Source of the DNA: Macrostomum hystrix
Lineage: Eukaryota > Animalia > Platyhelminthes
Reading direction: 5' to 3'
Length of the DNA stretch: 64,000 nt
NCBI GenBank assembly: GCA_950097015.1
Contig: CATNEN010000001.1
Coordinates: 24,800,001 to 24,864,000, forward strand
Shown here: one piece after another, positions 1 to 64,000 of the stretch
How the letters are laid out: each line of letters opens with the position of its first letter
How positions within the stretch are numbered: position 1 is the first letter of the stretch
Program-made: the position numbers and the translations under genes
The notes under the pieces: generated by a model
What the model saw: the letters and a program-made list of their open reading frames with translations, nothing else
Told to the model about the DNA's origin: nothing
The model's database searches: none

Positions 1-265
1 TGTGAGCCGCACTTGCTGCTCCTTTGGATTTATCTGGATAGCTCTATCATTGTTTTTCATATGCCACATTGGATCCCATTAATTAGACTAACGAATGATG
101 CATAAAGTAGTGGACCGATTAGGCCTTTTAAAAAATAATGGGCCAATTTCAAGATGAGGTAATACTTATAATAAAATCTGATATCAGTTTGTTAAGGCTC
201 GATTATTTGTCAACTAGACAATTGATTCCTATTTACCGAATGCTAATTAAACTTCTCCCTTGCAG

Positions 266-3200
266 TACCTGTCGAATCCTGACGAGCGACTCCGCTGGAC
301 CTCCAACGCGCTGCCCTCCGACGACCTGTGCGTTGAGAACGCCATCATCCTGAAGCGATTCAATCGCTATCCGCTCATCATCGATCCGTCTGGCCAGGCC
401 ACCGAGTTCATCGCCAACGAGTACAAGGGCAAGAAGATCACCCGGACCAGCTTCCTTGACGACGCCTTCCGCAAGACTCTGGAATCTGCTCTGCGCTTTG
501 GCACCCCGCTTCTAGTGCAGGATGTGGAGAGCTACGATCCCATACTCAATCCAGTACTCAATAGGGAGGTCCGACGCACCGGCGGTCGCACCCTCATGAC
601 GCTTGGAGATCAGGTATCATTAGCTATTTGTGCGATAATAAATGGCCTGTTTTGTGTGATAGTGAGTAGGTAGTCAAGTGGGATAATTAGAAGGTAGTTA
701 ATTAGTGGGATAATAAATAGGCAGTTCAGTGGGATAATGAGTAGGCAGTTTAGTGGGATAATGAGTAGGCAGTTTAGTGGGATAATGAGTGGGCAGTTTA
801 GTGGGATAATGAGTAGGCAGTTTAGTGGGATAATGAGTGGGCAGTTTAGTGGGATAATGAGTAGGCAGTTTAGTGGGATAATGAGTAGGCAGTTTAATAG
901 GATAATTAATAAACAGTTATGTGGGATAATGAATATGTTGAGAAAGCCGGTATAATATAAGATAATATAATATAAGAAAAACACTAACCCGTACTTCACA
1001 ATAAACCCGCAGGACATCGACCTGTCGCCAACCTTCACCATCTTCCTATCGACTCGCGACCCATCCGTTGACTTCCCGCCGGATCTGTGCTCGCGCGTCA
1101 CTTTTGTCAACTTCACTGTGACTCGGAGCTCACTGCAGAATCAGTGCCTTAACGCTGTCCTGCAGGCTGAGCGACCCGATGTGGACAAGAAGCGCGGCGA
1201 CCTGCTGCGGATGCAGGGCGAGTTCCAGGCCCGACTGCGCCAGCTGGAGCAGGAGCTGCTGCGGGCTCTCAGCGCCGCCCAGGGCAACATTCTCAATGAT
1301 GACGCAATCATTACTCAGCTGGAGACGCTGAAGAAGGAGGCTGCCGAAGTGTCCGCTAAGGCAGCGGAGGCCGACCAGGTGAGAATAGTTCTGAGTCTGT
1401 GTAATTCAAACTAAACTAACTAAACTGGGACGCGTTGTAGCCTAATGCTTAGAGGACTCACCATTTTAAGGTCGGAGGTTCTATTCCCGTCATTTAGCAA
1501 GATACTTAACTCTGCATGGCTTCAGTTCCCCAGTACCCATTTAACAGCTGCATTAGCTGGGGGTAATTGAGGGTGGGTGTGGCGTCCCCCCAGTCCATGG
1601 ACTGAACAGCCGTACGCAGCTTTCAGATGCGCCACGCAGTGTTGTCGGTTGCATATCTGATCTGATTGGGGCCGATTTAATTAATTATTATTTATAATTC
1701 AACTATTTACATTTTTTACATTTACATTTTAGAATAAACATTTCTTAATGTTTTGTTTCCTCTACTACTTCCCAGGTCATGGAGGAGGTGGACACCGTCA
1801 GCCGTCAGTACCAGCCGTTGGCGCAGAGCTGCTCGGCCATTTTCTTCACTTTGGAAGGCCTCAGCCAGCTGCACTCGCTCTATCACTACTCGCTGCAGTT
1901 CTTCCTGTCTATGTTTAACGCCGCCCTGCACACCCAGGGCCTTCAGGGTCTGACAGAGCCAGCTAAACGACTGGAAGTGATCACAGCCTCTCTGTTCCGT
2001 GTCACCTACACCCGGGTTGGACGCGGCATGCTGCAGCAGGTCTGTGCTTGTCTTGTATCCAAGCAATATAAGACAGACATAAGACATTTTTACTTACTAG
2101 AATTCGACTATATCATTTTGTCCTAAAACTCTCAGGACCAAATCTCGCTAGCTGTGCTGCTCGCCCGAATCTACCTGCGCGCCAGCAGTACACCATTCGA
2201 CGCCGAGTTTCAGCACTTCCTGCGATCCCAGATTGTCACTGGCGCACAGGAATTGGACTCGGCGAAGGCTGCCGCCAAACTGGCTGAGTTGCCCTGCTTC
2301 AAGAGCCTGCCCGGCCTCATCAACAAGAATGCCGAGTTCTCAGCCTGGATTGCTCAGGTCAGCCCAGAAAACTCCGTGCCAAAACTCTGGCAGGCGCCGT
2401 CAGCGGCCGAGGAGGAGCGCGGCCAGGCCATCTACAGCCTGCTGCTGGTGCAGGCGTTCAGGCCGGATCGCCTACTGGCTGCCGCGCATCGATTTGTTGC
2501 CGCCCTGCTGTCCGAGGACTTCGTGCAGGTCTGTCCGCGTCAATAGGGTGGCCGATCCATTCGAATTTCTACCCCAACTATGTCATTTTTCAAGACAGTG
2601 TTGTTAAGTAAACTTAAGCACCAAAGAAATGAAGTGTCTTGCTTAAGGCCAATTGACACCAGCTGTTATCCCTAGGACTAAGATTCGAACCCACGACCTA
2701 TACCTGGGCTGCAAGCTTTCCGTTTGACTAGAGTAGAATTTTAGGTTGGCTTAACTCCCCAAACCTGTCCATGAACTAAACAGCGTGGTTGCCCAACTAC
2801 GTTTATTTCTAATTCTCTTTTCACATCCCACAATTATGAATTAATCCCATCTCAGAGCTGTCAAATCCTGGCCGGCGACTTAGCCAAGTCCGTACTCGAG
2901 GAAGTAAACTCAGCTACTCCGCTGCTCATCTGCTCGCCGCCCGGCTACGACGCCTCCGGTCGTGTCGAAGAGCTAGCTTCCGAGTGCGGCAAACAGCTGA
3001 CTGGCATCGCCATCGGCTCAGCCGAGGGCTTCAGCGCCGCTGAGAAAGCTGTGAACTCTGGCGCCAAGACTGGCGGCTGGATTGCGCTGAAGAATGTCCA
3101 CCTGGCGCCCGCCTGGCTGGGCCAGCTGGAGAAACGCTTGCACACCTTCGCGCCGCATCCCAACTTCCGTCTGTTCCTCACTGCGGAGATTTCTCCGAAG

Positions 3201-6200
3201 CTGCCAACTAACATCATCCGCTCCGCTAGGGTGTTTGTGTTTGAACCCCCAGCCGGTCTGAAGTCCTCCCTGATAAGAACCCTCTCTGCCATTCCACCGC
3301 AGCGCATGACCAAGGCTCCTGCCGAGCGAAGCCGGCTCTACTTCCTCCTGGCCTGGTTCCATGCCGTTGTCCAGGTGAGCTATCCCGTTGTCATGCCAGC
3401 TATTATCCAATTGATCGGTCCGCTGTTGTCCCATTGATCTCTCAGCTGTTATCTAATTGATCTGTTAGCTGTTATCCCCGTTGATCTGTCAGCTGTTATC
3501 CCCGTTGATCTGTCAGCTGTTATCCCCGTTGATCTGTAAGCTGTTATCCCCGTTGATCTGTCAGCTATTATCCCATTGATCTGTTAGCTGTTATCCCCGT
3601 TGATCTGTCAGCTGTTATCCCCGTTGATCTGTCAGCTGTATTCCCCGTTAATCTCTCAGCTATTACCCTTAGTCTGTCGACTCTAATCCTATTCTATTCG
3701 TCTTAATCTCGCCCACAGGAGCGGCTGCGCTACACGCCGCTGGGCTGGGCCAAGCGTTACGAGTTCAACGAATCCGATTTAAAGTGCGCCTGCGACACCA
3801 TCGACACCTGGGTGGACGGCGCCGCAATGGGTCGCGCCAACCTGCCCCCGGACAAGATCCCGTGGGACGCCCTGCGCACCCTCATGTCCCAGTGCATCTA
3901 CGGCGGCAAGATTGACAACAGCTTCGATGCCCGACTGCTTCAGAGCTTCCTGGAGTCGCTGTTTGACACTGCCAGCTTCGAGGGCGACCGGCCCATTGTG
4001 GTGCACGCCGATGGTGTGGAAGGCGGCCGCATTATGCCGCCTGAGGGCTCGAGCCGCAATGAGATATTCGCTTGGATCAACAAACTACCGGACACCCAGA
4101 CCCCGTCCTGGCTGGGCCTGCCCAACAATGCCGAGAAGGTGTTGCTGAGGAATCTCGGTAAGCTGGCTCCGGTCTAGTATATGCCAGCATGCGCTGCACC
4201 GTATTGCATGGCCTTCTTTTGAAAACGATATTTTTTGTTTACACAGCATCTGCTTGCAAAAAGTACGACTTCTAATTCTATTTTGGAACTATAAATGCTG
4301 CCAGTCAGCTCCTAGGCTGCCCTGTGTTTGAGCACACTGACCACCCATCATGGCCGCTCTGAGGCGTTCCCTAGCTGTGGTAGAAAATGGCCTTCAAGTT
4401 GCGGCTGGCTCTCTTCTATGCTGCTGGTGGCCGCCAAACCACAATGAGCCCAGCAGAATGCTTAGAGAGTTATAGCTTTTACTGTTATTTTTAACCGTTG
4501 TCTCAAGTTGCGTTTTGAAGTCAGTGAGATTGTAGCTTTTGGAACTACGTATAGAGCCATAGTCAGCTCCTAGGCAGCCCTGTGTGAGCTCACTGCTCAC
4601 CCACCATGACTGCTCTGAGGCGTTCCCTAGCTGTGGCAGAGCACAGGCTCTCTACTAAGCTATGCTGCAGGCTGCTCTCACCTCACAGTGAGCCCTGCAG
4701 TACGCAAAGATTGCCACAGATTTTCAGAATTATTTGAGTAGATAATTTGTGTAATTAAGCCACAGTCAGCTCCCAGGCAGCTTTGAGCACACTGCTCAGC
4801 TATTGGCCGCTCTGAGGCGTTCCCTAGCTGCGGCAGAAAATGGCCTTCAAGTTGCGGCCGGCTTTCTTCTATGCTGCTGATGGCTGCCAAACCAGTCAGC
4901 CCGGCAGTACGCTTAGAGAGTTATAGCTTTTGCTGCTTTTTGCGTATTGAATCTTAAAGTTTGTCTTGAATTGCTCTTTTAAGTTAGATTTTGTTGATAT
5001 TAGGACTATGATTACAGCCACAGTCAGCTCCTAGGCAGCCCTGTTTGAGCACACTGCTCACCTACCATGACTGCTCTGAGGCGTTCCCTAGCTGTGGCAG
5101 AGCACAGGCTCTCTACTAAGCTATGCTGCAGGCCGCTCTCATCTCACAGTGAGCCCTGCAGTACGCAAGGATTGCCACACGTCGCTGCGATCGTACAGTA
5201 TTTCATTTCTCATTTATCCGCACTTCAATTATTTATTGTCTTTTTTAAACAGCCGCTTGCCTAATAAAGGACCTGCTCAAGCTTGAGTTGTTGGAGGAAG
5301 ACGAGAAGGACCAAGGCGGTAGTGTTCACGTTAACTGTCACATTGCGGCTTACTCAATCACAATGCCTTTCATTTTCGGTGCAGGAGTGCTAAGTTCATT
5401 ATTTATTTACTACTCAAGGGTGACATTTTTCAAATGTATTCGCTTTAGTCAGCAGTCTCGATAAAGGTGCAACTGTTAAAAAAATAGAAAAGCCACTTAT
5501 GATGGTGTCTGTTGTCCTTACACATTGTAATCTATTTAATGGGACATTTTTACCTTAGGTTAAATTAAATTATTTGAGACTCTCATATACAGGATATTTA
5601 ATTTGCTTACAATTCGGTGCTTTGTTATTCTGCTTTCATTGGGTTTTGTGTACTAATAAAGACGCTTGTACTCTAGGTTAATTTACTCGTCATCTGATTG
5701 TCGGTCGACCATATCATTGTAACTACTACTCCAATCAGTAGTTGTAATGCTCATGCCTATAATTCCATTGCATTCACCGTTAATAACTAAACATATTTAT
5801 AGTTACCCTTTTACTGTACTCTACAGGGCTTTCATGCCCATAGGATGCTACTAATATACTACTATTCCCCACACCCACCAGGCCAAGAGATGCTGACCAA
5901 GGTGATGCAGATGCAGCACGTGGAAGATGACGAAGATCTAGTTGTTAGCGGTCGCAAGCGCACCATCAGCAACGCCGGCGACGCCCGGCCAGCCTGGATG
6001 CGCCAGCTGTGCGCCTCGGCGAACGACTGGCTGGGCCAACTGCCCAAAGAGCTGCGCCGCATGGCCCGCACAGCCGAGAGCATCAAGGATCCGCTGTTCC
6101 GCTGCTTCGAGCGAGAAGTCACCTCTGCCGCCAATCTGCTGGCCATTGTTCGCAAGGACCTGACCGAGGTAGCCGCAGTCTGCGCTGCTGAGCGCAAGCC

Positions 6201-6825
6201 CACCAATCACCATCGCAAGATGATGGCCGACCTGCAAAAGAGTCTCATTCCCATTGGCTGGAAGAAGTACACAGTGCCGGCTGGCCTGACCGTCATCCAA
6301 TGGGTGGCGGACTTTGCCGAGCGAGTGCGCCAGATGGCCCGGGTGTCGGCTATGGTGGCCCAGGGCGGCATCGAGTCGCTGAGGTCCGCTCCCGTCTGGC
6401 TGGGCGGCCTGTTCATGCCGGAGGCCTACATCACCGCCACCAGGCAGACGGTGGCCCAGTCTAACAGGTGGGCCCTGGAGGAGCTCACCCTGGACGTCAA
6501 GATCCGGCCAGCTGGCGATGGTCCGCCTCCGGACGCCAGCACCTTCGTTGTCCACGGCCTGCGGCTGATGGGCGCCGAGTGCGTTGATAACAAGCTGCGC
6601 CTGGTGAACACCATCAGCAGCGAGCTGGCCCGCACCGAGATCTGCTGGGTGCGGCACGAGGCCTACAAGAAGCCGCCGGCTGAGAGCTCCGTCAGCCTGC
6701 CAGTCTACCTGAACCCCACCCGGGCTCAGCTGCTCTTCACCCTTACCTTCCACACTGAGGAGGCCAACACTGCCACGCAGTTCTTCGAGCGAGGCGTGGC
6801 TGTCACGGCCTCCGTGCTGGGCTGA
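266..6825 (+). CDS. DYNC1H1: Cytoplasmic dynein 1 heavy chain, 3' part (AAA5, strut, AAA6, C-terminal domain); gene begins upstream of the window
   Basis: Exons 266-613, 1013-1378, 1776-2039, 2136-2528, 2856-3374, 3719-4157, 5882-6825 have GT-AG boundaries and join in frame. Diagnostic peptides: [67 protein letters not shown]. Confidence 0.96.
670..935. repeat. 24-bp intronic minisatellite (gagtaggcagtttagtgggataat)n
   Basis: About 11 tandem units in the dynein intron 614-1012. Explains the spurious MSRQFSGI ORFs. Confidence 0.9.
1427..1690 (+). mobile_element. tRNA-derived SINE (intronic)
   Basis: A-box-like tagcctaatgcttag, B-box-like ggttctattccc, a central 'agcaagatacttaact' core-like motif and an AT-rich tail. 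The body recurs at about 20305-20510 (+), 9680-9766 (-), 2610-2715 (-) and 12880-13000 (+). Confidence 0.65.
2610..2715 (-). mobile_element. Partial tRNA-derived SINE
   Basis: The minus strand reads ggtcgtgggttcgaatc (B box) followed by ccttaagcaagacactt, the same core motif as in the 1427 copy. Confidence 0.5.
3420..3670. repeat. 24-bp intronic minisatellite (ttgatctgtcagctgttatccccg)n
   Basis: About 10 tandem units in dynein intron 3375-3718. Confidence 0.9.
4297..5182 (+). ncRNA. Cluster 1: four box H/ACA snoRNA-like units in the last dynein intron
   Basis: Units ~4297-4477, 4556-4721, 4759-4928, 5017-5182. H boxes: AGAAAA 4382, AGAGCA 4638, AGAAAA 4835, AGAGCA 5099. 3' boxes: AUA 4472, ACA 4716, AUA 4923, ACA 5177. 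Guides cagct/cgttcccta and (g)ctat/acgc(tt) are complementary to 28S rRNA. Confidence 0.85.
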
Positions 6826-7865
6826 GCTAGTTCGGGCTGGTGTCTTGGCTGGAAATTTTCTGTCTGACAAATTATGTTAATTTAACGGTTTTGACTAGTG
6901 CGTGAAACTAACAGCTTTATTCTCTCTATCTTGCTTTATATCGCTTTATTGCCCGTAGTTATTATTAATATATGAATATTCTATCGCTTCTTTGTCGCTG
7001 ATTTTAGTGAGATTAGCTAGAGATTTAACTTAACTTTATCTGGAATTGAAAGAAAATATAATCCTAAGATAAATCTTAAATTTATCTTAATCCCATTGTC
7101 ACATGGCAATAGGTACTCGGCAAAAATAGTTCTAGTGATCATCTTTTAGGCACACAAGAAGCAATTCTGCAATGCTATATACAAGTATCATTGTTATTGT
7201 TACTATTATTTTTATTATTCACATCTCTATTACTCAAGCCTATTCTTCCTTGAGCTACTTTCAAACTTAATTAAAAGTTCGGTAGATCAGTGTCTCACCT
7301 TTGCTTTTCGTAGTTAGCACGCTTTTGAGGTTCTCAGTGTTTTTTGTTTCTTCTTCAAAGCAGTAAATCTCTATTTCACCATTTTCTAGTGTGATTCTAT
7401 ATATTCTGTTCACTGATTCTTGGATATGTCTATCAAATTGGAATTGACTATAATTGGAAATATCAATATTTATTTTACTAACCAGTTTATTCAGCTTTCC
7501 TCTGGACTTGGACTTCAATTGAAGCTTTTGTTATATCTATTAGCTAAATTAAACTGCATAACTCACAGTTCTAACAAAATATATTCGATCTACAATCTGT
7601 TATTAGGCTAGGTTTTCAGCGTCATACAAAATCACTGTCATAAAGCTTTCTCACTTATTTACTGTAAAAATCTGTCCCATTTAGCAAATGACTTCTTATT
7701 TATAGTTATTAGGATGCTCCTGTTGTCAAGGCTTCAGTCTCATTTCAATCGGTAATCACCCGCACCAGGTAATCTCAGCAAATGTTACCCTGAAAAATAT
7801 TCTATTCTTATCTCATTCCCAAAGCATTGATCCACTCTAATTATTAGTTACAATATATACTATCA

Positions 7866-8230
7866 GCCACAGTCAGCTCCTAGGCAGCCCTGTGTTTGAG
7901 CACACTGCTCACCCACCATGACTGCTCTGAGGCGTTCCCTAGCTGTGGCAGAGCACAGGCTCTCTACTAAGCTATGCTGCAGGCCGCTCTCATCTCACAG
8001 TGAGCCCTGCAGTACGCAAAGATTGCCACATATTGTCAGAATTATTTGAGTAGATAATTTGTGTAATTAAGCCACAGTCAGCTCCCAGGCAGCTTTGAGC
8101 ACACTGCTCAACTATTGGCCGCTCTGAGGCGTTCCCTAGCTGTGGCAGAGCACAGGCTCTCTACTAAGCTATGCTGCAGGCCGCTCTCATCTCACAGTGA
8201 GCCCTGCAGTACGCAAAGTGAGCTACAGTA
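7866..8230 (+). ncRNA. Cluster 2: two box H/ACA snoRNA-like units just upstream of the MRGBP splice acceptor
   Basis: Units 7866-8033 (H 7950, ACA 8028) and 8071-8230 (H 8147, ACA 8225), with the same guide pockets. Confidence 0.85.
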
Positions 8231-8305
8231 GCTTTTACCATAGTCTCTATTTTAGTTGCAAATCTCTTATAAATTAATCGAACTTCCCGCTTGGCGCTTG
8301 CAGTC

Positions 8306-8938
8306 ATGACCAAAGGCAGCAGCTCTGCCACAGCGATGGGGTCGGCCGCTGACGGTCAGAAGCGACACCAGGCGGAGCCGTTGCCAGCTTGGCCCATCGA
8401 GCACGAGATGAACCTGTTCTCTGCGATGCGCGGCCACAAGCCTGTGGGCGTTGATCGGCACTTCCAGATGCTCTACATCTCCGAGAAGCTCAATGCAGCC
8501 CAGCGAGAGCGCGGCCTCCATCCCATCCCAATCAGGGAGATCTGGACCCTGCTGGACGGCCTGTACTCCATGCCGGCGCTGCACGACTCCGAGGTGCTGC
8601 CGTTTCCTAATCGGGAAGTTGAATTCTGCCTTCCAGCCGATTCGCCAGATTGGAAGCCGGTGCTCGCAATGGACTTTCCCCGCGTGCAGTCGGCTGCCGC
8701 TGCTGTCACCGCCCCTGGCAACGTTGCCGCCGCGGTGGCCAATTCCCCCGGACTGGCTGGCGAGGCGGCGACTGCGACTAGGAAACGCGGCCGGCCACCG
8801 CGCGGCACAGCTTCGCCGCAGGCGACGCCGTCCAGCCGCAGTCATTCGCCAGCGCCTAGTAGCGAGGCCGGCGACTCGGTGGCTGGCAGCGGCGGGGGCA
8901 GCCTCTATAAGAAGCCAAAGAGAGGGGCTTTGATCTAG
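8306..8938 (+). CDS. MRGBP: MRG/MORF4L-binding protein (Eaf7-like NuA4/TIP60 subunit) with an AT-hook-like KRGRP motif
   Basis: W-x-x-E-H-E-M-N-LFSAMRGHKPVGVDRHFQM...IWTLLDGLYSMPALHDSEVLPFPNREVEFCLP matches the Eaf7/MRGBP family. ATG at 8306 follows an acceptor-like ttgcag (8298-8303). Confidence 0.88.
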   Translation: MTKGSSSATAMGSAADGQKRHQAEPLPAWPIEHEMNLFSAMRGHKPVGVDRHFQMLYISEKLNAAQRERGLHPIPIREIWTLLDGLYSMPALHDSEVLPFPNREVEFCLPADSPDWKPVLAMDFPRVQSAAAAVTAPGNVAAAVANSPGLAGEAATATRKRGRPPRGTASPQATPSSRSHSPAPSSEAGDSVAGSGGGSLYKKPKRGALI

Positions 8939-9833
8939 CGCGATTTACTCTCTTAAATTCTCTAGTTAGGCATCATAAATCCAAGTAATGCAAATATTTC
9001 GGATTACTACTCACAAAAGTAGTATGTATGTATATCACTCACGCGTCTGTGTCTTGGTTTCCCGGTAGATTGAGTAAGTATCAAGTAATTGTCATTTGTC
9101 AATATAAACAACCATTTCCTCATCTCATGTCTTTGCGTTTGAATTTCCTTATTCATCAAACGTGTACATAATTTAACGAATGTAGTAAAAAGTGTAATCA
9201 TTGAGTGTAATTTTCTCGTATTATGCATTTCTATTTTCCCTATTTGACTCGTTTATCAGACGAATAAAATAATTATAACGAAGTTACGAACCGTTTTTTT
9301 ATGTAATGTTTAATGGTAACGTCTATGTGTTTTTATTATTTATTTTGTAAATCAGTTTAGGTATATCCTACAGTGCATGGGCTAAACAGCTGTTTAGTGT
9401 ACACAGCCAGGCACAATAGCCTTGCGGGCCCAACTGAATTTAGTGAAAGCAACTTCATTTAAGCTATTTCGTGTGCCAAATAAACTAAAAGTGCAATGAA
9501 ACTGCTTAAATTACAGCTTGTCCATCAAGTAGTATAACAAGAATGTTGCCAGATTAATTCGCTTACATTAGCCTCGAGTGGCTGCTTAAATATTCATTTA
9601 ATGCTTTGATCGCCGCTCAAGGTACGCATAGTGAAACAGAAAAGCAACTATAGACTAGAGAAACGCCACATGTACCATGAATTACCCCAGCTAGTTGCAG
9701 ACTTGAGTGACTCAGTAAAGCACCTTTAAGTCGTAAGTACGTCGCTCTGAGCACTAGGCTACATCAGGTTGTACTCAACTTAGAGTCTTAATAGTTCCTC
9801 TTACTTGACCCGCAGCTCCTGTCCGGCCCGAGA

Positions 9834-12800
9834 ATGTCCGCCCGCACCCGCCTGCCGCAGTATCTGGTTCCGGCCAGGCAGAGGGCGCTCAAACCGCAGT
9901 TTATGCGCAATCAACAGCTGGCCTCGCTTGAGTCTATGCTCAATAGGACTGTGCTCACAGTGCAGCGGGCTACTCATAAGGATATTCTGGGTAAGTGTCA
10001 AGACAAACTGTTTATAACTTTAAACTTATTGGCTACATATCTGTAAAATAAAAAGCATGTAGCTTCGAAATGTTCGATTTATGCGTTTGCCTTTTTTTAA
10101 CATTCTTTAAATAGTCCGCTCTGAGTAACAAGTCTTATGTTTTAAGGCCACATTCAGCTCCTAGGCAGCCCTGTCTTTGAGCGCACTGCTCATTCACAAA
10201 TATGGCCGCTCTGAGGCGTTCCCTAGCTGTGGCAGAGCACAGGCTCTCTACAAAGCTATGCTGCAGGCCGCTCTCACCTCACAGTGAGCCCTGCAGTACG
10301 CAAAGATTGCCACAGATTGTCAGAATTATTTGAGTAGATAATTTGTGTAATTAAGCCACAGTCAGCTCCCAGGCAGCTTTGAGCACACTGCTCAGCTATT
10401 GGCCGCTCTGAGGCGTTCCCTAGCTGTGGCAGAAAATGGCCTTCAAGTTTCGGCCGGCTCTCTTCTATGCTGCTGATGGCTGCCAAACCAGTCAGCCCGG
10501 CAGTACGCTTAGAGAGTTATAGCTTTTGCTTGTTTAAGGGGTTTAATTAATATTATAAATCTAAAAAACGTCTCAAATTTTCCCGAGGCTTTTTCAAGCC
10601 TTTCAGTAGATTCAGTAGATTAATTTCTTGGACTGCGAATGCAGCGCCACAGTCAGCTCCTAGGCAGCCCTGTGTTTGAGCACACTGCTCTTTCACAAAT
10701 ATGGCCGCTTTGAGGCGTTCCCTAGCTGTGGCAGAGCACAGGCTCTCTTCTATGCTGATTGGCTGCTGATTTGACAGTGCGCCCTTCAGTACGCTTAGAG
10801 AACTGCATTAGCATAAAGCCTGGTGCATATGAGCAACTGTTCTCATTGTCCATTTTCGGACATATACTCTATACTGTCTATACTCTTGTATCGAGCATCA
10901 GATCTGAACTTTTGCAGAATTCGGTGACCGCTACGTGTCATCTGATGACTCGCTGCCAGCAGCCATTGAACCCGCGCCAGGCTCCGGTGTCGACATCGAC
11001 GGTCTGCTGCAGCAGGCTCAGGCCAAGTTTGATCGCGATCTGCGCACTGCACGCGACACTCTCAGGCGAGAATTGGAGGCCGACAAGGAGAGAGCGCTGG
11101 CCGAACAGAAGGAGGAGTTCGAGCGGCACCTGGATCAGGTGAGCTGGCTTGCTCATATTGATATGTATGCATTTGATATTGTTAGCAAGGCCACAGTCAG
11201 CTCCTAGGCAGCCCTGTCTTTGAGCGCACTGCTCATTCACAAATATGGCCGCTCTGAGGCGTTCCCTAGCTGTGGCAGAGCACAGGCACTCTAGTAAGCT
11301 ATGCTGCAGGCCGCTCTCATCTCACAGTGAGCCCTGCAGTACGCAAAGATTGCCACAGATTGTCAGAATTATTTGTGTAGATGATTTGTGTAATTAAGCC
11401 ACAGTCAGCTCCTAGGCAGCCCTGTGTGAGCACACTGCTCATCCACCATGACTGCTCTGAGGCGTTCCCTAGCTGTGGCAGAGCACAGGCTCTCTACTAA
11501 GCTATGCTGCAGACCGCTCTCATCTCACAGTGAGCCCTGCAGTACGCAAAGATTGCCACAAATCGGTCTTAACTCATTTGTGTAGATAATTTGTGTAGCT
11601 AACGCTCACGGCGCGTCACTTGTGCTCATCTGTGCAGAGTCACGCAGAAGACATTGTGATCCCCAAGCGCGCAGGCAATTTGTTCGGCTAGGACAAAAGC
11701 ACGCAGTTTACAATTAGGCGAGACGTATTATCTCTTAAAATTTTCCTAAACAGTCACATTGCTTTACATTATTTACATCAAGGTTCAATTACTTGAATTG
11801 AATATTCAACAATAGAATATTCCATTGTTAGTCAGTTGTAAGAAATGATAGCTACATGTATACCACCGTTTGGGGTGACCTCACCTCCTTGAAGCTCATT
11901 GACGCCATCCATGCTTCGAAATTTTTTCGGAGCATCGAGAAGGGCCTCATAAGTGACTTTGTTCTCCTCAGGCAGTAGCTTAATGATTCTGAGGCACGTA
12001 TTCGTCCATCCTGTTGTGCCGTTAAAGAAGTTTTCTGCGTAAATCGGTAGCCTCTTGTACCAATACAGGCTCGAGTGTCTTTTTTCACCCTTGACTGGCT
12101 CCATTCTTTGTCTATACAGATTGGCGCCATCATATAAGAGTATTAGAGCGTCGGACTTTTCAAATACGAGCTCGTACAAACCCAGCTTGCCAGACTCATG
12201 CATCTAGATCAGAATGCGCTCTTGTACCAGACTCGAGCATCTAGAATGCGCTCTTGTACCAGACTCGAGCATCTAGAATGCGCTCTTGTACCAGACTCGA
12301 GCATCTAGAATGCGCTCTTGTACCAGACTCGTGCATCTAGAATGCGCTTTTGTACCAGTCTCGTGCATCTAGAATGCGCTCTTGTACCAGACTCGTGCAG
12401 CTAGAATGCGCTCTTGTACCAGACTCGTGCATCTAGAATGCGCTTTTGTACCAGACTCGTGCATCTAGAATGCGCTCTTGTACCAGACTCGTGCAGCTAG
12501 AATGCGCTCTTGTACCAGACTCGTGCATCTAGAATGCGCTTTTGTACCAGTCTCGTGCATCTAGAATGCGCTCTTGTACCAGACTCGTGCAGCTAGAATG
12601 CGCTCTTGTACCAGACTCGTGCATCTAGAATGCGCTTTTGTACCAGTCTCGTGCATCTAGAATGCGCTCTTGTACCAGACTCGTGCAGCTAGAATGCGCT
12701 CTTGTACCAGACTCGTGCATCTAGAATGCGCTTTTGTACCAGTCTCGTGCATCTAGAATGCGCTCTTGTACCAGACTCATGCATCTAGAATGCGCTTTTG

Positions 12801-14737
12801 TACCAGACTCATGCAACTAGAATCTTGTATCATTTAGAGCTGCTTAAAATGCATCTGATTTTTTGTGTCCTTACTACGCAAGAGGCTAAATTCCCACCTT
12901 GTTTCAGCAGTGAATTGGGTACTCAGCATTAACTAGGGTGGAAACTTAAGTGTAAAAGCCCAACAGTTCACGGACTGAATGTGTACGCAGCCTTTCTAAT
13001 ACAATTTGCCAGGTGTGCGCTCTGCGCGACAAAGCCGAGGACATGGCCAAGCGAGACCTGCGCCGAGCCTGCGAGCTGGACAAACAGGCGGCCCTGCGGC
13101 AGCAGCGGGACTCCATGGACACTCAGCGCCGAGAGGAGATCGAGCGGGCCCGGGCTGATGAGCGCCAGCTAGCCAGGCAGGCCTCGGCTGCCGACCGGGC
13201 CGAAGCTGTTCAGCGGGCGCTTAAAGAGGCGGAGGTAAATTACTGAGCTGGCAGCTCTGATTTAACGACACTCAACATGATTGATCGATGTGTCAATTCT
13301 CTGTTTCTTTCTTCTTCAGTCCTTCATTTCCCCCTACTCGTGCTTTCAATGACTGAAATCTCATACCTGTTCCCCCTGTTTCAAATTTGCAACGCTTCAG
13401 GTGGCATTTGAGCGTCGCGAGCAGCAGACGATTGAAAAGACTCGTCACGACTGTCGTCGGCAATTCAACGAAGAGCTGGCTGGCATAAGAAAACGTCATA
13501 GAGAAGAGGTGGACTCTTGGATGACTAAGTGAGGCCTGATGCAAATTAGAGCGAATCTACTCACGACATTCTAATCTACGTACAATAATACTTATTTCGT
13601 AATGAGCCACAGTCAGCTCCTAGGCAGCCCTGTGTGAGCACACTGCTCACCTACCATGACTGCTCTGAGGCGTTCCCTAGCTGTGGCAGAGCACAGGCTC
13701 TCTACTAAGCTATGCTGCAGGCCGCTCTCATCTCACAGTGAGCCCTCCAGTACGCAAAAATTGCCACATATTGTCAGAATTCATTTGTGTAGATAATTTG
13801 TGTAATTAAGCCACAGTCAGCTCCCAGGCAGCTTTGAGCACACTGCTCAGCTATTGGCCGCTCTGAGGCGTTCCCTAGCTGTGGCAGAAAATGGCCTTCA
13901 AGTTTCGGCCGGCTCTCTTCTATGCTGCTGATGGCTGCCAAACCAGTCAGCCCGGCAGTACGCTTAGAGAGTTATAGCTTTTGCTGCTTTTTTGTTTATA
14001 TAAATCTCAAACGATGTCCTTGATTGCGCTTTGAAGGCAGTCAGAGTGCAGATTTAAGGTATACAAATACAGCCACAGTCAGCTCCTAGGCAGCCCTGTG
14101 TTTGAGCATACTGCTCATTCACAAATATGGCCGCTCTGAGGCGTTCCCTAGCTGTGGCAGAGCACAGGCTCTCTACTAAGCTATGCTGCAGGATGCTCTC
14201 ATCTCACAGTGAGCCCTGCAGTACGCAAAGATTGCCACAACACTTTATTACAGGCTTTTATCAATTATTAACGACAATTGCCCATGTACTCATAGCTGCT
14301 CTGTTTCCTACCGCACTGGCAGGTACAAAGACCTGTACAAGAACTTCGAGCGCCTATTGGACAGCAGTCGCGGTGTTGAAGGTGATTTCCAAAGTCTTCA
14401 GACTGACTACCGCCGCTTCCTGGATTATTCTGACGGCCACTTTCACTCGGACTACATGATGAAGCTGAAACAGGCCTGCCTCGACGCGGCCTCCGATGTT
14501 GGCCGGGCGCTGGCCTCCCCAGCTGTTGTGACTGTGCCCGAATTGTCGAAACAGTCGGTCAGGACTGCTGCTACTACTGTGAGTAGTGCCATAGTGCCGA
14601 ATAGGCAGCGGGTGGCTCTAGTTCAACAGCAGAGGCGCAAATTGCGACCGTCCAACTCACCGGTTAGCGCCAGAGTCAGCTCAGCTCAACCGCTCACCAA
14701 ACACGCGGAAGTTTATACTGATGAAGATGTGTTCTGA
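9834..14737 (+). CDS. Coiled-coil protein, C6orf163-like (5 exons)
   Basis: Exons 9834-9990, 10918-11138, 13013-13234, 13401-13528, 14323-14737 join in frame with GT-AG. N-terminal THKDILEFG motif, E/R/Q-rich coiled coil, C-terminal LQTDYRRFLDYSDGHFHSDYMM. The family call is from recalled motif similarity. Confidence 0.75.
10147..10810 (+). ncRNA. Cluster 3: three box H/ACA snoRNA-like units in intron 1 of the coiled-coil gene
   Basis: Units 10147-10317 (H 10234, ACA 10312), 10355-10524 (H 10431, AUA 10519) and 10646-~10810 (H 10733; 3' box degenerate, GCA). Confidence 0.82.
11190..11563 (+). ncRNA. Cluster 4: two box H/ACA snoRNA-like units in intron 2
   Basis: Units 11190-11360 (H 11277, ACA 11355) and 11398-11563 (H 11480, ACA 11558). 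Confidence 0.85.
12190..12825. repeat. 32-bp minisatellite (ctagaatgcgctcttgtaccagactcgtgcat)n
   Basis: About 19-20 tandem units in intron 2 of the coiled-coil gene. Confidence 0.92.
13606..14242 (+). ncRNA. Cluster 5: three box H/ACA snoRNA-like units in intron 4
   Basis: Units 13606-13771 (H 13688, ACA 13766), 13810-13979 (H 13886, AUA 13974) and 14072-14242 (H 14159, ACA 14237). Confidence 0.85.
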
Positions 14738-15749
14738 GTTGGCATTGAGTTTAGAATTATTCTTTGGGATTGAAAACGGCGCCTACAGACAAATATGTGA
14801 TATTTTATCATATTTTACATGTTTTTAGGCATTTGTTTGTCTCTAGATACGATTTTTATCCACTTGTTTTCCGGCTTCTCAAAAATGTTCCGTTTTTAGG
14901 TTTTGCTCCATTATTTTACGACTCTTTACTAGATGACAACTTGACCCTTTGAGTAGCTTTTTTGAGTAGCTCTGTAGCAAGTGTTGTCTTTTATCCTTCC
15001 AGATGCGGCTTCTATATGAGACGGCTGTGTTTAATTTGCGTTTCTTTCAATGACTGTACATGTTTTTATTCCTTAAAAACAGTTAAAAGTTTTTTGTGTT
15101 TTGCATTGCTTTATAACATATGGCTCTACAATTTTGTGTTTTGTATTAAAATATAGATAATTACGAGTATTTATATTACCGTCTTTTCTTAATCGGTTGA
15201 TTATTCGTTAGTTAAAGTCCGCTCAAGTTAATCGTTCAGTTGTTTTATTCCTTTGCTGCGAAATTGTCGTTTATTTTAAAAGCAGCGATATAATATTTTG
15301 TGAGTGTGACTGATAGTAAATAAAGTATTTACGAGTATATGGATAATTTCCGACAACGGTAGATTCGAAAATTTGTGTACAGCTACAGCTGCATGTGCGC
15401 ATTGGAAATTCTTTAGCTTAATATAGCCTGCCCTCTGGTGTGTTGGCTTTGTGCAAAATTAAGCGCTGGCCTTTAATTACTTTGCCTGTGTCAATACGAA
15501 TCCCGCTTATTTAACAAAGCGAAAGTTAATACCTGTTTTAAAGTAACCCTGTAGAACAGGGTTTTAAAACTTATTAGTATTTATACGAGCGTATTTTTTA
15601 GACTCATTAGTGGCCATTGTAAGGGCTTTGAAAACAAACGAGTGTTGTGTGACGGAGTGCAGATTAGAAATCAATTTGAAATCATATAAGGATGATCATG
15701 TTGAAAAATATTGTACGCTTGGTGTACTGGTTATAATGTGCATGAATGG

Positions 15750-15930
15750 ATCTGATTCTGCTGATTAATTAACTGATCTGCTGATTAATTAGCTGATCTG
15801 CTGATTAATTAGCTGATCTGCTGGCTAATTAAATCACTGATCTGCTGGCTAATTCAATCACTGATCTGCTGGCTATTTCAATCACTGATCTGCTGGCTAA
15901 TTCAATCACTGATCTGCTGATAAACTGATC
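15750..15930. repeat. 20/24-bp minisatellite (ctgatctgctggctaattcaatca-like)
   Basis: About 8 tandem degenerate units. Confidence 0.8.
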
Positions 15931-17226
15931 GATGTTTTGTGATTCTGGTAGTTTTTTATCAGGTAGATCAGAAAATTTTAGTCCGTTTTTTGGATTTTCA
16001 TAACGATTGGTTGAATATTTTGGAAGAAATAGAAAAATTAAATCTTTAATTAATTGATAATTGGAATATCAGTTCAATTCTTTTTACTGTTGAATGTCAA
16101 GGTATTAATTCTGCAAATACAAATTTGTAAGTAGCCCAAGTTCGGAATATGTGTGCAAGTTGCCTACGCACTGTACAAAACGACGGGTAATAAGAAAAGG
16201 GACAGAAATAACGTTTTCGTCCTGTTGGTCAGATGTACATATGCAGCCAGTGGCCCAGCTGAAGCCATTCGTGTGTGCAAACTGAGTGTGCAAACTGGCG
16301 TCACATATTAAGAACATTTACGTTCCTAACATGGCCTCTCAAAAATAAAATTGAGAGGCAGAAGCAGATGCCGTAAATAGAAGCCTGCAGACAAACACTA
16401 GCTTGGAGTCTTACAGCTGAGGCTGAACCATTCTGCTAATCGTGCAGCTGCTGTTTTGATTTGAATTCAGAATTGGCTGAAGAGCTTTCTCTGAACTTAA
16501 TTAATCGATCTGACCAGTTCTGTCTTCATTCAATTCATTCGATACTGTTTTGAAGGTAAGTGGAATGAAAAATGAGCATGCATACACATATATTAATAAA
16601 ATAATGCTAATGCTGCTTGTCTAGTGTTTATGTACTTGTATTTTTTTTGTTTCTGTATGACAGGATTAAAAAAATGTAACAGCTGAAAAAAATTATTATG
16701 CATGCATACAATTTTCCATTAATTGCTCTTATAATTTACGAAGGGGATACTGTTTGCTAGTCTAATATACTAATTTTGTGTTTTGAACAGTCATAAAAAC
16801 TTCTACAAATAAAAAAATGACTTGTACAATTATTTATAATCCGATACAAATGACACCTAATCCAGACAAAGGCATAGCAGCAGCTCTTGCGTAGAGCTTC
16901 CGAGGACCTGTGTACATTTTTTTTCAGTCCGTGGACTGCGGGCGCCGCAACACCCACCCAAATTTCTACCTTAGCTAATTCTAGCATCCACTTTTATAGC
17001 TGAGTGAACTGATCGAAGCACCGGGCAATTAATTGTCAAACTTAAAGGACACAAAGTGCCTCCCTTGGGATGAGATTTGGTTGTGACTCGGTTGTGACTA
17101 CTTGGCTCTTGAAATTTCTCTAAAACAAAATTCTCACTATCTTCGATCTTGCTCGACCGAAAATTCTGCTCGATAATATGCTTAAATACCACCCTACCCT
17201 GCTTTTTGCTTCCAGCTGTGAATTCG

Positions 17227-18630
17227 ATGGGAAATTCACAAGTGACCAGAAGCCCCGGAACGCAAGGCAAGCGCAGGCGTTTGGCCCTGTTGCATGCGGC
17301 AGAGCGGGGCGACTTGGCCAAGACTCAGCTGAAGCTGGAAAAAATCTCTGCTAATCTGGTTGACGAGGCCTGCCAGGAGGCGGCAATAACTGCCAGTGTC
17401 ATGGGCCACTGGGATGTGGCCGGATTTCTCATCGAGTCGATAGATGCAAGTGAGACTAGGAGCCAGAGCTACAAAGACCTGGCCATTTCAGCGGCCAGAT
17501 GGGCTAATTTTGACTTTTTCGAATACTTTGTGACCCGCTTAGACCAGGCGGAGGAGCAGAGATGTCGTATGAGGGCTGTCGAGTCGGCAATCAGGCGGCG
17601 TCGAGTCGATGATGTAAAGTTTCTATTGAATGGCATTGCAAGCGGGCCCGAGAAGGACAGCTGGTGCATGGACACCTTGGACAGCATCGCCTGCTCGAGC
17701 CACTGGCGCTTGGCATCGCCGCTTCTACTCGGTGCCATCAGCGATCAGGCTGCGAAAAACCAGTGGTGCAGCAGTGCCGCTCGAGTCGCGGTTGAGTGCA
17801 ACAGACTGGAGCAGGTGTCGCTCTATGTGAAGTTCATATCGGATGCGGCCATGCGTTGCCAATGGCTGCGCGATGCCGTCTGCTCAGTGGTGAGGCGAGG
17901 CCTAGCAGAAACAGGGATGTTTTTGCTGACCATGTGCCCCAGCGACGCTGACGGGGATCTTTGCCGAGTTGATGCTGCGGAGACCGCGGCCACCTACGGG
18001 AATCTTGAAACTGTGAAACTGTTCATGCGCTCCATCACCGACAGTCGAATTCGACAAGACTGCGAGCTCCGAGTCGTGGCCCAAGCGGCTCTGGCCGGCA
18101 GGGATAATGTGGTCGAGGCGATAGGCATAAAGCCCGAATGGCTGCTCTCTGATGTCGCAGTGCTGAGCTTTGTAGCCAAGCGGGCCATCAACAATGAAAA
18201 CGCCATCCTGAGCGACGCGCTAAACCGCATGCAACCAGCCGCGCTGCCGCGGCTGCTGTCACTCTCCGTGTCCAGCGGACATGTCGCGCTGGCGCTGACA
18301 CTGATACCTCGCATCGATAGGCAGCATGTCGATCTGCCTGATGGCGCGGGCACCACTGCGCTCATGCTGGCAGCTGATGCAGGGCATCACGGACTGATTA
18401 CCAAACTGCTCGAGCTCGGTGCCTCAGTCATCGCTAAAGACAATCGCGGTCGGACAGCGCTGACTAGGGCCTGCGAAGCCGGTCACGTGCGAGCAGTCAA
18501 GAGTCTGCTGGACGGGGGTGCAGATGTCAGTCATCGTGACGGCCGGGGCCTGTCTTGCTCGGATCTGGCACAGAAACTCGGACATTGTGAGGTGCTGCAT
18601 CTACTGCTGCCTGTGGAGAATCGTCAGTGA
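17227..18630 (+). CDS. Ankyrin-repeat protein (single coding exon)
   Basis: ATG at 17227 after an acceptor-like ttttgcttccag. Canonical C-terminal ankyrin repeats (GTTALMLAADAGHHGLITKLLELGA, GRTALTRACEAGHVRAVKSLLDGGAD) follow about 8 degenerate ~35-aa helical repeats. Confidence 0.85.
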   Translation: MGNSQVTRSPGTQGKRRRLALLHAAERGDLAKTQLKLEKISANLVDEACQEAAITASVMGHWDVAGFLIESIDASETRSQSYKDLAISAARWANFDFFEYFVTRLDQAEEQRCRMRAVESAIRRRRVDDVKFLLNGIASGPEKDSWCMDTLDSIACSSHWRLASPLLLGAISDQAAKNQWCSSAARVAVECNRLEQVSLYVKFISDAAMRCQWLRDAVCSVVRRGLAETGMFLLTMCPSDADGDLCRVDAAETAATYGNLETVKLFMRSITDSRIRQDCELRVVAQAALAGRDNVVEAIGIKPEWLLSDVAVLSFVAKRAINNENAILSDALNRMQPAALPRLLSLSVSSGHVALALTLIPRIDRQHVDLPDGAGTTALMLAADAGHHGLITKLLELGASVIAKDNRGRTALTRACEAGHVRAVKSLLDGGADVSHRDGRGLSCSDLAQKLGHCEVLHLLLPVENRQ

Positions 18631-19449
18631 GTATAATATCAATAATATGCTTGTTGTTGCCGCTTCCTTCCGGCTGCGGGCACACACCACACTCACATGT
18701 TTGCAATCTAAGCCCTGTCGTGCAGAGACACAATTTGAGTTGACGAAACATCTTGAAGTTTATCGAGTAAAGACACGACTTGTAAGAACTGACTATCGAT
18801 AGCGTAACTAGGTAGAGAAAAAGAGTGAGAGAGTGCGTGCACGCGAGTGCTGTACATTAGCAAAATTGGGCTACTCATACAACATGCAAAACACACTACA
18901 TGCGTGTACATCTGCCGAGCTCAGTGATCTCAGGTGCAAAATTCGAATCCGTTAGTGCTCAGGCAGTGACATTCGTCAATGAGTACAATGGAGTATAATA
19001 GGAGTCTATAGCTCGTAATCATCACAATATACCATGCAGCCTATCGTTTTTAACAGCGATAGATTAGATGTAGATTTTCGTCTTGTTAATTGTCGTGAAC
19101 TTTTGTCCCTGCATCATAACCGTCAATACCGGTGCCTGTTAAGGCCCTCAACACAACAGCTGTGTCAACTGAAGGCCTCAATGTCAAGATTTCGCCTTTC
19201 TCAAAAGACCAATTTGTAGATTTCTTAGACTGCTTGTGTCGGAGTCTTATGTTGAGTGTGCGGCATTGCCTCTGAACTGCACTGGTTACTTCGTGGAAAT
19301 ATTCACCTGTACTTTAAGACTAGAGCACAAGGCAAAACTTTTTGAGGATTTTTTCTGTTTTTTTTCGTTTGTGAGTGCGTTTAGAAACCTTTACTCCTTT
19401 TAGTAATTTTACGGACTAATAAATTCGAAGCACTTAACGCATAACAACA

Positions 19450-20050
19450 ACAACAACAAACTGCAGCAACCCTGGCTGAGGCCAAAGAGTGGGAAGCTGT
19501 CAAAAAGCGCGCGCGAGCGCAGAACTGCGCAGGAGGATCAGTCCGCGAGGGTCGGAGATGCCGGCATCAGTCAGCAGCAGGTCGACGAAACGTTGTGTCC
19601 TCGCCTGGCCGCGCCGCCGTGGTCCCTGCAGGGAAAGCAGCAGCACATCTTGCAGGGGCTCTGGGCAGCGCTGCTCCGCACGGATAACGTGGCCGGCCAC
19701 CTGCAAGCGCCGGGTGCGGAGTAGCTGGCTTGGCCGGCAGAGCTGGGCCCGGTGGTACAGCTCGTCGTTGCTGATGTTGGTCGTGGAGTTCGGCGAGTAG
19801 TGGACTCCGAAGGCAGCGCGCAGAAGTGCAGCGTGCGCGGCGTCCAGCTGCCGCTCCTGTGAGCTGGTCAGGGTCCACGTGTGGGCGTTGTACAGGAGCG
19901 CAGTTTCGATGACGGCTTGGTACAGACGCCCCCTCAGCCGGTCTGGCAGCGCGGGACACTGCAGTACAGTTCGCAGGGAGCGAAACGCCCCCCAGGCGAG
20001 CGCCCTGCGCCGAGCGAAATTAGGGCCGGCGAAGCCAAATGGTTTTGGGA
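19450..20050 (-). mobile_element. 5'-truncated non-LTR retrotransposon (RTE-like RT C-terminus) with target-site duplication
   Basis: RRRALAWGAF...LYQAVIETALLYNAHTWTLT...ISNDELY, then stop, short 3' UTR and (TTG)n tail. Direct repeat aacgcataacaaca at 19436-19449 and 20051-20064. Confidence 0.85.
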
Positions 20051-20304
20051 AACGCATAACAACAGTCTATAAAAACATTTTTAGAGGCCACTTTTAAACA
20101 GACGCGTGCGCGTAGAATTTCTGGCTGTCAAGATACTTTTCCTTCGCTGGCACCTTCTAAATTAAATCTTATTTATCACACAGCACAGTTAATTAGCTGC
20201 TTGCACTCTGTGGTTCCAGGTAATTACTGGGTTTAGGCTAGCCTGTAGGCCTTAAAAATATGAGTCAGTAAAAATACTGTTAGGACTATGTTAATACGTT
20301 TTAT

Positions 20305-20510
20305 CATTTAGCAAGACACTTAACTATGCATTACCTGATTTAATTCACCCACCAGTTAAAAGGGATTAGCATCAGCTGGGGGTAATTGTGGGTGGTGTGT
20401 CGTCCCCCCAGACTTCAGATACGCCGCGCGCCGCGCAATAGCTGCGGCTGTGCTGTCGACTGCACATCGAGCCAAATTAGGGCCGGCGAAGCCAAATTGT
20501 TTTGGGAAAA
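20305..20510 (+). mobile_element. 5'-truncated copy of the tRNA-SINE at 1427
   Basis: Shares tcatttagcaaga-acttaact, agctgggggtaattg, cgtcccccca, ttcagat-cgcc and tgtcg-tgca-atc with 1490-1675. Confidence 0.65.
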
Positions 20511-20764
20511 CACATCCTATTGAATAATGAAAAATGTCGGCACGCAAGTGTATTTTTCATTAGTTATTTCTGGTGATCCCAAACTTTAATTGTTTGCAAA
20601 AAAACGAAAGTATTGAATGCAAAATGTGTGACCCCTTTGCCTTTGGTGTGCCGCCAGAATAGATATAAAAGGCCAGTGGATTTTTAGCTCTCCTTTATCG
20701 AAGAAGAAAATCTCGTCAAAGTTCAGCTGCCGCGAACTGAAACAGTCTCTACAAGTCAAGCCTC

Positions 20765-21523
20765 TCAGTTGCGCAGGTAACAGACTCCAGCGATGCTGCT
20801 CAGGTTAGCAGGTGGATAAGCAAACCTGAGCAGGTGGCACAGCTGCAGCTGCTCACAGAAGATCACAGCCTGGCATACGGCGCTGATGTGACACAGAGCC
20901 AGGCACTCGATAGTCACCACGGCCAAGCTGGTACTGAACTGGTCTTCGCTGGCCTCGACAGTCAGGCTGGGCATTGGACTCTTCGTAAATGAATTTTTAC
21001 CTGAAGACAATTTAACAGGAAAAGCTGCATAAGCTTTCTGTTAGAGAGTCATTACAGGCAGAGAGAAGTATAACAAAGCATCTGGAGCATACTGCCGAGG
21101 TAGCTCACTTGGGTAGGTCTGCTCGAATATCGACATTCGACCAGCGCCTCCGCACATCTGCAGCGGGTTTCCTGAGCAGGCCATGCTGCACTCAGCTACA
21201 TTGGCAGCGCCATAGGTCCCGTAGGAGCTGCCGCAGAAGCACTGCACACTGTACTGCACACCGAAGTATGGAAATCCGCCCAGTGAGCAGACGCTGCTGC
21301 AGAACTCGTGCGACATTTTGTCGTAGCTAAACACGCCATTCAGTTGGTCATAAGTGAAATTACCGAGCTTGCTAACTCCATGTAGTCCGTTCAAGTCTCT
21401 CTCACTTAAATAACTATCCTTGTAGCAACCAATCTGGGTATACTTAGCAACCCTGCCAGCCGCGATGCCGATCAGGGGTGCACAGCAGAGAACAGAGAAC
21501 AGGAACGCGATCGTGCAGCACAT
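20765..21523 (-). CDS. Secreted WSC-domain + PAN/apple-domain protein (2 exons)
   Basis: Exons 21523-21109 and 21000-20765. Signal peptide, WSC (IGCYKD...MSHEFCSSVC...YFGVQYSVQCFCG...CSMACSGNPLQMCGG) and PAN-like CLALC...CQAVIF...CHLL. TATA-like tataaa on the minus strand at about 21595-21600. Confidence 0.85.
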
Positions 21524-21881
21524 GTGTGTGGCTGAGTCAGATCAGGTTCGAATATTCAGACCATCTCCGACTTTAACCGATGCGAACCAGTGCATTTATA
21601 CAGTTTGCATCATTCATTTCTATTCAGGAGGTTGAAAAGTAGTGTCCTAGGAAAAAATGCTTCTAACCAATTGTTGTGTGACAACCGACTCCTCTCTCTT
21701 TTTTTGCCTCTCTTGGTCACGTGCTGGGTCGCGATTGGCTGGGCCGGGCTGCCATAGGGCGGGGCTTTTTCTAACCTGTGATTGGCTGTGACCGGTGTGG
21801 GTCATGTCGCAAATGGCTTGAATAATTCACCCGTACAACTGCCGAATCGCATGAGATCGGGATGGGTCAAAGCGGAGACTC

Positions 21882-24295
21882 ATGGGATTAATCACAATCA
21901 ATTTTCATTTAAATCATACGTTCAAAATACTCTGCAGGACTTCTCGCAAAGAAATCAACAGCGGTGCACCGAAAGACGATAAATTCTTGGACGAGCTTTT
22001 GAGCAAAGAACTCCACTCTCTGCTCCTTAGTGCTGGCTTCACAGCACACAGAGTCAGTTGTCAGCAGGAGCTGGCGGACCTGGTGCAGGGTCTGGCTCAG
22101 GAGCTCTGCAAGCCCGAGAACTGGCAGATGACGGGCAGCTATTCAGAGGGCTGGGCCAACAGTCTGGTGCAGGTGAACGGCAGGACAGCGGCCGACTCTG
22201 ACATTGACTGGACTGTCATGGTCACTCGAGGCGTATTTCACCTGCAGGGTGGCTGCAGTGCACAGCAGGACTGCCATGGTGCCAGCATATTGCCGGTGAA
22301 GCAGGGTCACGCGCAGGTGCTCGTAGGAACAGGTTAGTAGATGGAATTCTGAATAATTGACAAAAATTTGCATCGTCTTTTCGTTCTCAGACACCATACA
22401 GCTCTGAACTGAATAAATTAGTTAACGCTTACTGTACTCTGCATTCTTACGGTACGAAATAAAATAACTGCAGGAGGGCTGCGGGCAATGGCACATTTTT
22501 AAGTGACACAAGATCCGCAGCCAGCGAGGAGGCCATTACTGATTCCTGAGTACACACGCACACAGGTGTGTACACCTGCCCTGACTTTCTCATCGACTGG
22601 CAGTGTACACTCTCACTGGGCCTTCCTTGTAGGTTGGCACTGAAGAGCGTAAACTGCACGTCAAGCCCCCCAAGCCTTCTCTCCGCGGCAGTGCCCCAAA
22701 CGAATGTGGCGTCGCCACAAAATCGATCTCAGGGACCTTGGTGGGTTGGTGCGAGAGGAAAACGAGTTAGACCGCTCTGCCACTCCCCCCACATTTGTAC
22801 GTAGCGTCTAACAAAGACAGCTTACAAAGGTGTTTTTCAATCCTTTTATTCTGCACTTTCAGGTGGCCAGCCGGCTGTTCGCTCGCCGGCAAACGGTGTC
22901 AGACCTAGCATGGACACGTGCCACGCCTACCCGTGCTGCAGCGGCTTCACCAATGGCGGTGTTCAGCTGCTCAACTCGCTAGAGAATCAGCGAGTCCACT
23001 TAGTGAGCGCCACTCGGCCTAATGTGGACAATGAGCTCAGGGTGAGCTTCAGCTTCCAGGAGAAGGCCATTCTTAGGGATCTGAACACTGTCCAGGGTCA
23101 ATTGTTCACCGTAATTAAGTTTATCTTTAAGAGACTTCTGCCAGTTATGTTGAATACACCAGGCCTTAAAAGCTACCATGCCAAGACTTTGTTCTTCTTC
23201 ATGCTTGAGAAGCACGGGAAATCAAATGAGGCAGCTTGGAGGCCTAAGAATCTCATCAGCCTGCTGAAGGAGTCGCTGGACTTAATGCTGAACTTCCTCA
23301 ACTCGAACCGCTTACCAGATGAGTGCATGCCGCATTTCTTTATGTCGGACGCGCCGCTTTACTTCAAGAACGCGGGCATGGGAGGCGAGTTCGGCAACAC
23401 CAAGGCGAATGTTCAAATGCAGCTAAGCGAGCTGAGAGCCGACATCGAAACTATAGTTGATGCCATTTCTAAGCACTTGCAGCCTCTGCAGTCTGAGAAC
23501 TTCTATTGTCACCCGTTCACTCTGCTGCCACTAAAGCCACCGCCGGCTTTCACATCACGAATCAGAGAGAGAAGCTACGGCTTGCATCCACATTTACTGG
23601 ACGGACTCAGCACCGTCTACAAGTGCCTTAGTGATCTTCAATCAGCGGTATGCGACCAGGACGCCATGATGAGGCGAGTAAATCTCCTCCAGCAGCTGAA
23701 GTGGTGCAGGTGCGCCGCCCTGTGCTTGACTGCCATGGCGCATTTGAAGTTCGGTGAGAAAGCGCAAGCAGAGAGTGTCGCAGTGGATCTGCTGAGCTGC
23801 AATCCTTCAGCTGGGTGGCAGATGGACAAGTACTGGAAGAGGGGCAGAGTCACTGATATGAGCTGGCGCTGCCCAATGGACTCAGACTGGGCCTGGAGGT
23901 TCTGCTTCCCTGGCAACGCGCGGCTCAGCTTTCGATTCCTGCCTGAGTTCACCCAGGCGCTGTTCACAGCCAGACTGTCGCAGCCTCGCTGCTGCCATCA
24001 ATACGTAAACTTCCGCTGCCTAAGCTGGAGTCTCCAAGCTGAGCTGCTCAAGAATCGCCATCAAGCCGGAATCGCAGCGGATTTTGATGGATGGCACTCG
24101 GAGCTTCTAGTGGACCCGGACTTGGAGGAGCTGCTCACGCTGGCGCATTACAGCGACCAGAGCAAGCACCTGGAGTTCTGTCTTACCCAGATAAACATAC
24201 TCAAGAAGGAGGCGCGCGTTACCATGGAGTCGCATGATGTAGAGAAGATACACTGGGTTAAGCAAAAGCTACATCATTTGCAGAATACTGAATAA
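21882..24295 (+). CDS. cGAS-like receptor / Mab-21 family nucleotidyltransferase (at least 2 exons; true start uncertain)
   Basis: Exons ~21882-22332 and 22863-24295 join in frame. NTase motif TGSYSEG...DSDIDW, candidate third Asp in SMDTCHAYPC, and Mab-21 motifs LRVSFSFQEKAIL, LKSYHAKTLFF, CMPHFF. Confidence 0.85.
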
Positions 24296-25033
24296 CTACG
24301 CAGAGTTCATTTTTCATAATGACATTACACGCCAGTATGTACTTTAACCATTTAAACAAATGTATCACTTTGTTAATAAACGGTACGATGCTAAGAAACC
24401 ATTTTTAACAATCAGGTGGCACGTTCATGTTTATACCTTCAAGTCGTCTGTCTGTGTTAGACACATTTTTATTTTCGAATTGCAACATATCAACCGCGAC
24501 TTACTACTGCCATCGACGAAGCGAACATAAACACAGCGAAATAGACTGGAGCAAGCTGCAAAGGGAAGTGCAGATTACACAAAGGAATTGTTAAAGGAAA
24601 TTTTAGACGAGATTTTAGAAAAATACACGCGAGAGTAAAAAATTAGAAAAACTAAAACGAGTTATTACACAGCAAATGACACAGAACGGCCAGCAGTCAC
24701 TGCAGCCAACTATTATAATAACGCACAGGTGACCAGTTTTGCCCATAGACAACAGACAAGTGTGCGAGCTTTTAGATGCAACTAAAAACACACAAAGTGA
24801 AGAACGGGATATAAATTGCGACAATCATGTGTTGCTAGTCAACAGGTCACTACGGGGAATTCAGAGAAACATATAACGACCGAACACCTGGCATAATCCC
24901 ACCAAGCAGTTAAAACGTTATAAATTATAAATTTTAACAATGCACCCACTATAACAAATGCAACAGTCCCGACGTAACTAAAGAGACAATTTGAATATTT
25001 GTTATAATAGTATGTTTAGTCAAACTAGCAATC

Positions 25034-27067
25034 CTAGCGACCCTCGATGTAGGAGGAGATCTCGATTTCCTCCGGCAGCTCGGTGATGTTCACCTCGAAG
25101 CGGTTCTGCACATCGTTCAGGATCTTCACGTCGGCCTCGTCCGAGACGAAGGTGATGGCCAGACCCTTGGTGCCGAAGCGACCGGCGCGAGCCACCTGAC
25201 AGAAAAGAGGGTGGAGAGTGATTTAGAGCGAGACAGCCACTACTGACTACTGACAACATAGCTGCAAAAGTAGGCTAGGCTACTAAAGGACACAATGGAA
25301 GTAACAACAAATTATTCATTTGATGAATCCCTTCAGGAAATCACAAACCAGTCACTCTGACAGCCAGTGACCCTAAACCAGTCACTCTGACAGCTAGCAA
25401 TTCCAAAACCAGTCACTCTGACAGCCAGCAACCCCAAACCAGTCACTCTGACAGCCAGCAACCCCAAACCAGTCACTCTGACAGCCAGCAACCCCAAACC
25501 AGTCACTCTGACAGCCAGCAACCCAAACCAGTCACTCTGACAGCCAGCAACCCCAAACCAGTCACTCTGACAGCCAGCAACCCCAAACCAGTCACTCTGA
25601 CAGCTAGCAACCCCAAACCAGTCACTCTGACAGCCAGCAATTCCAAAACCAGTCAAGCTCAGAAATCAGAATATTTAGAACAGCTCAGAGCTATCCTGAA
25701 GTTACTTTAGAGCTCAGTAAGCCAATATAGAGCAGAACAAGGCCAATAAAACAAGCCCACAAACACTTACTCGGTGCAGGTAGGTGTCCGAGTTCTCTGG
25801 CATGTCGTAGTTAAACACAATGTTTACACGCTCAATGTCCATGCCTCGACCAAATAGGTTAGTGGCCACCATGATTCGCTTCTCAAAGTTCTTGAAGCTC
25901 TGGTAGCGCTCCAGTCGCTCCTCCTGAGTCATGCCGCGGTGGATGGCAATGGCAGGAAAGTTCTGCTCAACCAGAAGCTGAGACAGAGCCATGCAGCGTT
26001 GCACAGACTTTACGAAGATGATCACCTGTGGGAATGGGAAGCCGAAGCCAGTGTCAACAACTGCTGCTCTCGAACACTCAGGTAGCTCAGCTCAGCTCTG
26101 CTCAGCAAATTTTCAGTGTGTGTTCTGCTCTGCTCAGCGTGTGTTGTTCGCCTCGCTTCGCTGCACGTCACTGCACTGCACCGCACTGATCTCCTCTGCT
26201 CACCTGGTTGAACTCGAGAACGTCAATGAGCTCAAACAGCTTGCGGTTCTTCTCGTTCTCCTTCACCTTCAGGTAGTGCTGCTTCAGGCCGTGCAAAGTC
26301 AGCTTGCTCTCGTCGTCAATGTAAATCTCCAGCGGATCCTGCATAAACTTCTTGCAGATAGGACGCACCTCCTTGCTGAGGGTGGCGCTGAACATCATCA
26401 CCTGCTTCTGGTGGGGCGTCATCTTGAAGATCTCCTGCACATCCTTGCGCATATCTAGCTGGTCCAGCATCTTGTCACACTCGTCCAGCACAAAGTGCTT
26501 CACGGACTTCAGGCTCAGAGCCTTGTTGCGCACCAGATCCAGCACCCTGCCAGGAGTGCCTACCACAATGTGCGGCATCGTCTTCTTTAGCGCGTCAATG
26601 TCCTTCTTCACCGGCACTCCGCCAAAGTACACGCTGATGTTCACTCCCGGCATGTACTTGGAGAACCTCTCGTACTCCTTGGAGATCTGGAAGGCCAGCT
26701 CTCGGGTGTGGCACAGTACCAGAACCCTGGGCTCGGCCTCGTCAATGCTCTCCAACTGCTGCAGGGTGGCCAGCACAAACACAGCAGTCTTGCCCATGCC
26801 TGACTTGGCCTGGCACAGCACGTCCATGCTGAGGATCGCCTGCGGAATGCATTCGTGCTGCACCTCGCTGGGGTGCTCGAAGCCGCAGTCCACAATGGCT
26901 CGCAGCAGCTCTGGCTTCAGCAGAAAGTCGCGGAAACCCGAGCTGTGGATCGTCACATAGGAGCCCTTGTGACCGGCCTTCTTGCTGTCTGTTGGCTTTA
27001 CCACATTGCCTCCGGTTTCCGTCTCCTGCTCATCATCGTCATAGTCCAACAGCTCTGCGTCAGTCAT
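25034..27067 (-). CDS. DDX39B: DEAD-box (DECD) RNA helicase UAP56/DDX39, copy A
   Basis: Exons 27067-26204, 26025-25771, 25195-25034 (426 aa). [15 protein letters not shown] and [13 protein letters not shown] motifs. Confidence 0.96.
25347..25655. repeat. 30-bp minisatellite in DDX39 copy A intron 2
   Basis: About 10 units, the reverse complement of gtgactggtttggggttgctggctgtcaga. Confidence 0.9.
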
Positions 27068-29648
27068 GGCGAATCTTTTTCAAGCTGCAATGAGAAATTG
27101 GTACATTGTACAGCATTGTAAAGCTGCAGATTGTACATAGATTTGAGATCTGATTGAACATTGAGACACAATAATAGCATTTAAATATTATACTTAACAA
27201 AGTTTTTAACTCTTTACTAATGAGTTCTAATCATTGTAGGCCTAATTGTTTTCTAGCTTAAATTAATTGTTGCAGCATTTCAGAGTTCTAGGTAGGCAAT
27301 AGGAGTCCATTACCGACTGACCTACTATGTCCAAGATCAATAAGTAGCAATATTTGTTTAAAGTATTATTGAATTCTTCATGTGGAAACTTTAATTTAAA
27401 AAATAAACATAAATGCTCAATAAATGTATCAAATCAAATGTTTGTTAAAACAAAAGGTAGCATTATTGGTTCAATTGCAGAAGTAGCAGAATACATGCTT
27501 GTTGTTTGTACTATTGCTTATTTATTACTTATTGATTGCTGAGTATTCATCCTACTAGTACAAACTACTAAAAAAATTAAAATAAAAAATTACCAAAATG
27601 AATTGGATATTGGTCTTTCAAAAAAGACCCATTATTAAGTTAGCTATTTAAGGCCTACAAGACTATGAAATAGGACTTACAAGGAAGTATTGTCAATAGT
27701 TTGTCAATGAACATTACTGATGCAATTGCATTTCAACAAATATTTAGGATTCCCTACAATTTTTCAAAGGCTGTAGATTACAAGAATTAAAAAAATGCAA
27801 AGTGAAAATGAAGAAAAGCTAAAGTCGCAAAAAATTGTTGGTGCACAGACTGAAGTAGAAGAGATAAAGAAGAAGAGTAGAAGAGAGGAAGAAGTAGGCC
27901 AAGAAGAAATAGTAGGCCTAAGTACTAGGCCTAGTAAAATTATAAGAAGATAAAGCTGGTGCACCAGAAAGCAGAGTGTTAATTAAATAAAATTCAATGC
28001 TGTTTTTTATGTTGCATATTTTCTCATTTAACAATTCTCAATATTTGGGTAAGTTTTTTTAGGGAATACATCCAGTCCAGCCAGTCGCGCGATATACACT
28101 TCTTTAAACCGAAAAATGCAAAATAATTGATTTTGAAATTGAGTTTTAAAATGTCCAAAGGGTGTTCTAAGAAACATGTTGCATAACAAACTATACACAT
28201 TTACTTGGTTTCAAGCAATTAAAAATTTTTGAAGTCTTTTTTGTTATTATATTTTAGGTATAATGCAAATAGCTGAACAGGATCCTTACTACAATTTTTT
28301 TATGTTTTAAACTGAAGACATTTTTCTGAACTCGGCACAAAAGCAATAGGAAAAAGTTAAAATATTTCACATTCCAACCCCACTGCCGAGATAGTCAGTG
28401 CGACTTTATAAATAGATTACAACACTGCCTTTCTCGCTCGTGTGTGTTTGGTTTGAATAGGTAAAATGTGCATAACAGACTTCAATTCAACAATATATTG
28501 CTCAATACGAGCGAGAAATCTACCTTGTTCAGTCTAAAACATGAATAAATCATCATCAAAGCTTGTCTCAATTTCAATCAAGAAAAGTTTCCAACAGTTT
28601 TTTAATGTGTTCAACACTTTTTTAAAAGTGTCCAACAGTTTTCTAAACGTGTCCAACAATTACTAATACCACTTTTATAAATGCATCTAAAGGTTTTAAA
28701 TAGTTAAAGTTTATTAACAAGTCTGGAGTCTAACAGTTTTAAAAAGAGTCGAACAGTTTTCTAAGGAATTCTAACAGTTGTCTAAATGTTTCTAACAGTA
28801 AAGGGCATTGGTTGCCTACTGGGGGGATTTAGTTTATTCTAAAATATGATATTTTTCTTTTCTATAGGAGCCATCAATTGCCTAGGCCTACTAATGGGGT
28901 GTCATTAAATAGCTGCTAAAGGAGTGTCATTAGGCCTAAATAGCTGCTAAAGGTGTGTCAGGTCTTCACACAGGTCTTCAGCCATAAAAACTTTCTCAAG
29001 TATCATAGTTACCCTATATAGAGGAAGTTAGCCATCAAATAATTTCACATAGAAAGAAAATTTCAAGAATTAAGAACCGGTTCTTAGAAATAATGTTAAT
29101 GATAAAAGGATGTGAATTCATAAAATCATGATCACGTCTTATGTTATTATTCTGTTATTATAATATAAATTTGGTAAAACATGTCTTCAGCCATAAAAAG
29201 TAAGGAATTGTAAAATAATTTTAATCTCTGTTCTCATAAAAACATAACATACATGTGGAACACCTTGCCAAATCAGCTGGGGGAAATGAGCCCAAAGCCA
29301 AGTAAGTTGCTAAAATCAACTTAAGGCAAAAAAATCAAATGGGGACCAAGGGACAAAAAGTGGAAAGAAGAAAACACATAAAAGGATAAGAAAAAAGAAA
29401 AAGAAAAAAGTCAAGGATGTGAAAAATATGCATAAATAAACGCATTTTAAGTTGTTTCTAAAGGAAAGAAACTAAGTTGCAGTTAGGGGAAAACTAAGTT
29501 TGAGCAAATGAGCAAAAATTGCCTATTTTATCAATATGCTATTATTGTGTCTCAATGTTCAATCAGATCTCAAATCTATGTACAATCTGCAGCTTTACAA
29601 TGCTGTACAATGTACCAATTTCTCATTGCAGCTTGAAAAAGATTCGCC

Positions 29649-32600
29649 ATGACTGACGCAGAGCTGTTGGACTATGACGATGATGAGCAGGAGACGGAAA
29701 CCGGAGGCAATGTGGTAAAGCCAACAGACAGCAAGAAGGCCGGTCACAAGGGCTCCTATGTGACGATCCACAGCTCGGGTTTCCGCGACTTTCTGCTGAA
29801 GCCAGAGCTGCTGCGAGCCATTGTGGACTGCGGCTTCGAGCACCCCAGCGAGGTGCAGCACGAATGCATTCCGCAGGCGATCCTCAGCATGGACGTGCTG
29901 TGCCAGGCCAAGTCAGGCATGGGCAAGACTGCTGTGTTTGTGCTGGCCACCCTGCAGCAGTTGGAGAGCATTGACGAGGCCGAGCCCAGGGTTCTGGTAC
30001 TGTGCCACACCCGAGAGCTGGCCTTCCAGATCTCCAAGGAGTACGAGAGGTTCTCCAAGTACATGCCGGGAGTGAACATCAGCGTGTACTTTGGCGGAGT
30101 GCCGGTGAAGAAGGACATTGACGCGCTAAAGAAGACGATGCCGCACATTGTGGTAGGCACTCCTGGCAGGGTGCTGGATCTGGTGCGCAACAAGGCTCTG
30201 AGCCTGAAGTCCGTGAAGCACTTTGTGCTGGACGAGTGTGACAAGATGCTGGACCAGCTAGATATGCGCAAGGATGTGCAGGAGATCTTCAAGATGACGC
30301 CCCACCAGAAGCAGGTGATGATGTTCAGCGCCACCCTCAGCAAGGAGGTGCGTCCTATCTGCAAGAAGTTTATGCAGGATCCGCTGGAGATTTACATTGA
30401 CGACGAGAGCAAGCTGACTTTGCACGGCCTGAAGCAGCACTACCTGAAGGTGAAGGAGAACGAGAAGAACCGCAAGCTGTTTGAGCTCATTGACGTTCTC
30501 GAGTTCAACCAGGTGAGCAGAGGAGATCAGTGCGGTGCAGTGCAGTGACGTGCAGCGAAGCGAGGCGAACAACACACGCTGAGCAGAGCAGAACACACAC
30601 TGAAAATTTGCTGAGCAGAGCTGAGCTGAGCTACCTGAGTGTTCGAGAGCAGCAGTTGTTGACACTGGCTTCGGCTTCCCATTCCCACAGGTGATCATCT
30701 TCGTAAAGTCTGTGCAACGCTGCATGGCTCTGTCTCAGCTTCTGGTTGAGCAGAACTTTCCTGCCATTGCCATCCACCGCGGCATGACTCAGGAGGAGCG
30801 ACTGGAGCGCTACCAGAGCTTCAAGAACTTTGAGAAGCGAATCATGGTGGCCACTAACCTATTTGGTCGAGGCATGGACATTGAGCGTGTAAACATTGTG
30901 TTTAACTACGACATGCCAGAGAACTCGGACACCTACCTGCACCGAGTAAGTGTTTGTGGGCTTGTTTTATTGGCCTTGTTCTGCTCTATATTGGCTTACT
31001 GAGCTCTAAAGTAACTTCAGGATAGCTCTGAGCTGTTCTAAATATTCTGATTTCTGAGCTTGACTGGTTTTGGAATTGCTGGCTGTCAGAGTGACTGGTT
31101 TGGGGTTGCTAGCTGTCAGAGTGACTGGTTTGGGGTTGCTGGCTGTCAGAGTGACTGGTTTGGGGTTGCTGGCTGCCAGAGTGACTGGTTTGGGGTTGCT
31201 GGCTGTCAGAGTGACTGGTTTGGGGTTGCTGGCTGTCAGAGTGACTGGTTTGGGGTTGCTGGCTGTCAGAGTGACTGGTTTGGGGTTGCTGGCTGTCAGA
31301 GTGACTGGTTTGGGGTTGCTGGCTGTCAGAGTGACTGGTTTTGGAATTGCTGGCTGTCAGAGTGACTGGTTTTGGAATTGTTAGCTGTCAGAGTGACTGG
31401 TTTGGGGTTGCTGGCTGTCAGAGTGACTGGTTTGGGGTTGCTGGCTGTCAGAGTGACTGGTTTGGGGTTGCTGGCTGTCAGAGTGACTGGTTTTGGAATT
31501 GCTGGCTGTCAGAGTGACTGGTTTTGGAATTGCTGGCTGTCAGAGTGACTGGTTTTGGAATTGCTGGCTGTCACGGTGACTGGTTTGGGATTGCTAGCTG
31601 TCAGAGTGACTGGTTTAGGGTCACTGGCTGTCAGAGTGACTGGTTTGGGGTTGCTGGCTGTCAGAGTGACTGGTTTGGGGTTGCTGGCTGTCAGAGTGAC
31701 TGGTTTGGGGTTGCTGGCTGTCAGAGTGACTTGTTTTGGAATTGCTGGCTGTCAGAGTGACTGGTTTTGGAATTGCTGGCTGTCAGAGTGACTGGTTTGG
31801 GTTGCTGGCTGTCAGAGTGACTGGTTTGGGTTGCTGGCTGTCAGAGTGACTGGTTTGGAGTTGCTGGCTGTCAGATTGACTGGTTTGGGTTGCTGGCTGT
31901 CAGAGTGACTGGTTTGGGGTTGCTGGCTGTCAGAGTGACTGGTTTGGGGTTGCTGGCTGTCAGAGTGACTGGTTTGGAGTTGCTGGCTGTCAGAGTGACT
32001 GGTTTGGGGTTGCTGGCTGCCAGAGTGACTGGTTTGGGTTGCTGGCTGTCAGAGTGACTGGTTTGGAGTTGCTGGCTGTCAGAGTGACTGGTGTGTGATT
32101 TCCTGAAGGGATTCATCAAATGAATAATTTGTCGTTACTCTATTGTGTCCATTAGCAGCCTACTTTTGCAGCTATGTTGTCAGTAGTCAGCAGTGGCTGT
32201 CAGAGTGACTGGTGTGTGATTTCCTGAAGGGATTCATCAAATGAATAATTTGTCGTTACTCTATTGTGTCCTTTAGCAGCCTACTTTTGCAGCTATGTTG
32301 CCAGTAGTCAGAGTGACTGGTGTGTGATTTCCTGAAGGGATTCATCAAATGAATAATTTGTCGTTACTCTATTGTGTCCTTTAGCAGCCTACTTTTGCAG
32401 CTATGTTGTCAGTAGTCAGCAGTGGCTGTCAGAGTGACTGGTGTGTGATTTCCTGAAGGGATTCATCAAATGAATAATTTGTCAATACTCTATTGTGTCC
32501 TTTAGCAGCCTACTTTTGCAGCTATGTTGTCAGTAGTCAGTAGTGGCTGTCTCGCTCTAAATCACTCTCCACCCTCTTTTCTGTCAGGTGGCTCGCGCCG

Positions 32601-32749
32601 GTCGCTTCGGCACCAAGGGTCTGGCCATCACCTTCGTCTCGGACGAGGCCGACGTGAAGATCCTGAACGATGTGCAGAACCGCTTCGAGGTGAACATCAC
32701 CGAGCTGCCGGAGGAAATCGAGATCTCTTCCTACATCGAGGGTCGCTAG
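29649..32749 (+). CDS. DDX39B: DEAD-box (DECD) RNA helicase UAP56/DDX39, copy B
   Basis: Exons 29649-30512, 30691-30945, 32588-32749. The protein is the same as copy A. Confidence 0.96.
31061..32550. repeat. 30-bp minisatellite (~34 units, 31061-32093) followed by four copies of a ~110-120-bp unit, DDX39 copy B intron 2
   Basis: Directly visible tandem arrays. Copy A has about 10 units and a single copy of the long unit. Confidence 0.92.
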
Positions 32750-33271
32750 ACTGACCGTTCGCATCAACTGCAAAGTCTAGTTGCAGAGGCGTGCCTAACT
32801 GTTCTCGTCTATCTATCTATGTGTTTGTAGCACTGTTGTCATGCCCCCTTGTCCCTGTCCATTCTCATTTAGTGGGTCGCATTTTGTCTATCAATAAGAA
32901 AGTTTTTTCGTTAACAAGCGCGTGTTCCCCGGTAAATATTTACAAGCATTGCTTATTATTCATTACGGATAACTTAGTGCTGACAATTTTCTACTAGTGC
33001 CCAATCGCTTCGTGTTTCTGTCTAGTTGGCTTTGTTTCCTTGCGCTAAATTATCTGCCCATTGTTGGTAATTCAATAACCGACCGAGCGAAACAGTGGAA
33101 ACCGTCGTTTACTTAATACTATCGAAAATTCGTATACGTTAGAAACGATTGCTACAAAAATATAATTGCAGCTACTGTTCTCGACAGTCCTCCTTTAATA
33201 ATGGCTGATTCGCAGTGAAAAATTGCAATTTTGCTTGTTCTCTTGAATCTTCTGCTTCAGCTTTCTCTCAT

Positions 33272-33618
33272 GCCTTGCGCTGCTTCCGCTTCAGAGTTCC
33301 TTCAGGCCTAGAGCTGCTTCCGCTTCAGAGTTCCTTCAGGCCTTGCGCTGCTTCCGCTTCAGAGTTCCTTCAGGCCTTGAGCTGCTTCCGCTTCAGAGTT
33401 CCTTCAGGCCTTGCGCTGCTTCCGCTTCAGAGTTCCTTCAGGCCTTGCGCTGCTTCCGCTTCAGAGTTCCTTCAGGCCTTGAGCTGCATCCGCTTCAGAG
33501 TTCCTTCAGGCCTTGCGCTGCTTCCGCTTCAGAGTTCCTTCAGGCCTTGCGCTGCTTCCGCTTCAGAGTTCCTTCAGGCCTTGCGCTGCTTCCGCTTCAG
33601 TGCTCCTTCAGGCCTTGT
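33272..33618. repeat. 34-bp minisatellite (gccttgcgctgcttccgcttcagagttccttcag)n
   Basis: About 10 tandem units. Confidence 0.92.
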
Positions 33619-34553
33619 GCCCCTTATTTATTGAGAATTCTGGCTTGGCCCTTCACCTAATATGATAGTTATGTGGCGCAGCTATTTTCAATGCTTTGAA
33701 GTGGCAGATAAAAATAAAGCAGATTTTAATTATCATTGTTGAACTTTCGCCCCTAGTTTTCACTCTTGAATTTTGTTAATGATCATCACTCTGAATTCTG
33801 CTTACCCCAGGACAAAATCAAACACCCTAGTCTTTGTAGCACACAGACGGAATAAGGTTTGGAGCCACAATGCTGTAAGCTTCTATTTATAGAAACTGAC
33901 GTCAGATTAACAAGGGGCAGATAAACAATAGTAACTGACGTCACTCGCTTGGCACATACGTAGGAGTGTTAATCCGAGGACAGGAAGAATCGCAGCTAAA
34001 AAAATAACATGAATTATAAGTGCAAGTAAGCAGGCGCTCTGTCCTGTAAGATCAGGTCCACACAGGTAAAAAGCAGACAATGGAAACACGTCACGTGCTC
34101 AAGCGCATACAAGGCACTCTCCACCACACGGGGGTGAGTGTGCACTGTGCAGCCTGCGCGGACCCAAGTGTGGGAACAAAGACCTTGACCTACCAAAAGA
34201 TAATCGAACAAGAGCGAACATTTGAATATACTCGTATACGAGCGTATATGCGTGTACGAGCGTATTTGAAGCGTGCTTGACAAAACTTCTGTATTGTGTG
34301 GCAGCAACTGGACTAATTATTTTATTCTTTCATTCCAATTGGGATAAAACATGACATTTTCCAGTTCCATGCTTATCTATATACAAAAAGCAAACACTAC
34401 TTCTCAGTAGCACCTTCCGCTGTTACTATTTCGTTCTGTTTTCTTCTGCTCCGCAGATGACAGAATTTAACAACTGGCAAAAGGTATAAATAGACAATGC
34501 AGCAAGTGTTTAGACTCACACAGGACTCCAAGCCAAGCCTATAGTCCCTAACA

Positions 34554-35328
34554 ATGACCAAGTCAGTTCTAGTTGTCGGTGCCATTTGCAGTGCTGTGCT
34601 AGCCTGCGTTGCTGCCAGGGTCTCTCAGTTCTCCTACCTGGGCTGCTACTTGGACAATAATTATCCCAGCAGAGCCTTGAAAGGCCTCGAGGGGATCAGC
34701 CAGCTCGGCGACTTTGCGCGCTTTGATACCGTGGGGGTATCCAGCTCCAGCATGTCGTATGAGTTCTGTGCGAATGTCTGCTCCATTGGCGGCTTCCCCT
34801 ACTTCGGCGTGGTGTCTTATTACTGCTTCTGTGGCAATACCTACGCCAGCCAAACAACATACGCTGACACTGATTGCAGCAGCACTTGCTCAGGAAATCC
34901 TACTCAGAAGTGCGGAGGCGGCTTTCGAATCTCATTGTTCTCCATTGTCTACCCTGGTGAGTCGCTGTACTCTTTTCAATTATACGGTCTCAGCTTCTCT
35001 TTAGAATGATTCAAAAGCAATTGCCATTTACATTTACTTTAGTGCATTGCGCTGCTATTCCGAGTGTTTTGAATGTCGTGCGTACTGCATTTCAGATAAC
35101 AAGACCTTCACAAAGACTGACAGGCCCACAAAGACAGTCACCACAACTGTTGCAACCAACTGGACTGTGCCCGTTAGGAACGACCTCTTCTGCCTGGAGG
35201 AGTGCGCGAGCAGCCCGAACTGCCAGGCGGTGATTTTCAACGAACAGCAGCTGCTGTGCCACCTGCTCAGGTTTTCCTACCTGCCACCCGGCCTGAATTT
35301 TACTGGCGACTTCTTTATGCGCGGCTGA
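34554..35328 (+). CDS. Secreted WSC-domain + PAN/apple-domain protein (2 exons), paralog of 20765-21523
   Basis: Exons 34554-34956 and 35096-35328. Signal peptide, WSC cysteine pattern, CLEEC...CQAVIFNEQQLLCHLL. Same intron position and phase (after YP) as the paralog. TATA tataaa at about 34485. Confidence 0.87.
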
Positions 35329-35567
35329 GCTCAAACATGCAGCTCTGAATCTAGAAAGTAGAGAGAGACAAACCCCGCTAAACCCCCATGCATTTTCAGG
35401 ACCAGTGTAGGCTCACTGGCAGTAACGAAAGTACACAGCGAAGACGGGAAATTCTGATGCACTAATTGAAGAAAGACGTACACTGATAACTTACGTATCG
35501 TGTACGTATGCGTATACGTAAATACAATTTTAGAAACGGAAATTTTAGAATTGCCATTTTTCAACGC

Positions 35568-36607
35568 ACGTTTCGCTAGCCGCAACCCAGCCGCATCACT
35601 TTTTAAAATCACTAGTACCACTTGCAAAATCCATCTTTTCTAATAGATTTTGACTAGATTTAATTGTACCACACGTTAAATTATCTTCATATTGCTAATC
35701 ATGTCACTTTTGAAGCCTTCAAATTTCCGGATTAAAAAAACCTATTTTCAAATAATTAAGTATACTAATTTATATAATTATCAATTTCAGCGGCCTTGCA
35801 TGAAGCCGTAACAACAGAGAGTCACAGCAGAATGATCTAAAATGTACCGCTTCTAAGAGAATAATATTGGACACGCAAATATCAGCTTGACTAAAAGAAA
35901 ATTGGAAGTGCGTCACCAACTTAAAATTATACAACGAAGCTTTAGCTGGCTGAGTTAAAAAAATATTATAGTTGTGATGCCTTTAAAATGAGCGGATGCT
36001 GCAAGATATTTATTTACCATCGGAATTTTGCTAAACTCAAAATAACATACAGGAAGTAAGTCCGATTTGTATTATTCTTAGTGTCACAAAATTCCGGGTC
36101 AAATTCAGAAAGCACACGCGAAGAAAATGTAAACGAAGGATTTTGTCTAAAACTTTCGAACCGTTGGATCAAAATGCCTAATTTGGCATAATAATGGTAC
36201 AAATGTGGTACAGGCCGTATGTATTCTATTTTTGGAGAGAGAAGACCATTTGCTACCGGGAATGACTTCATTAAAACTTCAGACGATGATTTTTTGCTTA
36301 TTAAAGCTCGTTCAGATCAAATTTTGAGCTCAAAAGATGCGCAGTTTGCTGAAATTTTATAAATTAAAAACGGTACAAGAATCTAGTCAAAAGCAAGGGC
36401 GCAAGTGACCAGCCCAATGCCAGCCGCATCGATTTTTTTAAATCCGGAAATTTGAAGGCTTCAAAAGTGACATGATTAGCAATATGAGGATAATTTAACG
36501 TGTGGTACAATTAAATCTAGTCAAAATCTATTAGAAAAGATGGATTTTGCAAGTGGTACGAGTGATTTTAAAAAGTGATGCGGCTGGGTTGCGGCTTAGC
36601 GAAACGT
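35568..36607. mobile_element. Non-autonomous DNA transposon / foldback element with ~170-bp terminal inverted repeats
   Basis: 35568-35740 is a near-perfect reverse complement of 36433-36607. No transposase ORF inside and no clear TSD. Confidence 0.72.
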
Positions 36608-37322
36608 CGGTATTTAACAGTGTACAACCATAAAAAGTTTTAATGCAGAAAACGTTTTTATTAATAATTCACTAGATTTGTTTCCAACTCGTTGCTAATC
36701 AAAAGTTTTACTTCACTCGCAGTACATATTTCAGGCAGAAAAGCGCACAGTGTCAACGCAACATTGCTTAAAAGATTAAAAAAATTGTATATAATTTATA
36801 TTTCCTATTCTATCAGTAGTTTTCTGTCTGCTTTTAGCTTGCCTTCTGTTTTTTAGTTTTTTTTATATCGTCCTCATTTCCGCTTTATTGACAGCTTCTG
36901 TCCCGAAAAAAATGTTTTTAAACCATTTTAGAAGTCACTCAAGCCAAACAATTGGCATTGGGATCTGAATATTGCTGAGTTTTTAACTATTTGTGTGCAT
37001 AATTTTTCTGCGCAGCAATACACCCGAAGCCAAAATCTATTTAGCTTTTCAAGTCTAACCCTGCCTTTCTGTGTCATAGGCATCTGAGGATAATGATCCT
37101 CAGTGTGGGCATCGGGCTGTGAGATTCCTGGCCCAGCTGACACAGATACTAACTATAGAGCCACACCAGTTATCCTCAGCTGCTATAAATTTCAACCCAA
37201 TTAAATTTATGGTTTTGGGTATATTTGCATCGCTGCTTTTAATGAAGCAGCCTGGCACAACAACTGCCAGGTGTGGCTAATTGAAGTAACTCTAGGGGTG
37301 ACAGGATTACTCAGTAACTGTA

Positions 37323-37745
37323 CTGTGTCAGAGTGGGTCAGTGAAGTGTCTGCACTGTGTCAGAGTGGGTCAGTGAAGTGTCTCCACTGTGTCAGAGTGG
37401 GTCTGTGAAGTGTCTCCACTGTGTCAGAGTGGGTCTGTGAAGTGTCTCCACTGTGTCAGAGTGGGTCAGTGAAGTGTCTCCACTGTGTCAGAGTGGGTCA
37501 GTGAAGTGTCTCCACTGTGTCAGAGTGGGTCAGTGAAGTGTCTCCACTGTGTCAGAGTGGGTCAGTGAAGTGTCTCCACTGTGTCAGAGTGGTTCAGTGA
37601 AGTGTCTCCACTGTGTCAGAGTGGGTCAGTGAAGTGTCTCCACTGTGTCAGAGTGGGTCAGTGAAGTGTCTCCACTGTGTCAGAGTGGGTCAGTGAAGTG
37701 TCTCCACTGTGTCAGAGTGGGTCAGTGAAGTGTCTGTTCTGTGTT
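37323..37745. repeat. 32-bp minisatellite (ctgtgtcagagtgggtcagtgaagtgtctcca)n
   Basis: About 13 tandem units. Confidence 0.92.
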
Positions 37746-38728
37746 ACTGATGATGAATAATCTACATTAATTAATTCATTGCGTGGGCGTCATATTAGCG
37801 CCCAGTGGCGAATGTGAATTCCAGGACCTAATTGCATATGGGTCTTTTTTTGAAGATAATTCATTTAATTAACTCTTGACTGTGCGTGTATACTGCAGGA
37901 TTTTTCACTGTCATTTCGGCCACTCTGGGAGCTATATGAGAGATGAAGCACCCACCTCAGGTAAGCTACAGCCTTACATAGCCATGTAGGGAGGTTAATA
38001 AATGTTTCCGTGTCGTAGAAAACAATTCCTGATAAATATTTTAGCTAGAATTGTATTTAATTTCTCAAACTTATATGCTACCTAAGTGTAGCTGCAGTGA
38101 AGCAGGCATTTTATTGACATCGTATTTGATTAGCGAAAGCGATGAAAACCTGCCACCATTTCTCAAGTTGACGAGCTAGCTGAAGAATATCTAAACTGAA
38201 AAATCAAATATCAATCAGCGCTCACAACAGTATAGGCATGCACTTATGTCATGGATGCAACTCACGGAGACAATTTGCGTCGTTGAGCATGGCGCTCAAT
38301 TCCCTAGATTCAAAATGGCTAATGTGGCTAAATAGCTACAGAACACCATTTTGCTTTGCTTAAATGTTTTTCTTTTTGAAATAGAAATGCTTCGCTTTAA
38401 CTAAGTTGTTCAGTTCGTTCGTCGCTTCTTGCGCTGCAAATTGCCCGCACTGGCGTGAAATGAACTCCTGGAATTTAAGACCCGAAACCACAGCAGCCAA
38501 TGCGGTTTGTCTACTGATTATTGGTTGATTTTGATCAATCTTCATCGAAAAGCGAACGACACAAAAATGTTTACGTAGAAGTTTTTCTGAAGTGCCAGAG
38601 TGTAAAGTGTCGTTATTTTTCAGTAAAAGTTTTGGTAGTAAAAATAATTTTTTTTATTTAAAGAAACGAAAAATTTAGGAGCTTGGAATGAAAATAGAAA
38701 GAGAACACTAGAGAAGTGTGTAAGGAGA

Positions 38729-40459
38729 ATGAATTTCCTGCAGCTTGTTACTCGGTTGCTTCTTTTGCTTCCGTTGTTACACGTCGATGTGGCTTCTGTC
38801 ACCCGGATCTGCAAATCCTTATATATATCCAGCTACGGCTATGAGACCCACAGAAATGTTAGTCGGTTGCAGGCGGATTTAACGGCTTATGTAGCTGGCT
38901 GCCAGTATGTTTTCGGCGACTTGGAGTTGGATGGGATTGGCCTTGACCAACCAACAGATAAACCGTTGGACGATGCAATTCGAGGCATGCAAACTGACTT
39001 TCTTGACTCCATTGTGGAGATCAGAGGAACACTAGCGATTAAGTACGTCATCCTTGAGCGCGTCACCTTTCGCAACTTGCGCACCATCCGAGGTTACGCT
39101 TTTGACAATTTTACAGAGTACTCATTTGAAATATTAATGACGCCGTACATGAGCAAGCTCGAAATGCCGAAGTTGACTGCCATCGCAAAGAGAGATGTTC
39201 ATACTATTGGGCCCATGAAGTCTAGCTTGTACTGCTACCTGTCCTACAGCATCAACTGGAAAAGCCTGTTTCGAGAACCAGACCAGAGCTATTTAGATGA
39301 TGTGCTTTCTATCATCACTGAAGAAGGCAGAGAACTTATTATAAACAATTCGACCTTGGATGTGATCAGGCATACCTGCAATCGTCAGCTTTCGTGTCAC
39401 TCTAATTGTACTCCAACTTATAACCAAACTTGCTGGTCCGACGGTGTTGATGGCTGTCAAAGTAATCATCTGTGTCGTAAACGCAAGTGTCACTCGAACC
39501 TATGCTTCCATAACCCGAACACTGGCCAAGAAGACTGCTGCCACGACGACTGCCTTGGCGGTTGCTCAAACCGGCCCAACGAGTGCTTCGCCTGTCGGAG
39601 TGGAGTATTGTTCAATGGTGTCTGTAGAGAATCCTGTCCGTCGAATACTAGTACCGCTAGTGGTAATGGCACTGGCGTGACTGTTTGGCGACAGATCGGC
39701 AACATCTGCGTAGAGAAGTGCTCACTGCCATTTCTTGTTAGCTCTGACGGCAGGCGCTGTTTAATCGAGTGTCCGTCAGCAGAAGTCCCTATCAAAGGAG
39801 TTTGTACAAAGTGTATTGACAAACTTGGCTCTAAGCCCTGCAAATCGTGCAATGTCTCCTTAATAATATCAGACAATTTAGCAAACTCATTGAGGACTGA
39901 GCAGTGTTCGATTTGGAGGGCCGATTCTTCTCTAGACGTGTCTGCTGATAAGTTAAGTAGCTTAGATAACCTTAGAGCATTGGAGAATTTAGAGTACTTT
40001 TACGGCACTTTATTAATTAAGAGATCTCAACACTTAACAAACAATCTCCGATTCCTACGTAATATCAAACTCGTCACTGATTCCTTTATGATTTTATTTC
40101 TCAAGACGAGATACCTCGGACTAGCTAGCTTGGAATATACTCGTGACCTTCGGCTGATCAGAATTAGAGATCTTTGCAGAGCCTGGTATCCTAGCAATCG
40201 AATCCGAGAAATCCAGGAAGTCACTAAAGAATTTAAAATTAGAACACGAAACTTGAGCTTTGATGACAGCAGCGAGATTTGCCGGAACGCTACCTGCGAT
40301 GCTCAGTGCCAGGACGAATGCTGGGGACCCGGCCCAGACATGTGCGTGGCGTGTCGGAACTTCAAAGTGAACGGCCGCTGCTATGCCACCTGTGCGGAGT
40401 CGGGCAGGTATGAAGTAAATGGGAATTGTGAACTGCCTGTGCCACAGCTAATCGGCTAA
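38729..40459 (+). CDS. Secreted EGFR/ErbB-like ectodomain-only protein, copy 1 (signal peptide, L1, furin-like Cys-rich, L2, partial domain IV)
   Basis: Intact 576-aa single-exon ORF with GCQYVFGDLEL, FRNLRTIRG, CCHDDCLGGC and CDAQCQDECWGPGPDMCVACRNF. No TM helix or kinase before the stop. Confidence 0.88.
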   Translation: MNFLQLVTRLLLLLPLLHVDVASVTRICKSLYISSYGYETHRNVSRLQADLTAYVAGCQYVFGDLELDGIGLDQPTDKPLDDAIRGMQTDFLDSIVEIRGTLAIKYVILERVTFRNLRTIRGYAFDNFTEYSFEILMTPYMSKLEMPKLTAIAKRDVHTIGPMKSSLYCYLSYSINWKSLFREPDQSYLDDVLSIITEEGRELIINNSTLDVIRHTCNRQLSCHSNCTPTYNQTCWSDGVDGCQSNHLCRKRKCHSNLCFHNPNTGQEDCCHDDCLGGCSNRPNECFACRSGVLFNGVCRESCPSNTSTASGNGTGVTVWRQIGNICVEKCSLPFLVSSDGRRCLIECPSAEVPIKGVCTKCIDKLGSKPCKSCNVSLIISDNLANSLRTEQCSIWRADSSLDVSADKLSSLDNLRALENLEYFYGTLLIKRSQHLTNNLRFLRNIKLVTDSFMILFLKTRYLGLASLEYTRDLRLIRIRDLCRAWYPSNRIREIQEVTKEFKIRTRNLSFDDSSEICRNATCDAQCQDECWGPGPDMCVACRNFKVNGRCYATCAESGRYEVNGNCELPVPQLIG

Positions 40460-41729
40460 TGCGATGAAGGCTGCAACGGTCCAGGCGTGATCCGTGTGTG
40501 AACTGAGAAGTTTCATCCCGCACAACAATTTAACGTATCGGGACGTAACAGGAACGTATATTTTTAGGTGAAATTGATACGTCACGGATGCGTATTGTTT
40601 TTGGTCAATGTAACGTCCCGGAGACCAACATTGAGGAAGTTTTATTAAGGTTGCATGAGAACGTAAATATAGGTATTTTAAGAACGTCACAAATTCGTCC
40701 CTTGTGGACTCAGTACTGAGAATAAATAATTAAGAGATTTTCCTCTTCATGGTACAGATTGTATTAAATTAAATACATTTGGCGAGAAGATTCATATTTT
40801 AGTTTTGAAGTTTGCAATCGCCGAGCTTTGAAACATATTTATTCTAAAATATTTAGGATTGCAAAAAAACATTAAAATTAAGCAGCTGGAAAACGAAAAC
40901 AAACATACAGTTATTTTCGTAACAACTTAAGTAAAATCAATATATATATATACATGTACGTGACGATTAAACATCACAGAAATAGAACTAGCACAATAAA
41001 AACAAAAAAACTGTCAAACATTCGTAGCAACTGTAAACATAGCAACTTAATATTAGTAAAATTGAACGGGACAAAAGTAAAGAAAATGCACAATTCAGAT
41101 CCATGAAACATTTATTTGAAGTTCCAAAGAAAAAAATTTTTTTTTGTTTACATTGTTTCCTCCAGTGAATGAAAAAAGTTCTGCGCAGAGCTGCGATTTC
41201 CGCGCACCAGTGAAGTAAATGGAGAATGGACGTGTTTCTTAGGAATGTCATTTCTGAAGACTGGTACTTCCCTAATTCCCAATTTTTTTTTGTTCATAAA
41301 ATTGTATCTGTATATATATTAGCATATGTATTACCATTAGTATAAGCATATTAACATACTTATAACATTGTTTTTCTTCTTGCCTGATGTTACATTGGAT
41401 ATAGCTATTCGCTACTTCTGCTCTGTCCGATGGTTGGATTTCCAAGACAAAAAAGGAACAAAGATAGCCCCATGAGCTGAAGCCAAAAGTCATTCATTCA
41501 TTGTTTTAGAACATTCAGAATGCAATTTAATAAGAAAGGTGAGAAAGTGTCACAGGAGAGCAGAGTTCGCAGGGTGGACTGCGCAGTAGCATCTGCCGTA
41601 GATCATAGCAGAAACGAAAAATTATACATTGAATACCTTAAAGGAAAACCACTAATCCAGAATACATTTTAACGAGTTGTTTTAGTTTGTTTGCCAGTTC
41701 TTTGAAAATTACGCACTCTTAGATTCCTC

Positions 41730-41885
41730 TTCGTTCTGGCCGATCCCCTCTAGCTCGAATTCGGTGTCGTCGTTCTGGCCGATCCCCTCCAGCTCCAATT
41801 CGGTGTCGTCGTTCTGGCCGACCCCCTCCAGCTCCAATTCGGTGTCGTCGTTCTGGCCGATCCCCTCCAGCTCCAATTCGGCGTC
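41730..41885. repeat. 39-bp tandem repeat (4 units; ELELEGIGQNDDT on the minus strand)
   Basis: Visible tandem units within the unassigned ORF 41709-42131(-). Confidence 0.8.
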
Positions 41886-42423
41886 CTCGTCGGTGCCGTT
41901 CTCATTCGAAGTGATAAATTCTACCCCGTCAGCCTGGAGGCCCGTGATCAAGGCTGCCTTTCGTTTCATCCGCTTTAGAATACCCCCAATGAAAGACAGA
42001 GCAGACTGCGGCCCCAGCTGTCGCATTAAGCTCTTCGTTTGACTGATGACATCTGCAGAACAATTATAATTGCTTTTCGTTTGACAATCGATGCATCCAT
42101 ATAATACAAAGAAAATAGCCATGGCTTGCATACATGCAAGTTTAAAATATGGTGCAATATTTTTAAAGCTATAGATTCAACAACTGAAGTAGGAAGCGGC
42201 CTCTTGGATCTGCGTCCTTGAATATTGAAGTTACGCAGCGTCTGAGCATTTGCTGTCCACATAAGCATAGAAGATATGCTGCCCGTTGTTTTTGGGGCAG
42301 AAATTTAAAGCAAAGCAGTAAGCAATTCACGTCTCTGTATTAACTTTATAGTGAAGGTCACCATTTATTTATTTACTGATTATTTCTTTAGAAACATGTC
42401 TCTTAGCCACTCCTCTATACAGT

Positions 42424-42695
42424 CAGTGGCAGATCCAGGAATTTTGTTTTGGGGCGGTCTGTCAGGGGAGCGCCATGAGAATCACAGAGGGGGTGCCAGC
42501 GGCCGAAAAAGGGCGCCAGGAGCCAAGAAAGGGCGCCAGTGGCTGAAAAACGGGAGCCAGCGGCTGAAAAAGGGGCGCCAGCGGCCGAAGAGGGGCGCCA
42601 GTGCTGCGACTGGCGCCCCTGGTGAGGGCATCTTATTCCCATGATTAAAATTTAGGGGGTCGACTGCCCCCCGCCCCCCCCTAAATCTGCCTCTG
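42424..42695. mobile_element. hAT-type MITE
   Basis: TIRs cagtggcagat / atctgcctctg, perfect 8-bp TSD tatacagt (42416-42423 and 42696-42703), internal ~21-bp ggcgccag repeats. Confidence 0.85.
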
Positions 42696-42847
42696 TATAC
42701 AGTATGCATGTACACGCGTATACATAAGGAAAATAGCCATGGCATAACAATAACAATGTCAAAGAAACAAAATTAAACTGTTTCAGAGTTCAGAGTTAGA
42801 CAGGTCAAGGTCAATTCGTGACTACTTTTCTATTAATTGCTTGCGAG

Positions 42848-43215
42848 TCACCTCAAGGCCTGGGGATACACCACATTCTTCGTTCTTCCCCTTGGTGCGA
42901 AAATGAATAGGCCAGCTAGAGTTCCAACACGGGAGCAGGCGACATAAAGCTGCCCATGCGAGAAGCAAGGAGTCTCCAGGTTGATGCCAGCCACCTTCAG
43001 CGACTGTCCCTGAGCCTTGTTAATAGTCATCGCAAAGCACACTCTCACAGGGAACTGCAGTCGCTTGAACTGAAATTGCAGGTCCGTGGGGATAATTGTA
43101 ATCCGGGGAACGAACACAGACTCTCCTCTGCCAGATCCAGTCATTATCGTGGCCTCAATCACGTGTGGGAAGAGCCGCCTGACTGGCCGACACAATTGCA
43201 GTCGAATCGCCATGA
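42848..43215 (-). mobile_element. Helitron PIF1-like helicase C-terminal fragment
   Basis: VIEATIMTG...VFVPRI...FKRLQFPVRVCFAMTINKAQGQSL...CFSHGQLYVACSRV...TKNVVYPQAL*. Confidence 0.88.
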
Positions 43216-43439
43216 TACGCCCTGAATTGATTTGCTTGTTCGTTGATGGCAACGAGGCACTGTACAGCGTACTTAGTAGAGAACCCTGGAAGGCCTGCAA
43301 TAGCGGTGGCCGAAAATGTTGACAGTCGATCACCTTGGTACTGCAGGATAGGCACTTCCTGCTGGCTGCCTTGATTCGCCTGAAAATGCAAAACCAAGTG
43401 AAATCATTTAGCAAATAGTACATAATCATAAAACAGACT

Positions 43440-43755
43440 TGCTCTTAATGCTCATCATTAAACACTCATTGCTAAATGCTCACTGCTAAATGCGCATTGC
43501 TAAACAGTCATTGCTAAATGCTTATTGCTAAACACTCATCACTAAATGCTCATCACTAAATGCTCATTGCTAAACACTCATTGCTAAATGCTCATCACTA
43601 AATGCTCATTGCTAAACACTCATTGCTAAATGCTCATCACTAAATGCTCATTGCTAAACACTCATTGCTAAATGCTCATCGCTAAACACTCATTGCTAAA
43701 TGCTCATCACTAAATGCTCATTGCTAAACACTTATCACTAAATGCTCATTGCTGT
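43440..43755. repeat. 14-bp minisatellite with 42-bp higher-order period (ctaaatgctcatca/ctaaatgctcattg/ctaaacactcattg)
   Basis: About 22 monomers next to the Helitron fragment. Confidence 0.88.
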
Positions 43756-44950
43756 ATACAACACATTGAGATACAAAGAGCTGATGCAGAGATTTTGTTG
43801 ACTAAAATATCGCTAGATGATTATTCGGGTTCGAACTAGGGACCTTATGGGGAGGGGCGTTCGAACCGGGGAACCAACAGGAAGGGTTGTTCAAATCAGG
43901 GACTTTATGGGGAGGGGGGTTCGAACCAGGGGCCTTTAGTAGTTTATATTATTTTTTGAATGTTTGAAGGTAGAAGGTTTGAAGGTATACTACAGTTTAG
44001 AGCCTGTGGCTGTTCGGATGCTAATAGTTCTAAGAGTACGGCTTCTTAAAAGCCTAATGGGAATACGTCTCCACTATTGTTACGGGCTTAGGTAGTATAT
44101 GTGCATGGTAGATTTGCAAGGCAGTTCAAATAAAGGATAACGTATCATGGCGTAAAAAAACAAAACAATGACCGCACCACGAAATAAATTCCTGTTCTAT
44201 TTATACATGGCAGCTAATACAACAGATAAAACATGCAAATTAAAAAATTAATTATAAAAAGCAGCCACGGGTAGTAAAAAAGTGCAATGGTTAAACCGCT
44301 GGTGAGACTATAGAGAGTAGCAACGCAAAAAGACGATTGATTGTTTTTGTCTAACGGGTATTTGGGACAGTACTGAGTCAGAAAAGAACGACTAGCCCTA
44401 GTTAAACAAATAAAACACAATGGGCTTCAAAAACCTCAGCTTTCCAATTACCGAAAGCTTCTAATAAACACAAGAAATGTTTTGCACTTTTACTATAGTT
44501 TGATGACGTTAGCACCTTTATTTCTTTATTTCTTACCTACAGGTTGTAGGTATTACGTTACACTTGACCTATCAGTATCAATTAAATATGGAATATGTAT
44601 AGGCTCAGGACCTAGATCATTTCTGGCTGACAATGAATGTATACTCAGTGTGGCCACCGTTGGCAGTGCGCTAAAATGACTTTTCTGTGCTATAGCGCTA
44701 CTATTTCCATGTATTGGACAAGTAAAGTAAAGCACAAAAAGTGCTTTACTTTTGTAAGTAAGAAAAAGTAATTCTTACAAAAAATTTTCTTACTTACAAA
44801 AGTAAAGCCTGCAATCAGAGTGCAGGCTTGTCAGTCTACGTCAGTTGGGTGCTAGGTGGGGAGTTGGGTTTGGGTGGCTAGGTGGGCAGTTGGGTGGCTA
44901 GGTGGGGAGTTCGGTGGCTAGGTGCGGAGTTGGGTGTCTAGATAAGGAGT

Positions 44951-45436
44951 TTAGTGGCAAGGTGGGGAGTTCATGAAGTCAAACGGATTTTCCGAGTTAT
45001 AGGCCGAGTCACAGCCCAGCTTGATAAGCAGCCGATCCGCCACAAACTCTATGTAGCGGCAAATGGCTTTGCTGTCTATGCCGATGAGTGACACAGGCAC
45101 CGCCGTTGTCAGAACGCTCTGCTCGATGCGCACCGCGTCGCACACGATCTCCAAGATGCGATGCGCGGGCGGCCGCTTGAGGTGGCGGAACATCAGGCAG
45201 GTAAAGTCCATATTGAGGCCCTGGCTGATCAACTTTTGGCTGATCGTCAGGCCGGGCATTAGGCCGCACCTCTTCAGCCAGAAAATGGCGGCGAAGCACC
45301 CGCTGAAGAAAATGCCCTCAACGGCAGCGAAGCCGACGAGCCGCTCGCCGAAGCACCGCTCGCCTAAGCTATCCCTCCGGTCCATGTAGTAGAGGGCCTG
45401 GCGCACCGGCAGCAGAACCATGATGTTGTTGAACAC
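44951..45436 (-). pseudogene. Ribonucleotide reductase small subunit (RRM2-like) 3' fragment, inactivated
   Basis: [33 protein letters not shown]...[10 protein letters not shown]...ENPFDFM. The iron-ligand segment ISRDEGLH is altered to ISQGLN, the N-terminal half is absent, and there are no introns. Confidence 0.82.
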
Positions 45437-45479
45437 ATCGGCCTAGTCCGCAGCGTTCGTGCACCTGTGCGTGATCAGG

Positions 45480-46261
45480 TACCTCTGGCTACGGCTCTGA
45501 GGGAAAGGTGTCACCCTTTGACCTTAACAGGGTATGCGGCCAGTCCGCAGGCCTCGGCGCTGGCCAAATAGCGCCCTCTAATGTCCCAGTGTTGACCGCG
45601 CTGATGGACGCTTGACCAGGGAGTAGTCTGGCCTCCTACGGTTCCTCCCGGTGGTCCTGGCATCCCACCCCGGGTTGTAACTTGTCTTTTTTGGCTGCCC
45701 CCGCTCAGCTTTGGGATCGCGGCTGAGCGGGTTATTCCTGCCTGTGTCTACAGGAAGCCCCTCTCCTCATTGCAGCTTCTAATGGCTTCCAGCCTTCCAA
45801 CTGCTCCGGCCGAGGACACCATGGTGCCCGAGGCCATACACGCTGCGGCGCCCGGGCTAGCTGGCCCCGCGACCGCCACAAATGCCGCGCTGCCCAACTC
45901 GCGCGATGACCGGGGCGCTAAGCGCTCCACAACCTCTGGAGCGGCAAAGCGTCGTAGGCGCTTAATGGCCCACGGCAAGCCGGCTCCATCGACCGAGGAC
46001 CGGGCCCAGGCCAGAGGGGCCGAAGGGGCTCTGCCTAGGGCGGGGGCTGGGGCGGGGGGCCTTGCGCCTCCTGCCCAGGCTCCTGCACGGGGCGGAGCCC
46101 ACGACGCCCCGAGGCCAGGGTCGCGGGCCAAGGAGGTCCCGGCGCCCATCCGGACGGCGGCTCGGCCTGAAGGAGAAGCGGAGGCAGAGGGCCCTGTGCC
46201 CACCGCCGACGCTGATCCCGAGGGTGGGGTCGCCACCGGACAGGGCCCGGGACCTCATTAG
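45480..46261 (+). mobile_element. Probable 5' UTR and ORF1 start of a non-LTR retrotransposon (GC-rich, truncated)
   Basis: GC-rich structured leader followed by a low-complexity A/P/G/R-rich ORF with a KRRRR motif that ends abruptly. No diagnostic domain. Confidence 0.35.
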
Positions 46262-46489
46262 CCCTGATTGGCTTAGCCTAACCAATGAAAGCTAAAGAGC
46301 CTAATTATTTCGAAGAACAGTCAGAGTCAGAACCCGAAGCCTCAGTGAAAGGGAACGACCTAAACGGTTGAGAATGCGTGGATTGAGGAGGTCAACATGG
46401 ACCAGATCTCTCCGCAGATCAGAGGAAAGCGGTAATCGATTTGGTGAAAGAGCAGTGCCAAGCGCTCTCACAGCATGAGTTAGATATAT

Positions 46490-47220
46490 GGGTCTAACAC
46501 ATTTTATCACCCACAAAATCTCACTGAAAGATGAAACAGCTGTCAAAATCGCCACAAACGGATTCCACCCCATCTGCAAAAACAGGTTGATGCGCAACAA
46601 GTAGATGACATGCTAGCCAAGAATCTGGTTCACCCCGGTTATTCGGCTTATTCTACACCAATAGTAATGGTTCCGAAGAAGGAAATTCTACCCTAAGCCA
46701 CAGAACGAGACGCCAGCTTTTAACAGACTATTTGCCCACCCCGCTTAAGCGCGAGCAGATTATTGAGGCTCAACGTTTTTTTTTTATTATTATTAAAACG
46801 CGCACGCCATCTATGGGTGCTGATTTTTTATATATATACGAGCTCGTATTTTTTAACAACACATTTAAATGAACAACGAAAAGCAACATAAAAAGCGAAG
46901 TTAAGTAGGAATCAAGGCTCAACGTGCAGACCCCGCGATTCACACCTTGGCGGAATGGAAGCGCGAAGGCCTGGCCAAGCCCCCCAGTTGAGCAATGCAA
47001 GCCCCGACTTAAAACAATTGAGTGAGCAATTCGAAGCAATGAATGTTGAGAATGAATTGTTAGTTAATCAAGGATGAAAGTGAATGGAAGATTGTTTAAT
47101 CCAAGTCCGTGGATAAGCTAGCTTTTAGCGATCTGCATAAAAGCCCGTTAGCAGGACACCTGAGTAGAGACAAAACCATTCAGCTAGTGAAAAAGAGATT
47201 CTGGAGACCGGCCTTCCAGG
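46490..47220 (+). mobile_element. Ty3/Gypsy pol fragments (RT N-terminus; integrase zinc-binding part)
   Basis: THKISLKDETAV...QVDDMLAKNLVHPGYSAYSTPIVMVPKK (~46500-46683) and HKSPLAGHLSRDKTIQLVKKRFWRP (47136-47210). Confidence 0.75.
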
Positions 47221-47438
47221 TTTGCCCGCGGTCGATTGCCCCAAAGCCAGCGCATGCAGCCGCAGCAAGCGCCACCGCTGATGCAACATCCCGTTGTGCC
47301 ACAATTGCAGTCCAATGTACGGACTCCGTTCCACCGGCTTGGTCAGCAACAGTTGCCACAGCAGCCCCAGCCGCAGCAATGCCCACAGCAGTAGCAGCGG
47401 TCGCAGGAGCAGCAGCAGCAGCAGCCATTGACAGCTCC

Positions 47439-49000
47439 GTTGTTGTTGTTGTCGGCGTACGGATCCCTCGCAAGGCATATGGGGAGCGCGCCAGCTGCCC
47501 CGTCGCCACGACAAGGATCCGCCGCACCCGGTTCTGGTCCTCCCGCAGGACATTGTGACATTGAGCCAGTGGTGGCCCTCTGGAGGGTGTTCTCCCCCCG
47601 ACGCTGGTCCGCCCACCGCGGGCTGTCGAGCAGGAAGTGGCGGGATTCCTTCACTGGGGCAGAGCAACGGGGATCTTGCCCCAACGGAAAAGGCTTGAAG
47701 AAACTACGTGCGGTTCGCCCTGAGCTAGAACAGAGCCACCTCTGCCTGTGAGCCGCTTGGCGCCACTGAGCCTGTCAGTATGGTCGGGAGGGACAAGGTC
47801 AAGGTAGTTCCTGTCATCTTCAGCTTGACCTTGCCTCCGGAGGGCTGCTCGGAGTGCTGCGACCGGCACTGGCAGATTCTCTTGCGGGGAGCGCACATCA
47901 TGCATGGGTCAGATTGTCAGCTTCCTCATTGAGTGCCAGCCCGGCGTGCCCTGGCACCCACATGACGGCGGGCCGGTGAACGGTGGCGAGCTGCTCCATT
48001 GAAATTGACGCCTAGGCTGTAGCGTGGTCCGGTAGGCATTTCGTCGGTTACTGGAGCGGTTTCAAAGAGCGCTAGAGAGTCGAAAAGCAGCCACACGGTC
48101 ATTCTTGGCCGATCATGGAGGATGACGACACCCGCCTCAAGGCCGGCCGCGGCCGTAGTCGCTTCTGCAGTAGTTGAGCAAGTCAGGCAGCCCGCTGGAT
48201 GTCCCGGCTTCCTTGGGCCCTTTGTCGGACCTCCTCCATTGTGAATGCCATCCTCCGCCGCGCCATCCATCCAGATTTGCAGGTCCGGCCTCGGGATCCC
48301 GCGCCGACGCCGGTGATGATTCTGGCCGCGCACAGTTGGCTGATTCGAGCTGATCGTGGTAGGCGGGCGCAAGAAATGGCCACAACAGCTCGGCGCCGTA
48401 AAGGCCTGCTAGGCGGAAGTACCCGCAGAAGAGATGGCGCAGGGTCTCGAAGCGCGCTCCCCAGGACCGTGCGGCGATGCAGCAGCGATGACTCCTAGGA
48501 TCTTAATCTCACTCTTGCCAGCTTAAAGAGTGCCGCCAAACGTTCCATTCAGTTCCGCAGTGTGGTTGCTGACTAGGAGAGCTTCCGTCTTCGCCGGGGC
48601 TGCTATTTGCACCAGACGTTCTTCTTGTATCAAGTCGTTCTCTTCAGCCCAGGCGCTCGTGCGGCGATTGATCAAAGTCTCGAAAGTCTTGCCCACGCAG
48701 CTCAACAACGAGACCGGGCGAAAGAACTTTTGCTGGTCGGCTTTCGGGTCATCGGGCGGCTTCTCGTTTTGGCGACAGGGCAGATGATGGCCGTAAGCCA
48801 CGCAGAGGGGACCCTCCCCTCCCGCCAGCTCCGGTTACAGAGAGATAGCAGCGCACGTTGGCCTTGGTCCTGAAGCTGCTTGACGAAGGAAGGGAGGATG
48901 CCGTCTTTCCCAGGAGCGGAGCCTGCGGAGCAACGGAGGGTGTCCGCCAGTTCCGCCGGTTAGAATGGGGCCTCGAGTGGGTCCTCTCCAAAGTGCCAAG
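47439..49000 (-). mobile_element. Decayed RNase H-containing LINE (I/ingi-like)
   Basis: RT fragment FRPVSLLSCVGKTFETLINRR (~48660-48725), RNase H-like DLQIWMDGAAEDG (~48250-48285), and (AAC)n tail at 47439-47452. Confidence 0.72.
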
Positions 49001-49174
49001 GGCTCAGTGAATTTCTAGTTTGGCTGCTTGCTGGTCGACTTTCGGGGCTAATTTCCACGTAGGCCCCAATGACCATGTCCGTTTTCTCTCTGACCGAGGT
49101 GTCGTAACTGACGAGAGTCGGGAGCCAGTTTGCTGAATCAGAAGTCGAACCCTTACTCAGGCATTGAACCTTGC

Positions 49175-52100
49175 TGTAATTGAATTGACACGACTTAATT
49201 GATTTTCTCTTTAAGGTTTGTTGAGAGAAAGCAAGCGCGGTCTCTGGGCCGCTGGTTTGACGTTATTTATTTAGATAAAGCGAAGAGAAATGAACGCGTG
49301 GGGGAGGGTGCCAAGGGGACGAGCAGATGTACATTGCATGACAGGGTGGAGCGGGGTGAAAGGTGAGTCGGCTTTCACTTAATGCACAAAAAACCATTTG
49401 GGCTGAATAAATATGTACTTTTCCGCCACACTCCCCCAATGACCCGAGCGATTGAGGTCAAGGTCATTTCACAGAAGAAAAAGTAACACAAGGAAAAAAA
49501 CAAATATTGCCGCCGCCGCTAAAACATCGGACTGCGAAATGAACAACAACCGAGGAAGCACGATAATCAACCAACGGTAGATTTACCGCAACCTTACAAA
49601 AAAACTCTCCAACAGACGCTACCCCAATACCGACAAAAAAAACACAGAAAGCACCGACCTAAAAAACACAGGAAAACCGACTGGACACAGACACTGTAAA
49701 ATTTTGCACAACCATCTACGGAAACAAAAACCAACGCCGCCGCCAAAACCGACCACCGAATAACACCGACTGAAAACCATCAACCAACCGACTGAAAACC
49801 ATCAACCAACCGACTGAAAACCATCAACCAACCGACTGACCGACCACCGAACGACACACAGCCACCGATAGCGAACGAAAACCGCCTAAACGCCACCAGC
49901 ACCGACCAAAAAACACAGGAAAACCGATTAGACGCAGCTTGCAACAGAGCGAAATACCACCAGCGACACGTCAGACTTCCAGAGGTACTAGCAACTTCAC
50001 TGGCCGTCGAAGATGCGTGGCCGCTCGACCACTCTGAGAACTGGCTACCCACAGTAGGCATGAGCGGGCGACTCCATCGCGACCCTGGTGCACCGCTTCG
50101 ACAACCGCAAGCTTCCATTGAAGTCTTGGCAAACCGGCATCAATCACTAACACTACGTCACCAGGTCGTATTTCCCGATTCGATGTTCGACCGTCTTTGA
50201 ATGACCGCTCACGAAGGGCCAGAATGTACTGTGCTTGCCACTCCTTCCAGAACTTTTTCAGCAAATGTCTGGACTTTCGGAGCCTTTCAGGAAGCGGCAG
50301 GACCATTGAAACTTCCGCTTCTTCCTCTGGTTCTTTTGTCAGGCGGCGCAGGACGAGAAAATGGCCAGGTGTGATGACTTCTGATTGCTCGCAGGAAGAC
50401 ACAAAGCCAAGCGGTCTTGAGTTTACAACCGCTTCAGCCTCACAGATTGCTATCGACAGCTCCTCGAAGGTCAGGAACGCCCTTCCGATTGTCTTCTTAA
50501 TCACTGATTTCACTACGCCGACCAGTCTCTCGTAGAAGCCTCCCATCCATGGAGCTCGCTCGGGAATAAATGTCCAGGTGACTTGGCGGCTGCTCAGAAA
50601 ATCTTGACCTGCTTGAGTCCGTAATGGAGTTTCTTCTGCATCTAGTAGCCTGGCCGCCGTATGGAAGGTTTTGAAGTTGTCAGAGATAATCGATGGTACA
50701 CCTCGGAGGGCACAGAAGCGTCTCAGGCTCAGAAGGAATGACTGCGTAGTCAAGTCAGAGACGAGTTCGAGATGCACTGCTCGTGTGCTTGTGCATGTCA
50801 ACAATATAATTTAGGATTTATGTTGGCCGTCATCCTTCCCCTGCGGTAGATGAGGGGGCCGCATTAATCAAGGCCAACATGCTGGAAGGCCCTGCCCGGT
50901 GACGCGCGGGACGTAGGTAACTGCGCTCTTTGGGAGATCTAGTACGGCAGGCCTTGAAGACGTATGCACGTGTTGCATGCTTTAAGGACAGACTAGACTT
51001 TCTATCGTCCCTTCATGAGCCAGAATTCCTCTCGAATTGGGAGTAACGTTGCTGCCACACCACCATGACCAACCTTGTTGGTGCGCCTCCCAGATCTCAG
51101 TCGGAGAAAGAACCGGCGATTTTTGGTGGGTCAAGAGCTTGGTTTCACCGAGTCGACCTGCACTGCGGAGGACTCCCCCTGAATCTATAAATAGCCTCAG
51201 ATTACAATTGAGCGGCGTGCGGGCGGTGCCCTCTTTGAGACATCGTATGCCCAAACTAAAATCTCGTGCCTGCAGCGACTTGATCCAGCAGTCCTCCGCT
51301 TGTAACAACTCCGTAGTCGTCAACTCGCCGCTGCGCTCTCGCCTCTTCTGTTTGATTGTCTTGATAAAGCGGGACACCCAAGCAGTGACGCGCAACAGTT
51401 TCGTTAGTGTGCTGAACCGTTGCAGCTCAATAATGGAGTGGACTCTCTTTAGCTGAACATCGGGTGTCCTCGCCTGAGTTATCGAACAGCTGGGCTAATC
51501 TTCTCGAGATATGGAAGGCTGATCGCACATCACAGGCTGTTCTGGCCAGTGCAGGTCAGGTTCAGACAGCCACGTTGGACCTCGAAACCACGATGACGTT
51601 GCTGTGAACGTCCTAGGGACTACCGGTCGCGTAGCAATGTTCGCTGGATTGTCCTTTCCTGGACAGAACCGCCATGATTCCGGGGCGACTGTCAAACGAA
51701 TTTTGATTGCATGATTTTGAATGAATGGCTTCCACAGCTTGTGCTTCGATTTGAGCCACAACAGGACGTCCATGCTGTCGCTCCAACAGACGATCGAGCA
51801 GTCCGGATATTCTGCGCGAATCTCACTGACTGCTTGCGCAAGCTCATGAGCAGCCATCAACTCCAGGCGTGGAGTGGTGGTCGGAGACATCGGGCTATAC
51901 GCACCTTCCCCATTAACAAAGAAACTTGCACCGCACCCGACTCGAATGTGGAACGTAGGAACAAGCACGCCGCATATGCTGACTGTGACGCGTCGCAGAA
52001 CCCATGGATCTCGGTGGCAATCGGCTTGCCATTGACGACTCACCTATCGATTTCAGTTGACCAACCTTTCAAATCCTTTAAACATTCGATCCACTGCCCT

Positions 52101-55100
52101 TGTAAGGGTTCCGGTAGCACCGCGTCCCAGGAAATTTTTAGCTTTGCTGACAGAGCAGCTTCGGTCGCGTCAGAAATGGACACAGCAGACCCAGAGGGTC
52201 GAAGGTTTTGGAGAATCCCGACAACGTGGCCCGCTTAGTCAAATTTTCTCTTGCAAGCTTGGCTGCCGGGTGGTCGCTAATCGCTAGGATGAAGACATCC
52301 TTGTGCGGAGCCCACTGCATACCTAAGACTTTAACCGACGACTCACCCCACAAGGCGGCGTCACCCCACAACCTTCTTCACGAGCTACAGTGTTCAGAAC
52401 TGAGCAATTCAAAAGCCAGCCGCGGATGTTCATGGACATTCATTCTCCGGGAATACGCTTTAAGTGGTCCTGTACAGCTCCACGGCTTCGATCACCGAGT
52501 CGGCTCCGGACACGAGGTTGCCGACGTAGGTGTCTCGTGAAAGCTTCCGGCGTGTGTCCGGCGAGGCTTTGGTTGTGACCCGGAAATGATGAAGTAGCGT
52601 TTCTATCTTGATCGCCGGATTCGAAATCAAGCCGAACACTAGGCGTACGTACCGAAATACTTGAATGTCTGAGTTTTTATCTTCCTTGTTCGTCACCCAC
52701 AAGAATCTGAGAGCATCTCTGTCTTCCTCTCGAATCACGATTTGCAGAAAGGCCTTCTCGACATCCGCAATAATCGCTATTTAGGCTATTTAGGATGATT
52801 CCTAAAGCGCAGCAGCAGCGACGAAACGGAAGGTAGACGGCATGGACCTGGCTCAAGAGCTTCGTTAAGAGAATAGCCAGCAGCTGTCCCTGCACTGGCA
52901 TCAAAAACGTTTCTGAGCCGCGTTGTTGAGCTTCCTTCCTTCACCACCGGCAGGTGTGCGATATAATGAGTAAGTGAACTTGACTTCTTGACAGGTGCCG
53001 GTTCGATAACGCCCATGGCCAGTTGCTCTTTGAAGATGGTATTATACGCAGTTAGTTGGTTCGACTGACGCAGCTTTGTCAGAGTCGAATTCAGTCGCTT
53101 GTACGCCACGTTGAAATTGTCTGGCAGTGTTTCCTTCATGCTTTGCTTGAAAGGTAGTCCGACTGAGTAGCGACTCTGGTGAGACTCGAGGTGCGTAGGG
53201 AAGCTGACCTGGCCATTGACTCCTTCAGCATGCTGCCTACGAAAATTCTCGGCAGCTTGGTCGCGCAGGGCATCGGCTATCGACTCGCCGGCGCAGTGAA
53301 GCGTGCAGCATATTTCAACACTCTCCGATGACTCGACGGTCGTCAGTCGGCCGGTTACTAGGTACCCGAGTTTACTCTTGACTGCCACCGGACCTTTCCC
53401 ACTCGCCGTCCGAACGACTTCGCCCTCCACCAGATCGTAAAACGAGTCTGCACCGACAAGGATAGAGATTGGCTCCGAGGCATCTCGGGGGTCGAATGGA
53501 TCAGCAAGTTCGAGGCGCTAAATTTCCGGATGGGCATCAAGCCTCACAGACGCTTGAGGCGAACAGATTTGCGGTTTCGTGTAAGCCTGTAGAGAATAGA
53601 CGCGTTTGGAATCCCACCGACGGATTTGAAACTTTACGATTTGCGATTTGAACTCTTCGCTTTTTGCACCAAACGTGCAGACCTGAAGAACCTCGGTTTT
53701 TTCACCCTCGAATCCCAGTTGTTGACAGAGCTCCTGGCGAATGTAGGTCTTGTTACTAGCTGTGTCGAACAACACTCGAACTGGTACGGAAATGAAATTG
53801 CCAACATATTTTTTAAGTTTAGGACGAAGCTTTTCGTCCTAAGCGGATATCGTCAGGGTCGATTTATTGAAAAACGAAAACGCAGGTGTTTAAAAGTAGG
53901 TTGTTGTACATTGTGAGTTAAAGTCCGATGGGCCAAAGGTCCAAAGGCGAACCATGATCAAGAGGTTGGAGAGGAGCGCACACACAACGCAGAGAGAGAG
54001 CGTGCCTCATACGTCAGAACACTTGGACCTGTTGGCTTGCACCGTTCCCCGCTAATTAGACATTAAGGTTTGGCTTGAGGGCCTTGATGTACATGGCTTC
54101 AAGAATGGTCAGTTTGTAATCTTGCCTACACGTGTCAACAACTTTGAACAGTTCAAGTGGCTCCTTATTACAACAACCTTATGTCTCCTTATGTCCTCTT
54201 GCTTGACGCTATTTAGGCAGCACCGTTCTCGCAACTTGATTTCACAATCTAAGGAATCCAAGAATCCCTCGAGGGTTAGCGACTTCTTTGAAGAGTGAGC
54301 GACATGTTTGGAAATTTCCGATCGAAGAACGTCGGAACGAACAGCGGGTGGTAGTTTTGCCTCCAGGTTTGGCAGCAGAAAAACTTCGTAGTTTGAATGT
54401 TCAACTCCCAGCGTCTCTAAGCCTCGCACACATGACCGAATGGTGTCGATGAAGGACCTGAGAGATTGAGTCGTGTCCGTTGGACTTTTCACTGCCTCAA
54501 GTTTCTTCATGAAGTGCTGCACTAAATTGTCCTGACCAGCGTATCGTCCGACCAGCATCTCCCATGCGTGATAGTAATCCTGTCCTGTCAATTGAAGGTT
54601 TTCCACGCAGCACCTAGCTTCACCGCGCAAGCAACTCAACAGGTATCTGAATTTCGCGACATTGGACAGACTGTTGTTCGTATGGATGGCCGCGTCAAAC
54701 TTTCCGCTAAACGCAGGCCACTGCGTTGCATCACTGCCGTCGCATCATTGACGAACAGCCGCGCTATTTCTCGATCAGCCTGCGCTAACTCAGTCTTCTC
54801 ATAATTGAGGACGCTTACCATGCTCCGAATCTCATCCTCAGAACTTTTGATTTCTTTCGCTGAAATGAACACCTGCGCCTTGTCCACCAACATCGATACA
54901 GACCGACACATCACCGCTCGATCTTTCTTCAAATCTTCTAACGCCATGACCACGAGTCACCCCCACGATAAAAAGGGTACGATGAAAGTGAGCAAACTCG
55001 CAGGAAGAAAATAAACAGAACAATGATAGGGCGACGAATATTGGGAAGCAGGTTTGATAGATGAGGGTTGCAGAATTCTAAGCTAAGAGCTAAATCAAAG

Positions 55101-55912
55101 AACTATGAATGTGCTAGCAACGTTCAGGTCGGAAAGTTCCGACCTGGGCACAGTATTTACGAGTATATTAAAAATAAAGGCCGCTTCACCGCTTAGACTT
55201 CAGTGAACCCAAATCACGCGTGACTGTGGAGAACTTGCAGAGACCGCCAGCGACGACCGATAGCACGACGAGACAGCCAGCGACGACCGCAAGCACGAAG
55301 AGACAGCCAGCGCCGACCGAGAGCACGAAGAGACCGCCAGAAACGACCGAGAGCACGACGAGACAGCCAGCGACGACCGAGAGCACGAAGAGACAGCCAG
55401 CGACGACCGAGAGCACAAAGAGACAGCCAGCGACGACGGAGAGCACGACGAGACAGCTAGCGACGACCGAGAGCACGAAGAGACAGCCAGCGACGACGGA
55501 GAGCACCACAAGACAGCTAGCGACGACCACGAGCACAACGATACGAAGCGACTCACGTGGAGATTGTGACGGCGATGCAATTGATGATTTATCTTGCTCT
55601 CGGACTAAGTAACTTGATTTTCCAGCTTCCTGTCTAGAGTTCACTTCTCTAGCGAAGAGAGAAAAATGCTGAATAATCACGGTTCGAGCGCCATGTAATT
55701 AAATTGACACGACTTAATTGATTTTCTCTTTAAGGTTTGTTGAGAGAAAGCAAGCGCGCTCTCTGAGCCGCTGGTTTGACGATATTTATTTAGATAAAGC
55801 GAAGAAAAATGAACGCGTGGGGCAGGGTGCCCAAGGGACGAGCAGATGTACATTGCATGACAGGGCGGAGCGGGGTGAAAGGCTTTCACTTAATGCACAA
55901 AAACCATTCGGG
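49175..55912 (-). mobile_element. BEL/Pao LTR retrotransposon, frameshifted
   Basis: 3' LTR 49175-49430 (TG...CA) with PPT gggggag at 49431-49437. 5' LTR 55694-~55912 is truncated, with PBS-like tggcgctcgaaccgtg next to it. Gag (54109-54953), protease LFDTAS, RT, RNase H (WSDSMDVLLW, CPGKDNPA) and integrase (TCTSTRAVHLELV, APWMGGFYERLV). Confidence 0.93.
55240..55545. repeat. 30-bp tandem repeat in the BEL element 5' leader
   Basis: About 10 units of gagcacgacgagacagccagcgacgaccga. Confidence 0.88.
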
Positions 55913-56208
55913 AATTTAAGAACCAAAAAGACTGCAAGCTGCAGTCATTTGTCTAGTGCTTATTGATTTCTTTTTATGTATCTTTTTTAAAAATCAAGCG
56001 ACACAATGTTTTGAGTAAGTTTTTTTGTAAAGTCAGAGAAACTTGCAAAATGTGGAAAGTGGTGATATTTTTACTAGAAAAATTTGCCTACGAAAGATTT
56101 TTTCAGCGAGTCGCATTTAATTCAGTTTGTACGAGTATTTAAAGAAACGAAAAACTTTGGAGCTCGGAATGAAAATAGAAAAAAGCACCACAGAAGTGTG
56201 TTAGGAGA

Positions 56209-57936
56209 ATGAATTTCCTGCAGCTTGTTATTCGGTTGCTTCTTTTGCTTCCGTTGTTACACGACGATGTGGCTTCCGGCACCCGGATCTGCAAATCCTT
56301 ATATATATCCAGCTACGGCTACAGAAATGTTAGTCGGTTGCACGCGGACTTAACGGCTTATGTAGCTGGCTGCCAGTATGTTTTCGGCGACGTGAAATTA
56401 GAAAAAATAGGCATTGACCAATCAACATTCGAGTACAAACCGCTCGACGATGCAATTCGAGGCATGCAAACTGACTTTCTGGACTCCATTGTGGAGATCA
56501 GAGGAACACTAGAGATTAAGTACGTCAACCTTGAGCGCGTCACCTTTCGCAACTTGCGCACCATCCGAGGTTACGCTTTTGACAAGTTAACTAACATTTC
56601 AATTTTAATATGGATGTCGCCAAACATGAGCAAGCTAGAAATGCCCAAGTTGACTGCTATCACAAAGAGACATGTTTATCCAATTGGGCCGATGAAGTCT
56701 AGCTTGTACTGCTACCTGTCTTACAGCATCAACTGGAAAAGCCTGTTTCAAGAACCAGACCAGAGCTATTTAGATGATGTGCCTTCTATTATTACTGAAG
56801 AAGGCAGACAACTTATTATAAACAATTCGAACTCGCATGTGATTAGTGATACCTGCAATCGTCTGCTTTCCTGTCACGCTAATTGTACTCCAACTTATAA
56901 CCAAACTTGCTGGTCCGACGGTGTTGATGGCTGTCAAAGTAATCATCTGTGTCGTAAACGCAAGTGTAACTCGAACCTATGCTTCCATAACCCGAGCACT
57001 GGCCAAGAAGACTGCTGCCACGACGACTGCCTTGGCGGTTGCTCAAATCGGCCCAACGAGTGCTTCGCCTGTCGGAGTGGAGTATTGTTCAATGGTGTCT
57101 GTAGAGAATCCTGTCCGTCGAATACTAGTACCGCTAGTGGTAATGGTACTGGCGTGACTGTTTGGCGACAGATCGGCAACATCTGCGTAGAGAAGTGCCC
57201 ACTGCCTTTTCTTGTTAGCTCTGATGGCAGGAGCTGTTTATTCGAGTGTCCGTCAGAAGAAGTACCTATCAAAGGAGTTTGCACAAAGTGTATTGACAAA
57301 ATTAGCTCTAAGCCCTGCAAATCGTGCAATGTCTCCTTAATGATGTCAGACAATTTAGCATACTCATTGAGGACTGAGCAGTGTTCGATTTGGAGGGCCG
57401 CTTCTTCTCTATACGTGTCTGCTGATAAGTTAAGTAGCTTAGATAACCTTAGAGCATTGGAGAATTTAGAGTACTTTTACGGCACTTTATTAATTAAGAG
57501 ATCTCAACACTTAACAAACAATCTCCGATTTCTACGTAATATCAAACTCGTCACTAATTCCTTTACTATTTTCGCGCTCAAGACGAGGTACCTCGGACTA
57601 GCTAGCTTGGAATATACTGCTGACCTTCTGCTTATGTATATTAGTGATCTTTGCAGAGCCTGGTATCCTAGCAATCGAATCCGAGAAATCCAGGAAGTCA
57701 CTAATGAATTTCAAATTACAATCAAAAGGCTGAGCTTTGATGACAGCAGCGAGATTTGCCGGAACGCTACCTGCGATGCTCAGTGCCAGGACGAATGCTG
57801 GGGACCCGGCCCAGACATGTGCGTGGCGTGTCGGAACTTCAAAGTGAACGGCCGCTGCTATGCCACCTGTGCAGAGTCGGGCAGGATTGAAGTAAATGGG
57901 AATTGTGAACTGCCTGTGCCACAGCTAATCGGCTAA
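56209..57936 (+). CDS. Secreted EGFR-like ectodomain-only protein, copy 2
   Basis: Intact 575-aa ORF with the same architecture as copy 1. AATAAA at about 58040. Confidence 0.88.
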   Translation: MNFLQLVIRLLLLLPLLHDDVASGTRICKSLYISSYGYRNVSRLHADLTAYVAGCQYVFGDVKLEKIGIDQSTFEYKPLDDAIRGMQTDFLDSIVEIRGTLEIKYVNLERVTFRNLRTIRGYAFDKLTNISILIWMSPNMSKLEMPKLTAITKRHVYPIGPMKSSLYCYLSYSINWKSLFQEPDQSYLDDVPSIITEEGRQLIINNSNSHVISDTCNRLLSCHANCTPTYNQTCWSDGVDGCQSNHLCRKRKCNSNLCFHNPSTGQEDCCHDDCLGGCSNRPNECFACRSGVLFNGVCRESCPSNTSTASGNGTGVTVWRQIGNICVEKCPLPFLVSSDGRSCLFECPSEEVPIKGVCTKCIDKISSKPCKSCNVSLMMSDNLAYSLRTEQCSIWRAASSLYVSADKLSSLDNLRALENLEYFYGTLLIKRSQHLTNNLRFLRNIKLVTNSFTIFALKTRYLGLASLEYTADLLLMYISDLCRAWYPSNRIREIQEVTNEFQITIKRLSFDDSSEICRNATCDAQCQDECWGPGPDMCVACRNFKVNGRCYATCAESGRIEVNGNCELPVPQLIG

Positions 57937-58399
57937 TGCGATGAAGGCTGCAACGGTCCAGGGCGTGATCAGTGTGTGAACTGAGAAGTTTCGTTACGAA
58001 CAAATAAGTGCTTGATTGCAATGAGACTAAATTTGAGTTAATAAAAATTATGTGTACCAAGATCTCTAAGACTAAATTTTGGAACAAGTTTTTTTGTCTT
58101 CAAATAGTCGGTTAGCACATGCAGTGGCACACCATCAAGGCAAGCCGTTGTGGCCATATTTGTTTTCTGAGTTTGACGTGGCCTTTTATTGAAGCCAGTT
58201 AGGAAAAGATCTTCAGCAGTTGACTGTTTTTAGTTTTTCCTATACCTAAATAATATATAAATTTGACTCAAACTTCAAAATTGAATACAATATAGAAGTT
58301 TTGCAAAATGCAGTTGAGCGTTTTGCAATGCAGTTGAGCAAACTCAACAAATTCACGGGTTGTGCGTTTATTATATAGCAATGCGTCCTTGTTATGAAG

Positions 58400-59055
58400 C
58401 TTCCTTCAGCTCATTCCTGACAACATGCTTCGGAATTGCCTTTGACTTTTTAATCGAATGCTGGTCACTTTTTACAAAGTAGGACTTTGACCTCAAGCCG
58501 ACAAACCCTGTAATGAGTGTGCCAGCGGTTTCATCCTTTCTTATTTCAAGTACTTTCCTTTTGGTTGGGTCAAAAACTTGACCCCCTTTAGAGTCTTGAA
58601 TGACTCTGGATATTCGGATAGGTCATACAGATGTTTTTGCTTCAACATGTCCTGATAGACATCCTCAGTCTGTATATTTAGAACTAGGGATTCAGTGTCA
58701 GTATAGAGAAGTTTAATTTTTTGACCCTATTGCCGCTTCATATCATAGAATAATTTATACATCAGGCGCTTTGGATCGTCAAGTACAGTCACACCTGTGA
58801 ATATCGGCTTGCAGAGGGTTGTTTTGGTTTTATAAGACAAGACTGCGCCCAGGTAATCATTAAAGATATGAAGCTCTTTGAAAGTAGGCTTAGAGATACT
58901 GGTCTGAATGACACCAGGCTTATAACGGGTAACGAGTTTCAGGTTCGTGCGGTTGCGTTCGTTTCTAGGGTCTTGCCATAGACAGAGTTGTTTGCAAGCT
59001 TGAACAGGTCCTTGTCAAAGCTGTTTGTTGCTTTAGTTCTTATTGTGTATTTAAC
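58400..59055 (-). mobile_element. Polinton/Maverick (adintovirus-like) protein-primed family B DNA polymerase relic
   Basis: Hand translation of the minus strand gives DLFKLANNSVYGKT (~58970-59010), KPIFTGVTVLD, KIKLLYTDTES (58688-58720) and DETAGTLITGFVGLRSKSY. Frameshifts and stops are present. Confidence 0.82.
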
Positions 59056-59068
59056 ACAGTGATTGAAC

Positions 59069-59165
59069 TAGGGTTTGCAATTACCGGTCCTCATCTCATT
59101 ACCGGTAATTCGATCACATATATTTTATATACCGGTAATTACCGGTAATTACCGGTAAAAATTAT
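59069..59165. mobile_element. Possible hAT-like terminus (tagggtttgcaattaccggt plus attaccggta repeats)
   Basis: TAGGG start and clustered palindromic subterminal repeats. The other end was not found. Confidence 0.35.
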
Positions 59166-60330
59166 CGCTATATTTTAATTCACTAAAAACGTGTTTGTTG
59201 CTCCTTCTTAGAAAACATTAAAAAATGGTGTTTGGGCTGAACAGTGAGAATCGTAGGCATGTATATTTAGCTTGAGAGTCTGAATAAGATATGTTTTTCA
59301 GCAGAGGACAGCAACTTAAAACTGTAATTAGAGCAACAACATTATTAACTACTTTTTAAGAGTCACATCATCACATGTGAAAATGAAGTGTCAGTCAAAT
59401 TTCGCTGAGTCCCGATTGCGGATTTAAAGATGAAGCTTTGAAGAAGCTCATTGATGAAGCTCAAGCTGCAACTGAAAATCGAAAGAATCATCTTAAACTT
59501 GATTGAATCCATGCCATGAAATGGTGAAATATTTGCACTGTTCATTGCTCGAGTTTCAATTTTTGTAGCCTAATAGAAAGTGTACCATATTTTCTTTAGA
59601 CCGTATTCCTATCGCTGTAACTTGTAATATTTCACGTAAAGATCATTGTTATTAAAAATAACTCGGAATCGAACCCATTCATTGATCCACGACCGCCACT
59701 GTACTATATATTATTGAGCTTTGAGCTTATGAGACAAATACTTGCACAACGCTATTAAAGTGGACAATGTGGTAGACTGGTAGTGGATTAAATTGCCTTA
59801 CAGGCCGTGCACTGTGCTGAAAGACCGTAGCGTTTTTTTACCATTCTCGCAAAAAACAGTTCCATATTTCGGTTTCGCTTCGAGACAGCTTGTACGTTTT
59901 CACTTTTCATTGAATGCGTGTTCTGTACTGTAAAAAATATAATTAAAGTCATCCAAGCAGAGCCAACTGAACAGAGTCACACTGACACTGAGCCAGAGCC
60001 AGACAAGAGGAGTGAACTGACTGCTTGCATGGCCACATTAGTAACAGAAAGTTTTTCCCTAACTGCTTCAATAAAAGGCCACGTCAAACTCAGGTGACCA
60101 AATATGGCCACAACGGCTTGCCTTGATGGTGTGCCACTGCATGTGCTAACCGACTAATTAAAGACAAACAACTTGGTTTTTTAATTTCATCTTAGAATTA
60201 TCATAGACATCTTGGTACACTTTTATTAACTCAAATTTAGTCTCATTACAATGAAGCACTGATTCGTTCTTTATGAAACTTCTCAGTTCACACACGGATC
60301 ACGCCCTGGACCGTTGCAGCCTTCATCGCA

Positions 60331-62067
60331 TTAGCCGATTAGCTGTGGCACATGCAGTTCACAACTCCCATTTACTTCAATCCTGCCCGACTCCGCACAG
60401 GTGGCATAGCAGCGGCCGTTCACTTTGAAGTTCCGACACGCCACGCACATGTCTGGGCCGGGTCCCCAGCATTCGTCCTGGCACTGAGCATCGCAGGTAG
60501 CGTTCCGGCAAATCTCGCTGCTGTCATCAAAGCTCAGGTTTAAAATTGTAATTTGAAATTTTTTAGTGACTTCCTGGATTTCTCGGATTCGATTGCTAGG
60601 ATACCAGGCTCTGCAAAGATCACTAATTCTGATCAGCCGAAGGTCACGAGTATATGCCAAGCTAGCTAGTCCGAGGTATCTCGTCTTGAGAAATAAAATT
60701 ACAAAGGAATTAGTGACGTGTATGATATTACGTAGGAATCGAAGATTGTTTGTTAAGTGTTGAGATCTCTTAATTAATAAAGTGCCGTAAAAGTACTCTA
60801 AATTCTCCAATGCTCTAAGGTTATCTAAGCTACTTAACTTATCAGCAGACACGTATAGAGAAGAAGCGGCCCTCCAAATCGAACACTGCTCAGTCCTCAA
60901 TGAGTTTGCTAAATTGTCTGACATCGTTATTGAGACATTGCACGATTTGCAGGGCTTAGAGCTAATTTTGTCAATACACTTTGTGCAAACTCCTTTGATA
61001 GGGACTTCTGCTGACGGACACTCGATTAAACAGCTCCTGCCGTCAGAGCTAACAAGAAAGGGCAGTGAGCACTTCTCTACGCAAATGTTGCCGATCTGTC
61101 GCCAAACAGTCACACCAGCGCCATTACCACTAGCGGTACTAGTATTCGACGGACATGATTCTCTACAGACACCATTGAACAATACTCCACTCCGACAGGC
61201 GAAGCACTCGTTGGGCCGGTTTGAGCAACCACCAAGGCAGTCGTCGTGGCAGCAGTCTTCTTGGCCAGTGCTCGGGTTATGGAAGCATAGGTTCGAGTTA
61301 CACTTGCGTTTACGACATAGTTGATTGCTTTGACAGCCATCAACACCGTCGGACCAGCAAGTTTGGTTATAAGTTGGAGTACAATTAGCGTGACAGGAAA
61401 GCAGATGATTGCAGGTATGACTAATCACATGCGAGCTCGAATATTTTCTTCTAATTTCTCTGCCTTCTTCAGTAATAATAGAAGGCACATAATCCAAATA
61501 GCTCTGGTCTGGTTCTTGAAACAGGCTTTTCCAGTTGATGCTGTAGGACAGGTAGCAGTACAAGCTAGACTTCACCGGCCCAGATACAAGAACATGTTTC
61601 TTTGTGATAGCAGTCAACTTGGGCATTTCCAGCTTGCTCATGTTCGGCGACATCCATATTAAAATTGAAATGTTAGTAGACTTGTCAAAAGCGTAACCTC
61701 GGATGGTGCGCAAGTTGCGAAATCTGACGCGCTCAAGGTTGACGTACTTGATAATTAGTTTTCCTCTGATCTCCACAATGGAGTCAAGAAAGTCAGTTTG
61801 CATGCCTTGAATGGCATCCTCGAGCGGTTTGTACTCCAATGTTGAATGGTCAATGCCTATCATGTCCAATTGCAAGTCGCCGAATACATACTGGCAGCCA
61901 GCTACTAAAGCCGTTAATTCCGCCTGCAAGCGACTAACAGTTCTGTGGGTCTCATAGCCGTAGCTGGATATATATAAGGATTTGCAGATCCGGGCGCCAG
62001 AAGCCACATCGTCGTGTAACAACGGAAGCAAAAGAAGCAACCGAATAACAAGCTGCAGGAAATTCAT
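60331..62067 (-). CDS. Secreted EGFR-like ectodomain-only protein, copy 3
   Basis: Intact 578-aa ORF, tail-to-tail with copy 2, with homologous 5' and 3' flanks. Confidence 0.88.
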   Translation of the reverse strand: MNFLQLVIRLLLLLPLLHDDVASGARICKSLYISSYGYETHRTVSRLQAELTALVAGCQYVFGDLQLDMIGIDHSTLEYKPLEDAIQGMQTDFLDSIVEIRGKLIIKYVNLERVRFRNLRTIRGYAFDKSTNISILIWMSPNMSKLEMPKLTAITKKHVLVSGPVKSSLYCYLSYSINWKSLFQEPDQSYLDYVPSIITEEGREIRRKYSSSHVISHTCNHLLSCHANCTPTYNQTCWSDGVDGCQSNQLCRKRKCNSNLCFHNPSTGQEDCCHDDCLGGCSNRPNECFACRSGVLFNGVCRESCPSNTSTASGNGAGVTVWRQIGNICVEKCSLPFLVSSDGRSCLIECPSAEVPIKGVCTKCIDKISSKPCKSCNVSITMSDNLANSLRTEQCSIWRAASSLYVSADKLSSLDNLRALENLEYFYGTLLIKRSQHLTNNLRFLRNIIHVTNSFVILFLKTRYLGLASLAYTRDLRLIRISDLCRAWYPSNRIREIQEVTKKFQITILNLSFDDSSEICRNATCDAQCQDECWGPGPDMCVACRNFKVNGRCYATCAESGRIEVNGSCELHVPQLIG

Positions 62068-62834
62068 TCTCCTAACACACTTCTGTAGTGTTCTCTTTCT
62101 ATTTTCATTCCGAGCTCTTAGATTTTTCGTTTCTCTAAATACGAAATAAATAAAACACGACTCGTAGAAAATAAAATTCTTTCGCAGGCTACCTTTTCAA
62201 CAATAAATAACACCACTTTCCACTTTTTGCCAGTTTCTCTGACTCTGCACAGAAAAAACTCACTAAACATTTTTGTGCCGCTCGCTTTTAAAAAAAATAT
62301 GTATAAATCGATTAATAATCGCTAGAGAAGTAACTTAGCTTGCTTTCTTTTTTTAGCTCCTAAATTGCAGTAGTTAATTTTGCTCCAACTCGAGCAAGAA
62401 GCGACTCTCAGTGAAAGAAGCAAGGAAAACTACGTTTTTTTTCAAAAATTTTATTTACCCAAAATTAATATTACGCAAGCTACTGTTTTTCTATCGCCTT
62501 CCTTTTTAAAATCGAATTGTTCAGCCTCAAACTTCAAAGAAACAAAAAAACAGCACCTGAATAGTTATAATAATAATAGTAAGCCATGAATTACTCGGAA
62601 TTCATAGCTTAGTAAAATAAGGAAATTAAGCATTCTTCCAAGGAGCACGGGCAGAATTTCAGAATTCATACAATCCCTAAAGCAAATTACACTTGTCCTC
62701 TCAATAAGTGTACACTAGTACACCCCCTCTCTGTTAGCCCCAAGCATAATCACCTCCTGGCTGGCAACCTTAAGGAGACAAAACCTGCTTCCTCAGCGGC
62801 AGAGAAATAATGTCCCCATGACGCATTTAAAAAA

Positions 62835-63125
62835 GTGGAAACTGTTGGACACATTTCGAAAACTGTTGGACACATTTAGAAAACGGTTGGACACATTTAG
62901 AAAACTGTTGGACACATTTAAAAAACTGTTGGACACATTTAGAAAACGGTTGGACACATTTAGTAAACTGTTGGACACATTTAGAAAACGGTTGGACACA
63001 TTTAGAAAACGGTTGGACACATTTAGAAAACTGTTGGACACATTTAGAAAACGGTTGGACACATTTAGAAAACTGTTGGACACATTTAGAAAGCTGTTGA
63101 ACACTTTCAGAAAACTGTTGGACAG
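62835..63125. repeat. 21-bp minisatellite (ttagaaaactgttggacacat)n
   Basis: About 14 units. A degenerate reverse-complement version lies at about 28590-28800. Confidence 0.9.
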
Positions 63126-63249
63126 TGACAGTGACATTTGACAGTGAAATTCTAATCCGTATGCTTACTTTTAGCGAAACTGGCCCTGACGCAATAATAA
63201 ATATTGCAGTGGTAGGCACTTTGACAAAACAGGCTCTGATTGAATGCAT

Positions 63250-63672
63250 TTAAACACCACACTCCCAGGCACGAAGGCAGACAGAGACAGCAGTTGCGAC
63301 ACAGCAGAGAGCGAACGAGGGAAGGCCACCGTCTATGGCCCACATACAATATATTTGCAGATAAATTGTTTCGAAGAAAGTATTCAAAATGCACACAAAA
63401 AGGCTAAAGCAAGAATTAAAAGAAAGCAAGGAAAAAGAAAAATTTTCACACCACGCAGCAGCGCGAAGAGACAAGGTTGGGCAGTACGCGGGCGCCGGCT
63501 GAAATACAACCCAGCTCAAGGCGGAGGGGTGGGTGTCTGGGGTGGGTGGTTACACCCAATCAGCGAGCGCCGATTGGACACTAAACACCACACTCCCAGG
63601 CACGAAGGCAGACAGAGACAGCAGTTGCGACACAGCAGAGAGCGAACGAGGGAAGGGCACCGTCTATGGCCC
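63250..63672. repeat. ~90-bp direct repeat pair (63250-63341 / 63582-63672)
   Basis: taaacaccacactcccaggcacgaagg...caccgtctatggccc occurs twice with one mismatch. Probably part of a mobile element running off the window. Confidence 0.75.
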
Positions 63673-64000
63673 GAACCCAAAAAAGAAGAGGAAGGGGGGA
63701 GGCACGCATCATAAAATGCAAATGAGGGTGATGCCGGGACGCACTTAAAACAGAGCTAAAACATAAAACACAAAATGGTTGAAAGAAGTTACAAGCAAGA
63801 CCAGCGAGCGTAGCAAACAACAACTAAACGTGAAAGCAAAAATACAGAAGCCGTCAGCACTTGGTCCACAGCGAGTACAAAAGAAAGAGGTCGCAAAGAA
63901 TGTTTGAGCGACACATCAAGGGTCAAACGCACGCCAGCACGATGACGTAGTGCGCGACCTGCTGTGCTGACAGTCTAGTGCTGTCGATGCGCGTTCGCTT

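Follow-up and report, generated by a model that had tools for sequence, protein, structure and literature searches.

Fourteen sense-strand units of 161–183 nt, lying between positions 4297 and 14242 of a stretch of the Macrostomum hystrix genome, are likely paralogous genes for one box H/ACA snoRNA of the SNORA63 type, carrying two predicted guides for 28S rRNA. The window, meaning the whole stretch of DNA analysed, comprises 64,000 nt of contig CATNEN010000001.1 (GCA_950097015.1), and all coordinates are positions within it on the forward strand. The units form five clusters, with 4, 2, 3, 2 and 3 members respectively. An exact 13-mer, CGTTCCCTAGCTG, occurs 14 times, always on the + strand, against a chance expectation of 1.2; this count and the delimitation of the units bear out the first-pass annotation, which had described a dual-hairpin repeat in 14 copies and five clusters, all sense to the genes.

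Unit 1: 4297–4479, + strand; type B (AGAAAA, AUA); lowest covariance-model score, 89.5 bits
Unit 2: 4555–4721, + strand; type A (AGAGCA, ACA)
Unit 3: 4758–4928, + strand; type B (AGAAAA, additional mini-hairpin, AUA)
Unit 4: 5016–5182, + strand; type A; ACA lies 73 nt from the dynein 3' splice site (5252)
Unit 5: 7865–8033, + strand; type A; top covariance-model score, 118 bits
Unit 6: 8070–8230, + strand; type A; lower-stem 3' strand in a third version (AGTGAGCT); ACA lies 75 nt from the trans-splice acceptor
Unit 7: 10146–10317, + strand; type A
Unit 8: 10354–10524, + strand; type B; identical in sequence to unit 13
Unit 9: 10645–10810, + strand; chimera of AGAGCA and a type-B pocket; GCA replaces ACA
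Unit 10: 11189–11360, + strand; type A; begins 50 nt past the intron donor
Unit 11: 11397–11563, + strand; type A
Unit 12: 13605–13771, + strand; type A
Unit 13: 13809–13979, + strand; type B
Unit 14: 14071–14242, + strand; type A; inside the intron beginning at 13235

Box H/ACA architecture

All 14 units share the layout hairpin, H box, hairpin, ACA/AUA, with the boxes in a fixed register. The H box (ANANNA) sits directly 3' of the lower stem of hairpin 1 and reads AGAGCA in 10 units and AGAAAA in four; the 3' box, always directly 3' of the lower stem of hairpin 2, is ACA in 9/14, AUA in 4/14 and GCA in one. Type B units carry, in addition to the AUA box, an extra mini-hairpin past the H box. 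Two units deviate: unit 1 is damaged, with a shortened lower stem in hairpin 1 and AUGC replacing ACGC in pocket 2, and is probably degenerate, and unit 9 is doubtful as a stable RNA because GCA replaces ACA.

Folded alone, each domain forms a lower stem, an internal loop and an upper stem, with Z-scores between −1.6 and −1.8 (5' domains) and between −2.7 and −3.0 (3' domains); the canonical fold with the pockets forced open lies 6–10 kcal/mol above the minimum free energy. Pairing in hairpin 1 holds in 93% of cells, compared with 25–45% when the partners are slid, and we found no compensatory changes among the paralogues, since these are too similar to one another. In hairpin 2 the structure persists despite sequence change—a single 5' strand of its lower stem pairs with four different 3' strands (6–8 of 8 bp), and two pairs of its upper stem are altered on both sides—and the type A lower stem contains two central mismatches. 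With this hairpin-hinge-hairpin-tail fold, the H box and the complementarity described below, the units resemble box H/ACA guide RNAs, as first annotated; protein binding, processing and the modifications themselves we infer.

Guide pockets and their predicted 28S targets

The strands of pocket 1, TCAGCT and CGTTCCCTAG, do not vary in any of the 14 units (pi = 0), in agreement with the annotation. They pair around U3278 of the 28S rRNA of the same genome, with 9+6 bp (15 bp) where 9+5 had been proposed, and this uridine is the top match for the pocket among 1374 rRNA uridines, at a level reached by 0 of 2000 shuffles. Its distance from the H box, counted from the pocket top, is 17 nt, slightly long relative to the usual ~15 nt between guide pocket and box (PMC6049503). 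On this pairing, with 28S UAGGGAACG-U-G-AGCUGG, the 5' pocket would direct dyskerin/Cbf5 to convert U3278.

Pocket 2 pairs around U3177 with 4+5 or 6+4 bp (9 or 10 bp), its top being at a constant 14 nt from the 3' box in 14/14 units. That spacing and those pairings stand as first described; the complementarity taken alone is at chance level, being reached in 455 of 2000 shuffles (23%). Both variants of the pocket have U3177 as their top match among the 1374 uridines, and the bases specific to each variant (G in type A, UU in type B) add pairs to that site. The 9–10 bp exceed the experimental minimum for guide complementarity of 8 bp (PMC6049503), and both pockets have the form expected of a bipartite guide, with at least 8 bp around an unpaired U-N at ~15 nt from the box. 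The 3' pocket pairs with AAGCGU-U-C-AUAGC and probably directs modification of U3177.

It is also conceivable, though we think it rather unlikely, that only the 5' pocket works, on U3278, and that the 3' hairpin serves snoRNP assembly or another role, its match to U3177 being fortuitous. A pairing of 9–10 bp that 455 of 2000 shuffles attain would fit such a single guide, as would the yeast position homologous to U3177 (2843), which we take to be m3U rather than pseudouridine. In yeast, half of the H/ACA snoRNAs have a single target site, and snR37 lacks a pocket in its 3' hairpin (PMC13015370). Against a fortuitous match, the single uridine out of 1374 picked by both pocket variants is one also targeted by SNORA63, the type-specific bases of A and B units each extend the pairing there, and the 14-nt spacing is exact in every unit. 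We prefer the dual-guide reading.

Both target sequences are present in the rDNA of this genome within the LSU_rRNA_eukarya match, 101 nt apart, as was found when the pockets were paired to the species' own 28S in the manner the annotation had suggested. U3278 is homologous to E. coli 2575, yeast 2944 and human 4491, and U3177 to E. coli 2474, yeast 2843 and human 4390; the distance between the two human positions is likewise 101 nt. This mapping confirms the site identities given in the annotation, and the equivalence of the yeast and human sites (2944/2843 and 4491/4390) is given in PMC13015370. A literature search found no mapping of the two pseudouridines in any flatworm.

Copy history and relation to known snoRNAs

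Searches of the 220-Mb genome by BLAST, covariance model and guide pattern recovered only the 14 local copies; other pattern matches occurred at control frequency, and no copy was found outside the 10-kb stretch. Nucleotide diversity (pi) rises from 0 across the 16 guide nucleotides through 0.02–0.06 for stems and 0.29 for the apical part to 0.52 for spacers, and the 36–40-nt linker between A and B units is conserved (pi 0.06). Between cassettes, identity is 93–100% within units and falls to 20–50% just past their borders. Guides and stems are thus conserved far better than loops and spacers, and the units are selectively kept. The array probably arose when an A-linker-B(-X) cassette was duplicated locally; selection, gene conversion or both have since maintained the near-identity of its units against a background of decaying spacers.

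These data bear on whether the units are instead a snoRNA-derived repeat that no longer makes functional RNA, either decaying duplicates or a mobile retroposed element, which we regard as very improbable. The high copy number, the scatter of copies across three genes, the apparently damaged units 1 and 9 and the lack of an Rfam family match could all be read in this way. A repeat of this kind is nonetheless hard to reconcile with 220 Mb devoid of any other copy, with copies confined to one strand within 10 kb, with the absence of visible poly(A) tails, and with guides that are invariant beside adjoining spacers diverged to 20–50% identity; moreover, no guide other than these units was detectable for a conserved site. 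The platypus snoRTEs, retroposed snoRNAs dispersed by retroposition, resemble the units in being snoRNA-derived and present in many copies; they are dispersed, whereas the flatworm units occupy one 10-kb locus, on one strand, in tandem cassettes. We reject the mobile-repeat reading put forward in the first-pass annotation because no copy lies outside the 10-kb stretch, and the random orientation and loop-like mutation of guides that it named as signs against a functional array were not seen—the copies are local and sense, with a guide pi of 0.

The annotation had further supposed that the flatworm RNA combines guides carried on separate RNAs in human. This did not hold: in Deryusheva et al. 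2019, 28S-4390 and 28S-4491 are both assigned to SNORA63 (PMC6984369), and the flatworm RNA therefore looks SNORA63-type. As vertebrate SNORA63 (E3) is reported to guide the same pair of sites, we regard the flatworm RNA as functionally equivalent to it and possibly orthologous. SNORA63 (E3, RF00092; PMC6984369) shares with the units the two-hairpin box H/ACA form, an intronic origin and the homologous site pair, the guiding by the flatworm RNA being predicted. The two differ in that the units show no detectable similarity to the Rfam model in sequence or structure, lie in different hosts, number 14 copies in five clusters and, in type B, add the mini-hairpin past the H box and the AUA box. 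Yeast snR37 and human SNORA10 have only the first target site, the homologue of U3278, in common with the units; snR37 is 386 nt long, with extra branches binding Upa1-Upa2 and Rbp95 and a 3' hairpin without a pocket (PMC13015370), and SNORA10 combines that site with 18S-210 (PMC6984369).

The Rfam search that the annotation had called for, with SNORA10, snR37 and SNORA63 in view, matched no family on the units. At gathering thresholds nothing was found on them across the whole window; at E≤10, over the 10.6-kb region and two single units, no H/ACA family, SNORA63 included, matched their + strand; and the SNORA63 model RF00092 (gathering score 90 bits) had no match in the whole genome. As none of the 4227 Rfam families scored on the units, SNORA10 and snR37 cannot have done so. 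Weak minus-strand matches, to an S15 leader and to S. pombe snR36 (5185–5301), were attributed to chance. Homology searches have also failed for schistosome snoRNAs (PMC2770079), and the absent RF00092 match therefore says little about function.

What we describe is thus a known RNA in a flatworm version with many copies, and not a new guide combination. Since neither the RNA class nor its targets nor the multi-copy intronic layout is new, the finding is more useful than surprising. If confirmed, it would mean that one dual-guide H/ACA RNA for human 4390 and 4491 in the peptidyl-transferase centre is common to flatworms and vertebrates, which would support the SNORA63 reassignment by Deryusheva et al. 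and suggest that this dual guide is old within Bilateria. Annotating snoRNAs of flatworms by homology is difficult (PMC2770079), and the Macrostomum model gains a concrete, testable H/ACA gene family, a clean example of near-identical units between decayed spacers and a candidate for snoRNA release out of trans-splicing by-products.

Host genes and proposed routes of release

The clusters lie along three same-strand genes, for which intron joints and spliced-leader acceptors were taken from assembled RNA contigs.

4158–5252, + strand: dynein heavy-chain intron holding cluster 1; GT..AG, with splice sites and reading frame from the sequence
8302–8303, + strand: AG trans-splice acceptor of the MRGBP/Eaf7 gene; RNA contig with 23 nt of the Macrostomum spliced leader
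9814–9815, + strand: AG trans-splice acceptor of the third gene (ATG 9834); RNA contig with the identical 23-nt leader
9990–10916, + strand: intron 1 of the third gene, holding cluster 3; GT..AG, joint 9989->10917 in two runs
11139–13012, + strand: intron 2 of the third gene, holding cluster 4 and a 32-nt tandem array; a contig's loose end behind 11141 continues at exon 13013

The exons flanking the first intron match Pfam AAA_lid_11 and Dynein_C; the host is a cytoplasmic dynein heavy chain. The MRGBP/Eaf7 gene (ATG 8306, stop 8938, AATAAA 9263) encodes an Eaf7 domain and matches a Branchiostoma MRGBP-like protein at 51% identity, and a protein search with MRGBP matched only distant animals, no Macrostomum relative among them. 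The third gene, an uncharacterised coiled-coil gene, gave no Pfam match on three exons searched one by one and no usable protein-atlas match; neither search bore out its first-pass label, C6orf163-like. Its cluster 5 intron begins at 13235; the AG at 14252–14253 named earlier as the acceptor does not fit the reading frame as we read it, and the in-frame candidates, 14342 and 14351, are both weak.

RNA contigs carrying the spliced leader (sequence in PMC8629364) at the second and third genes place cluster 2 upstream of a trans-splice acceptor, which amends the earlier picture of four intronic clusters and one before a splice acceptor: the units are sense in introns as described, and the cluster 2 acceptor is trans, not cis. 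The hosts had also been called unrelated. Yet the second and third genes are trans-spliced and lie 690–730 and 532 nt behind their upstream neighbours, within the published Macrostomum spacing for a spliced-leader operon, and the three hosts may therefore form one polycistronic unit.

Multi-isoform snoRNA clusters with more than one snoRNA per intron occur in Drosophila and plants, in introns of one or neighbouring genes. The flatworm array is alike in its several near-identical intronic isoforms of one guide and differs in having one cluster upstream of a spliced-leader acceptor and not in a cis-spliced intron; a literature search for the Drosophila isoform names found nothing. Four introns, and one spacer ahead of a trans-splice acceptor, carry the units in sense orientation. 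Excised introns, or the upstream piece that is discarded, would be the source of the RNAs, freed by cleavage between neighbouring units and by exonucleolytic trimming as far as the bound proteins. We tentatively entertain that cluster 2 yields two functional snoRNAs from the outron or intercistronic dynein-MRGBP RNA discarded by trans-splicing, and that one dynein-MRGBP-third-gene transcript feeds all 14 genes. If true, the making of snoRNAs would be coupled to trans-splicing and to the resolution of the operon; our literature search found no report of such a route.

Independently transcribed snoRNA clusters are known from plants, yeast and trypanosomes, and the flatworm clusters might likewise have promoters of their own and merely overlap the host genes. 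The 2–4 units per cluster would need endonucleolytic separation, as in such clusters, and the conserved A-B linker (pi 0.06) could be a processing signal. Every unit is sense-oriented, however, four clusters lie within verified or well-supported introns, and in clusters 1 and 2 the final unit lies 73 and 75 nt, respectively, before a splice acceptor; we accordingly hold separate promoters to be improbable and favour release from host transcripts. The same 36–40-nt linker raises the possibility that A-linker-B is a single four-hairpin RNA. Low-depth RNA contigs lie on units, with none on unit-free parts of the same introns.

Anatomy and uniformity of the units

The window contains 14 exact occurrences of the 13-mer CGTTCCCTAGCTG, all of them on the plus strand, where chance would give 1.2. 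Repeat finding and alignment agree with this count, placing units of 161-183 nt in five clusters of 4, 2, 3, 2 and 3 at 4297-14242, and the description given in the first-pass annotation (14 copies, five clusters, their hairpins and boxes) is accurate. In every unit, the lower stem of hairpin 1 reads GCCACAG/CTGTGGC and the strands of its guide pocket (pocket 1) are TCAGCT and CGTTCCCTAG; the tip of the upper stem is variable. An H box (AGAGCA or AGAAAA) follows, then a second hairpin and a 3' box, which is ACA in 9 of the 14 units, AUA in four and GCA in one. The 3' domain comes in three kinds:

Kinds of 3' domain
Type A: AGAGCA with ACA
Type B: AGAAAA with AUA, plus an additional mini-hairpin
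Unit 9: chimera whose box is GCA

In unit 1 the lower stem is shortened and AUGC replaces ACGC, so that this unit may be a decaying copy.

Folded alone, each domain yields a lower stem, an internal loop and an upper stem, with Z-scores of -1.6 to -1.8 (5' domains) and -2.7 to -3.0 (3' domains); when the pockets are forced open the fold stays canonical and lies 6-10 kcal/mol above the minimum free energy. For hairpin 1, 93% of cells are paired, compared with 25-45% when partners are slid, and no compensatory change was found across the unit alignment. Hairpin 2 is the more telling structural evidence: the 5' strand of its lower stem, GGCTCTCT, faces four different 3' strands (AGATTGCC, AGAGAGTT, AGTGAGCT and AGAGAACT) and forms 6-8 of 8 possible pairs with them, the box after it keeps a constant register, and two upper-stem pairs are altered in both partners (in unit 9, C-G has become A-U; in type B, A-U has become U-G).

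A snoRNA-derived mobile repeat had initially been offered as an alternative reading of these copies. Across the genome (220 Mb, 42 contigs), three separate searches (unit BLAST, a 5'-domain covariance model, a guide-pair pattern) all recovered only the 14 local copies, with the remaining pattern matches at control frequency, and a dispersed mobile repeat is rejected on these grounds. Divergence among the units is graded by element:

Mean pairwise difference among units
16 guide nucleotides: 0
Stems: 0.02-0.06
Hairpin 1 tip: 0.29
Homologous inter-unit spacers: 0.52

When the three A-B-X cassettes are aligned, identity is 93-100% within units and 20-50% immediately outside them. Units 8 and 13 are identical despite decayed flanks, which points to gene conversion in addition to selection. 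The AT-rich linker of 36-40 nt between A and B units is nearly as conserved as the stems (pi 0.06, versus 0.52 for other spacers); it may serve in processing as a signal, belong to a four-hairpin RNA, or have been carried along by gene conversion.

A-B linkers between the paired units of each A-B dimer, and a remnant
4719-4757: linker
8031-8069: linker
10315-10353: linker
11358-11396: linker
13769-13808: linker
~11575-11600: linker remnant after unit 11

Guide pockets, predicted rRNA targets and SNORA63

Both proposed target sequences are present exactly in the rDNA repeats of this genome (~11.6-11.7 kb), 101 nt apart in a region that matches LSU_rRNA_eukarya in full. The H/ACA pairing rule was then applied to each of the 1374 uridines in this genome's 28S, 5.8S and 18S rRNA, with 2000 shuffles as control. 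Pocket 1 had a clear best match at U3278 (9+6 bp, including one G-U), reached in none of the 2000 shuffles. Both versions of pocket 2, in hairpin 2, matched best at U3177 (4+5 bp in type A, 6+4 bp in type B), with a score that 455 of 2000 shuffles reached somewhere. The two sites put forward in the first-pass annotation are both there, each as the best match of its pocket. Alignment to the annotated E. coli 23S rRNA equates U3177 with E. coli 2474 and U3278 with E. coli 2575, and hence with yeast 2843 and 2944 under the usual offset of +369 from E. coli numbering. The yeast 2944 site is human U4521, old number 4491 (PMC13015370). Experimentally, guide-substrate pairing requires a minimum of 8 bp and the pocket lies ~15 nt from the box (PMC6049503); pocket 2, at 14 nt, agrees with both values, and pocket 1, at 17 nt, is slightly long.

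Both target sequences recur at 16.05 Mb and 23.27 Mb on C1 of the genome assembly (G000), the chromosome-sized contig to which the window belongs, where they may mark rDNA units, or pieces of them, lying apart from the main arrays:

G000:C1:16047924-16058934: both target sequences, with a spliced-leader copy nearby
G000:C1:23265666-23265779: both target sequences

The combination of guides had been thought novel, on the understanding that in human they reside on separate RNAs. However, Deryusheva, Talross and Gall (PMC6984369) give the vertebrate box H/ACA snoRNA SNORA63 (E3) as the guide for 28S-4390 and also for 28S-4491, the latter via a pocket once regarded as orphan and 'highly conserved evolutionarily', so that one vertebrate RNA is reported with the same two guides as are predicted for the flatworm units. 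This likeness rescues the pocket 2 assignment despite its unremarkable score, and the chance that the best match of a random pocket would fall on U3177, one uridine in 1374, is small. It is very likely that the units are true genes for H/ACA RNAs guiding a conserved A-site uridine, and they probably guide the second site as well.

No Rfam family, among them those proposed at first pass, matched the units, whether the cutoff was the gathering threshold or E<=10, and the SNORA63 model found nothing in the whole 220-Mb genome. In schistosomes, homology searches likewise missed nearly all snoRNAs (PMC2770079). For both reasons we file the units as putative box H/ACA snoRNAs of SNORA63 type by function, a filing that covers function and not common descent. 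In our reading they correspond in the flatworm to vertebrate SNORA63, locally amplified and kept uniform.

Host genes and trans-splicing

Pfam searches of individual exons, one at a time, identified dynein heavy-chain exons flanking cluster 1, as well as an Eaf7/MRGBP domain (8291-8935) in a gene whose best named relative is amphioxus MRGBP-like (51% identity). Assembled contigs of public runs, taken as RNA because they covered exons only, contain a GT..AG joint from 9989 to 10917, which defines an intron with cluster 3, and a loose end behind 11141 that resumes at 13013, which defines an intron with cluster 4. Low-depth RNA contigs lie on units and none on unit-free intron parts, a weak sign of unit RNA accumulation. 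Two tandem repeats neighbor the units:

3500-3692: 23-24-nt tandem repeat (CCCCGTTGATCTGTCAGCTGTTAT), dynein intron, just upstream of the units
12115-12946: 32-nt unit repeated ~26 times in tandem, sharing the intron with cluster 4

Identical 23 extra letters precede 8303 and 9815 in the RNA contigs and correspond to the 3' portion of the spliced leader of Macrostomum lignano, which is 35 nt long (sequence from PMC8629364); the leader thus identifies the source of this DNA as a Macrostomum. Of the 29 exact copies of the leader in the genome, most recur at the rDNA period on contigs C15, C17 and C42. Besides 18S, 5.8S and 28S, each rDNA repeat (~11.6-11.7 kb) holds two further genes in its spacer, located as follows in L027 (G000:C15:12000-21999):

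L027:9376-9399, minus strand: spliced-leader RNA gene
L027:9713-9875, minus strand: U1 snRNA gene (152 bits)

Cluster 2 had been placed just before a splice acceptor; an acceptor does adjoin it, but the leader on the RNA contig at 8303 marks this as the MRGBP trans-splice acceptor, and the cluster lies outside any cis-spliced intron. Its last unit ends 75 nt before the acceptor, and that of cluster 1 ends 73 nt before its own. Release of snoRNAs from the trans-splicing by-product is a possible feature of the locus.

Downstream of the dynein stop codon at 6825, the region 7075-7619 is transcribed in 4/4 runs at depth below that of the coding exons, and probably represents a long 3' UTR that ends beyond the ATTAAA at 7548; contigs stop nearby, placing the dynein 3' end at ~7570-7620. 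MRGBP ends at ~9283 (AATAAA at 9263). The gaps to the next acceptor, 690-730 nt from dynein to MRGBP and 532 nt from MRGBP to the uncharacterised third gene, both fall below the 1-kb operon criterion for M. lignano (PMC8629364), and it is therefore plausible from these distances that one polycistronic transcript would host all 14 units. Two other frames were noted by eye:

17149-18630, plus strand: 493-aa open reading frame with ankyrin-like repeats at its end
19500-20057, minus strand: 185-aa frame resembling a retroelement polymerase fragment
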